This document shows, piece after piece, positions 1 to 64,000 of a stretch of DNA of 64,000 bases; within the stretch, counting starts at the first letter, position 1; every line of letters starts with the position of its first letter. The stretch is from an uncultured Desulfobacter sp. GTDB lineage: Bacteria; Desulfobacterota; Desulfobacteria; Desulfobacterales; Desulfobacteraceae. Under the pieces are notes generated by a model. That model was not told the origin of the DNA and did no database searches. It worked only from the letters and a program-made list of their open reading frames with translations. Where the stretch lies: the NCBI GenBank assembly GCA_963665095.1, contig OY762069.1, forward strand, positions 2,304,001 through 2,368,000. The letters are read 5' to 3'. The position numbers and the translations under genes are program-made.

Positions 1-98
1 CCGTGCCCGAAAAGCCCCCGGAAGGTGGAGCCTTTAAAACAGGGCAGAACAGCCTCACGGTTGAGTTTGAGGCTAAGTGTGTATTTTCCATATTCCAT
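1..98 (-). CDS. cas6: 5' end of probable CRISPR-associated endoribonuclease Cas6 (runs off the window)
   Basis: Manual translation from ATG at 98: MEYGKYTLSLKLNREAVLPCFKGSTFRGLFGH. LPxFKGSTxRGxFGH resembles the N-terminal motif of Cas6 RAMP proteins. Only 32 codons visible; not in the ORF track. Confidence 0.75.
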   Translation of the reverse strand, partial: MEYGKYTLSLKLNREAVLPCFKGSTFRGLFGH

Positions 99-439
99 GG
101 GATCATGTTTCCAGATTTTAAGTAAGTATTCTGTCTGTTACCCTGTTACGGAGTCCCAGGGATATTTTTCAATTTTTTTTTCTGAGTTGCCGGAAAGGGG
201 GGTCAGAAATTTTAAGAATCATGATTTAATGCCGCCTTGCTAGAAAGTTGTAAAAATGCAGCATGAACAGTTATTCATTTCACAGGGACCTGAGGGATGT
301 CAAGTGTTCTTCGTTGGGTGGTCCTTATTTTTTTAGCTCATTGCATCTATCCGGACAAGGGGACAGCTTTTTTTTCACTGCCAGGCATGATGTGGCTGGC
401 TGGAACATCTGGAATGAATTGGGAATAAATCTTTACAGA

Positions 440-3382
440 TTATTTCCAGTCAACAGGGATACGCACCTGGTGACCGGCCTTGTTTTTAAAAATCAGAAAC
501 TGGTTGTCCCGTCCGAACCGGTAAAGGTCCCGGGTTACCCGGACATCCTGGATACAGTACTCCACAATGAGATCCAGCCGGCCCTGCTGCCACCACTCCA
601 GCGCCAGAAGGCCGTCTGCGCTTTTCTTTGTACCCAGGGTCTGGCCGGCCAGATGATCTAAAGAGAGGCGGTACCCCAGGCGGTCATACACTTTGGTCAG
701 AATATCCAGGGTGGGAAGGCCCAGGAAATTGAACCGGCTTAATCCGGATAACACCTTATAATCAAATCGCGTTATATTGAATCCGACCACCAGATCCATC
801 TGTTTGAGGCGCTGGATCATCGCCTCTATGTCATCCTGGTAATAGACCAGGAAGTCATCCTCTTTGGAGTCGTACAGCACGGCACAGGAGACCCCCATAC
901 GGTCAGCCCTGTGCCAGCCGCCCACCTGTTTTGCCGATCTGCGGGTTTCAATATCCAGCACCCCGTAGCGTTGCGGTGCAGCCGGCTCAGCACGCTTATC
1001 ATCGGAAGGGTCTTCCAGGGATCCCGGGGAAAACAGGGTATCTGCCGTATCAATCACCTTAATGGGCCGGGGAGCCGGCCCGGAATCTGTGTTCAGAATC
1101 ATTTCAAGAATGTCCTTTGCTGCCCCTTTGTCAATGGGCCGGTTGCCGGATCCGCATTTGGGCGAATGGACACAGGCCGGGCACCCGGTGTCGCAGGGGC
1201 AGTCACGGATGGCTTCATAGGTTCTTTCCAGAAGGGTGCCGGCATTGTCAAAGGCCTGCCGGGTCAGCCCGAGTCCCCCTGGGGCCCCGTCATAAATAAA
1301 GACAACCGGCTTTTCAACCTGGGGATGGTAGGGGATGGAGATCCCCCCAAGATCGTTGCGGTCTGTCATGACCAGAAGCGGCATCATGCCGATGGCCGCA
1401 TGTTCCAGGGCGTGGATGCCGCCCATGAAATGCCCCATGTCTGTTTCAATCTGCTGCCTGACCCGGTCCGGAATCTCGATCCAGAGCCCCTGGGTTTCAT
1501 AGGTGAGCTCGGGCAGATCCAGCGGAACAATGCCCAGGGACCGGCTGCCGGACACCTGCTTCATCTCATATCCCGTGACCTGCTCCCTGATTTTGAGCCG
1601 TCCAAAGCCCACCCGGGTGCCTTTGACATTGGCAACCTTTTTTGTTTCTATAATCTCTGTATTTTTTGACGAGCGGGCCCGGGTGTAATAGCTTACCTTT
1701 TCAGGCCTGGCCCTGACGATGCCTTTCAGGTGGTCAAACAGTGTCACCACGTAAGTCTGGCCCCGGTGGAGATAGACCGCCCCTTCATGGGTTTCAAAAT
1801 AGGACCGGTGCCAGTCGATCTGCCCTAAACTCTCCCGGCTCTCCTCTTTAAAAATGGGAATGGTGTGGCCGGTGCCCCGCAGGCTCACCTCCCGGTGGGG
1901 GGATTTCCGGGCGGAAAACCAGATGTTTCCATCCCGGCTTAAAAGCAGCCTGCCCTGTCCGGCCAGGCTTCTGACACGTTCCTGTACAACGGGGTCCTGC
2001 AAAATTGGGTCTTTCACATCAATGCTCAGCTCTGCTGCCGCGCAGTCCAGGTGGCGGTCCAGGATCTGGGGATTTTCAGGATTGATCCGGGCGGTCTCCG
2101 GAGGCATGGTATAAAACACCTCCGGGTGGTTGATGAAGTACTGGTCCAGGGCATCTTCATGGGCAATGAGCACCATGGCCGAATCCTTGCCGTCCCGCCC
2201 CACCCGGCCGGCCCGCTGCCAGGTGGACATCATGGTGCCGGGATAGCCCACCAGAACACATAAATCCAGGTTGCCGATATCAATCCCCAGCTCCAGGGCT
2301 GAGGTGGAGACCACACAAAGCAGTTCCCCGTCCGCCAGTTTTTTTTCAATCTCCCGCCGCTCCTCGGGCAGGAAACCGGCCCGGTAGGCGCAGATTTTAT
2401 CGGCCATGGATTTGGCCCGCTGCCCGGCCCAGACGGCAATCAGCTCCGTGATTTTTCTGGACTGGGTGTACACAATGGTGCGCAGCTTTCTGTAGACCGC
2501 GGCATGAATCAGCGTGATGGCGGTCTGGGCTGCGCCTTCAAGCCCGCGCATCATTAAAATCTCTTTTTTCCCGCAGGGCGCCCCCTGTTCATCCACCACC
2601 GTGACCGGAAGGCCGGTCAGATCCGAGGCCAGCTCCCCGGGATTGGCAATGGTGGCAGAACAGAAAATAAAACAGGGGTCAGACCCGTAGAACCGGCAAA
2701 TCCGCAGAAGCCTGCGGAATACCCAGGCCATGTTGGACCCCATCACACCCCGGTAGGTATGCACCTCATCCACCACAATGTATTTTAACCCGCTGAAAAA
2801 GGACTCCCACAAGTGGTGGTGGGCCAGCATGGCCAGATGGAGCATCTCAGGATTGGACAAAAGGATATTGGGCGGATGGTTGCGGATTTTGCTTTTTTGA
2901 TAGGCTGTGATGTCGCCGTCGTAGACACCGGCGGTTAAGGGAGACCTCTTGTTCAAAGGGCTGCCTGCTGCGGCCGGGTCCAGCTTTGCCAGCATTTTCT
3001 GCACCGTGTCCAGCTGGTCCCTGGCCAGGGCCTTGAGTGGAAAAAGATATATGGCATGGGCCGTTGGATCGGTGATCAGGGTGTCCATCACCGGCAGATT
3101 GTAGATAAGGCTTTTTCCCGATGCCGTGGGGGTGGCAGCCACGGTGTGGCGGCCGTCAAGGATCAGATTGATGGCCCGGGCCTGGTGGGTGTAAAGCCTG
3201 TCAATACCAAGGGCGGCAAGCAGCGAGGTCAGATCATTTTTAAACCTGGGATAGTGGCCTTTGCCGGCGTACAGAGGCGGAGCCGGATCAATGGTTTTAT
3301 GGCTGACAATGTCACCTGTAAATCCCTTAAAGGATTTTAAGCCGGCAATATACGCTTCCAAAGACTCTTTAGCAGGTGACAA
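440..3382 (-). CDS. DEAD/DEAH helicase with DUF1998 (MrfA/Hrq1/SftH-like) fused to a C-terminal DEDD/RNase H-like exonuclease (MrfB/YprB-like)
   Basis: TPTASGKS, DEVH, SAT, QRAGRVGR; CPCDTGCPACVHSPKC cysteine cluster; C-terminal LDIETR...GFNITRFD...YCIQDV. Confidence 0.9.
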   Translation of the reverse strand: MSPAKESLEAYIAGLKSFKGFTGDIVSHKTIDPAPPLYAGKGHYPRFKNDLTSLLAALGIDRLYTHQARAINLILDGRHTVAATPTASGKSLIYNLPVMDTLITDPTAHAIYLFPLKALARDQLDTVQKMLAKLDPAAAGSPLNKRSPLTAGVYDGDITAYQKSKIRNHPPNILLSNPEMLHLAMLAHHHLWESFFSGLKYIVVDEVHTYRGVMGSNMAWVFRRLLRICRFYGSDPCFIFCSATIANPGELASDLTGLPVTVVDEQGAPCGKKEILMMRGLEGAAQTAITLIHAAVYRKLRTIVYTQSRKITELIAVWAGQRAKSMADKICAYRAGFLPEERREIEKKLADGELLCVVSTSALELGIDIGNLDLCVLVGYPGTMMSTWQRAGRVGRDGKDSAMVLIAHEDALDQYFINHPEVFYTMPPETARINPENPQILDRHLDCAAAELSIDVKDPILQDPVVQERVRSLAGQGRLLLSRDGNIWFSARKSPHREVSLRGTGHTIPIFKEESRESLGQIDWHRSYFETHEGAVYLHRGQTYVVTLFDHLKGIVRARPEKVSYYTRARSSKNTEIIETKKVANVKGTRVGFGRLKIREQVTGYEMKQVSGSRSLGIVPLDLPELTYETQGLWIEIPDRVRQQIETDMGHFMGGIHALEHAAIGMMPLLVMTDRNDLGGISIPYHPQVEKPVVFIYDGAPGGLGLTRQAFDNAGTLLERTYEAIRDCPCDTGCPACVHSPKCGSGNRPIDKGAAKDILEMILNTDSGPAPRPIKVIDTADTLFSPGSLEDPSDDKRAEPAAPQRYGVLDIETRRSAKQVGGWHRADRMGVSCAVLYDSKEDDFLVYYQDDIEAMIQRLKQMDLVVGFNITRFDYKVLSGLSRFNFLGLPTLDILTKVYDRLGYRLSLDHLAGQTLGTKKSADGLLALEWWQQGRLDLIVEYCIQDVRVTRDLYRFGRDNQFLIFKNKAGHQVRIPVDWK

Positions 3383-3421
3383 AGTTCAACGCCTTTTACA
3401 TGTTTCAACGCCCTTGCGGAT

Positions 3422-4318
3422 CTATAAAATGCTTTTTCCCAGGGCAGACAGGATCAGTTCCACCGCCAGTTTCGAGGTTTTATTGGCCACATCCAGAATG
3501 GGATTGATCTCCACTAAATCCATGGAGCCAAGCTTGCCTGAATCTGCCAGGATTTCCATCAAAAGATGGGCCTCGCGGTAGGAGATGCCGCCGGGCACAG
3601 GGGTTCCCACGCCTGGCGCCTCCACCGGATCCAGGGCGTCCATGTCCAGACTCAGATGAAACCGTTTTAAATGGGCAAACTTCATCATGATCTTGGAGGC
3701 AATGGTGCTGATGCCCTGTTCATCAATGTCGCGCATGGTGAAAATGGTGATGCCCGTGGCCCTGATCCGCTGTTTTTCTCCGGGATCCAGATCCCGCTGG
3801 CCGATCATCACCACATTGTCCGGATCAACTTTTCTGCCCGGGTGCCCGGCATTGACCAGGGCCTCATATCCGTCTCCGGTGAGAACGGCCAAAGGCATGC
3901 CATGGATGTTTCCGGAAGGGGATGTTTCAGGGGTATTGAAATCGGCATGGGCATCCACCCAGACAAGCCCCACCGGTTCATCTGCGGCCACCGATGCCAC
4001 CGTGCCAATGGCAATGGCATGGTCTCCACCGAGAAACACCGGGATCCCGTTATTCTTCATGACCCTGGCACCGGCCTCATAGATATCCCGGCTGATCTGG
4101 GTGATCTCTTTGACATACCGGCCCTTTACCCCGTCCAAGGCCGGATCGTCATTCCGGAAAGGGATGGCAATGTCCCCGGCATCGGTCACATGATAGCCCA
4201 AGGCCCGAAGACGCGGGATCAGGCCTGTGTACCGCAGGGCTGCCGGCCCCATGTCCACCCCCCGAAGCATCTGCCCGAAATCCATGGGAACACCGATTAT
4301 GGTGACGTTTTTTTTCAT
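3422..4318 (-). CDS. rocF: Arginase
   Basis: GGDHA, DAHADFN, SGNIHGMP, SLDMDALDP, EINP ureohydrolase motifs. Confidence 0.92.
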   Translation of the reverse strand: MKKNVTIIGVPMDFGQMLRGVDMGPAALRYTGLIPRLRALGYHVTDAGDIAIPFRNDDPALDGVKGRYVKEITQISRDIYEAGARVMKNNGIPVFLGGDHAIAIGTVASVAADEPVGLVWVDAHADFNTPETSPSGNIHGMPLAVLTGDGYEALVNAGHPGRKVDPDNVVMIGQRDLDPGEKQRIRATGITIFTMRDIDEQGISTIASKIMMKFAHLKRFHLSLDMDALDPVEAPGVGTPVPGGISYREAHLLMEILADSGKLGSMDLVEINPILDVANKTSKLAVELILSALGKSIL

Positions 4319-4452
4319 GCGTATTTCCTTTGATATCAGTCCCGGTATAAGGCCCTGGTTGACAGGTCATATATCATAGAGTAAGAAACCTATTCAATAC
4401 ATATAAACTATAGCGTATTCACCACAACAAAAGCCAGGCACCAGGAGAATTC

Positions 4453-5136
4453 ATGAAGAATAAATACCGGCTCAATTCAGAACAGACTGTTGAGATGATC
4501 AGATCATTAATTCAGCAAGGTGTGGATAAAATGTCCGTGATCGTGCGGCATTCAGACCGCCACTATACAAAAGACCCGCGTATGGAACCTTTCATGGGAC
4601 TGAATGAAAAAGGCAAGGAATTTGCATTTGAGCTTGGCAAATCACTTCCCCTGGACATGACCCCGGTGCTGTTTTCAAGCCATTTCGGCCGGTGCATTGA
4701 AACCGCCTATCTCATTGACAAGGGCTTTACGGCTGTCACAGGCAAACAGCTTGCCCATAACACCCCCCATGAAATGCTGACCCCCTTTTATATCAAAGAT
4801 ATTAACAAAGCCATGTCCACGATGGGCAACACAGGGTCTGATGAGTTTATCCTCAAGTGGTTTAACAACGAGTTTGACGAAGATATGATACAGGACCCGG
4901 GAGTGACCGCAGATCAGCTTACGAATTTTATGGTTGAACGGCTTCAGGAGATCGGACATGGCCAGGCCGCTGTCTGCATCACCCATGACTGGAACATTTT
5001 CCCTATCCGTAAATTCAAACTCGGCCTGCCCTTTACCCAAGAGGATGTGGGATATCTGGATGCCGTGGCCTTTTTTGAAAAGGACGGCAAGGTGTTTGCC
5101 ACTGCCAGAGATTGCGAACCGGTGCAGGTCTTTTAA
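4453..5136 (+). CDS. Histidine phosphatase family protein
   Basis: VRHSDR, SSHFGRCIETA and THD motifs; AGGAG RBS. Confidence 0.75.
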   Translation: MKNKYRLNSEQTVEMIRSLIQQGVDKMSVIVRHSDRHYTKDPRMEPFMGLNEKGKEFAFELGKSLPLDMTPVLFSSHFGRCIETAYLIDKGFTAVTGKQLAHNTPHEMLTPFYIKDINKAMSTMGNTGSDEFILKWFNNEFDEDMIQDPGVTADQLTNFMVERLQEIGHGQAAVCITHDWNIFPIRKFKLGLPFTQEDVGYLDAVAFFEKDGKVFATARDCEPVQVF

Positions 5137-5158
5137 CCCACCATAGTGCCTGCCTCCC

Positions 5159-5320
5159 GTGTTTGGGCGAAAAGGTCTCCAGATGCAAGGCGCAAGCAAA
5201 ACTGAAACCGGAGCGTACTTAAGTACGTGAGGCCCGATTATATGATTTGGCAGCTTTGTGCGGCAACGCAACAGGTGGCGGCTTTGTGGGCCTGCGCCCC
5301 TCTTCGAGCCGTTCAAACAC
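5159..5320. repeat. ERIC/IRU-like palindromic miniature element
   Basis: Imperfect terminal IR GTGTTTGGGCG/CGTTCAAACAC; internal CAAGGCGCA...GGAGCGTACTTAAGTACGTGA...GCAACGCA; perfect 14-bp palindrome at 5214-5227; between convergent genes. Confidence 0.7.
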
Positions 5321-5323
5321 CAA

Positions 5324-6304
5324 CTATGCTGTGGCCATAAAGATCGCCCGGACCGGTGCCGGATACCCTTCAACAGTCTTTGACGGATCGTCAGGATCCA
5401 GAAAATCGTCCAGGGATTCGGTCTGGATCCAGTCGGTTTTCCGCTGCTCTTCAAGGGTGGTCTCTGTGACATCCACACACCGGATATCTGAAAACCCGGC
5501 CCTTGAAAGCCAGGCGGCCATGGCAGACAGATCCGGGATAAAAAAGACATTGCGCATTTTGGCATAGCGGTCCAGGGGGAAAAGACAATGGTTGTTTTCC
5601 CCTCTTAACACCAGATTTTCCACCACCACCTGTCCGCCGGGGACAAGGCTGTCATGGATCTCTTTGAGCATCTTAACAGGAGATTTACGGTGATAAAGGA
5701 TGCCCATGCACAGCACCAGATCAAAAAACCGGTTCATGGCCGGCAGTTCATTGTAAGTGGCCGGAATACAAAAAACATTATCAAGCTGCAGATATTTCTG
5801 GGCAGCACAGTACTGGTAATAGAAGGCACTTTGGGGTTCAAGTCCCAACGCAAACATCGGATGGTTCGCCGCCATTTTAAACATGTAATAGCCGTTGCTG
5901 GAACCGATATCCAGAATTTTACGGTTTTTAAGCTCTGGCAGATGCGGGGCCAGCCGTTCCCATTTCATCCAGGACTGCCACTCTGAATCCACAGGTATGC
6001 CGAAAAATTCAAAGGGGCCTTTGCGCCAGGGACAAAGATCCACCAGTCCTTTATAAAGTTGCTTTTTGTCTTCTGAAGACAAGTCACTCCCCTGCCCTGC
6101 CCCCACGGCGTGTCCTGACAGATCAATGGAACGGCCAGGGGCATCCGGAGCAATATCCGGCAGGCTGCCGGCCGCTCTTTTAAACCGGCCCCAGTTGCCC
6201 ACCTCAGAATCGAGAAGTTCGCGTTTCTGTTCAACCAGGGTTTTCAGCGCCTCATACCATTGTTCCCAGCCCAGGTGGCCGTAGCGTTCTAAAAAATTTT
6301 CCAT
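5324..6304 (-). CDS. cmoB: tRNA U34 carboxymethyltransferase CmoB
   Basis: PWRKGPF, DSEWQS, LDIGSSNGY, RYAKMRNV, TVEGYPAP. Confidence 0.93.
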   Translation of the reverse strand: MENFLERYGHLGWEQWYEALKTLVEQKRELLDSEVGNWGRFKRAAGSLPDIAPDAPGRSIDLSGHAVGAGQGSDLSSEDKKQLYKGLVDLCPWRKGPFEFFGIPVDSEWQSWMKWERLAPHLPELKNRKILDIGSSNGYYMFKMAANHPMFALGLEPQSAFYYQYCAAQKYLQLDNVFCIPATYNELPAMNRFFDLVLCMGILYHRKSPVKMLKEIHDSLVPGGQVVVENLVLRGENNHCLFPLDRYAKMRNVFFIPDLSAMAAWLSRAGFSDIRCVDVTETTLEEQRKTDWIQTESLDDFLDPDDPSKTVEGYPAPVRAIFMATA

Positions 6305-6498
6305 ATGGTTTTATTTCTTATCTGTTCAATTATAATCGCCGGTCATATTGCAAACCGGTGATAATACAAAATTTAAGCTCTGATGTTTACCAGCCGCATC
6401 CGGCGAAAGCAAGCGCATAAATTCAAAAATCTGGACACAAACCAGCCCTGATGGCATAACAGTAAACCAGAAACAGATATATTCCAGGAGAAAAAAAT

Positions 6499-7839
6499 AT
6501 GAAATTTTTAGTTATCGGCGCAGATGCGGCCGGCATGAGTGCTGCCAGCAAATTAAAACGGCTGAATAAAGATGCGGAAGTGACCGTGCTTGAAATGACC
6601 GAAGATGTCTCTTACAGTGCCTGCGGCATGCCGTACAATATTGCAGACACCACCCTGGATATGGACGTGCTTGTGGTAAGAACAGCCAAAGTGTTCAGGG
6701 AGAAAAACCAGATTAATCTGTTAACCGGCCACCGGGCGGAAAAGATCAATCCCCGGACAAGAAAGGTGTCCGGCACCACGCTTTCAGGTGACACCTTTGA
6801 ATACGATTACGACAAGCTGGTCATTGCCACGGGGGCAACGCCCTTAATCCCGGATATTCCTGTGTCCGGATGGCCCAGGGTGATGACCCTGAAAAATCTT
6901 GAACAGGGCCGGCAGATTAAAAGAATCATTCAGGAAAAAAATATCAAAAAGGCCGTTATCATAGGCATGGGCTATATTGGACTTGAAATGTGTGAGGCCT
7001 TTGGACAAAGAGGCGTTGACACAACCATGGTCAAACCGGGGAAGGATTTTCTGCCCTGGCTGCCGCCGAAGCTGGCCAATGTTATTGAACAGGAACTGGT
7101 ACAAAACGGTGTTTTTCTCTATCCGGGGAAGACCATTGAGCGGATTGAGGAGAACGGGGAGGGTGTCCGGGTGGTGTGCCAGGATCTCTGTTTGGACGCG
7201 GATCTGGTTCTCATTGCCACAGGGGTGGTCCCCTGCAGCGGATTAGCCAGGGACGCGGGCCTTGCGCTGGGAATCTCTGACGCCATTGCTGTGGATCGCC
7301 AGTTAAGAACCAGTGACCCTGATATTTACGCTGCCGGCGATTGTGCCGACGCCTTTCATATCGTTACCAATGAAAAGTGCTGGATTCCTCTGGCCCTGAG
7401 AGCCAACCGCGCAGGCTGGGCCGCGGCGGACCACATTTGCGGCATCAATACAGAGCTTAAGGGGGTGGCCGGCACCTCTGTATTTAAAGTATTTGACCTG
7501 GAAGTTGCCCGGACAGGATTGACCCTCAGGCAGGCTCAGAAGGCAGGCTTCACCCCGGTGGAAAATGCCGTGGAAACACGATCCAGAGCCCATGGCCAGC
7601 CTGGGTCTACCCCGATCTTTGTAAACATGGTGGCAGATACTGCCAGCGGCAGGCTGCTGGGCATTCAGATGGTGGGCAGGGAAGGGGTGGCTCACAGGAT
7701 CAATGCCGGCGCCGTTGCCCTTCACAGCCAGATGACAGTGGCCGATTTTTTCCAGGCAGACCTTGCCTATGCACCGCCTTTCGGGCCGGTCTGGGATCCG
7801 CTGCTCACAGCGGCCAATCAGCTGCTTAAAAAAATTTAA
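6499..7839 (+). CDS. CoA-disulfide reductase/NADH oxidase family flavoprotein
   Basis: IGADAAGMSAA, SYSACG redox Cys, GMGYIGLE, YAPPF. Confidence 0.88.
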   Translation: MKFLVIGADAAGMSAASKLKRLNKDAEVTVLEMTEDVSYSACGMPYNIADTTLDMDVLVVRTAKVFREKNQINLLTGHRAEKINPRTRKVSGTTLSGDTFEYDYDKLVIATGATPLIPDIPVSGWPRVMTLKNLEQGRQIKRIIQEKNIKKAVIIGMGYIGLEMCEAFGQRGVDTTMVKPGKDFLPWLPPKLANVIEQELVQNGVFLYPGKTIERIEENGEGVRVVCQDLCLDADLVLIATGVVPCSGLARDAGLALGISDAIAVDRQLRTSDPDIYAAGDCADAFHIVTNEKCWIPLALRANRAGWAAADHICGINTELKGVAGTSVFKVFDLEVARTGLTLRQAQKAGFTPVENAVETRSRAHGQPGSTPIFVNMVADTASGRLLGIQMVGREGVAHRINAGAVALHSQMTVADFFQADLAYAPPFGPVWDPLLTAANQLLKKI

Positions 7840-7866
7840 CCGGTGTTAGACGCAAATAGCATGACA

Positions 7867-8517
7867 TTACTTAGTTCTGTTTTTCGCAAAATCCCTGTTG
7901 GACAGATTGAAAAGGTCATTAGCGATGCTGCGCAGTTCAGGAGAACAATCTGCCCGGCGAAACGTACGGTCTGAAGCAAATTCCCGCCAGAACGGGGGGA
8001 GCTGCCCGATACGGGTGGCCATGCCCCCCTGCGGGTCCTCCTCCACGTACAGAACGGTTTTAATGCCTGAGTTGATAATCCGGGTCAGGCACATGGGACA
8101 GGGTTCCATGGAACTGACCAGGACCAGGTTTGAACACTGCCTTGGATTTGTTCCTCTATCCCGCCCGACAGTTTTTTTGGCCTGGTCCTCATACCGGTTG
8201 AGCAGATCCATTTCTGCATGGAGATCACTGCGGAAATAGGTGCTGTACTGCCTGTTCCGGCCTGTCTCCACCACCTTGCCTGTGGAAGTGTCCACCAGAC
8301 ATGCACCAATGCCGCCTGACCCCTCTTTTGCGGAATTAAGGGCTGCTTTTACCACATGCAGGGCGTAAATGTCGTCCTTAAAATCAGGATTCACAGTATA
8401 GGATGAAATCCGTTTCTCTATGGATGAAAGCTTCTCCCAGTTTCCTGCAAAACCTGGCATGGTCGCCCATACCAGCCATACAATGACCAATACGTACGGC
8501 CTGTATAATTTTTTCAT
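7867..8517 (-). CDS. Zn-dependent nucleoside/nucleotide deaminase with putative signal peptide
   Basis: HAE and EPCPMC motifs; N-terminus MKKLYRPYVLVIVWLVWATMPGFA. Confidence 0.8.
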   Translation of the reverse strand: MKKLYRPYVLVIVWLVWATMPGFAGNWEKLSSIEKRISSYTVNPDFKDDIYALHVVKAALNSAKEGSGGIGACLVDTSTGKVVETGRNRQYSTYFRSDLHAEMDLLNRYEDQAKKTVGRDRGTNPRQCSNLVLVSSMEPCPMCLTRIINSGIKTVLYVEEDPQGGMATRIGQLPPFWREFASDRTFRRADCSPELRSIANDLFNLSNRDFAKNRTK

Positions 8518-8553
8518 TCTTTTCCATTTACTTTGGGTTTACGCCTGGCGTAA

Positions 8554-10221
8554 CTATAACATAATTTTTTTCAGCAGGGATGCGGCATTTGAAATCCGAT
8601 CCTCCGATATCAATTTTTTCATGGAGGGTTCATCGGCAAAAGCGGTGAGCAGGGCCGCGGCAAATGTTTTTTTACTTTTTATTAATTGGACCATGGGAAG
8701 GGCCGGTTGTGAACCACTGCAGATATGGGTATCAAAAAAAATCCGGTAAAAGTCACGCTGGGGCTTGCAGTGGAGGGCATAGGCGGAAAGGTATCCTTTA
8801 ATGACGGTTACAGCCCCTTGCCCAGCCTGGTCTTTTTCGGCCTCCCGGCAAAGTCCCGTATAGCAGGCAGTTATGAGAGCCGGGCGGATATCGGCCATGA
8901 TTTTCCTTGTCCGGTCCTGGGTCGCCCAACATAAAGGATCGCAAAAATTCATAACGGCATCCAGTCTTTCCAGGTCAACTTTGAGGATCAGTGAGACATA
9001 GGCCTGTTGCAGCGATTGTTTTTCTTCTTTGAGTTCTTTTTCCGGTAGATCTAAGGCTTCCCCTGACCGGGCAAGCGTTCTAAGTGCCCGGTCAATGTAG
9101 TCCATAACATAGTCTTCCATTGTAAGCTGTTCAGCAGCCGCCTTGAATAAAAGCCTGAAAATATCAAAATAGATGGGGGCATAGGCTTTGGCATCCTGGA
9201 AAGATCTGGCATAAAGCGTTATGTTTGGATAGGTGAATAGTATATTCAAGCGATAGCGTAACTGTGTCAGACCAAGATTTTTAAGAATATCCATACGGTC
9301 GCCTTTTCCCGGCTTTGCGTTCAGGAAAAGCCAAATCAGATTCTGTCTGAGCAGCTCGTGGGTTTCGCCGATTACAAAATGATAGGATATACCCAGGATG
9401 CCCATAAGCCGGTGAGCTGCTTCCAGATAGGCATCTATTCTTTTCAAAACTGTGAGAATGGCGATATCTAATTTTTCCATGGATTTCAGGTATTTTTTTT
9501 TGTTTTCCTCCTTTGCAACCAGCTGGGCCCGTGTGACCATTATCCTGGTGAATAATTCATTGGATTTCTTAATCTCACTGCGGGATTTACTTAAAACACA
9601 GGCCATGGCCTCTTTTGTCATGGGTGGCATCCTGTGCCTGGTTAGCCGGCATATAAGATCTGTATCATTAATTTCGTCAAGGGATTCCCGCCAGGGTTTG
9701 TCCTGGTTAAAACTTTGGGAAAGGCTGGTCAGAATGTTCTTTACAAGGTCCGTGTAATCCCGCCCTGCCCTGCTTTTTGATATTAATTCCAACAGGTCCA
9801 AAGATAAAAGTGATGTATCAACTGTTCCCTTATAGGTTTTAAGACTGTTAAAATAGGTAACAATGATATTTGTGGTCAATAGTTTAATGACCGTTTTATT
9901 GTCTGCCGCCTGTATATCTTCCAGGGAGACGCTGACCCCGCAGTCAAAGGAAACGGCCTCGGCCTCCGTACTTAACTCCTGGAGAAAAAGGTAAAGGGCT
10001 GCAAGGTAGTCATCTGCTAATATAAAGTCTGTCAGAGTTATTTCATCTATAAAAAAATTGGTAATCCGGGAAACCTGAACCAGAATCCGCCCTTTTTCAT
10101 CGGTCTTATATTTCGTCAGGGGATTAAGCCCTTTAGTTCCCTGCTTAAAAAGGCCGGACACATTGCTTTTATAAAGCCGGGCCTTAAATTTTTTTATTTT
10201 ATTTAGATTTAATATTTTCAT
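8554..10221 (-). CDS. Hypothetical protein, 555 aa
   Basis: Long AT-rich ORF overlapping the 3' end of the FapA gene; no motif recognised. Confidence 0.75.
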   Translation of the reverse strand: MKILNLNKIKKFKARLYKSNVSGLFKQGTKGLNPLTKYKTDEKGRILVQVSRITNFFIDEITLTDFILADDYLAALYLFLQELSTEAEAVSFDCGVSVSLEDIQAADNKTVIKLLTTNIIVTYFNSLKTYKGTVDTSLLSLDLLELISKSRAGRDYTDLVKNILTSLSQSFNQDKPWRESLDEINDTDLICRLTRHRMPPMTKEAMACVLSKSRSEIKKSNELFTRIMVTRAQLVAKEENKKKYLKSMEKLDIAILTVLKRIDAYLEAAHRLMGILGISYHFVIGETHELLRQNLIWLFLNAKPGKGDRMDILKNLGLTQLRYRLNILFTYPNITLYARSFQDAKAYAPIYFDIFRLLFKAAAEQLTMEDYVMDYIDRALRTLARSGEALDLPEKELKEEKQSLQQAYVSLILKVDLERLDAVMNFCDPLCWATQDRTRKIMADIRPALITACYTGLCREAEKDQAGQGAVTVIKGYLSAYALHCKPQRDFYRIFFDTHICSGSQPALPMVQLIKSKKTFAAALLTAFADEPSMKKLISEDRISNAASLLKKIML

Positions 10222-12325
10222 ATATCTGAATTTCAGCTTTCCCCCTGTCCCTTTTCACAACCTCTTTAAAGATAATATTTGTCATATTTTCGGTGAGGAG
10301 CCTTTCTGCCTGCGAACCTCTGATCACGGTTCCCGGAGTCACCCGTCCAGTGACCGATACCACTGGATCTCCAGGATTGGTCTCCTCCCACTCGTTGAAA
10401 TTTGCCTGTTCATAAAAGAGATCTTCCAGAATATTTTCCAGCTCTTCGCGTTCAACCGCCAGATCAAACATCTGGTTTTCCTTGCGCTCAATGCGGCTGA
10501 ACAGGGTATTAAGGTCCTTGTCCAGACGGGCGACCAGCGCCTTGGTATTCCGTATCTGAGAATTCAGAGCCGCCAATGGGGCATTGCCTGCAGCCTGCCC
10601 CTCCTGGGGCTCAATTTTAAGTGTCTCGGCTTCTTCAATCAATGCCATCTCCTCTTCCCTGGCCTTGTCGCCTTCCCAGGGAAGATGTTCGGTGGCCAGG
10701 TACAGGTCTTTTATTTCCTGGGCCAGGGTCTTTGTTCTTGTCCGGATATTTTTTAGACGGTCTTTGCAGTCAAGGATGCGGCTTTCTATGGCGTCAATTT
10801 CTTTTTTTATAAAGGCATCCACCCCTGCTGTTACTGTATTCGGCATGGATTTATCCGTACCCAGGTGGCCCGCGTAGAGGCCTTTATTGCATATGATCTG
10901 GGAGGAGAGGACTTCTCCTGTGGGGATGAAGACAGCGCCGCTGGTTTCAATAGTACAGTTCACGATTTCCTTGTTCACGGCAAGGTTGCCCATACAGAAT
11001 ATTTTGGAATTCTGGATAAATTTAGCTGAAACATTTCCCCTGGCATATATCTGTGCGTCATTTACGCCGTTTACCACGAAGACATCCCCTTCTGCATAAA
11101 TTTTCCCGCCATCCACTGTATCAATACGGACGCTCTGCCCTTTGATTTGGAATCCGGCTTTAAGGGCGCCTTTGATATCAATATTACCCGGATATTCAAG
11201 GTGGCCGGTTTCATAATTAATATCTGCTTTTACCGTAAATGTACTCGTAACTTCTATATTTCCCGACATACCGAGTATCGGATGGCCACTGATTTCCGCA
11301 TAAAGTTTTAAGCGGTCTTTTGAAGGGATGACGCCGGATTTAAATTTCAGAGGAAGGTCCACAGACAGGGGGACGGGCTGTATCTGGTTGAAAACATTTG
11401 TACCGTTCCTGGATTCTGTCATGGGAAATTTTTCAGCCAAAAGCGTCCCCTTGGCCACCCAGGGGACTTCTCCTCTGTCCTTGAAATCCACATTTCCTTC
11501 TTCATCCACCTCACCCGCCTTGAGATAGTCCGTATCAAAATAATACTCTATCCTGGCATCATTTCCCGGCTTCGGTGTTACGCCCGATGCAATTTTGAAG
11601 GGTTTCTCCTTGAAACCGCTGGACCTGATAAATCCGTGCAGTTTCTCCTCGTCAGTAATTCCATAGACGATGCCCTGGTCCATAAGCTGTTTTTTTATTT
11701 CCAGAGGTGTGATGAAATTATCAAAATTTTCTGTTTTTTTTACAAAGGCAGTCATGCCTTCCCGGTCCACTTCCAATAGCATTCCTCCGATCAGTTCTGT
11801 TTTCATGGAAAAGTCTATGGTATTGTCAGGGACTTCGGGTTCATGGGAGGACAGGGGCTGGGAAATTACGATTTCTGTATCCGTCCTGGGAGGTGACGCT
11901 CCAGAGGGGCCCTGGGGGATGGATTTCTGTTGCTGTTTTGATGCCCTGAGAATATTTTTAAACTCATTCTGGGAAAGAACTTTATTGTCAATCCAGACCT
12001 CCCCGATGAACCTGGGCGGCATCTGTTTTTTAATAAACTCCTTCTGGCGAGCCATTTCCCCATTAAATAAATCAGCCCCGACATGCCCAAGTTTAACGGC
12101 AATGCGACCGAACAAATCGTTTTTCTTCATTATCTTTAAAGCATGATAGGTGATGACCAGGACTTTTACCTGATTGAGGGAAAGAATGTCTTTAGAAAGA
12201 AAGTACTCCTTTAACGCGATTTCCAGATTATCTGCATTCCGGCAGGCAGCCAGTGCTTCTTCGCATTGGCTCCTGGTGATGAGTTTTTTCTGTAATGCGA
12301 TTTTTTCCAGCATATTCTGCCTCAT
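10199..12325 (-). CDS. FapA/DUF342 family protein with N-terminal extension
   Basis: GNVDFKDRG, KGTLLAEK, DINYETGHLEYPGNIDIKG, beta-helix-like repeats and coiled coil. Confidence 0.85.
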   Translation of the reverse strand: MRQNMLEKIALQKKLITRSQCEEALAACRNADNLEIALKEYFLSKDILSLNQVKVLVITYHALKIMKKNDLFGRIAVKLGHVGADLFNGEMARQKEFIKKQMPPRFIGEVWIDNKVLSQNEFKNILRASKQQQKSIPQGPSGASPPRTDTEIVISQPLSSHEPEVPDNTIDFSMKTELIGGMLLEVDREGMTAFVKKTENFDNFITPLEIKKQLMDQGIVYGITDEEKLHGFIRSSGFKEKPFKIASGVTPKPGNDARIEYYFDTDYLKAGEVDEEGNVDFKDRGEVPWVAKGTLLAEKFPMTESRNGTNVFNQIQPVPLSVDLPLKFKSGVIPSKDRLKLYAEISGHPILGMSGNIEVTSTFTVKADINYETGHLEYPGNIDIKGALKAGFQIKGQSVRIDTVDGGKIYAEGDVFVVNGVNDAQIYARGNVSAKFIQNSKIFCMGNLAVNKEIVNCTIETSGAVFIPTGEVLSSQIICNKGLYAGHLGTDKSMPNTVTAGVDAFIKKEIDAIESRILDCKDRLKNIRTRTKTLAQEIKDLYLATEHLPWEGDKAREEEMALIEEAETLKIEPQEGQAAGNAPLAALNSQIRNTKALVARLDKDLNTLFSRIERKENQMFDLAVEREELENILEDLFYEQANFNEWEETNPGDPVVSVTGRVTPGTVIRGSQAERLLTENMTNIIFKEVVKRDRGKAEIQIYENIKSK

Positions 12326-12389
12326 TCTTTACCCTTGTTGTGGGGCCATGTTGTTTTTTGCAATTTCAATCGGACGCAGTTCTAATTAC

Positions 12390-12406
12390 AGCAAACGGTA
12401 TGCCAA
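12390..12406 (-). promoter_or_regulatory. Sigma54 (-24/-12) promoter upstream of the FapA gene
   Basis: Minus strand TTGGCATACCGTTTGCT with exact GG-N10-GC spacing, about 65 bp upstream of the start codon. Confidence 0.75.
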
Positions 12407-12704
12407 CGCGATAGATATTTAATTATGCATATAAAACAATATGTTAGGCCCCATGACACATTCCCGGTCGATGGGTTTCAATTTGATTTCTTGAAAACAA
12501 GAACGATTGGTATTCTACTTTTCAAGAATGTAGCCCGGCCACAGGTCTGCATTGGAACGCCGAGAGTAACTTTTTTCGGAGATCAACCTTATTTCACTCA
12601 CGTCCTGAAGGGGAGATGATCGCTAACGGTCTTTTAGGGGTCTTGTGGGAATTACGGCAGGTTGTTTGCTTGTGTCCAAACTCGATTTTTCATTCAGGCG
12701 CGAT

Positions 12705-13682
12705 TCAGATTCGTCTAAACTGGTAAACGTCCCGGTTCAAATGACGACAGACTTTTCCTTCTTCTTCAAGACAGAAAATGTGAGCCAGGGCTTCGCCTGT
12801 GGCAAACCACTTTTGAACAAGAGGGAAATCATCCCAGCCGGATGCAGGTATATCCCAACTCATTTTTGAGGCGATGTCAAATCCGGTTTGTGCACCCCTC
12901 TCAAGAATATCAAGGATCTCCTCCAGCCGTTCCATATGGTGCTGTTGCAGTTCATCGCAGCGTTGTTTCAGGTTTGAAAAAATGCTGCGATGCCCTGGCA
13001 GGACCATATTCACGTCCAATTCCCGGACTCTGTCAAGGCTGCGGAAATACAGTTTCAGCGGATTGTAACCGTCAATCCATGACAGAATATTGGGTGTAAT
13101 CTCATTTAAAATGTGATCACCGGAAATCAATATCTTTTTGTCAGGTTCATAAAGACATATATGACCAGGCGTATGGCCGGGGGTTTCAATGCAGATAAAT
13201 CGGTAATCCCCATAGTTCAATATATCCCCTTCGGAAAGTATCTTTGATTCGGTTGCCCATTTGACTTCGAATTTACTTCCCGGATGGCCATCCATCATCG
13301 ACAAAAGGTCTGATTCCGGAAAACCGTATTTTGGTGCATTGGCAAAAAGCTGCCCAATCCCCTGCCAGTTTCCAAGGAGTTCTGTCTCCGGCCGGTTAAA
13401 ATAAATACACGTGGAGGGTGTTCTCAGTTCAGGGACCAGACTGATATGATCTGCATGGAAGTGTGTAATAAATATATCCGTTCTGGACAGATCAATCTTT
13501 AGTGTTTCCAGTCCGTTGCGCATGGCATCAAGACATACCCGGCTGTTGAATCCTGTGTCAATGATCAGATTCCTGTCCGGGGAGCGCACAATATAGGAAT
13601 TCAGGTACTTTAGCGGTGTGTCCGGGAGAGGGATTTCGATCCGGAATAGATCTGTGCATATTTCTTCCACATGGCTGGACAT
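12705..13682 (-). CDS. MBL-fold metallo-hydrolase
   Basis: THFHADH, TPGHTPGH, SGDH, PGH. Confidence 0.9.
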   Translation of the reverse strand: MSSHVEEICTDLFRIEIPLPDTPLKYLNSYIVRSPDRNLIIDTGFNSRVCLDAMRNGLETLKIDLSRTDIFITHFHADHISLVPELRTPSTCIYFNRPETELLGNWQGIGQLFANAPKYGFPESDLLSMMDGHPGSKFEVKWATESKILSEGDILNYGDYRFICIETPGHTPGHICLYEPDKKILISGDHILNEITPNILSWIDGYNPLKLYFRSLDRVRELDVNMVLPGHRSIFSNLKQRCDELQQHHMERLEEILDILERGAQTGFDIASKMSWDIPASGWDDFPLVQKWFATGEALAHIFCLEEEGKVCRHLNRDVYQFRRI

Positions 13683-13803
13683 AAACAGGTTCCTTAAAAT
13701 TTCATGCTGTAATAAATGTTATTATTGCATCCGATGTCATATATATCATTGTATACAATAGCCAATCTCTATCGATGGTTAGGGCCTGAACGAAAAACCC
13801 AGG

Positions 13804-14850
13804 CTATTCATACACAGTATGGCGCCGGGGATCAAATGCTTCCCGGATGCCTTCGCCGGTGAATGTCACAGTCATCAGCGTCACCACCAGGGCAGATACC
13901 ACAGAAGCGGATATCCACCAGGCGTCCATGTTCTGCCACCCCTGGGATAACAGCTCTCCCCATGAGGGCGTCGGTGCCGGCAGCCCAAACCCCAGGTAAT
14001 CCAGAGAGGTCAGCGCCACAATTCCGCCGGACACGGCAAAGGGGGCATAGGTGACAATCACGGAGAGGGTGTTGGGGATGATGTGCCTGAAAATAATACG
14101 CAGATGCGACGCCCCCAGGGAACGGACAGCCAGGATATACTCCCGCTCCTTCTCCTTGTATGTCATTGTGCGCATCACCCAGGTAATGCTGATCCAGCCG
14201 AAAAAGGCCATGATCAGGATCAGGATCATAAAGCTTGGCACCACAATGGAGGAGATGATGATGATGACGTAAAGAAACGGGATATTGCTCCAGATCTCAA
14301 TGACCCGCTGGAAAAACAGGTCGAATTTTCCTCCGAAATATCCCATGGCGCACCCCAGCGATATCCCCACGGTGTAGTTAAGCAGCAACAGCCCCAAGGA
14401 GAACAGAATGGCCGTGCGGAATCCGTAAACAAGGCGTGCCAGCACATCCCGCCCCACATTGTCTGTGCCCAGTAAATGCCTGGGGGACAAGGAGGGTGGA
14501 AAGGGCGGGTACGCGTTCATGCGAAGATCGTTTTCATAAGGGTTGTAGGGCACCGGCGGCATGATCACAAACCCGGTGGCACCGCTGTCAGCCATCTTTT
14601 GTTTCAGCTCCCGGTAATTGGTCTCATAGGCATAATCCAGACCAAAGGTTTTCCCCGGAATCATATCCCCGTAAGTGGGAAAATAAAACTCCCCTTTGTA
14701 ACAGACCAGAATGGCCCTGGAGTTGATGAACACTTCGGCGAAAAAGGAGATAAATATCAGCACCAGAAGAATCACCAGGGACCAGAACCCTCTGGAGACG
14801 CTCCTGAAGCGCCTGAACTTTTCCCTGGTTACCGGATTTAGAAATGCCAT
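13804..14850 (-). CDS. yejE: Peptide ABC transporter permease, YejE-like
   Basis: LGTDNVGRDVLARL, LDYLGFGLP, PSWGELL; start moved to MAFLNP. Confidence 0.8.
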   Translation of the reverse strand: MAFLNPVTREKFRRFRSVSRGFWSLVILLVLIFISFFAEVFINSRAILVCYKGEFYFPTYGDMIPGKTFGLDYAYETNYRELKQKMADSGATGFVIMPPVPYNPYENDLRMNAYPPFPPSLSPRHLLGTDNVGRDVLARLVYGFRTAILFSLGLLLLNYTVGISLGCAMGYFGGKFDLFFQRVIEIWSNIPFLYVIIIISSIVVPSFMILILIMAFFGWISITWVMRTMTYKEKEREYILAVRSLGASHLRIIFRHIIPNTLSVIVTYAPFAVSGGIVALTSLDYLGFGLPAPTPSWGELLSQGWQNMDAWWISASVVSALVVTLMTVTFTGEGIREAFDPRRHTVYE

Positions 14851-14860
14851 ACCTTTTGCC

Positions 14861-15889
14861 CTATTTAAATCGAACCCTGGGATCCACAATGGCCACGCAA
14901 AGGTCTGATAAGATGTTACCCACCATGAACAGCAGGGATGAAATCACAAGGATACCCATCACAACGGGATAATCCCGGTCAAGGATCGATTCATATCCTA
15001 AAAGGCCCATGCCGTCGATGTTAAACACCTTTTCAATAAGGAACGAGCCCATCAGAAGAATCGATATATTATTGCCGAAACTGGTGGCAATGGGGATGAG
15101 GCTGTTGCGAAGCGCATGCCGGAATATGGCCTGCTTGAAGCTTAAGCCCTTGGCAATGGCTGTGCGCACGTAATCAGCCGACAGGTTATCCATAAGCGTG
15201 TTTTTCATTAACAGGGTCATCACGGTAAACGACCCCATCACATAGGAGAGCAGCGGCAATACCGTATGCCAGGCCACATCCCTGACTTTTTCCATCAGGG
15301 ACATTTCAGAAAAATAATCGGACATCAGTCCGCCCAAAGGAAACAGATCCATTTGGGAGCTGAACAGCACCAGCATGATCACCCCGGCCACCCATCCGGG
15401 AATGGCGTATCCGGTAAAAATCACAGCAGAGGATATATTGTCAAACCCGCTATTGTGCCGCACAGCCTTGGCCATGCCCAAAGGGATGCAGACCCCGTAA
15501 ATGAGCACCATGCTCAACACCCCGAAATACAGGGAGATGGGAATGCGCTCTTTGATCATATCCCACACCGGATCCTGGTAGCGGGTGGAACGGCCCAGAT
15601 CCCCCTTGAGCACTTTAAGAAGCCAGATGCCATAGCTTTGAAGGACAGGTTTGTCAAATCCGTAATAGGCTTCAAGCTTTTTTATCTGGTCTTGGGACAG
15701 CGGCTGGCCCTGCCCGGCTGTCACCCTTGACCGCCCGCCCTGATCCCCCATCTGCATGGCCCGGGCTTCGGCAATGATGCGCTCAATGGGCCCCCCCGGC
15801 ACAAACCGGGTGATGGTGAACACCATGATGGTGATCCCGATAAAGGTGGGAATAATCAAAAGCAGGCGTCTGATAAAATAGGCGGTCAT
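14861..15889 (-). CDS. yejB: Peptide ABC transporter permease, YejB-like
   Basis: YFIRRLLLIIPT, PGGPIE, YGFDKP, TAIAKGLS, DPRVRF. Confidence 0.82.
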   Translation of the reverse strand: MTAYFIRRLLLIIPTFIGITIMVFTITRFVPGGPIERIIAEARAMQMGDQGGRSRVTAGQGQPLSQDQIKKLEAYYGFDKPVLQSYGIWLLKVLKGDLGRSTRYQDPVWDMIKERIPISLYFGVLSMVLIYGVCIPLGMAKAVRHNSGFDNISSAVIFTGYAIPGWVAGVIMLVLFSSQMDLFPLGGLMSDYFSEMSLMEKVRDVAWHTVLPLLSYVMGSFTVMTLLMKNTLMDNLSADYVRTAIAKGLSFKQAIFRHALRNSLIPIATSFGNNISILLMGSFLIEKVFNIDGMGLLGYESILDRDYPVVMGILVISSLLFMVGNILSDLCVAIVDPRVRFK

Positions 15890-15933
15890 GGAATGGAAAC
15901 TGTCCCCGTTGAATCATTGTCCGCAACAGGTTG

Positions 15934-15981
15934 AAAAAAATCAGCGGCAGCCAAAAGGGAAATCCCCCTTTTGGCTGCCGC
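15934..15981 (-). terminator. Rho-independent terminator after alaS
   Basis: Perfect 16-bp stem GCGGCAGCCAAAAGGG/CCCTTTTGGCTGCCGC followed by a T-tract on the minus strand. Confidence 0.8.
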
Positions 15982-16011
15982 CGGATGAATCATTTGATTT
16001 TATACAAAACC

Positions 16012-18633
16012 TTAAGAAATGGTCTCATAAACAGATGCCAGGGCCTTGTCCAGAAATTCCGGTTTGGTGCCGCCGGCCTGGGCCATGTCCGGCCGGCCGC
16101 CACCGCCGCCGCCCACAATACCGGCTGCGGTTTTAACAATGCTACCGGCCTTATAGGTCTTGGTCAGATCGTCAGTGACCATGGCAATGAGCAGGGCCTT
16201 GCCGTTGGATTCTGCGCCAAGCAGCAGTACGCCAGAGCCCAGTTTGGCCTTGAATTTATCGGCCAGATCCCGCAGCTGGGAGGGATTTTCAATCTGCACC
16301 CGCTTGGCCAGCACCTTGACCCCGTTGATCTCTTTGATGTTGTCATCAATGTCATCAAGGGATTTGGAGGCAATCTTGGCTTTCAATGATGCCAGCTCTT
16401 TTTCCACCGCTTTTTTCTCGGATAGCAGGGCCTCAACCTTTTCCACCAGATCATCCTTGGCGCCTTTGACAAGGCCTGCCACCTTTTCAATGGCAGCCTG
16501 GTCCGCGTGCACGGTTTCAAGGGCTGCCATCCCGGTAACGGCCTCAATACGCCGCACACCGGAAGCAATGCCGCCCTCTGACAGAATGCGGAACAGGCCT
16601 ATATCACCGGTGGCACTGGTGTGGGTGCCCCCGCACAGCTCCTGGGAAAATTCCCCCTGGGAGACCACCCGGACCACATCCCCGTACTTTTCTTCAAAAA
16701 GTGCTGTGGCTCCGGACCGGACAGCCTCGTCCATGCCCATCTCCTTGACATGCACGGCATGGTTCTCACATATCCGGCGGTTCACCTCCGCCTCAATGGC
16801 GTAAAGCTCTTCAGGGGTCACCGCACTGAAATGGGTGAAGTCAAAGCGCAGGCGCTCCGGTGTCACCAGTGAGCCTGACTGTTTAACATGGTCGCCGAGC
16901 ACCTTGCGCAATGCCGCATGTAGAATATGGGTGGCGGAATGGTTCACGGCCGTTGCCCGCCGCAGGGCAGCGTCCACTTTCAAGGTAAAGGTGTCTCCCT
17001 TTTTACAGGAACCTTTGATCACCTTTCCTTTGTGGATAAAAAGACCGGAAGGATCTTTGACCGTATCGTCAATCTCAATGGTGCAGGCCGCATTTTCAAA
17101 CACGCCCTTATCCCCGGTCTGGCCACCGGACTCTGCATAGAACACCGTGGCAGATGTTACCAGTTCTATCACATCGCCTTCAGCAGCGGTTTGGATTTCT
17201 GCCTCATCCTTCACCACGATGAGCAGGTCACTCTCCATTTCAATGGCATCATATCCCCTGAAGGCTGTTTTCACACCGGCAGAGGTCAAGGGTTTATACG
17301 CCTCTCCCACACCGGCAAATTTCTTTTTGGACTTGGAACGGGCCTTCTGTTCGGCCATGGCGGCATCAAACCCTGCGATATCCAGGCTGATCTGTGTCTC
17401 CTTGACATGGTCCTGGATAATGTCCACCGGGAATCCATAGGTGTCATACAGCTTGAAAATCACATCGCCCGGAATCACGTTCTCGTTTTTCTTTTCCAGA
17501 TCCTCAATGGTGGCCTCCAGCAGTTTCATGCCGGTTTCGAGGGTCTCCAGGAACTTTTCCTCTTCGTTTTTCACCACATTGAGGATAAAGGCGGCAGACT
17601 CCTTAAGTTCCGGATAGGCCTCGTCCATGATGGAAAATACCGTTTTAACGGTTTCATGCAGAAAGGGTTTGGTCAGCCCGATGCTACGGCCGTAACGGAT
17701 GGCACGTCTCATGATCCGGCGAAGCACGTATCCTCTGCCCTCGTTGGATGGCAGCACCCCGTCACAGATCAGAAAGGCGGAAGACCGGGAGTGATCGGCA
17801 ATCACCTTCATGGCCACTTCCACTTCTCTGGACTCGCCCCGTTTTTTGCCGGCCAGCTCCCCTACCCGCTCCATAATTGGGATAAACAGGTCGGTGTCAA
17901 AATTTGTAGGCACATTCTGGAGTACGGAGATAATGCGCTCAAGGCCAAGACCGGTGTCAATACTGGGCTTGGGCAAGGGTGTCATGGTGCCGTCCGCACT
18001 TCTTTCAAACTGCATGAATACCAGGTTCCACAACTCCAGCCACCGGTCACAGTCGCAACCCACGGCACAGTTGGGATCATCGCACCCGAACTCTTTGCCC
18101 CGGTCAATGTGGATTTCAGAACAGGGACCGCAGGGGCCGGTGTCACCCATGGCCCAGAAGTTGTCTTCCTCGCCCAGCCGCGAAATGCGTTCCTCGGGCA
18201 CGCCCACCTGGTCCCGCCAGATGGCATAGGCCTCGTCATCATCCTTATATACGGAGACATACAGTTTATCAGGATCAAATCCAAACCCGTTGGTCAGCAG
18301 ATCCCAGGCAAAGTCAATGGCCTTTTCCTTGAAATAATCACCAAAGGAAAAATTGCCCAGCATCTCAAAAAAGGTGTGGTGGCGCGCAGTATACCCGACG
18401 TTTTCAAGGTCATTGTGCTTGCCGCCTGCCCGCACGCATTTCTGGGCAGTTACCGCTGTAGAATAGTCGCGTTTTTCATCCCCTGTGAATACGCGTTTGA
18501 ACTGCACCATACCGGCATTGACGAACAGCAGGGTCGGGTCATCCTGGGGCACCAGTGATGACGAGCGCACCTGGTGGTGATTGTGTTTCTTAAAATATTC
18601 AAGGAAAATTTTCCTGGCTTCATTACCTGTCAT
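16012..18633 (-). CDS. alaS: Alanine--tRNA ligase
   Basis: DPTLLFVNAGM, RHHTFFEMLGNFSFGDYFK, HSATH, ELCGGTH, GGGGGRPDMAQAGG. Confidence 0.99.
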   Translation of the reverse strand: MTGNEARKIFLEYFKKHNHHQVRSSSLVPQDDPTLLFVNAGMVQFKRVFTGDEKRDYSTAVTAQKCVRAGGKHNDLENVGYTARHHTFFEMLGNFSFGDYFKEKAIDFAWDLLTNGFGFDPDKLYVSVYKDDDEAYAIWRDQVGVPEERISRLGEEDNFWAMGDTGPCGPCSEIHIDRGKEFGCDDPNCAVGCDCDRWLELWNLVFMQFERSADGTMTPLPKPSIDTGLGLERIISVLQNVPTNFDTDLFIPIMERVGELAGKKRGESREVEVAMKVIADHSRSSAFLICDGVLPSNEGRGYVLRRIMRRAIRYGRSIGLTKPFLHETVKTVFSIMDEAYPELKESAAFILNVVKNEEEKFLETLETGMKLLEATIEDLEKKNENVIPGDVIFKLYDTYGFPVDIIQDHVKETQISLDIAGFDAAMAEQKARSKSKKKFAGVGEAYKPLTSAGVKTAFRGYDAIEMESDLLIVVKDEAEIQTAAEGDVIELVTSATVFYAESGGQTGDKGVFENAACTIEIDDTVKDPSGLFIHKGKVIKGSCKKGDTFTLKVDAALRRATAVNHSATHILHAALRKVLGDHVKQSGSLVTPERLRFDFTHFSAVTPEELYAIEAEVNRRICENHAVHVKEMGMDEAVRSGATALFEEKYGDVVRVVSQGEFSQELCGGTHTSATGDIGLFRILSEGGIASGVRRIEAVTGMAALETVHADQAAIEKVAGLVKGAKDDLVEKVEALLSEKKAVEKELASLKAKIASKSLDDIDDNIKEINGVKVLAKRVQIENPSQLRDLADKFKAKLGSGVLLLGAESNGKALLIAMVTDDLTKTYKAGSIVKTAAGIVGGGGGGRPDMAQAGGTKPEFLDKALASVYETIS

Positions 18634-18664
18634 AGCTTATCGGCTCCTGCTCCGCTGCCGGCAC

Positions 18665-19717
18665 TTATATGTCCAGCAGACCGTCCTTTCCGGCACCATT
18701 GGCGCTTTTGGCAGCGTCAGGTCCGGCAATTCCAAGTTGTGTTCTCACTTTATTCTCAATGGCATCAAAAATATCCGGATTATCCGTCAGAAACGCCTTT
18801 ACATTCTCACGTCCCTGGCCGATGCGCTCTCCGTCATAGGAGTACCAGGACCCGCTTTTGTCCACCACATTGAGATCAACGCCCATATCCAGCAGATCCC
18901 CTGTGCGCGAAATTCCCTCACCGTACATCAGGTCAAATTCCACATTTTTAAACGGGGGGGCCAGCTTGTTTTTTACCACCTTGACCTTGGTCCGGTTGCC
19001 TAATATATCTTCACCGCTCTTAATGGCGGCGGCTTTCCTGATTTCAAGACGCATGGATGCGTAAAATTTTAAAGCATTGCCGCCGGTGGTGGTTTCAGGG
19101 TTACCGTAGACCACACCGATCTTCATACGGATCTGGTTAATAAAGATGATGGTGGTGGCTGTCTTGCCAATGGTGGCAGTCAGTTTTCGCAGGGCCTGGG
19201 ACATGAGGCGTGCCTGCAGCCCCATATGCGAGTCACCCATCTCCCCTTCAATTTCAGACCGGGGCACAAGGGCTGCCACCGAGTCCACAACCATGATATC
19301 AATGCCGCCGCTTCTCACCAGCATGTCGGCAATTTCCAAAGCCTGCTCGCCGGTATCAGGCTGGGAGACCAGCAGTTCATCACAGTCCACGCCAAGACGC
19401 CTTGCATAGGAGACATCCAGGGCATGCTCGGCATCAATAAACCCGGCAATACCGCCATTCTTCTGGGCCTGGGCCACGGCATGAAGCGCCAGCGTTGTTT
19501 TCCCTGAAGATTCCGGGCCATAGATCTCAATAACCCGCCCCCGGGGATATCCGCCAACCCCCAGCGCCTTGTCCAGGGCAAGGGAGCCTGACCGGATAAC
19601 AGGTACCGCCTCCACCTGCCGGCCGCCCAGTTTCATGACAGATCCTTTGCCGAACTGACGCTCGATCTGATTCATGGCGGTCTGGACTGCCTTTTCCTTT
19701 TCCTTGTTTTTTTCCAT
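18665..19717 (-). CDS. recA: Recombinase RecA
   Basis: [32 protein letters not shown]. Confidence 0.99.
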
Positions 19718-19727
19718 GGGATTCCTC

Positions 19728-20198
19728 CTAAATCATACCTGTCAGGTATATGGCTTTTAGCAGGAAAGCCGCCAGCACCCCTGCCATTAAATCATCCAGC
19801 ACAATGCCGGCCCCGCCGGAAAAGGTATCTTCAAACCAGCAGACCGGAAAGGGCTTTAATATATCAAAACATCTGAACGCCAGAAATCCGGCAACCAGGG
19901 TGACCGGCGTCACGGGCACCAGGGTCATGGTGATGCAGAAACCTGCCATCTCATCAATCACCACGGCGCCCGGATCTTTTGTTTCCATCAGTGCCTCAGC
20001 CCTATGGGCAATCCAGACAGAAAAGAGAATAACGATCACCAGGAACAGTCCGGCAGCACCTGCTGACACTGTTTTGTCCAGCCAGGCCAGGATGCCGATC
20101 AGCGGCAGGCCGGCAAGGGTGCCAAAGGTGCCCGGCGCAACCGGCGCCCGGCCCAGGCCAAAACCTGTGGCAATGAAAAGTATGGCTTTTTCCCCCAT
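19728..20198 (-). CDS. pgpA: Phosphatidylglycerophosphatase A
   Basis: [30 protein letters not shown]. Confidence 0.93.
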
Positions 20199-21427
20199 CA
20201 GACAGATCCTTTTCCGGTCTTGTATAATCCGGCCGCTTCTGTGTCAAGTGGATTTGATGCCATCCAGATCTGGTGGCAGACCTGCTCAAAGGGCAGTCCA
20301 TGTTCAAGACAAAGGCGTCTCACATCATCATATTCCGGTGAGAACCGTACCTGCCCTGACGGATCTGTGACCTTTTTCACCCGGGCCGTACCAAGGCTTG
20401 TCTCCACCCCTATGGATTCCCGGTTAAGAATCATACGGTCGCACAGGTGATACCGCACACCAATGGCAGTGGTTTCAGTGAGCAGGGCTGCTGAAAGCTT
20501 CTGCACCGTTTCTTTTGTGCAGATCACCTCAATGCGCGTGGCCGGCCGGTTCTTTTTCATGAACACAGGTGTAAAGCTGACATCCAGGGCACCCTGGTCC
20601 ATAAGGCGCTCCATGGCAAAGCCCAGACCTTCCGGGGTCATGTCATCCACATTGGTATAGATCACATACACCTGGTCTGAACGGACATGGCTGCAGATGT
20701 CTGCATCTGAAGCTGAAGCCCGGCCCAGAACCATGCGCAAAAGATTGGGGGCTGAAGCGCCGGTTTCCCGTTTTCCCGCCCCATACCCCACTTTTTCAAT
20801 CTGCATGTCCGGCACCGGTCCGAAGGTTGGAGAAAGCGTGGCCACAATGGCCGCACCCGTGGGGGTGACAATCTCGGTTTCAGCGTCCGAGCCTCTGACC
20901 TCAAGGCCCTTGAGTATGGCCACCGTGGCCGGCACCGGCACAGGGATGGTGCCGTGGGCGCAGGAAATTGTGCCCGAACCTAACGCAATGGGGGTGGCAA
21001 CCACCTGGTCCACATTTAAATAGTGCAGCCCCAGAAAACTGCCGATGATATCCACCAGGCTGTCAATGCCGCCGATCTCATGGAAATGGACCGTCTCAAT
21101 ATCCTGGCCGTGGATATGGGATTCGGCCAGGGCAAGTTTTTTAAAGGCTGAAAGGGCATTGGCCCGGACCGGATCCGGCAGGTCCGCCGAGGCAATCATC
21201 TGCCGGATGTCGGTGTAATGGCGATGGGTGACATGATCCGTGACATCCACATAGAGATTCACAGCCCGCAGATGATGCCGGAAAACAACCTCTGTTCGCA
21301 AGGAAAAGCCGTCCAGAAATGTTTTAAGCTGTTTTTCAAGCCACGCCACCGGAACGCCCAAGTCCACCAGGGTGCCCAGAAACATATCCCCGCTTACGCC
21401 TGAAAACATATCCAGAAAAAGAAGCAT
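20198..21427 (-). CDS. larC: Nickel pincer cofactor nickel insertase LarC family
   Basis: SGVSGDMFLG, HFHEIGGIDS, PVPVPAT, TPTGAA, TNVDD, MKKNRP, PEYDD. Confidence 0.92.
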   Translation of the reverse strand: MLLFLDMFSGVSGDMFLGTLVDLGVPVAWLEKQLKTFLDGFSLRTEVVFRHHLRAVNLYVDVTDHVTHRHYTDIRQMIASADLPDPVRANALSAFKKLALAESHIHGQDIETVHFHEIGGIDSLVDIIGSFLGLHYLNVDQVVATPIALGSGTISCAHGTIPVPVPATVAILKGLEVRGSDAETEIVTPTGAAIVATLSPTFGPVPDMQIEKVGYGAGKRETGASAPNLLRMVLGRASASDADICSHVRSDQVYVIYTNVDDMTPEGLGFAMERLMDQGALDVSFTPVFMKKNRPATRIEVICTKETVQKLSAALLTETTAIGVRYHLCDRMILNRESIGVETSLGTARVKKVTDPSGQVRFSPEYDDVRRLCLEHGLPFEQVCHQIWMASNPLDTEAAGLYKTGKGSV

Positions 21428-21436
21428 GTGAGGCAG

Positions 21437-22573
21437 TTATCCTTTGGCGTGGAGTTGAAGGATCTCAAGGACCAGTTCTGCGCAGGCCACCATATCCTTC
21501 AGGGCAATGGACTCGTTCAGGGTATGAACATCTGTCATACCCGTGCCGATAACGCCGGCAACTATGCCGTTGCCGAAAAACACATTGGCATCTGCCGCAC
21601 CGCCGCTGACTTTACACGCCATGGTCCGGCCCAGGTTCCGGGCAGCCTTCTTGGCCAGTGCAATCACCTCATGGTCTTCAGGAATATTGGTGTTGGGAAA
21701 ATCCTTTTTCACGATCATCTCCACCCGGGGCAGATCCTCGCCCTCCCTGCGAAGCTGGGCCATGGTCTCTTCAAAGGTGGAGACAATGGTCTTTGTAACC
21801 TGTTCCAGTTTTGCAGGGTCATGGGAGCGGGCTTCGCCATGAATTTCCACATACTCGGGAACAATGTTGGTGGCAGCCCCGCCGGAAATAAGCCCTAAGT
21901 TGCAGGTGGTCTCCTCGTCAATACGTCCCAGTTCCAGTTTTGCAATGGCGCAGGCAGCTGAATGAATGGCAGAGATCCCGTTTTCAGGAGAGCCCCCGGC
22001 ATGGGCCGCCTTGCCATAGATTTTTGCACTGATCTTATTGGCTGTAGGGGCCCGGGTGACAATTCCCTCAGTATCCACAGAGTCCAGAATATATCCGAAT
22101 TTGGATGTCACCAGGGAGAGATCCATATTTTTAGCACCGAGCAATCCCTGCTCCTCGCACACGGTGAGGACCACCTCCACCGGGGGACAGGGCAGATCGT
22201 TATCTTTGATGATCTGCATCACCTCCAGGATAATGGCCAGAGCCGACTTGTCGTCGGAACCCAGAATGGTGGTGCCGTCGCTTCGGAACACCCCGTCTTC
22301 AAACTGCACCTTGACCCCGTTGCCCGGCACCACCGTGTCCATGTGGCCGGAAAGCATCACCGGCGGGACATCGGCATTTCCCTTGAAAGCAGCCACCAGG
22401 TTGCCGCAGTTGCCGTCAACCTTCTCTCCTGCATTATCAAACACCACAGAGGTGGCCCCGAGACGTATCAGTTCCGTTTCAAGAACCTTTGAAATCTCGG
22501 CCTCGTTCCTGGATTCTGAGTCAATCTGGGCAAGTCTTGTAAACATACGGCCCAGGCGGTCTTTATCAATCAT
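21437..22573 (-). CDS. M20 family metallopeptidase (peptidase T-like)
   Basis: GHMDTV, GSDDKS, CEE, HAG, GEARS, VHT; start moved to the ATG after the AAGGAG RBS. Confidence 0.9.
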   Translation of the reverse strand: MIDKDRLGRMFTRLAQIDSESRNEAEISKVLETELIRLGATSVVFDNAGEKVDGNCGNLVAAFKGNADVPPVMLSGHMDTVVPGNGVKVQFEDGVFRSDGTTILGSDDKSALAIILEVMQIIKDNDLPCPPVEVVLTVCEEQGLLGAKNMDLSLVTSKFGYILDSVDTEGIVTRAPTANKISAKIYGKAAHAGGSPENGISAIHSAACAIAKLELGRIDEETTCNLGLISGGAATNIVPEYVEIHGEARSHDPAKLEQVTKTIVSTFEETMAQLRREGEDLPRVEMIVKKDFPNTNIPEDHEVIALAKKAARNLGRTMACKVSGGAADANVFFGNGIVAGVIGTGMTDVHTLNESIALKDMVACAELVLEILQLHAKG

Positions 22574-22669
22574 TACATCTCCTTTATGTTTCAATATATA
22601 TCAGGCCCTGCAGAGCCTTTTACACAAGTGGATTAATATACAAGAGTTTATCATGAAATACCACCCCGG

Positions 22670-22985
22670 ATATGCCTCCTGACAGAATCCCCAAATACCT
22701 GGGCAGAACCATCAAGGCTGGATATATAGTAACGCCTATCAAAGCTGACTTTTCCATCAACATCCCGAGTGCTCTCCACCATTCCCATAGATTTCAAACC
22801 GGGCCAATTTTCTTTGTCGTCAAGCCAATCGATATCACAGGTTGTTACATTTCTACGGGTTTCAATGCGGCCATGCCCACCATCTACTGCTTCATGTTCA
22901 TCGAAAGAATACCCTGTTTCTTTCATGCTATCCATGTCGTCAATAAAAAGGACTATATTATCCTGAAAGTCGTATAAAGCGTACA
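22670..22985 (-). pseudogene. ISAs1-family transposase internal fragment
   Basis: DGGHGRIETR, WPGLKS, RYYISSL, VRRH, then truncated before the expected W-x-IEN motif; ends approximate. Confidence 0.8.
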
Positions 22986-23009
22986 CTATTCGTGGCGTAC
23001 CCCCAGATG

Positions 23010-23368
23010 GGGTCAACCAGGGTCAAAAATTTCACATTGCGTAAGGAAAATTCCATCATGTTTTTCTGGCTGTGGTAGTCGTTATCAGTGACGACCAGAG
23101 GTTTTTCAAGATGGAGGCATTTAAGTTGTGTCAAAGTGTTTTCAATCTTGATCTTTGTTGAACCCTTGTCTTGCCTCCGACTGATTTTCAGAATAGGTCG
23201 AGATTTTGGTCGAATCAAACGCTGCTACAGAAGATTTCCCCAGGTGTTCAGTCGAGCTGAAAAATAGCGTTGAACGCCTTCTTCATTTCGTCCAACATTT
23301 TTAAACAGATTTCCATACACGTCTTCCGTGACTCCTTCATGATATGGAAGTGGGTGCATCACTTGCTG
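23010..23368 (-). pseudogene. IS1634/IS4-like DDE transposase fragments, frameshifted and internally deleted
   Basis: Pieces in different frames: QVMHPLPYHEGVTEDVYGNLF, AFDSTKISTYSENQSEARQGFNKD, IENTLTQLK...PLVVTDNDYHSQKN; ends approximate. Confidence 0.7.
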
Positions 23369-23590
23369 ATCAACATCCATTTGACAATTTTCAAGTAGCT
23401 TAAGAATAATAGCAAAACGGTATCCTGAGCGGTTTGCAAAATTAGCCCTTAAATTCCCTGAAGATATTGATCCGGCTTATATTGCAGCGGTCATAGACGG
23501 TTGCTGCCAGATAAAGCTCGATTCAAATCTTCCTGATGAAACATCGGTCCAAATTTATGTTTTCATGTATTGGCTGAGGGTAATCCAAAC

Positions 23591-23669
23591 AATATTTTGA
23601 TCAAATGATCAAAATATTTCTTGACACAACCCCGCCCCAGGCTTATATTTTGATCAAACGATCATAATA
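23591..23669 (+). promoter_or_regulatory. Sigma70 promoter flanked by two palindromic operators
   Basis: TTGACA(23621)-17 bp-TATATT(23644); perfect IR AATATTTTGATCA-AA-TGATCAAAATATT (23591-23618); second copy TATTTTGATC-AAAC-GATCATAATA (23646-23669). Confidence 0.85.
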
Positions 23670-23679
23670 AGGAGTGAAC

Positions 23680-24006
23680 ATGCCCAGGCCCAAACGCCCA
23701 AGATGCATTGCAGCCAGACCCACAATTAAAGGATTCAAACCCAGAGGAATAATGGAAACCGGAGAAATTTTTCTCACCCTGGAGGAATTTGAATCCCTCA
23801 GACTGATTGATTATGAAGGCCTGGACCAGTCCGGGGCTGCCGAAGTCATGGCAGTGTCACGCCAAACCGTAGGACGGATATTGAAATCTGCCCGGCAGAA
23901 AATGGCAGCGTCCCTGGTAACAGCAAAACGGCTTACGGTCCAGGGCGGTTGCTATGAAATGCGGGGGCGGGGAATGGGCAGGGGCTGTCGGCATGGTCGC
24001 CAATAG
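23680..24006 (+). CDS. DUF134 family predicted DNA-binding protein
   Basis: MPRPKRPRCI, FKPRG, LTLEEFESLRLIDYEGLDQ..AA..M.VSRQT; AAGGAG RBS. Confidence 0.9.
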   Translation: MPRPKRPRCIAARPTIKGFKPRGIMETGEIFLTLEEFESLRLIDYEGLDQSGAAEVMAVSRQTVGRILKSARQKMAASLVTAKRLTVQGGCYEMRGRGMGRGCRHGRQ

Positions 24007-24070
24007 TGCCAGCCAAGGACTAAGTCAGTCCACCAGGATTAACGTACAACTCAAAATAAGGAGAAATATT

Positions 24071-24400
24071 ATGCCAGGATTAAACCAGATGGGACCAGAT
24101 AATATGGGCCCAATGACAGGAAGAAGAATGGGAAGCTGTATGACTGGAAATGCACAGAATCCAACCTATTCCGGTCAGGGATATGGTCGTGGATACGGAC
24201 AGGGATCTGGCTATGGCCGGGGCAGAGGCTGTGGTCGCGGATTCGGCCCCCGTGGAAGAGGATTTGGCTTTCAGGGGGCACCAGCACCCTGGGCTCAGGC
24301 AGCGCCGGTCACAAAAGCAGACCTGAACATGAGGGCACAGGCCCTGGAACAGGAACTTGAGGCAGTCCGAAACGAACTGAACAATCTGTCACAAGAATAA
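24071..24400 (+). CDS. DUF5320 family Gly/Arg-rich protein
   Basis: MPG...GP..MGPMTGRRMGSC, GxGRG repeats, C-terminal coiled coil; AAGGAG RBS. Confidence 0.85.
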   Translation: MPGLNQMGPDNMGPMTGRRMGSCMTGNAQNPTYSGQGYGRGYGQGSGYGRGRGCGRGFGPRGRGFGFQGAPAPWAQAAPVTKADLNMRAQALEQELEAVRNELNNLSQE

Positions 24401-24422
24401 TACATCTTCCTGAACACAGAAA

Positions 24423-24460
24423 CGGCCGGATATTCACAAGTGGATATCCGGCCGCTTTTT
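24423..24460. terminator. Terminator hairpin between convergent genes
   Basis: CGGCCGGATAT...ATATCCGGCCG stem followed by TTTTT. Confidence 0.75.
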
Positions 24461-24494
24461 CAAAATCAAAACTGGATGCCTGAAAAGGATAACG

Positions 24495-26528
24495 CTATAC
24501 CGCATCAAAGCTGTTAAACTGCATGGTAAACGTGCCCCGGCCCTGGGTGGCGGAACGTAAGGCTGTGGAATAACCAAACATCCGTGACAGCGGCACCACT
24601 GCCTTTACAATCTGGACACCAGCCTTGGGGGTAATGGATTCCACCCTGCCCCCCCGGGCATTGAGATCGGCAATGGCATCCCCCATGTTGGCATCCGGTA
24701 CAAACACCTCCACGCTCATAATGGGCTCAAGCAGGGCCATTTTTCCATTTTTCAGGGCCTCCTTGACAGCCATGGCGCCGCATACACTAAAGCCGAGGTC
24801 TGAACTTTTACCCTCTTCACTGGCACCATCTGCAAGCACAATTTCAACATCCACAATGGGATACCCCTTGAGAAACCCACCCTCAAGGCTCTCCCGGATA
24901 CCGGTTTCAATATTCCCGATGTACTGGGGAGCCACCTTATCCTCGGGAATCAGATTTTTAAATGTTACACCCTGGCCACGGCCCAGGGGATTGAGTGCCA
25001 CAGTCAGGCTGGCATAATGGGACTTGCCCTGGATTTCCCGCTCAAATATGGCATGGCCACTGGCAGGGGCCGTGACAATTTCACGGTAGACCACCTGGGG
25101 TTTGCCCACATTCACATTGGTATTGAACTCCTTGACCATCCTTGAAATGATGATCTCCAGGTGAAGTTCTCCCATACCGGACAGGATGGTCTGCCCGGTC
25201 TCTTCATCCTTACTCACCTTAAGCGTGGGGTCTTCCACCAGAAATTTAGCCAGTACATCATCCAGTTTTTCCTGGTCTGCATGGGTTTTGGGCTCAATGG
25301 CGATGGAAATTACCGGGTCTTCATAATCCATTTTTTCCAGGAGGACGGGGTGCTCGCTGGTGCAAAGGGTATCGCCTGTGCCGGAATCCTTCAGCCCCAC
25401 AATGCCGATAATATCACCGGCAGAGGCTTCATCCAACCGTTCGCGCTTGTTTGCATGCATCCGCAAAATACGGGAGAGTTTTTCCTTGCGGTTTAATGCG
25501 GGATTAAACACATCCCCGCCCGAGGCAAGCTTTCCGGAATAGATCCGGGCAAAGGAAAGTTTGCGGCCCTCAATCATGGAAACCTTGAAAATAAGGGCGG
25601 CCAGAGGTGCATTTTTTTCCGGCTTGAACTCAAGAACCGCTCCTGTTTCAGGGTGTTCCCCCTTGACAGGCGGGATATCCTTGGGGCTTGGCAGGTAGAA
25701 ATCAATGGCGTCCAGCAGCGGCTGCACCCCCTTATTTTTCAGGGCGGATCCGCACAGCACAGGCACCATATCCCGACGGATGGTAGCGGCCCGGATGGCG
25801 GCCCGCAGCTCATCCACGGCAATCTCTTCCTCGCCCAGATATTTTTCCATGATGGCATCATCCAGTTCGGATACGGCTTCCAGAAGCTTATCGCGGTATT
25901 CAGCCGCCAGGGCCTGGAATTCATCTTCAATGGGACCGGCGGTGTATTCCGCGCCCAGCGTATCATCGTTCCAGGCAATCTGCTCCATGGTCAGAAGATC
26001 AATAACGCCTCTGAACCGGTCTTCGGCGCCAATGGGCACCTGGATCATGACCGGATTGGCCGCCAGTTTTTCTTTAATGGAGTTAACAGCTGCAAAGAAG
26101 TCCGCACCGGTCCGGTCCATCTTGTTGATAAAGGCCATTCTCGGAACTTTGTAGCGGTCAGCCTGGCGCCAGACGGTTTCGGACTGGGGTTCCACCCCGC
26201 CTACGGCACAAAATACGCCGATAGCCCCGTCCAGTACCCTTAAAGCACGTTCCACCTCCACGGTGAAATCCACGTGCCCAGGGGTGTCAATGATCTGGAT
26301 GGTGGCCCCTTTCCACTGGCAGTAGGTAACCGCCGAGGTAATGGTGATGCCCCGGTCCTGCTCATCCTGCATCCAGTCCATGGTGGCCTCGCCGTCATGG
26401 ACCTCGCCGATTTTATGGGATCTGCCTGTGTAAAAGAGAATCCGTTCGGTCACCGTGGTCTTACCCGCATCAATGTGGGCCATGATTCCGATATTTCTGA
26501 TTTTTGATATGTTTTTCTGCTTGCTCAT
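24495..26528 (-). CDS. fusA: Elongation factor G paralog, stand-alone
   Basis: [43 protein letters not shown]. Confidence 0.92.
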
Positions 26529-26795
26529 GGTTCTATATCTGTCAGCATGTTGGGTTTAAATAGGTCCGCTTGTGAGATGCTTTAAGGCGGTGTTGCGTCT
26601 CAGGTAAATTCTTATGAATCCTTTGATTTAAAATGCTATTTGATACAGTATTGCCCTTGGAGTGTCAAGAAAATAGCTTGCAAAACAGATCCTGGTTTAA
26701 TAGAATTCATTCTTCTTGGTGCAGGCGTTGCCAAAGATTTTTAATAAGCTTGCAGAAGCTGTAACCCGATCGGCCCAGGAGCCATTCTACCCCTT

Positions 26796-27167
26796 ATGAT
26801 TCCAGGTTTTGAAGCCATAGTGGAGGAACGGATCAAAGCAGCCCAGAAACAGGGCAAGTTTGATAACCTTGAAGGGCGGGGCAAACCTTTGGTGTTTGAA
26901 GATGCTCAAGCGCCCAATGACCTTCGCCTGGCCCATAAAATTTTAAAGAATGCAGGGTTTCTGCCCCCGGAAGTTGAAATCCGGAAACAGATGACCCATG
27001 TGCGGGAATTGATGGACCAGACGGCCCCGGCCTCACCGGAGTTGGCAACACTGCACAAAAAGTTGAATTACCTGATGGCCAAGCTGGATGTGGCACGATC
27101 CTGCTCTCCTGCATCTGCCGTGGCCCGGGACCAGTACAGAACCGCTTTATTGAGAAAGATTAAATGA
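26796..27167 (+). CDS. DUF1992 family protein
   Basis: EERIKAA...GKFDNLEGRGKPL, KILKNAGFLPPEV. Confidence 0.85.
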   Translation: MIPGFEAIVEERIKAAQKQGKFDNLEGRGKPLVFEDAQAPNDLRLAHKILKNAGFLPPEVEIRKQMTHVRELMDQTAPASPELATLHKKLNYLMAKLDVARSCSPASAVARDQYRTALLRKIK

Positions 27168-27658
27168 GTATCCGTAAAAAAGACAAAGAAGGACTGTTTA
27201 AAAATATTTTTATTGCCTATTTTATCCTGCTGCTCCATGTGTTTCTTCTGGCCGGCATCGGGCTTACCGTAGTACTTTTTAAAGGTGTTTACCATTATCT
27301 GCCCTGGATTATGGGCGGGATTGCCATCCTGGTGCTTTCCATTGTCTGGTTTATCTACCACAGGATGCGGGAGACATCGTCATCCTTAAGCCAGGTTTTA
27401 GGCACCCCTGAATTCCATGACCGGGCCGTTGAAATCCGGCTGCTTGGCGGCATTGCCTCCTTTGAAATTAAAGCCAGACAGCATCCGTTGCTGCCGGAAC
27501 ATACAAGCCTTTCGTCACCCTATTCCAATGCCCGGCTTATTGAGAGTCCCGGAGACCGGGCGGAGCGTAAAATGCTGGAACTTAACGGCCTGTATGAAAA
27601 AAACCTGATCAGCAAAGAAGAGTTCGAAAAAGCACGCCAGAACATCATCCAGGGCTGA
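27164..27658 (+). CDS. Membrane protein with SHOCT-like C-terminus
   Basis: Two hydrophobic helices; C-terminal LYEKNLISKEEFEKAR; overlaps the upstream stop. Confidence 0.7.
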   Translation: MSIRKKDKEGLFKNIFIAYFILLLHVFLLAGIGLTVVLFKGVYHYLPWIMGGIAILVLSIVWFIYHRMRETSSSLSQVLGTPEFHDRAVEIRLLGGIASFEIKARQHPLLPEHTSLSSPYSNARLIESPGDRAERKMLELNGLYEKNLISKEEFEKARQNIIQG

Positions 27659-27685
27659 TCAATAACCATCCCAAAGGAGAGATGT

Positions 27686-28645
27686 ATGAACAAAATCAGG
27701 CTGGCCCTGTTATCAGGCGGCGTATCTTCGGAGCGGGAAGTATCCTTAAATTCAGGCAACCAGGTATTTGAGGCCCTTGACAAAGAAAAGTATGATATCA
27801 AACGGTATGACCCCAAGTTTGACCTGGCAAAACTGGTTACCGATGCTCCGGAGATTGACGCAGCCCTGATCATCCTTCACGGTCCGTTCGGAGAAGACGG
27901 CACCGTCCAGGGACTTCTGGATCTTCTTAATATCCCTTACCAGGGGGCAGGCGTATTAGGCTCTTCGGTGGCCATGAACAAGCTGACCTCCAAACGCCTT
28001 TACGCCCAGGCCGGTATTCCCACCCCGGCCTACCTGACCATATCCGTCCATGATCCGGATCCGGACCAGGAGAAACTAAACGCCATAGGACTCCCCATTG
28101 TTGTCAAACCCGCCTGCGCAGGTTCCTCAGTGGGTATGAGTATTGTGTCAGACGCCCAAGCGCTGCCTGATGCTATTCAAAAAGGGTTTGAAAATGACGA
28201 CACCCTGATTCTTGAACAATATATAAAAGGTGTGGAACTGACCTGCGGGGTCTTAGGCAACCAGGATCTTGAAGCACTGCCTGTCATAGAGATCGTGCCG
28301 GGTGACGGCCATGAATTCTTTGACTACGAGGCCAAGTACGTTGCCGGAGAAACCAATGAAATCTGCCCGGCCCGCATTGATGAGGCCACCACACAACAAG
28401 TCCAGAAACTTGCCATTGAAGCCCACAGGGCATTGTTTCTCAAAGGCTATTCCAGAACCGACATGCTGTTCAAAGACGGAGAGTTGACCGTTCTTGAAAC
28501 CAACACCATTCCGGGAATGACGGCCACAAGTCTGTTCCCGCAGTCTGCTGCGGTGGGAGGGTATAAATTCGGGGCGCTTATGGACAGACTCATTGAACTT
28601 GCCATTGAGGAAAACAAACGAACCAATTTAAGGAGATTGAAATGA
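27686..28645 (+). CDS. ddl: D-alanine--D-alanine ligase
   Basis: GGVSSEREVSL, LHGPFGEDG, GSSVG, DYEAKY, ETNTIPGMT. Confidence 0.96.
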   Translation: MNKIRLALLSGGVSSEREVSLNSGNQVFEALDKEKYDIKRYDPKFDLAKLVTDAPEIDAALIILHGPFGEDGTVQGLLDLLNIPYQGAGVLGSSVAMNKLTSKRLYAQAGIPTPAYLTISVHDPDPDQEKLNAIGLPIVVKPACAGSSVGMSIVSDAQALPDAIQKGFENDDTLILEQYIKGVELTCGVLGNQDLEALPVIEIVPGDGHEFFDYEAKYVAGETNEICPARIDEATTQQVQKLAIEAHRALFLKGYSRTDMLFKDGELTVLETNTIPGMTATSLFPQSAAVGGYKFGALMDRLIELAIEENKRTNLRRLK

Positions 28646-30405
28646 AAATCCTTGTAGTCGGCAGCGGCGGCCGGGAACATACCCTGGTCTGGAAAATCGC
28701 CAAAAGCCCGTTAGTTGATAAAATATACTGTGCGCCGGGAAATGCCGGCACTGCCGGTCTGGCTGAGAATGTGGCTATCAGTGCTGAAGACATTGATGGT
28801 CTGGCTGCATTTGCCCAAAGCAATCAGGTTGACCTTACTGTGGTGGGGCCTGAAGGGCCTCTTGTGGCAGGCATCGTCGATGTGTTCCAGGCCAAGGGAC
28901 TGGCCGTGTTCGGACCATCCAAGGCAGCTGCACAGCTTGAAGGGTCCAAGGTATTTTCAAAAAATCACATGCAGAAATACGGGATTCCCTGTGCCACGGG
29001 CAAAGCCTTTACAGACGCGGAACAGGCCAAAATTTATGCCAGGGCCATGGGCGCTCCCTGCGTGGTCAAGGCAGACGGGCTTGCTGCGGGCAAGGGCGTC
29101 ATTGTCTGCACCGCCATTGAAGAAGCGGAAGAGGCCATTGACGGCATGCTTAAAAGCAACACCTTTGGGGAAGCCGGTGCCGTGGTGGTGGTAGAAGAGT
29201 GCCTGAAAGGCGAGGAAGCCTCCTTCATTGTTCTCACCGACGGTAACACCGTGCTGGCGTTGCCGGAGTCCCAGGACCACAAACGCATCTTTGACGATGA
29301 CAAAGGTCCCAACACCGGCGGCATGGGGGCGTACTCACCTGCTCCGGTGCTTGATCACCTGCTGCGCACCAAAGCCATGGAAGAGGTGATGATCCCGGCA
29401 GTTAAGGGTATGGCTAAAGAGGGCACGCCCTTTAAAGGGGTGCTTTATGCAGGGCTCATGGTGGACAAGGACAGCATCAAGGTACTGGAGTTCAACACCC
29501 GCCTGGGCGACCCTGAAACCCAGCCCATCCTCATGCGGCTGAAAAACGATCTGGTGCCGTTGATGGAAGCCTGTGCCAACGGCACCCTTCACAACCATAA
29601 AATCAAAATTGACCCGAGAGCGGCCATGTGTGTGGTCATTGCTTCGGGCGGCTATCCCGGCTCATATGAAAAGGGCCATGAGATTACAGGGCTGGATGAG
29701 GCCAACGCAGTTAAAGACACGGTGGTGTTCCATGCCGGGACCGCTTTAGACAACGGTAAAGTGGTGGCGTCCGGTGGACGGGTGCTTGGTATCACTGCCC
29801 TTGGCGACACTGTGGAGGCAGCCATCAACACCGCCTATGAAGCCTGTGGGAAGATCAGCTTTAAAAACTGCTTCATGAGAAAGGATATTGGTGCCAAGGC
29901 CCTGAAACGTATGGCCATCCCACCCCAGGTGGGCGTGATCATGGGATCTGACTCTGATTTTCCCGTGATGAAAAGCGCACTGGCTATGCTCAAAAAATTT
30001 GATATCCCCTACTACGTGACCGTGGCATCCGCCCACAGGACACCTGAAAAAGCATCGCAGCTGGCCACACAGGCCCGGGATCAGGGCATCAAGGTGCTGA
30101 TCTGCGGGGCCGGCCATGCCGCGCACCTAGCAGGTGTGATTGCGGCCCACACCACCCTGCCTGTTTTAGGGGTTCCCATTGACTCCAGCGCACTCCAGGG
30201 CATGGATGCCCTTCTGGCAACGGTACAGATGCCGCCGGGTATTCCGGTCTCCACCATGGCCATTGGCAAGTCCGGAGCACACAACGCAGGGATCACTGCA
30301 GCCCAGATCATCGGGGTGTCTGATCCGGTGGTGGCGGAGAAGCTGGCTGCATTTAAAAAGGAGATGGCAGACAAGGTGGCCCAGAAAGCGGCTTCCTTTG
30401 CCTGA
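28642..30405 (+). CDS. purD: Fused GAR synthetase PurD and AIR carboxylase/mutase PurE
   Basis: [28 protein letters not shown], then [26 protein letters not shown] in a single frame. Confidence 0.95.
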
Positions 30406-30438
30406 TCCTGCTGCGTTGTATTTTAAGCCGTTAAAAAA

Positions 30439-31068
30439 ATGACCAGAACCAGCATCATCCGGGTGGACGCACACCATCCGGAGCCTGAAATTATCAACCA
30501 GGCCGCCAATATTCTAAAGCAAGGCGGCCTGGTCATTTTTCCGGCCTCCTGTCTTTACGGGGTGGCAGCCAATGCACTGGCACCTGCTGCTGTTGATAAC
30601 GTCTTTCAACTCAAGCACCGTCCCCGCAACAACCCAATTCTTGTGCTGATCAAAACCATTGATCAGCTTGCTGACCTTGTCGCGTCTGTGCCGCCCCATG
30701 CAAAAATGCTTATGGACCGACTCTGGCCAGGCAGCCTTACCCTGGTATTTAACGCCGCAGACCACGTCTGTCCGGAACTGACTGCCGGCTCCGGCAAAAT
30801 CGGCATCCGTCTGCCCCGTCACCCTGTGGCCCGGGCCCTGGTCAACAGTGTGGACTTTCCTGTCACCGGTACCAGCGCCAACCTCTCCGGCCAGCCGGGA
30901 TGCACCCACATTAACGCCTTAGATCCCGCCATCACGCAAAATATCCATTTAATTCTGGATGCAGGCCCTGTAACCGGAGGAACCGGCTCCACTGTGGTAG
31001 ATGTAACCTGCCATCCTCCAAAAATCCTGCGCAGGGGCGCAGTGCCGGACCGGGATATATTTGCTTAG
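30439..31068 (+). CDS. L-threonylcarbamoyladenylate synthase (TsaC/YrdC/Sua5 family)
   Basis: KHRPRNNP, WPGSLT, TSANLSG, STVVD. Confidence 0.9.
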   Translation: MTRTSIIRVDAHHPEPEIINQAANILKQGGLVIFPASCLYGVAANALAPAAVDNVFQLKHRPRNNPILVLIKTIDQLADLVASVPPHAKMLMDRLWPGSLTLVFNAADHVCPELTAGSGKIGIRLPRHPVARALVNSVDFPVTGTSANLSGQPGCTHINALDPAITQNIHLILDAGPVTGGTGSTVVDVTCHPPKILRRGAVPDRDIFA

Positions 31069-31222
31069 CCCAAACGCCCTTCTCTCCAGCCCATCCTCTG
31101 CCCATATCCTGCACGATCTTAATGGCCAGCCCTAAAAAATCCAATTCAAAAAATAAAGACATTTCACAGAAGACCTGATAAATTCTTAAATAAAGCCGAA
31201 ACACCAACCAAGGAGGCTTAGC

Positions 31223-32452
31223 ATGAAAACCTACAATCCCGAACAGGCACTACTCAGTGCCCGCAGAGAATTTGGAGAACATGGGGGCGTAGCCCCGTCC
31301 ATATCCCGCTCGGCCACGTTCACGGTCATGCATCCCGAAACCATGCCCGAAATTTTCAGCGGACTTAAGGGCCCTGAACAGGGCGGATGTTTTCTTTACA
31401 GCCGCCATTTCAACCCCACAGTTGATGTGTTGTCCAGGTATCTTGCCGCCATGGAAGGCACTGAAGCGGCTGTGTGCACAGCCAGCGGCATGTCCGCCAT
31501 TGCCTGCGCCATTATGCAGATCTGCAAAAGCGGTGACCATATTGTGGCAAGCGAAAGCATCTATGGCGGCACCCATGCGCTTCTTAACTCCCTTCTGCCC
31601 CAGATGAATATTTCCACCACATTTGTGGATATTACGGATGTTGCAGCGGTTCAACATGCCATCTTGTCGGAGACAAAGGTGATTTATACGGAAACCATGG
31701 GCAACCCCACCCTGAGAATTGCCGATATCCCCTCCCTTTCCAAGATTGCCCAAAAAGACAATATCAAGCTGGTTGTGGACAACACCTTTTCACCTTTAAT
31801 TTTCACCCCCAAAATTCTGGGCGCCGATGTGGTGGTATATTCCCTGACCAAATACATTAACGGGGCCAGTGATCTTATTGCCGGGGCCATCTGCGGCGAT
31901 AAATCCTTTATTTTAGACTTAATGGATCTCCATACAGGCCGGGTCATGCTCTTAGGGCCCACCATGGATCCCCGGGTGGCCTTTGACCTGATCCAAAGAA
32001 TTCCCCACCTGCCCATCCGGATGAAGGAACACAGCCGCAGAGGCGCTGCCATGGCCGAAATGCTTAAAGACATGGGCGTAAAAGTCACCTATCCTGGCCT
32101 GCCGGACCATCCCCAGAACAAGCTGGCAGGCCAGATATCCAACGAGAACTACGGCCTTGGCGGTATCCTGGCCATTGACTGCGGATCCCGGGAAAAAGCC
32201 GAGACGCTGATGGATGTGCTCCAGAATGAAGAATCATTTGGTATGATTGCCGTCTCTCTGGGATATTTTGATACCCTGATCAGCTGTTCCGGCTCCTCAA
32301 CCTCTTCGGAAATTGATATTGAGGATCAGCAGAAGATGGGACTGTCCCCGGGCCTGCTCAGAATCGCTCTTGGCTATACAGGCGCTTTGGATACACGACT
32401 TGCACAGATGAAAAGAGCCGTAAAAAAGGTTCTACTGGAAAATGCCGGCTGA
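31223..32452 (+). CDS. PLP-dependent Cys/Met metabolism enzyme, probable methionine gamma-lyase
   Basis: REFGEHGG, YSRHFNPT, SGMSAI, DNTF, SLTKY. Confidence 0.85.
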   Translation: MKTYNPEQALLSARREFGEHGGVAPSISRSATFTVMHPETMPEIFSGLKGPEQGGCFLYSRHFNPTVDVLSRYLAAMEGTEAAVCTASGMSAIACAIMQICKSGDHIVASESIYGGTHALLNSLLPQMNISTTFVDITDVAAVQHAILSETKVIYTETMGNPTLRIADIPSLSKIAQKDNIKLVVDNTFSPLIFTPKILGADVVVYSLTKYINGASDLIAGAICGDKSFILDLMDLHTGRVMLLGPTMDPRVAFDLIQRIPHLPIRMKEHSRRGAAMAEMLKDMGVKVTYPGLPDHPQNKLAGQISNENYGLGGILAIDCGSREKAETLMDVLQNEESFGMIAVSLGYFDTLISCSGSSTSSEIDIEDQQKMGLSPGLLRIALGYTGALDTRLAQMKRAVKKVLLENAG

Positions 32453-32656
32453 TGTTTAACCATGAAAGAGGTCGGGCATTTACAGAATATGATACTTATG
32501 CGTGGTTTGGGATTGTGAAAGCCGAAACCACCTGTTAGGATCTCTTTCCATGGTCTCTGCATGCCTTAGGCCGCAAATCACCCGGCAGCGTGATGCGCCG
32601 TACATACGATTTACAGCCCACTTAATAGGAGTAGGCATGAAAAATTCACAGACAAA

Positions 32657-33886
32657 ATGTCATTGTTTCTAATTACAGCTGTCTCAACCCTTTTTTTGAT
32701 TTACGGCTTTTCCGGGTACCGTATCATCCGGCCTTTGCCGGTGAGTACCAAATGCAAAACCGGTCTGTGGATGTTACTTGCTTCCTGCCTGGCAGCCCTG
32801 ATATTTACCGTCATAGCCCGGCATAGATTTCCCGGTCACTGGGCGTCCCCTTTGCTTCCCTGGATTGCATATACCTGTTTTGGTTTTATGACCCTTATCT
32901 TCCCCGGAATTCTGCTGAAAGACATTGGATTCGGTGCTTATCAGCTTGTCCACCTGCTTGTATCCAGATACCCCTTCTCTGCAAAAAAAGCTGTCCAAAC
33001 GCGCCCCCCAATGGACCCGTCCCGCCGCAGTTTCCTGACCAATGCCGGAAATGCGGCTCTGGTAGGTGCGACAGTGACGTTAACCGGATACGGCATTGGC
33101 CGGGCAGTAAGGGGACCGGATGTCGTCAAGGTGGACATCCCCATATCGAACTTGCCAAAACCGTTCCACGAATTTAAAATCCTACAGATTTCAGATCTGC
33201 ACATCAGCATGACGCTAAAAGAAAAATATGTCCGGACCGTTGTGGACCGGATCTGCCGGGAACAGGCTGACATGATTGTATTCACCGGAGATCTTGCAGA
33301 CGGCCATGCCAAAGATCTGGGCAGGGAGGCCCGGCCCCTTGCAGACCTGGATGCTGAATTCGGCAAATTTTTTGTAACGGGAAACCACGACTATTACTCC
33401 GGGATCGATCAATGGCTGGCCCGGATTAAACATGTGGGCTTCACCCCTCTGATCAACCAGCATTGCCTCATTGAAAAAGGAAGGGCCCGGATAGTGCTGG
33501 CCGGCATAACCGACTACAGAGCAGACCGGATCGTGCCCGGCCATGCATCAGATCCGGGCAAAGCCCTTAAAGCGGCGCCGACATCCGTGCCAAGAATCAT
33601 GCTTGCCCATCAACCCAAAAGCATCTTCCAGACAGAGCGCCACAATGTGGATCTGATGATCTGCGGACACACCCACGGTGGGCAGTATATCCCGTGGAAC
33701 TTTATGGTGCCTGTGGACCAGCCCTATGTACACGGCCTTCACCGGCATAACAGCACACTGGTGTATGTCAACCGGGGAACCGGTTACTGGGGGCCACCCA
33801 TGAGAATCGGCGCCCCGCCCGAGATCACCATACTCAGACTAACTGATGGATCAGCATTATCTTCCGATACTCTTAAAACCGGTTGA
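32657..33886 (+). CDS. Membrane-anchored metallophosphoesterase
   Basis: SDLH, TGD, GNHD, GHTHGGQ, PPEIT; N-terminal TM helices. Confidence 0.9.
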   Translation: MSLFLITAVSTLFLIYGFSGYRIIRPLPVSTKCKTGLWMLLASCLAALIFTVIARHRFPGHWASPLLPWIAYTCFGFMTLIFPGILLKDIGFGAYQLVHLLVSRYPFSAKKAVQTRPPMDPSRRSFLTNAGNAALVGATVTLTGYGIGRAVRGPDVVKVDIPISNLPKPFHEFKILQISDLHISMTLKEKYVRTVVDRICREQADMIVFTGDLADGHAKDLGREARPLADLDAEFGKFFVTGNHDYYSGIDQWLARIKHVGFTPLINQHCLIEKGRARIVLAGITDYRADRIVPGHASDPGKALKAAPTSVPRIMLAHQPKSIFQTERHNVDLMICGHTHGGQYIPWNFMVPVDQPYVHGLHRHNSTLVYVNRGTGYWGPPMRIGAPPEITILRLTDGSALSSDTLKTG

Positions 33887-34193
33887 TCCTGAACTTCAAG
33901 CGTTTTTATCAACTTTGACATAAAAAATCATATCGGCACAGTGGCGCCAGGGAAACCGGGAGACCATAACTTAACCGGATAAGAGCAGTCAGCATGATCT
34001 AAATATAATTAGGACGCCATTGGTCTTTCAGACAGGGGTAAACGCTTGTGTACGACTAAAAACTGTTCATAAAACCGCTTAAACAAAGCCTCGTATAACT
34101 CCTCCCCGATAGTTCAAGATTGACACAGCCTTGCACTTATGGTTGATTACGGCATTTCGGTATTATTTTTTTAAATATGTACGGGAGGAATCT

Positions 34194-36158
34194 ATGCACA
34201 AACCATTTTACACTATTATTTTGGTTGTATTCAGTTTTCTGGCCACATCGGTTATGGCCGCTGACGGTAACCAGGCCGGCACCAGTGTTTATTCACTTGG
34301 TGAAGTCGTTGTTTCCGGCACCAGCGCAGACAAAGAGGTAGCGACCACCATTGAAGTAACCGCCGATGAGATAGAAGCCCAGAATGCCGGCACTCTCGAT
34401 GAAGCACTTGAGCTTCTGCCAGGCGTAGATGTCACCACAGGCGGCAACGGCACCCCCAGAATTAATATTCACGGATTCAAATCCCGGCATGTTATCCTGC
34501 TTTTAAACGGAATCCCCATGAACTCCACCTCGGACGGCCAGTTCAATCCCAGCCTGATTCCCACAGAAAACATTGCTAAAATCAAGCTGTCCTACGGCAC
34601 CCATTCTGTCCTTTACGGTCAGGGAGGGCTTGCCGGTGTGATCAACGTTATCACTAAAAAGGGCTCCAGTGACTTTGGATTTACCTATTCCGCCCAGATG
34701 GACGAACGGGGAAATCACTTAAGCAAGGCTGCCGCATCCGGAGGAGAGGATAAAATTGACTATTTCCTAAGTATAAGCAACTACGACTCCAATGGGTATG
34801 GCCTTTCGGATGACTTCACAGAAACATCTGAAGAAAACGGCGGCTTGCGGGAAAACAGTGATGAGGAACGGTTGAGTTTTTTCGGCAACATTGGTGCCAG
34901 TCTCACCGATGACCTACGCCTGGGCCTGACCCTTTCCCGCACAGACGGAGAATTCGGCGTTCCTTCCAGCGTTATTGATGACAATAACGACGTTTTTGCC
35001 CCCAACGTAAAATACGAAAGAACCGATGATCTTGAAGCATACTCAAGTCAGGTCTCACTGGATTATCATCCCCAGAGCATGTTCGGAATAAGAGCCTGGG
35101 GATTTGTAAACAGCCAGGAAGAAGAGAACAACACCTACAAGGATGAAAATTTTGATGAACTGACCGGATTTACCGAGGATGAAACAGAGATCCAGGGAGG
35201 AACGGTCCAGACAAGTCTTAATTTCGGCACCTATGGAAACACGGTATTTTCCCTTTCAGGCGAAAAGGACCAGTTTTCCTCCAAGGGCGAATCAACCAAC
35301 AGCCGGGGCAGGACAACTGAAATTGATTTAGACCATGAGCTCAAGCTGTACACTGCCGCACTGGAATACAGAATTGCCCTGTTTTCAAAACTTGATATTA
35401 CCGCAGGTGTGAATCGAACCTGGCAAAGCCGGAAGGATGGCGATGATGACAGCAAATCAGGCTACATGGTTGGCGCAGGCTATTCTCTGACAGATACAAC
35501 ACGTTTCCGGGCCTCCTATGCCAGAAAAATCCGGTTTCCCACCATTGGACAATATTATGACAGTAATAAAGGAAACAACACGCTGAATCCTGAACAGTCT
35601 GACAACTATGAGGCCGGCATCACCCAGGCTCTTGGGCTGAACCTAAACCTGGATGCGTCTGTATTTCTTTCCAATATTGAAAACTATATTGAAAAGGATG
35701 AAGGGTCCGGCATTTATGAAAATAATGACGAATACGAGTTCAAAGGAATTGATGTTGTCTTAAGCCGCCCCTTTGCCGGGAAAAAGGGGATCGTCAGCCT
35801 TGGATACTCGCTTTTAAAAACCAAAGACAAATCCCCCGGGACTCTGAAAGACGAACTGCAGTACCGTCCTGAACATAAGCTCACATTGAATACCACATAT
35901 ACCTTTGATTTTGGTTTAACAGCCCATGGGGATATTATGTATGTCAGAGATCAGTATTACTATTCCGACGATGCCACTGAAAAAGGCGAGCTTGGTAACT
36001 ACACCATCGTCAATATCAAACTGGAGCAAAAGGTGTACAAGGAGACGCTGTCCATGTTCATGGGTGTGACCAACCTGCTGGATGAGGACTATGAAGAGTC
36101 CTATGCCCTGCCCCAGGCCGGCAGGACCGGATATGCGGGATTCAAGCTCAAGTTTTAG
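34194..36158 (+). CDS. TonB-dependent outer membrane receptor
   Basis: Signal peptide, EVVVSG TonB box, plug motif SVLYG..GLAGVINVITKK, NLLDEDY, terminal Phe; GGGAGG RBS before ATG 34194. Confidence 0.93.
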   Translation: MHKPFYTIILVVFSFLATSVMAADGNQAGTSVYSLGEVVVSGTSADKEVATTIEVTADEIEAQNAGTLDEALELLPGVDVTTGGNGTPRINIHGFKSRHVILLLNGIPMNSTSDGQFNPSLIPTENIAKIKLSYGTHSVLYGQGGLAGVINVITKKGSSDFGFTYSAQMDERGNHLSKAAASGGEDKIDYFLSISNYDSNGYGLSDDFTETSEENGGLRENSDEERLSFFGNIGASLTDDLRLGLTLSRTDGEFGVPSSVIDDNNDVFAPNVKYERTDDLEAYSSQVSLDYHPQSMFGIRAWGFVNSQEEENNTYKDENFDELTGFTEDETEIQGGTVQTSLNFGTYGNTVFSLSGEKDQFSSKGESTNSRGRTTEIDLDHELKLYTAALEYRIALFSKLDITAGVNRTWQSRKDGDDDSKSGYMVGAGYSLTDTTRFRASYARKIRFPTIGQYYDSNKGNNTLNPEQSDNYEAGITQALGLNLNLDASVFLSNIENYIEKDEGSGIYENNDEYEFKGIDVVLSRPFAGKKGIVSLGYSLLKTKDKSPGTLKDELQYRPEHKLTLNTTYTFDFGLTAHGDIMYVRDQYYYSDDATEKGELGNYTIVNIKLEQKVYKETLSMFMGVTNLLDEDYEESYALPQAGRTGYAGFKLKF

Positions 36159-36206
36159 CCGATTATGCCAGTTACCTGAAACCCGGAAAGATACGGTGAT
36201 ATTGTT

Positions 36207-36950
36207 GTGAACACATTCCTGGTCTGCATTGATGACACAGACATGCCCGGTACAAAGGGAACGGGCTGGCTGGTTCAGGCGCTATGTGAGGAACTCGGAC
36301 AAAAGTACCCGGTCCAAAGTTCCGCTATCAGCCGCCACCAGCTTTACGTACACGAGGATATCCCCTATACCTCGCACAATTCGTCCATGTGTTTTGAGAT
36401 GACTCTTTCAGAAGGCAATCCAAACCCTGTGATTGCTTTCATGGCGCAGTATCTTGAAACCCGATGCGCGCCCGGGTCTGATCCCGGGCTCTGCGTGGCA
36501 GCCCTGGATGAAGCCCTGGACCGTGAGTCCCTGATTGAATTTGGTCTGAATGCAAAAAAAACGGTCTTGAGCAAAGCTGCCGCTTATGATCTTGCCAGGG
36601 AAACCGGTATTCACCTGTCCGAACACGGAGGAACCGGCCAGGGGGTTGTGGGCGCCATAGCAGGCGTGGGGCTGCGACTTTTCGGAAACGACGGCCGTTA
36701 CCGGGGCTGGTTTCACCTAGGTGCGCCCGGAGAGGTTGTAAGCGTGGCCCATCTGTGCCAATATCCATTTATCGATGAGGTGGTCACCCCCAAAGGGGAG
36801 AGCCTTCCTGAGGACACCCTGATGCAGATCGGTTCAGAGCGGACAAAAACCGTGCGCATCCATTCCAGGCAGGTGGTGGTGGCACAGCCAGTGTCGAACG
36901 GCCGCGAATCGTTTCGGACCATTACCAAGCAGGAGGCGAAACAATATTAG
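36207..36950 (+). CDS. Hypothetical protein resembling the TiaS N-terminal kinase domain / methanogenesis marker 11
   Basis: CIDDTD, IPYTSHNS, SDPGLCV, GQGVVGAIAGVG. Confidence 0.7.
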   Translation: MNTFLVCIDDTDMPGTKGTGWLVQALCEELGQKYPVQSSAISRHQLYVHEDIPYTSHNSSMCFEMTLSEGNPNPVIAFMAQYLETRCAPGSDPGLCVAALDEALDRESLIEFGLNAKKTVLSKAAAYDLARETGIHLSEHGGTGQGVVGAIAGVGLRLFGNDGRYRGWFHLGAPGEVVSVAHLCQYPFIDEVVTPKGESLPEDTLMQIGSERTKTVRIHSRQVVVAQPVSNGRESFRTITKQEAKQY

Positions 36951-36954
36951 ACAG

Positions 36955-37962
36955 ATGGACACACTCCCCAGGGTGCGGTTTTATTTTTTTGTTCTTGGAT
37001 CGCCTTTGATCCTGATTTTTGCGTCTCTTTTCCTGGGCAGGTATCCGGTCTTACCTGCCCAGGTTCTGGATATCCTCTTTTCCCCGCTCACCGGGCACAC
37101 GCCAGATACCACCCTTGCCGCCATTGTCCTTTATGTCCGTATGCCACGGCTGATTTTAGGGGCGCTTGTGGGCGGCAGTCTTGCGGTGAGCGGTGCCGCG
37201 TTCCAGGGCCTTTTCCGTAACCCCCTGGTCAGTTCGGGCATGCTTGGCGTCAGTGCCGGAGCCGGCTTTGGTGCGGCCCTCTCCCTGATCCTGTTCGACC
37301 GGTTCTTTTTTGTCTACCCCCTGTCATTCGGATTTGGACTTTTAGCAGTTTTCCTTTGTTTTCTCATCGGCCGGATGACAGCCTCCACCCAGGCCATTAC
37401 CCTGGTCCTGGGCGGCATCATTGTGGGATCTGTTTTTTCCGCTTTGATCTCCTTTATAAAATATGTGGCAGATCCCCTGGATGAGTTGCCTGCCATTGTG
37501 TTCTGGCTTATGGGCAGCCTGTCACGGGCGAATTACCCCCAGATACTGGCTGCCGGCATTCCCATGGCCCTCGGGTGTGCGGGTCTTATGGTGATTCGGT
37601 GGCGGCTCAATGTTCTGGCCATGGGGGACCGGGAAGCCAGAACCCTGGGACTCAATGTCAACGCCCACCGGATTTTCATTATCCTTTGCGCAACCCTGGC
37701 CACGGCAGGGGCGGTCTGCGTGTCAGGCGTCATTGGCTGGATCGGCCTTGTGGTACCCCACATGGGTAGAATGATCACAGGAAACGACAACAAAACCCTG
37801 ATCCCCACAGCCTTTTGCCTGGGCGCCTGTTTTCTGGTGGTTGTGGATGATATCAGCCGCCTGGTCACAGACAGTGAAATGCCTTTGGGAATTCTCACAG
37901 CACTCATTGGCGGCCCCTTTTTCATCTATCTGCTCAAAAAAACCAAAGGCAAGGAGTGGTAG
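36955..37962 (+). CDS. FecCD/BtuC-type ABC permease
   Basis: RMPR, FRNPLV, WLMGSL, GWIGLVVPH, GGPFF. Confidence 0.93.
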   Translation: MDTLPRVRFYFFVLGSPLILIFASLFLGRYPVLPAQVLDILFSPLTGHTPDTTLAAIVLYVRMPRLILGALVGGSLAVSGAAFQGLFRNPLVSSGMLGVSAGAGFGAALSLILFDRFFFVYPLSFGFGLLAVFLCFLIGRMTASTQAITLVLGGIIVGSVFSALISFIKYVADPLDELPAIVFWLMGSLSRANYPQILAAGIPMALGCAGLMVIRWRLNVLAMGDREARTLGLNVNAHRIFIILCATLATAGAVCVSGVIGWIGLVVPHMGRMITGNDNKTLIPTAFCLGACFLVVVDDISRLVTDSEMPLGILTALIGGPFFIYLLKKTKGKEW

Positions 37963-37968
37963 GCGGCC

Positions 37969-38829
37969 ATGACTTCAATTTTAACGCTTGAAAACGGCCG
38001 TTTTTCCTACCCTGGCCACCCGGTTTTTGCAGATGCAAACCTTAAGGTTGCCAAAGGAGAAGTCCTTTGTATTCTTGGTCCTAACGGATGCGGCAAGACC
38101 ACACTCATTGACTGTCTTCTGGGCATTCTTCCCCTTGACCGGGGCCGGGTGCTGGTTGAAACCAACGATATATCCCGGCTTTCCCCGAAACAGATTGCCC
38201 GGCAGATCGCCTATGTTCCCCAGAAACATGACCGCCATTTCTCCTTTTCAGTCATGGATATCCTGGTCATGGGCCGGGCCAGCCATACCTCTTTTTACCA
38301 GTCTCCGGGAAAAGATGATTTTATCCGGGCCAGAGGTATTCTTTCCGAGTTCGGACTGCTGCGCCTCAAAGACCGTGACTATACCAGTTTAAGCGGCGGC
38401 GAAACCCAGATGGTGATGATCATGCGTTCCCTGGTCCAGGACACGCCTTTGATCATCATGGACGAACCCACGGCCCATCTGGATTTCCGATATGAACTGG
38501 TGGTCCTGGAAACCATTGCCCGGCTGGTGAAGCAGGAGCAGCGGACCCTTATCATGGCCACCCACTACCCCAACCATGCTTTTTATCTGGAAAACCAGGG
38601 GATTCCGGTGCAAATGGTCTTCATGGACCAACAGCAGGTCCATCAAAGCCTTCCCCCGTCACTGGCCCTTACAGAAAAAAACATTGAAACCTTTTACCGG
38701 GTAAAGGCTTTGGTAACCAGCCATCCTGTCACGGGGACGGGTCAGGTCAGGCAGATCATTCCCCTTAAAACCCTTGATGGACGGCCTGAATCTGAGGGCC
38801 ACCCGGGCCCAAACCCCATACCGAAATAA
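37969..38829 (+). CDS. ABC transporter ATPase (FecE/BtuD-like)
   Basis: GPNGCGKTT, LSGGE, DEPTAHLD. Confidence 0.93.
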   Translation: MTSILTLENGRFSYPGHPVFADANLKVAKGEVLCILGPNGCGKTTLIDCLLGILPLDRGRVLVETNDISRLSPKQIARQIAYVPQKHDRHFSFSVMDILVMGRASHTSFYQSPGKDDFIRARGILSEFGLLRLKDRDYTSLSGGETQMVMIMRSLVQDTPLIIMDEPTAHLDFRYELVVLETIARLVKQEQRTLIMATHYPNHAFYLENQGIPVQMVFMDQQQVHQSLPPSLALTEKNIETFYRVKALVTSHPVTGTGQVRQIIPLKTLDGRPESEGHPGPNPIPK

Positions 38830-38879
38830 AAACAAAGCGTTAATAACCGAACCATTTCATGAAAACAGGAGCGTATCAG

Positions 38880-39950
38880 ATGACATCTGCAACTAAAAAA
38901 TTTTGTTTTCGACTGGCTGTCTTGTTGGGTCTTATAGGTCTGTTCCCCGTACCGGCTGCGGCAGACACTCCCGTTGAAGTGAAAGATTCCACGGGAAGAA
39001 CCCTTAAGATTGACAGGGTTCCGGAACGTATTGCCTGTCTCTATGCCTTCTGCGGCCATGTTGTGACCATGCTGGACAGAGGACCTGACATGGTGGCAAT
39101 CGTCAACGGACTTAAAAAAGATCTCCTGCTCAATCAGCTGGTTCCCACCATAGAAAAGATGACGGTGCCCTCCAAAGGGGGCATTATCAATATTGAGACA
39201 CTGATGAAAACCCGGCCGGACATTGTGTTTCTCAAACCGGAAACCGCCAACATTGATGCGGAGATAAAAAAACTGGACCGGTTTCACCTGCCCTGGTTTA
39301 CGGCCGGATACAATAACATGGCGGAGCAGATGACCATCATAGAGATGATGGGAAAGGCCATTGGGCGGTTTGAAAAGGCAAAAGCTTACACGGACTGGTA
39401 CCGGGATACCATTCGCCGGGTTAAGGAAAGGACAGACCAGATACCGAACAATGAACGGATCCGCCTGTACCATGCCGTGAACGAGGCAAACCGCACAGAT
39501 GGCCCCGGAACCCTTGAGGCGGACTGGACCCGGGCCTGCGGGGTGATCAACGTATCTGTGGGATCAGAAGCACTTAAAAAGAAGAGCAATAAATTTTTCA
39601 CCGATATTGAGCAGATCCTCTTATGGGGTCCGGAGGTGATCATTGTCAATGAAAACGGGATTGACCGGCAGATCCTGACAGATAAAAAATGGGCACCTGT
39701 CACGGCAGTAAAAAACAAAAAGGTTTACCCCATACCTGTGGGGATCTCCCGCTGGGGTCACCCGGGCGGACTTGAAACCCCTCTGGCTGTTTTATGGACG
39801 GCAAAAACCGTGTACCCCCAATACTTCACAGATATCGACCTTGAAAAAGAGGTGACGCATTTTTACAAACAGTTTTTCAATATGGATTTGAGCGGGCAGA
39901 TGGTCCAAAAAATACTTTCCGGCCAGGGTATGCGAAAACCTGCGACATAA
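38880..39950 (+). CDS. Periplasmic substrate-binding protein (metal-chelate class)
   Basis: Signal peptide, VKDSTGR, NIETLMKTRPD, IEQILLWGPE, AVKNKKVY. Confidence 0.9.
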   Translation: MTSATKKFCFRLAVLLGLIGLFPVPAAADTPVEVKDSTGRTLKIDRVPERIACLYAFCGHVVTMLDRGPDMVAIVNGLKKDLLLNQLVPTIEKMTVPSKGGIINIETLMKTRPDIVFLKPETANIDAEIKKLDRFHLPWFTAGYNNMAEQMTIIEMMGKAIGRFEKAKAYTDWYRDTIRRVKERTDQIPNNERIRLYHAVNEANRTDGPGTLEADWTRACGVINVSVGSEALKKKSNKFFTDIEQILLWGPEVIIVNENGIDRQILTDKKWAPVTAVKNKKVYPIPVGISRWGHPGGLETPLAVLWTAKTVYPQYFTDIDLEKEVTHFYKQFFNMDLSGQMVQKILSGQGMRKPAT

Positions 39951-40131
39951 TACCTGGTACTTGCAACATGCCTGAATCAAATTATTTTCAGGCAGCCCCC
40001 CTTTAAGTCGTCGAGAACTCTCATCAGGTCATCGGCCTGTTCATAGATGACATTCAGGCATGCCACCCAAACCCTGCCTGTCAGAAATGGTGCTTGTTTT
40101 TGCATGGCTTATCAGGACAAAAAATTACAGG

Positions 40132-42705
40132 TTACTCCCTGCCGTTCCTGGGCAGCCGTATGATAAACCGGGCGCCTTTGCCCGGACTTGATTCAACTGC
40201 CATTTCGCCGTTGTGGTTTTCTGTGACGATAAAATAGGAGACACTTAAGCCAAGCCCGGTTCCCACGCCTGCGGGTTTGGTGGTAAAAAAGGGATCAAAG
40301 ATATGCTTGCGGGTCTTTTCATCCATACCGGGCCCGTTATCCGCTATCTCCAAGCAGGCCATATCCCGGGACAGATCCATGTAGGTCCTTATGATGAAGT
40401 GGGAATCGGGGATTTCCGCCTCCTGCATGGCCTGGGCCCCATTGGCCAGAATGTTGAGTATGACCTGCTGAATTTTGCTGGCCTGGCAGGGCACCACAGG
40501 CAGCTTCTCATCATATTTCCGGATAATTTGAATCCGTTTAAAGTCATAGTTTTTTTTCAAGTCATAACCTGTGGCTGCAAGTTCAATGGTCTTATCCAGA
40601 ATTTCATTCAAATCATGGGAGGATACGGTCAAACTGTCTTTCCGGGCAAAGCTGAGCATATTGCTCACGATCTGGGATACCCGGTATCCGGATTCAATAA
40701 TGGCCTGAAGCATCCGCGGGATGCCCCTGGCCTCCATGAAGCGCCCAATGGCCTCAAGGCTGGTGCCGGCGTCCCGGGCTGCTTTCCGGGATGCCGGGAT
40801 ATCAAAATTTGCCGTAAGCCGCTGTGCCATCACCTGTGCGGTTTGGGTCATGCCGGCCAGGGGGTTGTTGATCTCATGGGCCATGCCTGCGGCAAGCCCT
40901 CCCACAGACAGCATCTTCTCACTTTGAATCATCATCTCCTCCATGCGGACCTGCTCGGTGACGTCATCCACCCGAATCACGGCACCTTCCACCCCATTGG
41001 CCACCAGGGGGAAAATGGTAATATCTTCATATCGGGTCTCATCCAGATCCTGGCGGGGCTTTTTTGAACTGCGAAGCACCCGGCTTTCCCTGATGGCCAC
41101 CTTGATGCGGTCCATCTCCTGTATCAGGCCGGGGAACACTTTTTCCAGGGGCTGGGAACAGGCTTTTTCGAAACAAATGCCTGTGACATGCTCGGCCTGG
41201 TGGTTCCACTGGGTCACCTTCCCCGCACTGTCCACCCCCACAAGGATCGAAGGCATGGAGTCAATGATGTTGGACAGATAGTTGCGCAGGCGGCGCAACT
41301 CCTCCGCATTCTGCCTTTGCCGGGAGATATCGCTCCCAACTCCTACGATTCCTATGACGCAGCCATCCGCGTCACGGAGGGGAGAGTAAGACTCCTTGAC
41401 CCAGATATCTGTTTCGCCGGGATCACTTATTCGGATTTCGATGCCGGTAACGGCCTGGCCGGCCATGGCTTTTTGCATATTATGTTCATGTGCGGTAGTT
41501 TTCAGATGAGGAAAAATCTGCCAGGGCGTTTTGCCGATCACCTCCTGCCTTGACCTGCCGGCTGTTTCTTCGAACTTTTTATTCACCAGCAGATAGGCAT
41601 ACCTCTGGTCATACACCCGAACGGATTCATCCATGGATTCCAGGATGTTTGTCAGCAGCGCCTGGTTTTCCCGAAGCGCTTTATCTGACTGTTTGCGCTC
41701 GGAGATATTCTGGACAAAGGCAATATAATATCGCTCAGTTTCGTATTCCAGAATATTGCTCGTGACCTCCACCGGGATCTGGGAGCTATTTTTTCGGATA
41801 TAAATGGTTTCGAACGTACGAATCCGGCCGAAATTCCTAAGCCTGCTCATGTCTTCAGTCAAGGTATCTGAACCAACAGATAAATCAATATCCGGGATTG
41901 ACAGCAGGCAAAGTTCCTCTGTCGTGTACCCCAGCATCTTTGCAGCATAAGGATTTGCACTGCGAATGGTTCCGTCCATGCGAATCTGAAAAATTCCCAT
42001 GTTGGCGTGATCAACACAAAACTGGGTAAGTCGCAGGGACGCTTCAGTTCGTGCTTTTTCAGCAATGAACCGTGCCTGCTGAAGGTTCTGATAAGCGGAT
42101 CTGGAAAGCTGGTTGGCAGCAAAAAATATTACCTGGGCCACGCTTTCAAATCTCTCCCGGGACATCTGGGGCACCCGGAGGTAGGCTGAATAGAACTGGG
42201 TTTCATCCAGGCCAAGATCACGGGCATAGGCCATGATCTGTTCTTCTTTCTGGGTTTCGTTTCGGACCTGGCCGATCAACCAGTTGGCGATATGACGCCC
42301 GCCAACCGTGATACTGGCCCCGGCATCCCACAACCCGGCACTCAGACACGGCTGCACAATCGGTCCTGCGGGATTATGCCTTCCGATTGCGGCATCCGAA
42401 AGCATGCAGTTTCGCTTTCCCTGCTCAGTCTTGCGGACAAACCGGCTGCACAGGTCTGTAAAATTACTTGGTTGGGTAATGGGTGTGCCGTCCGGACGGG
42501 TGATCAGGGCTGCCACGCCAAAAGCGTCAGCATACAAATCCTGAAGATGCTGGATATCAGACAGGTTGAACAGGTCCTCAAAACAGATACCTTCCATCTC
42601 CGGCAGCGGCCGGGTCAGGGCTGCCACCTGTTTTCGCATCTCCCTTATTTCATCAATCAGCTGTGATCTGTTTTTTTCCTCATCTTTCATTATCACTGTT
42701 TCCAA
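40132..42705 (-). CDS. Cytoplasmic PocR/multi-PAS histidine kinase
   Basis: PocR-like N-terminus with three Cys, three PAS-like segments, [25 protein letters not shown]; start may be 42690. Confidence 0.9.
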
Positions 42706-42711
42706 CGATGA

Positions 42712-44838
42712 TTATAAATTGGGGCCACTGCCTTTCTCGCCCTGGCCCATTCCTTCCCGAATGGCCAGAGCCAGGGTCTGTATCAGCACGGGCTTTTCAA
42801 GATATCGGAAAATTCCCATTTCAACAGCATCCTTTTCAGTAAATGTTTCGTGATATCCTGTGCAAAGAATAATAGGAATATCCTTTCTGACGGAAAATAT
42901 TTTTTCCGATAAAGCCCTGCCGTCCATATTGGGCATACTCATATCGGTAACCACCAGATCAAAAGCATCAGGGTCTTTCGCAAACGCCTTAAATGCGGAT
43001 ATGCTGTCTGTAAAATCGGATACGGTATATCCCATGGTGCCCAGAATCTGCCGGGTGGAATCCAGAATGCCCTGTTCATCATCCACAAGCAGAATCCGTT
43101 CCGTGCCCCCCAGCGTATCTATGCCAAATTTTGTTTCTACGGTTTGGTCAAAAGAGGAGGTTAATATCGGAAAGAGGACGGTAATCACGGTTCCCTTGCC
43201 CACTTCACTGTGAATCTTTACCAGTCCGTTATGTTTTTTTACAATACTGTTGACCACGGCCAGGCCCAGCCCCGTTCCCTGGGAGACCTCCTTGGTGGTA
43301 AAATAGGGGTCAAAAACCCGGTTGAGATTTTTTTCTTCAATGCCGCACCCGGTATCTGTTATCTCCAAAGCAAGATACTCACCAAAAGGACACCCCTCTT
43401 CCAGATCCTCCAAGGACGGCTGTTTATTCATTAATGATACAGACAGCGTGCCACCGGTATCTCTCATGGCATGATAGGCATTGGTGCAAAGATTCATCAC
43501 CACCTGATGAATCTGGGTGGCGTCGGCCACAACCATATCTTTGGATGCTATGTTTTCAATGATATGTATGGTTGAAGGAATGGAGGACCGAAGGAACTTA
43601 ACCGCTTCTTGCACCACCAGATAAAGTGCCTGGGGCTTTTTTTCAGACTCAGCCTGCCGGCTGAACGTCAGAATCTGGGAGACAATGTCACCGGCCCGTA
43701 ATGCCCCTTTCATAACCTGATCAATATTTTTACGGGCCTTTTCATTGCTGCCAAGTTCCATTTTGGCCAGTTCCGCATACCCGATAATACCGGAAAGGAT
43801 GTTGTTAAAATCGTGGGCAATACCTCCTGCCAGAGTTCCGATGGCTTCCATTTTCTGGGCCTGCTGGAGCTGAACTTCCTTTTTCCTGGACTCCTGAAAT
43901 GCTTTGATGGCCCGTATGATCTCGCAGCAGTAGGACGAAAGGATGGCACCGATCTCCTTATCCTGATCCGCAAAGGGGGGCAAATTTTTTTTATGAAGCG
44001 TGATAATACCGATGGAAGAGCTTGCGCTTTCCCTTATCGGGAAGACAAGAAAGGACCCGTTTGAATCCCCCTGCCACCCCGAGGGCAGATTAATTTTCTC
44101 CACTTCAATGTCCCGGACAAGAAACGGCTGATCCTGGGCCAGCACTGTGTTAAAAATACCATCTTCCCGTAACGGGAAAGGAATAAACTCCGGTCCGTGT
44201 CCGGAAATCAGTGAATGCACAAGGTGCAGCCCGTCTTCTTCGAGCAGATAGAGGCTGCCGTCGGTGGCTGACATATGTGCGGCAAACTCTTCAAGCACCT
44301 TTGCGCCGAAATGTGCCATTTCAACGAAACCGTGCAGCCGCCGTGTGGTTTCCACAATCCTATGCAGCCGGGCATTGATCCTGGATAAATCTGTATTGGC
44401 GGTTTCAAGTTCACGGGTTCTTTTCCGGACCATGGTTTCCAGATTTTCCTGATACGCCTTGTTCTCCTTTATCAGTCTTGCCTTTTCAAGCGCCTGATTG
44501 ACCGAATGTGCCAGTACGCTGAAATTCTGTATGGGCTTTTCCAGATAATCCCAGGCACCATAGCGCAGGGCTTTTACCACATCCTCAATACGGTTGGCCC
44601 CGGAGATCACGATAACGGGAAGATCCGGTATGATCCGCCTTCCCTGCTCAAGGACATTGAGCCCGTCCATCTCCGGCATCCTTAAATCCAGCAGGACAAG
44701 ATCCGGTTTTTCACCGGCGATGAACTCTAACCCCTGCCGGCCGTTTTCAGCTGTTATCACATCAAATCCGTTGTCTTCCAGATAATCGGCAAGGCTTTGC
44801 CGGATATGCTTTTCATCATCAATAACAAGTACTTTCAA
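42712..44838 (-). CDS. Hybrid kinase: receiver-GAF-HisKA-HATPase-receiver
   Basis: IDDE/DLRMP receiver, AHDFNN, GTGLGL, C-terminal VDDE/DMSMP receiver. Confidence 0.92.
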   Translation of the reverse strand: MKVLVIDDEKHIRQSLADYLEDNGFDVITAENGRQGLEFIAGEKPDLVLLDLRMPEMDGLNVLEQGRRIIPDLPVIVISGANRIEDVVKALRYGAWDYLEKPIQNFSVLAHSVNQALEKARLIKENKAYQENLETMVRKRTRELETANTDLSRINARLHRIVETTRRLHGFVEMAHFGAKVLEEFAAHMSATDGSLYLLEEDGLHLVHSLISGHGPEFIPFPLREDGIFNTVLAQDQPFLVRDIEVEKINLPSGWQGDSNGSFLVFPIRESASSSIGIITLHKKNLPPFADQDKEIGAILSSYCCEIIRAIKAFQESRKKEVQLQQAQKMEAIGTLAGGIAHDFNNILSGIIGYAELAKMELGSNEKARKNIDQVMKGALRAGDIVSQILTFSRQAESEKKPQALYLVVQEAVKFLRSSIPSTIHIIENIASKDMVVADATQIHQVVMNLCTNAYHAMRDTGGTLSVSLMNKQPSLEDLEEGCPFGEYLALEITDTGCGIEEKNLNRVFDPYFTTKEVSQGTGLGLAVVNSIVKKHNGLVKIHSEVGKGTVITVLFPILTSSFDQTVETKFGIDTLGGTERILLVDDEQGILDSTRQILGTMGYTVSDFTDSISAFKAFAKDPDAFDLVVTDMSMPNMDGRALSEKIFSVRKDIPIILCTGYHETFTEKDAVEMGIFRYLEKPVLIQTLALAIREGMGQGEKGSGPNL

Positions 44839-47800
44839 TTTTGGACTCCCTGTGTTCCCTTATGTTCCAGTGGCAGCCGTATAATGAAATTAGACCCTTT
44901 TCCCGGCGATGAGCTCACGTCCATGGTACCACCATGATTCTGTGTAACGATAAAATAGGAGACGGATAACCCGAGCCCTGTGCCAATACCCACGGGTTTG
45001 GTGGTAAAGAACGGCTCAAAAATCCGTGACTGGGTCTTACTGTCCATTCCAGGGCCGTTATCCTCAATCTCTATACGCAGCATGTTTTCTTCTCTGGCCA
45101 GCCGTAAACTAAAGCAGGGCTGATACCTTTTGCCCATATCCTGCAACTGCATGGCCTGGGCCCCGTTGCGCAGAATGTTGAGCAGCACCTGCTGAATTTT
45201 CACCCCTTCGCAGGCTATCATGGGCAGATTGTGTTCATACTCTTTTATAATTTTAATATTTTTAAAGTCATACTGTCGTTTCAAGTCATAGTCTGTGGCG
45301 GCAAGTTCAAGTATCCTGTCCAGCAGCTGAGCCGGATCATGGCTTGAAAATGCAGCATTGGATTTCCTGGCAAAACTGAGCATATTATCAACGATTTCCG
45401 CTGCGCGCCATCCAGACTCGGTGATGGCGGTCAGCATCCTGAGAACGCCTCTTTTGTGCATAAACGACCGAATCTGGTCAAGGCGGAGACCCACTTCACG
45501 GGCGGCATCCAGATTGGCCCGCATTTCCAGATTTTCCAGCCGTGATTTCATCACATTGGCAGTCTGTATCATACCGGCCAGCGGATTGTTAATCTCGTGG
45601 GCCATGCCGGCGGCCAGCCCCCCAACGGAGAGCATTTTTTCACTTTGCACCATCATCTCCTCGAGCCGCACCTGCTCTGTCACATCATCAATCCGGATCA
45701 CCGCACCGTCCACGCCATTGGTGACCAACGGGTAGATTGTCACAGTTTCAAAACGGTTTTCCTGCCCGGTTTTACAAGCGACCTTGGGCACACTGATCAC
45801 CCGGCGCTCCCGGATCGAGATATTGATACGCGCCATTTCACCTGCCAGCCGGGGGTAGACCTGCCTCAAAGGCCTGCCGAAGGCATCTTTGAACATCACC
45901 CCTGTGATCTTCTCAGCCCGGTTGTTCCACTGGGTGATGTTCCCGTCCTTATCCACGGCCACAAGCATGGAGGGCATGGAGTTGATGATATTTGTCAAAA
46001 AATTGCGCAGCCGGCCCAGCTCTTCTTCATCCTGTTTCTGCCGGGTAATATCAGTTTGGGTGCCGATGAAACGAAGCGCTTTGCCCTGGTCATCCCGGCT
46101 GACAATTTTCCCTTTTGCCTGAACCCACATATAACTGTTGTTTTTCCGCAGGAACCTGAACTCGGCCTTATAGCTGTCCTGCCCCCCGGCCAGGTATTGA
46201 TCAATAATTGAATAAACGTCTTTCAGATCATCTGCGTGTATCCGGGATCGCCACTCCTCCAGTGTTTCCGGGAATTCGCCGGGCTCATACCCGGCCAGGG
46301 TATAAAACCGGTTATCGAAAAAGACCTGTTTCTGTTCAATATGCCAGTCCCATATCCCCTCGTTGGCCCCGGAAAGCGCTAAGTCCAGGCGCTGTTCATT
46401 CTCTTTCAGGGCCAGCTCCATCTCTTTACGTTCGGAAATATCCTGGACAAAGGCCACAGAGAACTCCTGGTCTTCAAAGGTCATCATGCGGCTGGTCACT
46501 TGAATGGGGCAAATCCGGCCGTCTTTTCGCTGATGCAGGCTTTCAATCACACTGGTCCCGGTTTCACGTAGATAATCAAGGGATTCTTCCAACAGGTTGG
46601 TCTTTGCATTAAGATCAAAATCAGAGACTGCCATACGGCACAGCTCGTCCCGGGTGTATCCGAGGCTTTTACACCCCTGTTCATTCACATCGACAATGTC
46701 ACCATTGTTCCCAATCCGCCAGATGCCGATGGGTGCCTTGTCTATGATAAACCGGGCCTGCCGCATGGATGCCTCCATCTCCATTTGCCGGGTGATGTCC
46801 CAGAAAATGCCTAAAACACCAAACACCTCGCCTTTATCATCCCATACCGGAGTCTTGACGGTCTGAACAATGATCTTTTTCCCGTTTTTCAGATAGGATT
46901 CCTTGATCTCCTCAGGGCCCCGGGCCTGAAGAATTCTTTGGTCATCGGCCCGATATTTTGCCGCCAGCTCCTCCGGATAGAGATCAAAATCGTTCTTCCC
47001 GACAATCTCCTCTTCGGTCATGTTGACATCACCGGCAAAATGCCGGTTGCATGAAATGAACGCAAAGTTTCTGTCCTTAAGAAAAATTCGTTGGGGAAGG
47101 TTATTCACCAGGGTTTTATATTTTGATTCATTTTCACGAAGTTTGTGATTCAGTTGCGACATTTCCAGAACTTTGGTCTTAATTTCTGCAGCCATGGCAT
47201 TAAAGGCCCAGGCCAGTTCGCCGATTTCGTCCTTGGCCCGGACAGGGACGGTCACATCAAACCGGCCTTCCTTAATCCCCTTCATGGCATTTATCAGATG
47301 GCTGATGGGATGTAAAATAACGGAATTCAGACCCGAAATACCTGTGACGATGACCAGAAAGGGCACAAGAAAAAGAAACAGCACAGTCATTGTCAGGCTG
47401 AGCTGACTGACTTCTTGCAGTTTTTGATTTGCAGATAAAAGCTTGGACTCCACCTTTGTCACAACCGTATCTAGCGCGGTTTCATTTACAGCCTGATCAA
47501 AATTGTTCTTTGCCTGCAGAATCTGTGAGTCAAAATGCGACAGCCTCTGCCTGGATTCAATAATCAGCCGGTCCAGGGCGTTGACCCGGCCAAAAAGTTC
47601 AGCAAACAGGTCGGCTATACTGCCATCCGGATCCATCAGCCTGAGCTGTGATGAGATAACCTGCTGATTTTTCATCACCATGTGCCTGGCATTGTCTGAA
47701 AACTCTTTGGATATCAACACATTAAGCGCAACCAGGGTTAACTGGTTCAAACTTTTTAAAACATACGGTGCCAGTGTATTCTGCTCTAAAACATTATCTC

Positions 47801-48251
47801 CCAGGATCTGATCCAGCTGGACAATGGCCAGCCTGGTTGCAATCTTTTTATCCAGCTGCCGGTAAATCCGGTTTATCGTCTCTCTTGTTTCCCTGAAGTC
47901 CTGTTCAATTCTTGTGGACGCCTGTTCTTTGACCGCAATCACCTCAACCAGCTGCCGCCCTGATTTTGCCAGGATTTCATATCCGGGCAGCGCATGGCCA
48001 AAAGGCAATTTGAACCGCTCCAAACTCTTTGGCGGAACATGTTCCTGGGCAACGATATCGGCAATCAGACCGATCATGTTGTTTTTCCACTTTATGGAAG
48101 CCTGAATACCGGCCAAATCCTGATTCACCTTATCCCTGGCCCTCAAATTGGAATTCACTTCATGGTGAATCCGGACACTCATCACCGCGAGCACCACAAA
48201 CACTAAAAAAAAGAGTGCGCCTGAGATAAAAATTTTATTTTTAATCGTCAC
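44835..48251 (-). CDS. Membrane HAMP/multi-PAS histidine kinase
   Basis: Two TM helices, HAMP DEIGELAWAFNAM, several PAS segments, AHEINNPL; start moved to GTG just after the upstream gene's stop. Confidence 0.9.
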   Translation of the reverse strand: MTIKNKIFISGALFFLVFVVLAVMSVRIHHEVNSNLRARDKVNQDLAGIQASIKWKNNMIGLIADIVAQEHVPPKSLERFKLPFGHALPGYEILAKSGRQLVEVIAVKEQASTRIEQDFRETRETINRIYRQLDKKIATRLAIVQLDQILGDNVLEQNTLAPYVLKSLNQLTLVALNVLISKEFSDNARHMVMKNQQVISSQLRLMDPDGSIADLFAELFGRVNALDRLIIESRQRLSHFDSQILQAKNNFDQAVNETALDTVVTKVESKLLSANQKLQEVSQLSLTMTVLFLFLVPFLVIVTGISGLNSVILHPISHLINAMKGIKEGRFDVTVPVRAKDEIGELAWAFNAMAAEIKTKVLEMSQLNHKLRENESKYKTLVNNLPQRIFLKDRNFAFISCNRHFAGDVNMTEEEIVGKNDFDLYPEELAAKYRADDQRILQARGPEEIKESYLKNGKKIIVQTVKTPVWDDKGEVFGVLGIFWDITRQMEMEASMRQARFIIDKAPIGIWRIGNNGDIVDVNEQGCKSLGYTRDELCRMAVSDFDLNAKTNLLEESLDYLRETGTSVIESLHQRKDGRICPIQVTSRMMTFEDQEFSVAFVQDISERKEMELALKENEQRLDLALSGANEGIWDWHIEQKQVFFDNRFYTLAGYEPGEFPETLEEWRSRIHADDLKDVYSIIDQYLAGGQDSYKAEFRFLRKNNSYMWVQAKGKIVSRDDQGKALRFIGTQTDITRQKQDEEELGRLRNFLTNIINSMPSMLVAVDKDGNITQWNNRAEKITGVMFKDAFGRPLRQVYPRLAGEMARINISIRERRVISVPKVACKTGQENRFETVTIYPLVTNGVDGAVIRIDDVTEQVRLEEMMVQSEKMLSVGGLAAGMAHEINNPLAGMIQTANVMKSRLENLEMRANLDAAREVGLRLDQIRSFMHKRGVLRMLTAITESGWRAAEIVDNMLSFARKSNAAFSSHDPAQLLDRILELAATDYDLKRQYDFKNIKIIKEYEHNLPMIACEGVKIQQVLLNILRNGAQAMQLQDMGKRYQPCFSLRLAREENMLRIEIEDNGPGMDSKTQSRIFEPFFTTKPVGIGTGLGLSVSYFIVTQNHGGTMDVSSSPGKGSNFIIRLPLEHKGTQGVQN

Positions 48252-48255
48252 CCTG

Positions 48256-48786
48256 TCAATCCTTATCGTATGTCTTCTTCCAGAACCCGCATCCCACCCA
48301 GGCTTTACGCCCATCTTTCAGGGTAATGCCTTTTATGTATGAACACTTTGTCTGAAGGGTATTTGTATATGGATTCAGCCAGTCATACTCAATCCAGCCC
48401 TGGCCTTCTCTTTCAATCACCTGGGCCATTTCATGGAACAGCAGTCTGCCGGCCGGCGTTCTCAGATGCCACATATTCTTTCCCACAAGTTTGGGGCGAA
48501 CCGCCTGTCCGCAGCAGATCGCCTCTTTTTTCTCAATGTTATAACAGTGCATGAAAACATAGAGCTTTTCATCACGATCGAAAAATTCCGGATGGGTTTG
48601 CAGCGCGAACTGCACAGCGGCCATATCGTCGGAATGGCCATCAACAAACGCATGGGCGGCCTCCACTATCTCCCTGGTTTTTGCAGCAACCGCTGGAAGC
48701 GGCTTGTCCGGATGGGCGGCCGCCATGGGCGATAGATCTATAACTATCCAAAATATAAGAAAAAAAATCGTAATTAAACTATTCAT
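48256..48786 (-). CDS. Stand-alone exported single Cache domain protein
   Basis: Signal peptide, LYVF, PKLVGKN, GWIEYDWLNP, VGCGFW. Confidence 0.8.
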   Translation of the reverse strand: MNSLITIFFLIFWIVIDLSPMAAAHPDKPLPAVAAKTREIVEAAHAFVDGHSDDMAAVQFALQTHPEFFDRDEKLYVFMHCYNIEKKEAICCGQAVRPKLVGKNMWHLRTPAGRLLFHEMAQVIEREGQGWIEYDWLNPYTNTLQTKCSYIKGITLKDGRKAWVGCGFWKKTYDKD

Positions 48787-48966
48787 ACGTCACCTGTTCC
48801 CCACTTGCACATAAATTGGAAATGCCTGGGCTTGCTCGGTGTTTTAAGACCGGTTAAGGGATGAATTAAATTCTACCAAGAAGGGAAAATGAAGTAAAGC
48901 TTTGGAAAATTCCGAGAAGACGTCAGCAACGCAATTTGAAATAAAGCGTTACCACACACCTGAACA

Positions 48967-48994
48967 TTGACACCACCCCCGGACATGATAGGAT
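48967..48994 (+). promoter_or_regulatory. Putative sigma70 promoter
   Basis: TTGACA-16 bp-TAGGAT with extended -10 TG. Confidence 0.45.
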
Positions 48995-49028
48995 GCTTGA
49001 AATTTTTCACACAAAGAGGATATGGCAG

Positions 49029-50015
49029 ATGACCCAAGATACCGTGTTTTTTCCTTCCGGTCCCGAAAAAATCGTTGTCATGAATTCCCCGCCCGGCATT
49101 GCAGGTCTGTTTGTCAAAATAATCTGCCTCTCCCTGGTACGACCGGTAACACTATCCCCTGGGGCAACTCTTGAAAACGTATGTTTCCTTCACCCCGGGG
49201 TTAAGATAGCCAAGGACAGGGTCCATGCATTTAACAAGGTGTGCGGATATGAGACCGGCACCGTGCCTGCAGGATTTATCCAGTCCCTGTTTATTGGGAT
49301 GATATCCCGTTATATCTCCTCATCCTTTTTCCCTGTCAGCCCTCTGGGACTGATCCAGATCGCCCAGAGTTTTGAGCTGATCCAGCCGGTACAGCCCGCC
49401 CAAAGCCTGGATCTTTTCTGCCGGCTGCTTGACATGACCCGAACAGAAAAGGGGCTTTCCTCGCGATTCCTCATGGAGGCGGCCCTGGCTGGCCACAGGC
49501 CTGAAACCATGGCTTTTGCACCGCCAGAAGAAAAAAATATCATCTGGCAGGGCATCGCCACCTATCTGACCCGGTCCAAAACCAAGGGCGCCCCAAAAAG
49601 AAGAAGCCCACGGGAGGATATGCCGCTACCCATCATGGAAACCATTGACGTGCCTGAAAATACCGGCCGGCGGTATGCAGCCGTATCCAGGGACATCAAC
49701 CCCCACCATCTGTATGCCTGGTCAGCCCGGCTCATAGGATTTAAACAACCCATTGCCCACGGCATCTGGAGCATGGCCAGGGCTGGCGCAAGCCTTGAAA
49801 ATGCCGCAGGATTTCCGGCTATGACCGGGATGGAAGCCCACCTCAAGCTGCCGATTTTCATGCCTGCCAACATTACTTTAGGATATGCCCTGACACAAAA
49901 GGATGCAGTCTTTGAACTACGGGACAAAGCCACGGGTGTGCCACACCTCACAGGCCGGTTCCATTATTCCCACACTGGCAGGCTGCCGAACATCGTTGAG
50001 GATAAGACTAAATAA
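49029..50015 (+). CDS. MaoC-like double hot-dog dehydratase
   Basis: YAAVSRDINPHH, IAHGIWS, KLPIFMP; AGAGGA RBS before ATG 49029. Confidence 0.85.
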   Translation: MTQDTVFFPSGPEKIVVMNSPPGIAGLFVKIICLSLVRPVTLSPGATLENVCFLHPGVKIAKDRVHAFNKVCGYETGTVPAGFIQSLFIGMISRYISSSFFPVSPLGLIQIAQSFELIQPVQPAQSLDLFCRLLDMTRTEKGLSSRFLMEAALAGHRPETMAFAPPEEKNIIWQGIATYLTRSKTKGAPKRRSPREDMPLPIMETIDVPENTGRRYAAVSRDINPHHLYAWSARLIGFKQPIAHGIWSMARAGASLENAAGFPAMTGMEAHLKLPIFMPANITLGYALTQKDAVFELRDKATGVPHLTGRFHYSHTGRLPNIVEDKTK

Positions 50016-50902
50016 TGGGATCTATTTTTGCCTTAGGCTGCGCCTTTTTCTGGGGAAGCTCTGTTATTCTGTTCAAAAAGGCAGGCACTGTTTTTTCACC
50101 TGTTGCGCTCAATATTTACAAAAGCATTGTGGCCATGATCCTGGTCAGTCTGACCATGCTCGTACTTGGGCTGCCCTTTTTCCCCGAGGTGGATGCCAGG
50201 GTCTGGTGGACCCTGGCCCTGTCCGGATTTTCCGGCATCACCCTGGCCGACATGTTTTATTTCATGGCGTTGAACCGTCTGGGTGCCGGTATGGTGGCTG
50301 TGGTGGAGTGTCTTTACCTGCCCTGCGTCCTGTTTTTTTCGTTTATCTTTCTTGGTGAACATTTAGGCACCCAAGGCATCATCGGCAGTATTATGGTTCT
50401 GTCAGCCATCCTTGTGGGTTCGCTTCCTTTGCAGGGGTTGAAAGCCGGTGCTGAAAACAAAGGCGCAACAAGTCCTTTGGGGATTATCACCGGTGTCCTT
50501 GCCATGGTGTTTCTGGCCCTGGGCATTGTCATTGCCAAAGAGGTTCTTGACCAGGCGGAGGTCTTCTGGGCGACCCTTGTCAGGGTCACGGCCGGTTGCG
50601 CCGGTCTGATTCCCATAGTGCTGCTTCACCCGAAACGAAAAAAATATATCGGGGAGCTGAAATTTTCAAAGACCTGGCTCCTGGCTTTCCCGGCATCTGT
50701 AAGCGGGAACTATATTGCACTTGTACTGTGGGTGGCAGGCATGAAATACACCACTGCCTCGCGGGCCGCCGTGTTAAACCAGTTGTCCGTAATTTTTATC
50801 TTTATCATGGCAACGGTCCTGCTTAAGGAGAAGATGACAGCCCAGCGACTGGCAGCCATTCTCATTGCTGTGGCAGGCGCGTATCTTGTCATCTTCAATT
50901 AA
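50015..50902 (+). CDS. DMT/EamA family transporter
   Basis: About 10 TM helices in two repeats; FLGEHL and LLKEKM. Confidence 0.88.
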   Translation: MGSIFALGCAFFWGSSVILFKKAGTVFSPVALNIYKSIVAMILVSLTMLVLGLPFFPEVDARVWWTLALSGFSGITLADMFYFMALNRLGAGMVAVVECLYLPCVLFFSFIFLGEHLGTQGIIGSIMVLSAILVGSLPLQGLKAGAENKGATSPLGIITGVLAMVFLALGIVIAKEVLDQAEVFWATLVRVTAGCAGLIPIVLLHPKRKKYIGELKFSKTWLLAFPASVSGNYIALVLWVAGMKYTTASRAAVLNQLSVIFIFIMATVLLKEKMTAQRLAAILIAVAGAYLVIFN

Positions 50903-51050
50903 AAGAAGACCGCTGCCCAAACAGTTCCCAAAGAATTATATTGAAAAAATAAAAACAGCAGTGTAAACGTTATCTCCAAACAATTTAAGTCCATAATGAA
51001 TGCTGTAGCTGCTTATTCCACTGAAACTTTTTACATTTCGTTCAGAATAT

Positions 51051-52337
51051 ATGCTTATAAATAAACCGCCTTTAAGTTTTATAACCAATTGGAAATCAAA
51101 TGCCACTGTCCATGATTTATGGTTTTATTTTCTGGCCAAGATTTTTCCCGGAATAGTTACGTTTGTCTTCCTGGCAGCTGCGGTCAAGACAATGACCAAT
51201 TCAGGTTATGGTCATTGGGCTTACATCATGTCATGCATTGTGTTTGCCTCGACTTTATGCTTCGGATGGATTACCCAGTCAATTTTATGTTTTTACAGCG
51301 GCACCAGCCATATATACAACAGGGCGTTAATGTATAAACTGCTCGGGCCGTCAATGATTACCGGGATGGCGATCTTTCTTGCGGCAATGATATTTCGCCG
51401 CACAGATGCACTGTTTCCCAATACAATTTTCCTGATGATGACCGCCTGTGCCATTGTGGCCGGAGAGGGGTGCTTTATGGTTATAATCGCCATGCTCCGT
51501 GCAGGCAGGCATTCCCGCCTTTTTTTCATCATATCGAGTCTGAAGGCATTTTTAACCTTAAGCCTGGCAATAGCCGGCAGCTGGGTTTCAGGAATCCAGC
51601 TTGCTTTGGTATTCTACTGTATTGGTTTGTTTATCGCTTTGGCCGTCTCCTTTGGTTACATCCGCCAGGTGTTTACTTTTAATGAGGAAAGCCCTGCTGC
51701 ATCCGGCACAAAAATGTTCCGGTTTGGCATATCCTTGTCTGTCTGGTTGGGCCTGTCTGCGTTGCTGCCTCTTCTTGACCGAAGTTTTCTCATGCATTTT
51801 CTGGGCGCAGAGAATACAGGCGTTTATTCCGCACTCTATGAGTTTACCATAAGAAGCTTCAGTGTCATCTTGTTTCCGGTGACACTGACAGTCCATCCGA
51901 TCATCATGGGAGCCTACAACAATAAGCAGAAACAGAAAGCGATAAATTACACACTGATGTCTCTGGCTTTTATGGCAACAGTGGCAGCATGCTACCTTCT
52001 GGTTTTATATTATATTTTCCCGTATCTGATGCACTATCTTAACGTCAAAGATATAGTGTCAGGGCGTCAGACAGGCATGCTGCTGGGAATAGGGGGAAGT
52101 TTCTGGCAGCTGGCGTTAATCGCGCACAAGCCACTGGAAATGATTCAGAAAACAGGGGTAATGATTAAAATTATGTTATTGGCCCTGGCTTTACATTTCA
52201 GCATATTATTAATGCTGATAAAGCCATTGGGAATTATCAGCCCCGCTGTTGCATATTGCAGCTCCGGTTTCCTTTATCTGGTATGCTGTCTGATCTTCAG
52301 CCACAAACTATTGAAAGCCCGGTCTAATAAAGCATAA
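51051..52337 (+). CDS. Wzx-like polysaccharide flippase / MOP family membrane protein
   Basis: Many TM helices; SGYGHW, LDRSFLMHFLGAENTGVYS. Confidence 0.7.
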   Translation: MLINKPPLSFITNWKSNATVHDLWFYFLAKIFPGIVTFVFLAAAVKTMTNSGYGHWAYIMSCIVFASTLCFGWITQSILCFYSGTSHIYNRALMYKLLGPSMITGMAIFLAAMIFRRTDALFPNTIFLMMTACAIVAGEGCFMVIIAMLRAGRHSRLFFIISSLKAFLTLSLAIAGSWVSGIQLALVFYCIGLFIALAVSFGYIRQVFTFNEESPAASGTKMFRFGISLSVWLGLSALLPLLDRSFLMHFLGAENTGVYSALYEFTIRSFSVILFPVTLTVHPIIMGAYNNKQKQKAINYTLMSLAFMATVAACYLLVLYYIFPYLMHYLNVKDIVSGRQTGMLLGIGGSFWQLALIAHKPLEMIQKTGVMIKIMLLALALHFSILLMLIKPLGIISPAVAYCSSGFLYLVCCLIFSHKLLKARSNKA

Positions 52338-52424
52338 ACCGCAAGAATATATCCAGCTGAGAATATTTTTTGTTCACGCCTGTCTGCTGCCAGATACATA
52401 GCGCACAGGAAGGAAAATTTGTTG

Positions 52425-52699
52425 CCACCCACTTCAGGGGGGGATACCGCCCGGATCAGCTTGCGGTTCACATCAAACACATCAGCCAGATATTTGTAAT
52501 GAATCCGGTCATCCCCATTGACAGCGGCAAGGATCCATGGGCCGTCCTTGATTTGAAAGACAACGGTTTTAATCAGATTGACAGTGAGGTGGGGCACGAT
52601 GGCATAGGCCTGGGCCACTGTCACCACCGGGTCATGATAATGGAGCTTAAAATCAACCCCGCTATGGTTTAGTATGGAATGGACTTTCTGAAATACCAT
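52425..52699 (-). pseudogene. 3'-truncated YbaK/ProX family aminoacyl-tRNA deacylase
   Basis: LIKTVVF, LAAVNGDDRI, IRAVSPPEV, then similarity is lost; the GGxxP motif is missing and the ORF runs into the convergent gene. Confidence 0.6.
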
Positions 52700-53045
52700 T
52701 TTTATTTGAGGACAACGCTGTACATCCAGCTGAAACAGGCCCCTGGCTCCTTGATTGAATAGTGTTCCAGTCCCATAACACCCCTTTGGACTTGCGCTAC
52801 AAGTTTCTCCTTTTCCTTGACATTTCCTGGTTCCAACGCCAAATAAATAAGCATCTTTATCTGAAAACAGGCAATTTTAAAAAGGATTAAAACAAATTGC
52901 CCTGGGTTGTTGCATTACGTGGATTATCACAAATGCGGTTGATGCAAATTACCCAACCAAGGATCAAATGACGGATCAAACGGATATGCCTGTCACAGCC
53001 GGAATATACCTTTTTCAACCTATATACCTGTATGGAAGAGATAAA

Positions 53046-53912
53046 ATGAAATATCTGAAAATATTTTTTTTATTTTCTTTGTTCACTGCTATCTGCTGCC
53101 AGGCCAATGACGCACAGGCGGACCGGCATATATCCATCCGGACCGACGTCCCCTATCTGGATGACGGCCATTTGCTGCATTGTTTGGATATATACTCTCC
53201 CGGCCAAACCACAAACCCATTGACAACGCTTTTCCATATTCACGGGGGCGGCTGGAAAATGGGCGATAAAAAGTTAATGGAAAAGACGGGCAGGTTTTAC
53301 GCATCCCGGAACGTTTTGTTCATTACGCCCAATTACCGCCTGACCCCTGAAGTGATGCACCCGGGCCATATTGAAGACTGTGCAGCGGCGCTGGCATGGG
53401 TGTTTGCCCATACCAAAAAGCTGGAGGCAGACCCTTCCCGGATTTTTATATCCGGACATTCAGCAGGCGCTCATTTAGCAGCGCTTTTGGGAACAGATCA
53501 TCAGTATCTGCAAAAAAACCATATATTGCCGGACAGTATTGCAGGCGTTATCTGCATTGATACGGCCAGTTTCAATCTTTTGGCAGCCAGCAATGGAATA
53601 TTTGTAAAAAAGCTGATTAACAATGCGTTTGGCAGCACTATTCCTGTGTTAGAAGGAGCATCCCCTTTTTATCAGGTCCAAAATAAACATTTTTATCCCG
53701 GATTTCTTATCCTGAATACAACCGATAGAAAAAATGCTGCCAGGCAAGGCCGTCTCTTTGCGGAAAAACTAACTGCAGCAGGAAGTTCTGCACGGTTTGT
53801 TCCTGTGGACAATCATACACACAGCGAAATGGCCCAGGGTATGTATGATATTTCAGATCCTGTGGCAAAAGCCATCCTGCAGTTTCTTTTTCAAGCCACG
53901 GATATAAAATAA
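53046..53912 (+). CDS. Exported alpha/beta hydrolase (HSL-like esterase)
   Basis: Signal peptide MKYLKIFF, HGGGW, NYRL, GHSAG. Confidence 0.88.
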   Translation: MKYLKIFFLFSLFTAICCQANDAQADRHISIRTDVPYLDDGHLLHCLDIYSPGQTTNPLTTLFHIHGGGWKMGDKKLMEKTGRFYASRNVLFITPNYRLTPEVMHPGHIEDCAAALAWVFAHTKKLEADPSRIFISGHSAGAHLAALLGTDHQYLQKNHILPDSIAGVICIDTASFNLLAASNGIFVKKLINNAFGSTIPVLEGASPFYQVQNKHFYPGFLILNTTDRKNAARQGRLFAEKLTAAGSSARFVPVDNHTHSEMAQGMYDISDPVAKAILQFLFQATDIK

Positions 53913-53957
53913 ACAAAAAACAGGGTGCCCCGCAATGAGGACGCCCTGTTTTTGTTT
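53911..53957. terminator. Bidirectional terminator
   Basis: AAACAAAAAACAGGGTG...CGCCCTGTTTTTGTTT between convergent genes. Confidence 0.75.
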
Positions 53958-53995
53958 ATCAGAAGTTTTCTTTAAAACTGGCTTGCGGTCTTTAT

Positions 53996-55417
53996 CTAAT
54001 ATGCAAATTTTTCCCTGAAAAAAGGAACCAGTTCATCTATTTTCATGCGCTGCTGATCCATGGAATCCCTCTCCCGGATGGTAACGGCATTGTCGTCAAG
54101 GGATTCATAATCAAAGGTAACGCAATAGGGGGTACCGGCTTCATCCTGGCGGCGGTAGCGTTTGCCGATACTGCCCTGGACATCAAAATCCATATTCAGT
54201 CCCAGTTGTTTTACCAGGGTATTAAATACATTTTCAGCGCCGTCAGCAATTTTCTTGGCCAGAGGCAGCACCGCAATTTTCACCGGGGCCAGCTGGTTGT
54301 GCAAATGCAGGACCACACGGGTATCGCCTTCCTTGATCTCCTCCTCTTCATAGGCATCGCACAGGAAGACCAGCGCAGAACGCTGAACCCCGAGAGACGG
54401 CTCAATGACAAAGGGGATATATTTTTCCTTGGCTGCCTCGTCAAAATACTGCAGATCCTTGGAGGAGTGTTCCATATGCTGTTTGAGATCGTAGTTGGTC
54501 CGGGAAGCAATGCCGCACAACTCCCCCCAGCCGAACGGATATTGGTATTCAATATCAGCAGTGGCATTGGAGTAGTGGGACAGCTCTGCCTTGTCATGGT
54601 CACGGAACCTCAAATTATCCGGGTTGACACCTAAACCAAGATACCACTCCATGCAGAAATGCTTCCAGAAATCATGGATCTCAAGTTCGGTACCGGGTTT
54701 GCAGAAATACTCAATTTCCATCTGCTCAAACTCCCGGGTCCTGAACACAAAATTACCCGGAGTGATCTCGTTTCTAAAGGCTTTCCCGATCTGGGCAATG
54801 CCAAAAGGCACCTTTTTGCGGGAGGTGGTCTGGATATTCTTAAAGTTGACAAAAATACCCTGGGCCGTTTCAGGCCGCAGATAGATATCTTTTCCTTCGC
54901 CCTCCACAACCCCCTGCTGGGTCTTAAACATCAGGTTAAAGGCCTTGGGCAGGGTCCAGTCCAGTCCGCCGCACTGGGGACAGGTAATATTTTTGGTATT
55001 AATGAAATCCAGCATGTCCTGGGGCGGGGTTTTTTCCCCAGCCCAGTTGGCAGGCTGCTCATCAGAGGCGTTTTCATGCTGCCAGTTTTCCACCAGCTTG
55101 TCAGCCCGTTCCCGGGATTTACATTTTTTACAGTCCATCAGGGGATCGGAAAAACTGCCCACATGGCCCGAGGCTTCCCAGGTAGAGGGATTCATGAGAA
55201 TAGCCGCATCCAGGCCCACCATGTCAGTCCGTTCGATAACAAATTTTTTCCACCAGGCATCTTTCAGGTTTTTAAGCAGCTCCACACCCAGAGGGCCGAA
55301 ATCCCAGGCATTGGCAAGTCCGCCGTAAATTTCAGATCCCGGGTATACAAATCCCCTGCGTTTGGAAAGCCCGACAACTTTGTCCATCAATGTTGCTTCT
55401 TTTTTCGGTTTCGCCAT
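53996..55417 (-). CDS. glyQS: Glycine--tRNA ligase, alpha2 type
   Basis: [47 protein letters not shown]. Confidence 0.97.
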
Positions 55418-55721
55418 TTTTTTACTCCATGTTCCAGGACCGCCCGGATGGTGTCCGGGGCCAACCCTTTAAATAGTATCAATAATTTTACATTAGCTGA
55501 TTTTTTACTTAAAAAGATATTGAATATACATGATTTTTATATTTTGCTGAACCATTTTTTTCAAGTGTGACTGCCGGATGTACCCGGAATTTTTAAAAAC
55601 CGTGGCCCCGGAACTGGAATTTTGACGTTATCCCTGTCAGACAGACTTGAAAACCCGCAGGAAAAGCTTAGCTTATAACTCCGTAACGTGGAACGAATTT
55701 TAATTTTAAAGGAGATCGCCC

Positions 55722-56420
55722 TTGCTGACACAGACCATTACATTCCCGGCAGCCTTTGCCGCAGGCCTTTTATCTTTTCTGTCGCCCTGTGTGCTGCCGC
55801 TGATCCCGGCCTATTTCAGTTTTATCACAGGGCTCTCCCTGGACGAGCTTACGGCGGATAACCGTGCAGTGCGCAGAAAAGTCATCCTCTCCACCCTGGC
55901 CTATGTGGCAGGTTTCTCTTCCATCTTTATCCTGCTTGGGGCCTCTGCCTCATTTATCGGCGGGCTGGCTTCGCAGTACTCCTGGGCCCTGCGGTATGTG
56001 GGCGGCGGTATCATTCTGGTGTTCGGGCTGCATCTGCTCGGGATAATCAACATCAAAGGGTTCCAGTTTGAGCGGCGGTTTCATGTCAAGGAGACGCCCT
56101 TTCACCTGTTTGGGACCTTTCTTATCGGCATGGCCTTTGGCGCGGGCTGGAGCCCCTGCATCGGCCCCATGCTGGGCAGTATTCTCATTGTGGCCGGAAG
56201 CCAGGATACCGTGCTGAAAGGCGTGCTTCTGCTGGCCACCTATTCTGCCGGCATGGCGCTCCCCTTTATTCTGATATCCATTTTTATCAATTCCATGCTC
56301 TCCTTTATGAAAAAGGCCAGGCGGGTCATGGGCATTATCAATAAGTGTGCAGGCGGCCTTCTTATTGCCATCGGCCTTTTACTCATCTTTGATAAATTCC
56401 GGATGCTTGCGGCTTTCTAA
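55722..56420 (+). CDS. ccdA: Cytochrome c biogenesis CcdA / DsbD-like membrane protein
   Basis: FLSPCVLPL and WSPCIGP; AAGGAG RBS. Confidence 0.9.
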   Translation: MLTQTITFPAAFAAGLLSFLSPCVLPLIPAYFSFITGLSLDELTADNRAVRRKVILSTLAYVAGFSSIFILLGASASFIGGLASQYSWALRYVGGGIILVFGLHLLGIINIKGFQFERRFHVKETPFHLFGTFLIGMAFGAGWSPCIGPMLGSILIVAGSQDTVLKGVLLLATYSAGMALPFILISIFINSMLSFMKKARRVMGIINKCAGGLLIAIGLLLIFDKFRMLAAF

Positions 56421-56466
56421 CCAAGCTTGGCCATTACCCTTTTAATACATTTTCGGATCAAGCATT

Positions 56467-57684
56467 GTGACAACACGTCCGCACGCATTTAACACCTTTA
56501 TCGGGGTGGCCACTGCCAGTAAACTGCTGGTGAATACAGCCCGTCGCATGGTATATCCCTTTGCCCCGGCCTTTGCCCGGGCCCTTGGGGTGCCGCTGAC
56601 CGCCATCACCTCTTTGATTGCGCTGAACCAGGCCACGGCCGTACTTGGTCCTTTAGGGGCCATGTTCGCCGACCGCTACGGGTACAAACCAGTCCTGCTT
56701 CTATCTGTTTTTTTATGTTTTATCGGATGTGCCATGGCCGGCATTTTCCCTGTATACGCTGTACTTATGGTCGGGCTGTTTCTGGCCGGTCTTGCCAAAA
56801 GCCTGTTTGACCCCAGCCTGCAGGCCCTGATCGGAGACCAGGTCCCCTACAGGCAGAGGGGAAAGTTCATCGGTATTACGGAGACCTCATGGGCAGGCGC
56901 CACCCTTTTAACCATCCCTGCCGCAGGGCTGCTCATGGCGCATTTTTCATGGCAGGTCCCGTTCAGAATTATTGCGGTACTCACCCTGGTCTGTTTTTTT
57001 CTGCTGGTTAAACTGATCCCGGGACCTGCCCCAGGAACCCGACACAGCGGCCCGGCAGACACAGCCCTGTCACCGCCCCCCACTGCCGGTTCGCACCGGG
57101 TGAACTGGAAAGCCCTTATCCGGGAAAAAAAAGTGGCAGCACTTCTGGCCTTTGCCTTTTTCATGTCCCTGGGCAATGACAATCTGTTTGTGGTGTACGG
57201 GGCCTGGCTTGAATCCGCCTGCGGGCTTTCGCTTGCCAGCATTGGCCTGAGCACCATCCTCATTGGCGTGGCCGAACTCCTTGCCGAAGGGGGCAGTGCA
57301 CTTTTTTCCGACCGCATGGGCCTTAAACGCGCCGTGACCATAGGCACGGCATTCACAGCCCTGACCTATCTTTTATTACCCTTCACCGCCCTGGATACAA
57401 AATTTATCCTGGCCGGACTTTTTACCCTGTTTTTCTTTTTTGAATTCACCATTGTCACCTCCATGGGCCTTGGCACGGAATTGATACCTGAATCCCGGGC
57501 AACCACCATGGCAGCCTTTTATGCGGTGGGCGGCCTTGGCAGGATCATCGGGGCCTTTTCAGGCGGACTGATCTGGTCCGGCTTCGGCATCAAAGGCATC
57601 TGTCTGGTATCCGGCGTCTGTTCTGTGCTGGCGCTGGCTGCTCTGATTACAGGTATTGGCGGGAAAAAACCCAAAATATCGTAA
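56467..57684 (+). CDS. MFS transporter
   Basis: About 12 TM helices; ADRYGYK and SDRMGLKR motifs. Confidence 0.88.
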   Translation: MTTRPHAFNTFIGVATASKLLVNTARRMVYPFAPAFARALGVPLTAITSLIALNQATAVLGPLGAMFADRYGYKPVLLLSVFLCFIGCAMAGIFPVYAVLMVGLFLAGLAKSLFDPSLQALIGDQVPYRQRGKFIGITETSWAGATLLTIPAAGLLMAHFSWQVPFRIIAVLTLVCFFLLVKLIPGPAPGTRHSGPADTALSPPPTAGSHRVNWKALIREKKVAALLAFAFFMSLGNDNLFVVYGAWLESACGLSLASIGLSTILIGVAELLAEGGSALFSDRMGLKRAVTIGTAFTALTYLLLPFTALDTKFILAGLFTLFFFFEFTIVTSMGLGTELIPESRATTMAAFYAVGGLGRIIGAFSGGLIWSGFGIKGICLVSGVCSVLALAALITGIGGKKPKIS

Positions 57685-57872
57685 GACACGCCTGACCCCT
57701 GCCAACACAATAAAAGCTTTGACAAACTTTTTTTGTTATTACATATTGACACGGACATAATCATTTTTAGTCTTAGGTATGTACCATAACTGATAAAATG
57801 CCATGCTCTGGAATTGGTTGTTCATGACAGACTGGCTGCAGAAAATAAAAACAGTCATTATGAGGATAAAAA

Positions 57873-58073
57873 ATGGAGAAGCACCTGAAAGTTGAAGGCA
57901 TGTCCTGCAAGCATTGTGTGAACCGGGTTAAAAAATATCTGGAAACCGTTGGTTCGGATGTATCCGTGGATCTGGAAGGCAAAAAGGCGGTATTTAATGC
58001 CGGAGATGACCTGAATATAGATACGGTCATTAAAGACATTTCCGAATTCGGCTTTACCGTAACAGAGCTTTAG
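57873..58073 (+). CDS. copZ: Copper chaperone (HMA domain)
   Basis: VEGMSCKHC; directly upstream of a P1B ATPase. Confidence 0.88.
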
Positions 58074-58122
58074 AACTGTTTATAACCGGTATCTGCACCT
58101 TATTAACTGTGAGTTTACACCT

Positions 58123-60597
58123 ATGACAACCGCCTGCGAAATAGAGGTATACGGCATGATGTGCATGCACTGTGAAAATGCCGTAAAAAAAGCACTGGAA
58201 AAATTTGACGGGGTCAGTGATGTGGCGGCCTCCTTTGAACAGAACAGGGTAACCCTGGCACTGGCCGACGGATCGTCTATCCTGGAAGATCTCAAGGCCG
58301 CCATTGTGGAGGAGGGCTATTTTCTGACCCCGGAAGCGGCCGCAGCAGATGCCCGGGCGGATGACACGGCCCCCCAGGAGTCCCGGACAGATGATGCCAA
58401 ATCCCTTTGCAACATCAGTTTTTCAATCCAGGGCATGCACTGCGCCAATTGCGCCCTGGCCATTGAAAAGGCCTTTGCCCGAACCGACGGGGTGTCAGAT
58501 ACCACCATCAACCTGCCCCTTGAAAAGGGATTTGTCGCCTATGATCCTGAGATTCTGGATGAACAGAAGGTGCTGGATGTGGTGAAAAATGCAGGATACA
58601 GCGCTGCTTTAGAAACAGACCAGGACCCGGCTGCCGGCAGCAGCGAAAAATTCAGGTTCCTGTTTGCCCTGTGTGTCACGGTGCCCATGATGGCAATTAT
58701 GCATTTCTCCCCTTTCAGTGCTGCGACAACCAATATAATCTTAGGAATTATGGCCACTGCCGTCATGATTGTTTCAGGCAGGACCTTTTTTGAAGGGGCT
58801 TATTACTCCTTGAAAAACCGCCTGGCCAACATGGATGTGCTCATCAGTTTAGGGGTGTCTGCGGCCTATTTTTACAGCCTGTTCTCCCTGATTTTTCTTG
58901 ACCCTTCCCAGATGCTCTTTTTTGACAGTTCCGCCATGCTGATCACCTTTATCATGATCGGAAAAATGCTCGAAGCCCAGGCCAAGGGTAAAACCAGCCA
59001 GGCATTAAAAACCCTTCTGGCGCTTAATGCAGATACAGCCCGGGTGATCTCAAACGGCCAGGAGAATGCTGTGGATGTGGCCCTGGTACAACCGGGCGAC
59101 AGGGTACGGGTACTGGCCGGAGAAAAAATTCCTGTGGACGGCAAGGTGATGGAGGGTGACACTTCTGTGGATGAATCCATGCTCACAGGGGAGTCCTTTC
59201 CGGTTGCAAAATCCGTGGGCGGCACCGTGACCGGGGCCACCATCAACCTGTCAGCCCCCATCATCATCACCACCACAGCCACGGGCGCTGATACGGTACT
59301 TGCCGGTATTATCAAACTGGTGGAGGATGCCCAGGCAGATAAAGCCCCCATCCAGCGGGTGGCAGATACCGCCTCCAATATATTTGTGCCTGTGGTAACA
59401 GCCGTATCTCTGATCACCTTTGCCATCTGGTATCTGGGCGCCCCTTCAGTGATTCCACAGGCATCATCCCCGTTTCTGTTTGCCTTTGAACGGATGATTG
59501 CCGTGCTGGTCATTGCCTGCCCCTGCGCCCTGGGCCTTGCTACGCCCACAGCCATCATGGTGGGGTCCGGCCTTGGGCTTAAACGGGGAATTTTATTCAA
59601 AAAGGCCTCTGCCCTGGAAAATATATCCCGGCTGGATATGATATTATTTGATAAAACAGGGACACTGACAACGGGAAAGCCCTCAGTTACCGATGTCTGC
59701 CCTAGCGCCGGTGTCACAGAAGAGACGCTTTTGTCCCTGGCTGCCAGTGCGGAAAACAACTCCTCCCATCCCCTGGCACCGGCAGTGCTTGAGGCGGCAA
59801 ATGCCAAAAACATTCATCCTGAATCCACCACCGTGCCAAAGGAGATCCCGGGCCATGGTATAGAGTGCACCTTTAACAATATGCAGCTTAAGGCCGGCAA
59901 CCTGAAACTGATGGCAGAAGACGCAATGCCCGATGATCTGCACAAAAAGGCAAATGCCCTGGCTAAAGAGGGTAAAAGCCTGGTATTCGTCAGTCTGGAT
60001 CACCAGATTAAAGGGGTGGTGGCCCTGGCAGACAGGGTGAAATCCGAAGCAAAAGAGACCATTGAACGTCTGCATGCCGCGGGCATTAAAACAGCCCTGG
60101 TATCCGGGGATAACCGGACAGCGGCACAGTGGGCTGCCAGCCAGGTCGGCATAACGCAAGTAGAGGCCCAGGTGCTGCCGGAAGACAAGATCAACCAGGT
60201 AAAAAAATGGCAGGCTAAGGGATTGAAAGTGGCCATGGTGGGAGACGGCATCAATGATGCCCCGGCCCTGGCCCAGGCAGATATCGGCATCGCCATCGGC
60301 TCGGGTACGGATGTGGCAAAGGAGACCTGCGAAGTGGTGCTGGTAAAAAATAATTTAAAGGATGTGGACCGGGCGGTTCGACTGGGCCGCAAAACCCTAT
60401 CGACCATAAAGCGTAACTTTTTCTGGGCTTTTTTCTACAACATCCTGATGATTCCTGTGGCAGCCGGTGCGCTCTATCCGGCCTTGGGAATGACACTGAC
60501 CCCGGAAGCAGCCAGTATTGCCATGTGGTTTTCATCCCTGTCTGTTGTGGGCAACTCTCTTCTGCTCAACCGGTTTGCCAGGCATCTGGATACTTAG
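58123..60597 (+). CDS. copA: Cu(I)-translocating P1B-type ATPase
   Basis: Two CxxC HMA domains, TGES, CPC, DKTGT, GDGIND, YN. Confidence 0.95.
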
Positions 60598-60758
60598 GAC
60601 CGCAAATTTTATAAAGCGACCAAAATTACTTGTTCTTTGACTCATCTACTGCGTTGCATAAAAGGCCAAATAGCTCTACTATTGAACCTTTTATGCGCCT
60701 TGTATATGAGCCAAAGCCCGGCGCAATTTTGCTCACTTTATTTCATCTGAGGTCCTTA
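60595..60758. repeat. Long palindromic miniature element (ERIC/MITE-like)
   Basis: Nested IRs AGGACC/GGTCCT, ATAAAG/CTTTAT, CAAAATT/AATTTTG, CTTTG/CAAAG, GCATAAAAGG/CCTTTTATGC; minus strand carries CAAGGCGCA...GCAACGCA. Confidence 0.75.
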
Positions 60759-60893
60759 AGGGGCATGGGCTTAAACCAAAAAACAGACACACTGGGATCT
60801 GCCTTTTCCCGTTAATACCCTGCGGGCTGGTAACATGGAAAAATCCATTCAATTCTCTTATGGCTGCCGGATTGACCTGGTCTGATTCCAGAA

Positions 60894-61457
60894 TTAACGG
60901 CTGAGAATAAAGACCTGCCCGTATTCTGGCCGAAACTCCAGAAGTCGGCTGAAAGATATGCCTGCCCACAGACAGGCCATCAAACGAATGACACCACTGT
61001 GGGTGATTACCAGCACAGGGCCGGACAAACTACTGGGGGCCTTGGTGAAAAGAGTTTCAAAAAAGGGCATCACCCGCGTTTTCACGTCCTCAAAGCTTTC
61101 GCCCCCGGGGGGATGAAACCGATAAATATCTTTGCCCCGCTGGTCAAAGGCATCAGGGAATCGCTGTTTCACCAGATCAAAGCTCAAGTTCTCCCACGCG
61201 CCCAAATGAATTTCATTCAGGCGTTCATCTGCAATAACAGCCCGGGCGGGGCAGCAATGGTCTGCTGTCTGGTGGGTGCGCAACAGCCCGGACACATAAA
61301 TGCGTTCAAATCCGATGTCATCAAATACCGGTTTCCAGCTTTCGGCCTGGACAATGCCTTCGGGATTGAGGGACAGATCGGACTGTCCGATAAAGCGTTT
61401 ATCGCCTTTCCCAAGAATCCGGCCATGGCGCATCAGGCAGACTTTCAGCCCGTCATT
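60894..61457 (-). CDS. Histidine phosphatase (CobC/GpmB-like); start uncertain
   Basis: MRHG, RTHQTA, EIHLGAWE, PGGES, THSGVIR. Confidence 0.8.
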   Translation of the reverse strand, partial: NDGLKVCLMRHGRILGKGDKRFIGQSDLSLNPEGIVQAESWKPVFDDIGFERIYVSGLLRTHQTADHCCPARAVIADERLNEIHLGAWENLSFDLVKQRFPDAFDQRGKDIYRFHPPGGESFEDVKTRVMPFFETLFTKAPSSLSGPVLVITHSGVIRLMACLWAGISFSRLLEFRPEYGQVFILSR

Positions 61458-62574
61458 TGAGGATATCTTCGACAGATCGCCCGGTAAGTGTTTCGATCCG
61501 GGCATGTATGTACCGTGCAGCTTCAAGGCGCTGAACAATCCTTTCTTTTGCATGGGGATAAAGATCTGCTTTTTTGCAGAACCGTGATTCATAATCCAGG
61601 TGCAGGCAATCCCCGGTGCATACCTTATCCGCAAAATAGACGATCTCTTTTTCACCCGGGTCCGGGGCGGGATTCAAAAGCGTCATATGACTGCCTGCAA
61701 TATCTGCGATCTTTGGGAATCCCAAGGCCTTAAGATATGCTCCGCCTGCCTGGTCATGACGGGGCTCTTTTTTCTTTATATCGTGAAGAAGTGCCCCTGC
61801 CCGAATTACATCCAGATCCAGCTCTGGCAGGGCCGGCAGCAGAGCCAGGGCCAGGGCCTGGGCAGTTTTTTCAACAATAAGCAGATGGGCTCTGATTTCT
61901 TCTTCCCGGCCCAGCTCAGCATCTATGATGGAGAGGCACTCCTCACGGTGGGGCACCTGCCTGAGCCTGAACTGCTGTTGAACCTCGGCATATCCTGCCG
62001 GTCTATCCGCGTCCATGAGGATACCTTTGTCATGAACCGCCACAGACCGGGTCTGACCTGAAAAAAGGATATTCCGCAATGTGATATCCGGGCCGGCATC
62101 TCTGATAGCCGGGATAATACCTGCCGGAATCACAGGGGGGTGGCCTGTCCGGCCTGAAAATTCCGGAATAACCGGTAGTTCAGGGGCTTTCCAAAACGCA
62201 TCCCGGACTTGTTCTATAGTTGAGGGACGCACTGCCGGGATATCCACGGGCAGCAGAAAAAACCCTGGACTTTCAGGGTTCAGGGCCATGGCTCCGGCTC
62301 TTATGGAGGTAAACATACCCTGATTATAATCAGGATTGAACACGGCCCTGGCGCCTGCGTCCAGGACAACCGGTTCCAGAAGCTCCCGGTTGTGGCCGAT
62401 GACGACCACAACATCCCGGATACCTGCCCCATGAAAAAGATCAATCACCACCCGGATCATGGGTTGGCCGTCCATGTCCAGCAGCGGCTTGAAGTCAGGT
62501 GCCATGCGCGATGACAATCCTGCCGCCGGGATCAGGGCTGACAGGCCGGTGCGCGAATGGGTTTCCGCCACCAT
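61453..62574 (-). CDS. MocA-like NTP transferase fused to an HD domain (DVU_1551-like)
   Basis: PAAGLSSRM..FKPLL, GMFTSI, PVDIP, GHPP, then LLHDI and ADK; TGATG coupling with the XdhC gene. Confidence 0.85.
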   Translation of the reverse strand: MVAETHSRTGLSALIPAAGLSSRMAPDFKPLLDMDGQPMIRVVIDLFHGAGIRDVVVVIGHNRELLEPVVLDAGARAVFNPDYNQGMFTSIRAGAMALNPESPGFFLLPVDIPAVRPSTIEQVRDAFWKAPELPVIPEFSGRTGHPPVIPAGIIPAIRDAGPDITLRNILFSGQTRSVAVHDKGILMDADRPAGYAEVQQQFRLRQVPHREECLSIIDAELGREEEIRAHLLIVEKTAQALALALLPALPELDLDVIRAGALLHDIKKKEPRHDQAGGAYLKALGFPKIADIAGSHMTLLNPAPDPGEKEIVYFADKVCTGDCLHLDYESRFCKKADLYPHAKERIVQRLEAARYIHARIETLTGRSVEDILK

Positions 62575-63719
62575 CACTGGCCTTCCTTTGAAGATCGGCA
62601 TCGGCCCGGATCTGTGGCGCGCCTTTCCCTCTTTTTTGCCCGCTCCAGGATCAGTTCGGCCATGATGCTCACGGCGATCTCTGCCGGGGTTTGTGCATCT
62701 ATGTCAGTACCAATGGGCGAATGCACCGCATCCAGCCGCTCTCTGGCAATACCATTGTCCATGAGATTGCTGTAAATCCGGTCCCGTTTTTTCCGGCTGC
62801 CGATCATCCCGATATAGGCGGCAGGGGTCTCAAGGGCCTGCTCCAGGACGGTCTGGTCATGGAGGTGCCCCCGGGTAAGGATCACAATATACCCGTTTTC
62901 ATCCACATCAAGGCCGGCAAAGGCAGACTCAAAGTTCTCAATCACCAGCACCTGTCGGGCATGGGGAAAACGAAGGGGGTCGGCAAACTGGGCCCGGTCA
63001 TCAATCACCACCAGGGAAAAATCTGTCATATGGGCCATCTGCCCCAGCTGATACCCGACATGGCCGGCCCCGAAAATATAAAGGGTCTGTCTCGGGGCAA
63101 AGGGTTCAATAATAAACTGCTCCAGCCCGTACACCATCTGGTAGAGCCCGGGGCCTGTAAATTTATTGTCGTCAATATCGCAGAGCAGATCTTTGGGCAG
63201 AAGAGAGGGACCTGATGCGGCTTCTCCGGGCGTCACAACCATTGGCACCTGGGTTGTTTCCCCGCAGATCCGGGTAACGGCAAAGGCTTTCACACCCTGG
63301 GCGCCAAAGTCGGCCATGAGCCTAAAAGCCGTGAACAGATCCGCTGAAAAAGGGGGGACAAAGCTGCGCAGCCATACAGTGAGACTGCCGCCGCAGATCA
63401 TGTCCATGCCGGCTTTGGCCTCCTGATCCAGGGAAAAATCCATAATCCTGGTGCGGCTTGTATCCAGCATCTCCATACAGGCATCCATGACATTGGCCTC
63501 TACCAGCCCGCCGCCAATGGTGCCTGCAATGGTTTTATCCTCTCTGACCAGCATCCGGCTGCCCGAAGTCCTGGGCGTGGAGCCTTTATGGCTGATAATG
63601 GTTGCCAGGACAAAGGGCCTGGCTGCATCCAACTCAAGTTGTATTTCCCTGGATAAATTCATCATAAGCTGCTGCAATCCCCCGGTTTGGGTTGACAATT
63701 CAGGCGCTTTCCGCCGCAT
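62574..63719 (-). CDS. XdhC/CoxI family molybdoenzyme maturation factor
   Basis: GSTPR, GTIGGG, MICGG, FGAGHV, TRGHLHD, YIGMIGS, PAEIAVSI; true start may be 63665. Confidence 0.92.
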   Translation of the reverse strand: MRRKAPELSTQTGGLQQLMMNLSREIQLELDAARPFVLATIISHKGSTPRTSGSRMLVREDKTIAGTIGGGLVEANVMDACMEMLDTSRTRIMDFSLDQEAKAGMDMICGGSLTVWLRSFVPPFSADLFTAFRLMADFGAQGVKAFAVTRICGETTQVPMVVTPGEAASGPSLLPKDLLCDIDDNKFTGPGLYQMVYGLEQFIIEPFAPRQTLYIFGAGHVGYQLGQMAHMTDFSLVVIDDRAQFADPLRFPHARQVLVIENFESAFAGLDVDENGYIVILTRGHLHDQTVLEQALETPAAYIGMIGSRKKRDRIYSNLMDNGIARERLDAVHSPIGTDIDAQTPAEIAVSIMAELILERAKKRERRATDPGRCRSSKEGQ

Positions 63720-63805
63720 CGCAAATCGGCTTCTTTTCTGTCATTACCCCGGCGGCCCCAGGGAAGTCAACAATATGGGCAAAATGGAAACAATGAAATT
63801 TTCAG

Positions 63806-63827
63806 GCCTCCGGAAAATACCGGAGGC
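63806..63827 (-). terminator. Hairpin, possible terminator
   Basis: GCCTCCGG-AAAATA-CCGGAGGC downstream of the edge gene; weak U-tract. Confidence 0.45.
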
Positions 63828-63872
63828 TCTTATCTGACAGGAACCCGTTACTTTAAGGATTCCTTAGAAGAA

Positions 63873-64000
63873 TTACAGCAGCTTATCAGCCCCTTTGAAA
63901 ACTGCTTCAACCTTTAAGGCAGCAGCCCCGTGGCCGGGATGTTTTTCAGGATTCCACTTTTTCATGTCATCAAATACCGGTCCTTCGGTGTAATACTCAA
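63873..64000 (-). CDS. 3' end of probable pyridoxamine 5'-phosphate oxidase family FMN-binding protein
   Basis: Manual translation EYYTEGPVFDDMKKWNPEKHPGHGAAALKVEAVFKGADKLL*. Confidence 0.6.
   Translation of the reverse strand, partial: EYYTEGPVFDDMKKWNPEKHPGHGAAALKVEAVFKGADKLL

Follow-up and report, generated by a model that had tools for sequence, protein, structure and literature searches.

The window, the 64,000-nt stretch of DNA analysed here, contains a five-gene operon that may well be a high-affinity tungsten/molybdenum (W/Mo) acquisition system with an ATP-driven enzyme step on the imported cargo. Known Mo/W uptake imports the oxyanion, after which the cofactor is made; the present system is likely a variant of this, with a new enzyme of predicted TiaS-kinase fold. 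That enzyme is a 247-residue protein encoded between an outer-membrane receptor and an ABC importer.

Organisation of the operon

The operon, the domains of the 247-residue protein and a promoter-like stretch are laid out as follows.

34120..34167, + strand: promoter-like stretch with TTGACA at 34120 followed by TATGGTTGATT; coincides in part with a weakly scoring copy of an 11-bp periodic repeat motif
34194..36158, + strand: TonB-dependent outer-membrane receptor, 654 aa; signal peptide, Plug (PF07715) and barrel (PF00593)
36207..36950, + strand: stand-alone TiaS-kinase-fold protein, 247 aa; GTG start, without signal peptide, predicted cytoplasmic
36207..36686, + strand: predicted kinase-fold domain, residues ~1–160; D9-D10-T11-D12, T19, R43, PYTSHNS, DPGxC, HGG; TiaS profile match over 1–157
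36702..36947, + strand: C-terminal domain, residues 166–247 (82 residues), small and beta-rich; model pLDDT 93.7
36955..37962, + strand: FecCD/BtuC-type (type II) ABC permease, 335 aa; PF01032, E 4e-87
37969..38829, + strand: ABC ATPase, 286 aa; PF00005
38859..39950, + strand: class III periplasmic binding protein; PF01497, nearest solved relative MolA (3psa, E 1.8e-26)

The five reading frames are co-directional, with gaps of 48, 4, 6 and 29 bp in the ORF map, which bears out the tight five-gene operon proposed in the initial annotation. The receptor starts with ATG and has GGAGG upstream of its start, while for the binding protein the ribosome site at 38880 is better than the one at 38859. 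The 247-residue ORF is a real gene rather than a chance reading frame, because near-full-length homologues are abundant (3266 of 3701 candidates at E ≤ 0.001, the best 120 being 53–99% identical over nearly the full length) and because the gene order recurs: receptor, enzyme, permease, ATPase and binding protein are found again, in exactly this order, in 12 of the 80 closest loci. The window's genome has one copy. The family comprises thousands of proteins, from Thermodesulfobacteriota, Bacillota, a spirochaete, an actinomycete and a haloarchaeon, and its carriers are patchy (31/401 and 23/301 genomes).

Predicted fold and conserved residues of the 247-residue protein

All three motifs that had first suggested a TiaS-like kinase are present: IDDTD (residues 8–12), IPYTSHN (52–58) and GQGVVGAIAGVG (144–155). 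The TiaS kinase domain is represented by PDB entries 3AMT, 3AMU, 3AU7, 4RVZ, 5XOB and 3U02 and by the family PF22641. As a single sequence it matches weakly (PF22641 at E 0.035 and TIGR03280, methanogenesis marker 11, at E 4e-9, both under cut-off), and a single-sequence search of the PDB gave no match under E 0.18. Profile comparison of the family with TiaS gave E 4e-11 to 1e-10 and covered residues 1–157. The structure model (pLDDT 93.5) has nine Foldseek matches at E ≤ 0.001, all of them TiaS, and aligns with the TiaS–ATP complex 3amt over 154 residues at Z 19.8 and an rmsd of 2.3 Å, the next unrelated row being at Z 7.5. The structural check set for the TiaS likeness thus came out in its favour, and the modelled protein is genuinely related to the N-terminal Thr18–Cyt34 kinase domain of TiaS, whose fold it shares over ~155 residues while standing alone.

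The aligned features are the DDTD motif, the equivalent of Thr18, R41, PY, N56, PG and the GxGxxGA motif. In the profile alignment, D9, D10, T11, D12, T19 and N58 correspond to TiaS D8, D9, T10, D11, T18 and N56, which we take to have Mg-ATP and phospho-Thr roles, and over 310 homologues they are kept in 309, 309, 306, 307, 308 (T or S) and 310, respectively; T19 is the equivalent of the TiaS autophosphorylation site. The protein is probably an active ATP-using enzyme. Residues specific to the family, H57 (308 of 310), C96 (306) and H140 (301), suggest a new substrate or metal site. A point against the function proposed below is that the arginine ahead of the GxG loop in TiaS is replaced by Q/D.

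Unlike TiaS, which has 420 residues, the protein has no match past the kinase domain and carries its own 82-residue C-terminal domain; it scores 20.8 bits against the full-length TiaS model NF040849, whose cut-off is 600. Folded alone, the C-terminal domain gave a best Z of 2.2 against solved structures, with no TiaS chain listed and no Foldseek match at E ≤ 0.001. Three rows at Z ~2 have beta-grasp-like parts, too weak for a fold to be assigned, and residues 166–247 contain a single cysteine.

Methanogenesis marker 11 was also named at the outset as carrying a related domain: TIGR03280 positions 133–282, the C-terminal half, match residues 2–156 at E 4e-9. The N-terminal 130 of the 292 model positions are missing from our protein, whose score of 35.9 bits is far under the cut-off of 255.8. 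No function for marker 11 was found in searches of the open literature.

As TiaS is the only clear structural relative, and a four-cysteine (4-Cys) partner found among relatives has a basic RYRRW motif, one might think of a tRNA- or RNA-modifying enzyme that sits in the operon by chance. We consider this very improbable: the match ends near residue 157 of a protein much shorter than TiaS, the distribution is patchy and the Mo/W context (below) is consistent. The protein is also bacterial, in a genome where TilS scores over its cut-off, so no tRNA role is needed for it.

The importer and its binding protein

The best PDB match of the binding protein, MolA, is a type II molybdate/tungstate binder (bioRxiv 10.64898/2026.10.15.759412, in the part available). 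In its FecCD-type permease, its ATPase and its class III binding protein the operon resembles the Haemophilus influenzae type II molybdate/tungstate importer MolBC-A (HI1470–1472); unlike MolBC-A, it adds a TonB receptor and an enzyme. The MolA ligands themselves are not kept: in a pairwise alignment with an inferred numbering offset, K221 becomes T218, R264 becomes N266 and Y301 becomes H301, and MolA Y114 aligns with a glutamate. The invariant R298 and R212 may stand in for them.

The binding protein is 35–70% identical to 48 members of its clade, among them those of riboswitch-led Bacillota operons, and at most 29% identical to paralogues in its own genome. A quick tree places the window's protein and the riboswitch-led Bacillota proteins in one clade (SH-aLRT 92), and the pocket motifs YAFxGH, RT, NE and ISRWGHP are common to both. 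The receptor shares 47–55% identity with 14 receptors from the closest loci, 32–43% with those of ECF-type and other loci and at most 28% with paralogues in its own genome. One receptor clade thus travels with the enzyme, paired either with this ABC pump or with an ECF-type pump, which fits one cargo needing active entry across the outer membrane.

Could the cargo in this lineage be an iron, cobalt/B12 or nickel chelate, with the Mo/W link holding only in relatives? The FecCD/BtuC-like annotations of the family, the altered MolA ligands and a locus in which we found no Mo/W regulatory element would agree with this. Against it, no named NCBIfam model among those listed reaches its cut-off on the permease, the named Fe/B12 models all scoring below theirs, no cobalamin riboswitch was found in 31 loci scanned, the pocket motifs are those of the riboswitch-led orthologues, and the close relatives L012–L015 have a molybdenum storage protein (MoSto)-like gene downstream in the same cluster. 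We regard such a cargo as improbable. Of the cargoes initially listed (metallophore, tetrapyrrole or cofactor precursor) the choice narrows to a W/Mo species; nothing pointed to tetrapyrroles, B12 or iron.

Mo/W gene neighbourhoods and riboswitches

Mo/W genes lie in the fetched flanks of 24 of 29 homologue loci in an even phylum sample, over a background of 3.5%, and in those of 38 of the 80 closest loci; these counts include related genomes, which are not independent, and so overstate the link. Among metagenome loci at least 4 kb long, 26 of 37 likewise have Mo/W genes in their flanks, in a scan with an alignment as query; a metagenome scan with one distant protein as query gave no match. 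The neighbouring markers include a MosB match (E 6e-63), MOT1, a TOBE-integrase, WtpA (over cut-off), TupA/TupB-like and ModE-like genes. Eleven of the 80 closest loci have neither an importer nor a Mo/W gene, and no Mo/W gene adjoins the operon in the window.

In the closest set, 45 of 80 loci have an importer beside the homologue; in Bacillota the count is 16 of 20, and in the even sample 10 of 29. The check set for linkage to transport genes thus also came out in favour, homologues being enriched beside importers, but the tie is not to TonB/FecCD as such, since a MoSto-like gene is the commonest neighbour, within three genes of the enzyme in 19 of the same 29 loci. This partner is the one that matches MosB of the Azotobacter storage protein MosA/MosB; unlike MosA/MosB it is in most cases one gene, accompanied by a 70-aa companion, and the 247-residue enzyme itself is unrelated to MoSto. 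Loading of MoSto requires ATP hydrolysis (PMC6448029, in the part available). MoSto-like genes occur in 26 of 31 carrier genomes versus 10 of 370 non-carriers, and in the window's genome ~0.93 Mb from the operon. All 31 carriers have a gene of the AOR family, versus 326 of 401 genomes overall. Most tungstoenzyme-bearing genomes are without the enzyme, so its step would be accessory, helpful under scarcity. No single partner is obligatory, because only 4 of 22 Bacillota carriers have the MoSto-like gene and because the 4-Cys partner common among relatives was not found in the window's genome.

Of 20 Bacillota loci, 10 have the Moco/Tuco riboswitch RF01055 at the head of the co-directional genes, and P3 is missing in all four aptamer alignments inspected. 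As described in the available text of PMC2408646, the riboswitch senses the cofactor, the P3-less aptamer is the tungsten-cofactor type, and the riboswitch also leads plain oxyanion transporters. Rfam scans found nothing in the 64,000-nt window or, at E ≤ 10, in the 600 bp upstream of the operon, and RF01055 was not found over the whole genome. The locus itself thus gives no direct Mo/W signal, which counts against the proposed function.

Taken together, the neighbourhoods, riboswitches and binding-protein clade make W/Mo very probably the cargo metal of the operon. A different role for the enzyme would be in trafficking or control, autophosphorylating T19 or modifying a partner (the MoSto-like cage, the 70-aa companion or the 4-Cys domain) and thereby governing loading, unloading or the sorting of W from Mo, while leaving the imported complex untouched. 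TiaS is reportedly a dual protein and RNA kinase, and the near-invariant T/S19, the proximity of the MoSto-like gene, the 4-Cys domain naturally fused to 5 of 7 longer homologues, and degenerate paralogues in L194 and L204 are what such a role would lead one to expect. The scarcity of MoSto-like genes among Bacillota carriers and the missing 4-Cys partner speak against it, as do five genomes with a single-copy MoSto-like gene in which the enzyme profile found no match; we think it unlikely, though worth keeping in mind. That the enzyme acts on what is imported, and not on a protein, is slightly favoured.

Proposed function

In the acquisition system that we propose, a tungsten (or molybdenum) complex would enter through the receptor and the MolBC-A-type pump, the predicted-cytoplasmic TiaS-fold protein would phosphorylate this cargo using Mg-ATP, and the metal would thereby be released or activated, ready to be stored or built into the cofactor. 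We somewhat prefer a complex (chelate, thio- or poly-metallate) to a bare oxyanion as cargo. A more daring version, which we offer only tentatively, is that a whole tungsten-loaded molecule, either a tungstophore or a tungsten cofactor shed by neighbours, enters by the TonB receptor and then by one or the other of two inner-membrane pumps, themselves unrelated, to be phosphorylated by the repurposed TiaS kinase.

Organic cofactors are the usual cargo of TonB receptors combined with ECF-type or type II ABC pumps, and the presence of both architectures raises the question of cofactor salvage. Here the importers would bring in tungsto-/molybdo-pyranopterin, or a breakdown product of it that has lost its phosphate, and the enzyme would be a re-phosphorylating kinase. 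The cofactor-sensing riboswitch is in line with this, and after TiaS the next-best fold matches repeatedly include HPPK, the pterin pyrophosphokinase (Foldseek E 0.017–0.05), but at Z 6.3–6.8 it lies inside the noise band, and the same riboswitch heads plain oxyanion transporters. MoaC is kept in 53 of 54 carrier genomes, so the carriers are not pterin auxotrophs, which weakens the earlier suggestion of cofactor-precursor salvage; a metal cargo also accords better than a pterin one with the close association with a metal-storage homologue. Free Moco is an unstable compound, and according to the available text of PMC9026282, C. elegans was in 2021 the one organism in which its uptake was known. 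Salvage is thus doubtful.

Searches of the open literature found no enzyme step between Mo/W import and insertion and no TonB-dependent tungsten route, although TunR/TaoR regulon tables or supplements may already list the gene as hypothetical. They likewise found no bacterial TiaS-like protein linked to TonB-dependent and ABC transporters and no link between TunR, molybdenum storage protein and TonB, nor was the family found in titles or abstract starts of related literature. Should the proposed acquisition system be correct, the TiaS kinase fold would have a second chemistry, and there would be a lead for methanogenesis marker 11. Import of a tungsten-loaded molecule would in addition give the first small-molecule reaction of this fold and the first bacterial tungstophore or Mo/W-cofactor salvage route. 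A family tied to importers, Mo/W genes and tungsten-type riboswitches offers a concrete way into the question of how anaerobes obtain tungsten when little is present or sulfide binds it, and with one binding protein and one 27-kDa enzyme the reading is directly testable.

Upstream regions

The promoter-like stretch ahead of the receptor was not reported by a consensus scan; by eye, its layout recurs at loci L003, L004 and L008. Palindrome counts and palindromic EM found no shared palindrome in 95–97 upstream regions, and the window has no clear operator; a first EM run, which recovered just the coding DDTD motif, was discarded. An 11-bp periodic GTT/GTC repeat motif scores weakly at the window (11.5, with 132 genome sites over 13) and is missing at the genome's mod/wtp genes, and was therefore rejected as regulatory support for this locus. 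It lies above shuffles in 50 of 95 upstream regions, although it was trained on the same set, and presumably resembles TaoR sites.

An import operon encoding a TiaS-kinase-like enzyme

The five-gene, co-directional TonB/ABC operon proposed in the initial annotation is borne out by coordinates, by intergenic gaps of 48, 4, 6 and 29 bp in gene order, and by Pfam names (in brackets):

34194-36158, +, TonB-dependent receptor (Plug and TonB barrel)
36207-36950, +, 247-residue enzyme with three motifs, a TiaS-kinase relative
36955-37962, +, permease (FecCD)
37969-38829, +, ATPase (ABC_tran)
38859-39950, +, class III binding protein (Peripla_BP_2)

No operon protein scored above the cut-off of a named NCBIfam model for iron, haem or B12. 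Of the 80 closest loci, 12 share this exact gene order. A YkuE-like metallophosphoesterase (window 32657-33886) is encoded immediately ahead of the receptor gene, 307 bp away and on the same strand; it is not a conserved neighbour of the operon in relatives.

The enzyme lacks a hydrophobic N-terminus, is encoded by a single-copy gene in the 6.9-Mb genome, and carries the three motifs first noted in the sequence. Of 3701 candidates, 3266 are relatives of it. Its single-sequence likeness to TiaS is marginal (PF22641, E 0.035; NF040849, 20.8 bits against a cut-off of 600). The suggested kinship with the TiaS kinase domain held in the fold check: a 39-sequence profile matched just four PDB sequences, all TiaS (E 4e-11 to 1e-10, positions 1-157), and an AlphaFold2 model built on 95 sequences (pLDDT 93.5) gave nine Foldseek matches at E<=0.001, TiaS in every case, superposing on 3amt with Z 19.8 and rmsd 2.3 Å over 154 aligned residues (unrelated rows, Z at most 7.5). 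TiaS D8, D9, T10, D11, T18, R41 and N56 align with D9, D10, T11, D12, T19, R43 and N58, which are conserved in 309, 309, 306, 307, 308 (T or S), 310 and 310 of 310 distinct full-length homologues; H57 (308), C96 (306) and H140 (301) are family-specific. In TiaS, as reportedly set out in 2011 papers, the aspartates bind Mg-ATP and Thr18 is a site of autophosphorylation. Where TiaS has an arginine before the GxG loop, the enzyme family has D or Q. Residues 166-247, folded alone, reach pLDDT 93.7; a search of 48,161 chains gave them no clear structural match (top Z 2.2). Because the predicted fold and aligned residues match the kinase domain, and because the genome encodes a TilS over cut-off, the enzyme is, on modelling and alignment, TiaS-kinase-domain-like yet not a TiaS; a role in RNA modification is most improbable.

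The enzyme also has a sub-cut-off match (E 4e-9) to TIGR03280, the model of methanogenesis marker 11. A sub-cut-off TIGR03280 match also occurs in Bacteroides thetaiotaomicron, a control genome without a MoaC match, and may represent a TCKD relative unconnected with Mo/W metabolism. Two loci, L194:7148-8050 and L204:7246-7992, encode paralogues whose active site is degenerate (DDSR/DDSH, altered PYTSHN); the former stands in tandem with an intact copy, which suggests an active/inactive pair.

Association with molybdenum and tungsten supply

We mapped the best 80 of 498 loci confirmed in genome contigs and a phylum sample of 29 loci (an even sample of 401 genomes, 31 matched, with the window's own locus and a partial match, G160, excluded). 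Flanks extended up to 8 kb per side, some ended by contig ends. Mo/W markers flank 24/29 phylum-sample and 38/80 closest loci; TonB, FecCD, class III or ECF importer genes flank 10/29 and 45/80, in agreement with the transport linkage proposed at the outset; 1/29 and 11/80 have neither. As background, random positions of the window's genome showed such markers within 8 kb in 3.5% (Mo/W) and 10.7% of cases. The markers, identified with PDB, Pfam and NCBIfam, include a MosB homologue (E 6e-63), MOT1, integrase-TOBE regulators, and ModA-like, WtpA, TupA/TupB-like, ModE-like and HTH-PBP proteins. In a distant subfamily (80 metagenome loci, 37 of at least 4 kb), 26 of the 37 have a Mo/W marker.

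A gene like the molybdenum storage protein (MoSto) is present in 26/31 carriers of the enzyme versus 10/370 other genomes, counts in which kin are not independent; five of those ten are two-copy MosA/MosB types. In a FastTree tree of 126 enzymes, MoSto-linked and importer-linked loci interleave over several clades. Since the tungstoenzyme-family gene AOR occurs in all 31 carriers but also in 326 of the 401 genomes overall, the enzyme is accessory. Present in the window's genome are modA, wtpA, MOT1 and five AOR genes.

That genome also holds a single-gene MoSto homologue with a conserved 70-residue basic protein that belongs to no Pfam family, and with a PadR regulator (C1:3270224-3271855; L142:6225-7829). 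The MoSto-like gene is paired with the 70-residue protein in dozens of anaerobe loci, although PMC6448029 gives MoSto no known homologues and PMC13144720 describes it as rare. In Desulfotignum (L012:11700-14600, L013-L016) the operon goes on to encode a purple-acid-phosphatase-like and a radical SAM protein ahead of the MoSto-like pair. Elsewhere in the window's genome, which has about 19 FecCD permease matches, four class III binding proteins cluster at C1:4817000-4837000 (L143) with a TonB receptor, a DUF364 gene and several type II ABC systems.

A four-cysteine domain is fused to the enzyme in 5/7 longer homologues. Many Bacillota loci and some from the phylum sample have it, either as its own gene or fused; none was found in the window's genome at E<=1. 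As MoSto-like genes occur in 4/22 Bacillota carriers and AOR in 21/22, the constant of the family is W/Mo supply, not a single partner. That the enzyme acts by way of a partner protein, in trafficking or in control, is rather unlikely. The domain (C...DEE...CxNCRYRRW...C, without a Pfam family) lies beside or fused to the enzyme at L185:6757-6966, L069:7209-7415, L201 and L202 and in proteins P0123-P0127, of which four join enzyme and domain to a GlpA-like FAD oxidoreductase and one to a Pyr_redox/DUF1667 protein.

Cargo and proposed mechanism

MolA, the binding protein of the molybdate/tungstate importer MolBC-A, is the top of 15 PDB matches to the window's binding protein (E 1.8e-26; next 4e-23). 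MolA's ligand residues, given as K221 and R264 in bioRxiv 10.64898/2026.10.15.759412, are replaced by T218 and N266 at the same alignment positions, so the ligand or the grip on it differs; that a different metal is carried here seems improbable. One receptor clade (32-55% identity) is paired at some loci with the operon's kind of ABC pump and at nine others (L042-L045, L064, L074, L078, L116 and L120) with an ECF-type pump; the enzyme accompanies both. In Gram-positive loci the first protein is Ig-like or S-layer, and on a haloarchaeal plasmid the enzyme, class III binding protein, FecCD and ATPase genes are consecutive. An ECF S-component-like membrane protein with a GH motif, in no Pfam or NCBIfam family, lies beside the enzyme at L116:9107-9697, L064:7368-7934 and L042:8807-9433; by eye, a Pimelobacter plasmid (L206) carries a relative opposite the enzyme gene.

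A W/Mo complex is a likelier cargo than a bare oxyanion, because an oxyanion alone would not usually call for capture of this kind, and ModA and WtpA are already encoded in the genome. Such a complex would be taken up at the outer membrane by the receptor and passed inward by the MolBC-A-type pump; the enzyme would then phosphorylate it with ATP, releasing or activating the metal so that it can be stored or inserted into cofactor. This whole proposal is the most likely account, with about an even chance of being right. Pyranopterin salvage, a bolder variant of complex import, is unlikely: MoaC is kept in 53/54 carriers, and according to a 2021 review (PMC9026282) bacterial Moco uptake was not known. 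From the initial list of metallophore, tetrapyrrole or cofactor precursor, a complexed cargo, of W/Mo, is thus favoured and precursor salvage disfavoured. An open-literature search found no published description of the enzyme family; the TunR and TaoR regulon papers, outside that scope, may list the gene.

Regulation in relatives and at the window

In Bacillota (the phylum of genome G401), 23/301 genomes matched, giving 20 loci from 18 genomes after exclusion of two already covered, one split by contig ends and two weak partial matches. In 16/20 the enzyme gene shares its run with genes for a FecCD permease and a class III binding protein, and the Moco/Tuco riboswitch RF01055 heads the co-directional run in 10/20, with one further before a nearby tupA-like gene. 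RF01055 also precedes the operon in L069 and lies between enzyme and AOR gene in L070, with none in the 9 other loci of that scan. P3 is absent in all four alignments viewed, out of 13 RF01055 matches; Regulski 2008 (PMC2408646) links the P3-less aptamer to tungsten cofactor. The scanned loci have no cobalamin, TPP or FMN riboswitches; two NiCo and one c-di-GMP aptamers precede other genes.

The window's binding protein falls in a 49-row clade with Bacillota binding proteins (SH-aLRT 92, quick tree) that has a common pocket signature, and is 35-70% identical to clade members versus at most 29% to 21 own-genome paralogues. The riboswitch evidence thus reaches the window by binding-protein orthology; at the window itself no riboswitch was found directly, and an operator-like match is weak. 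In the upstream regions of roughly half the phylum loci (L010, L020, L028, L034, L036, L053, L132 and others), 11-bp periodic direct repeats with GTT/GTC/GTA cores lie immediately before TTGACA and form a putative operator for a Mo/W regulator.
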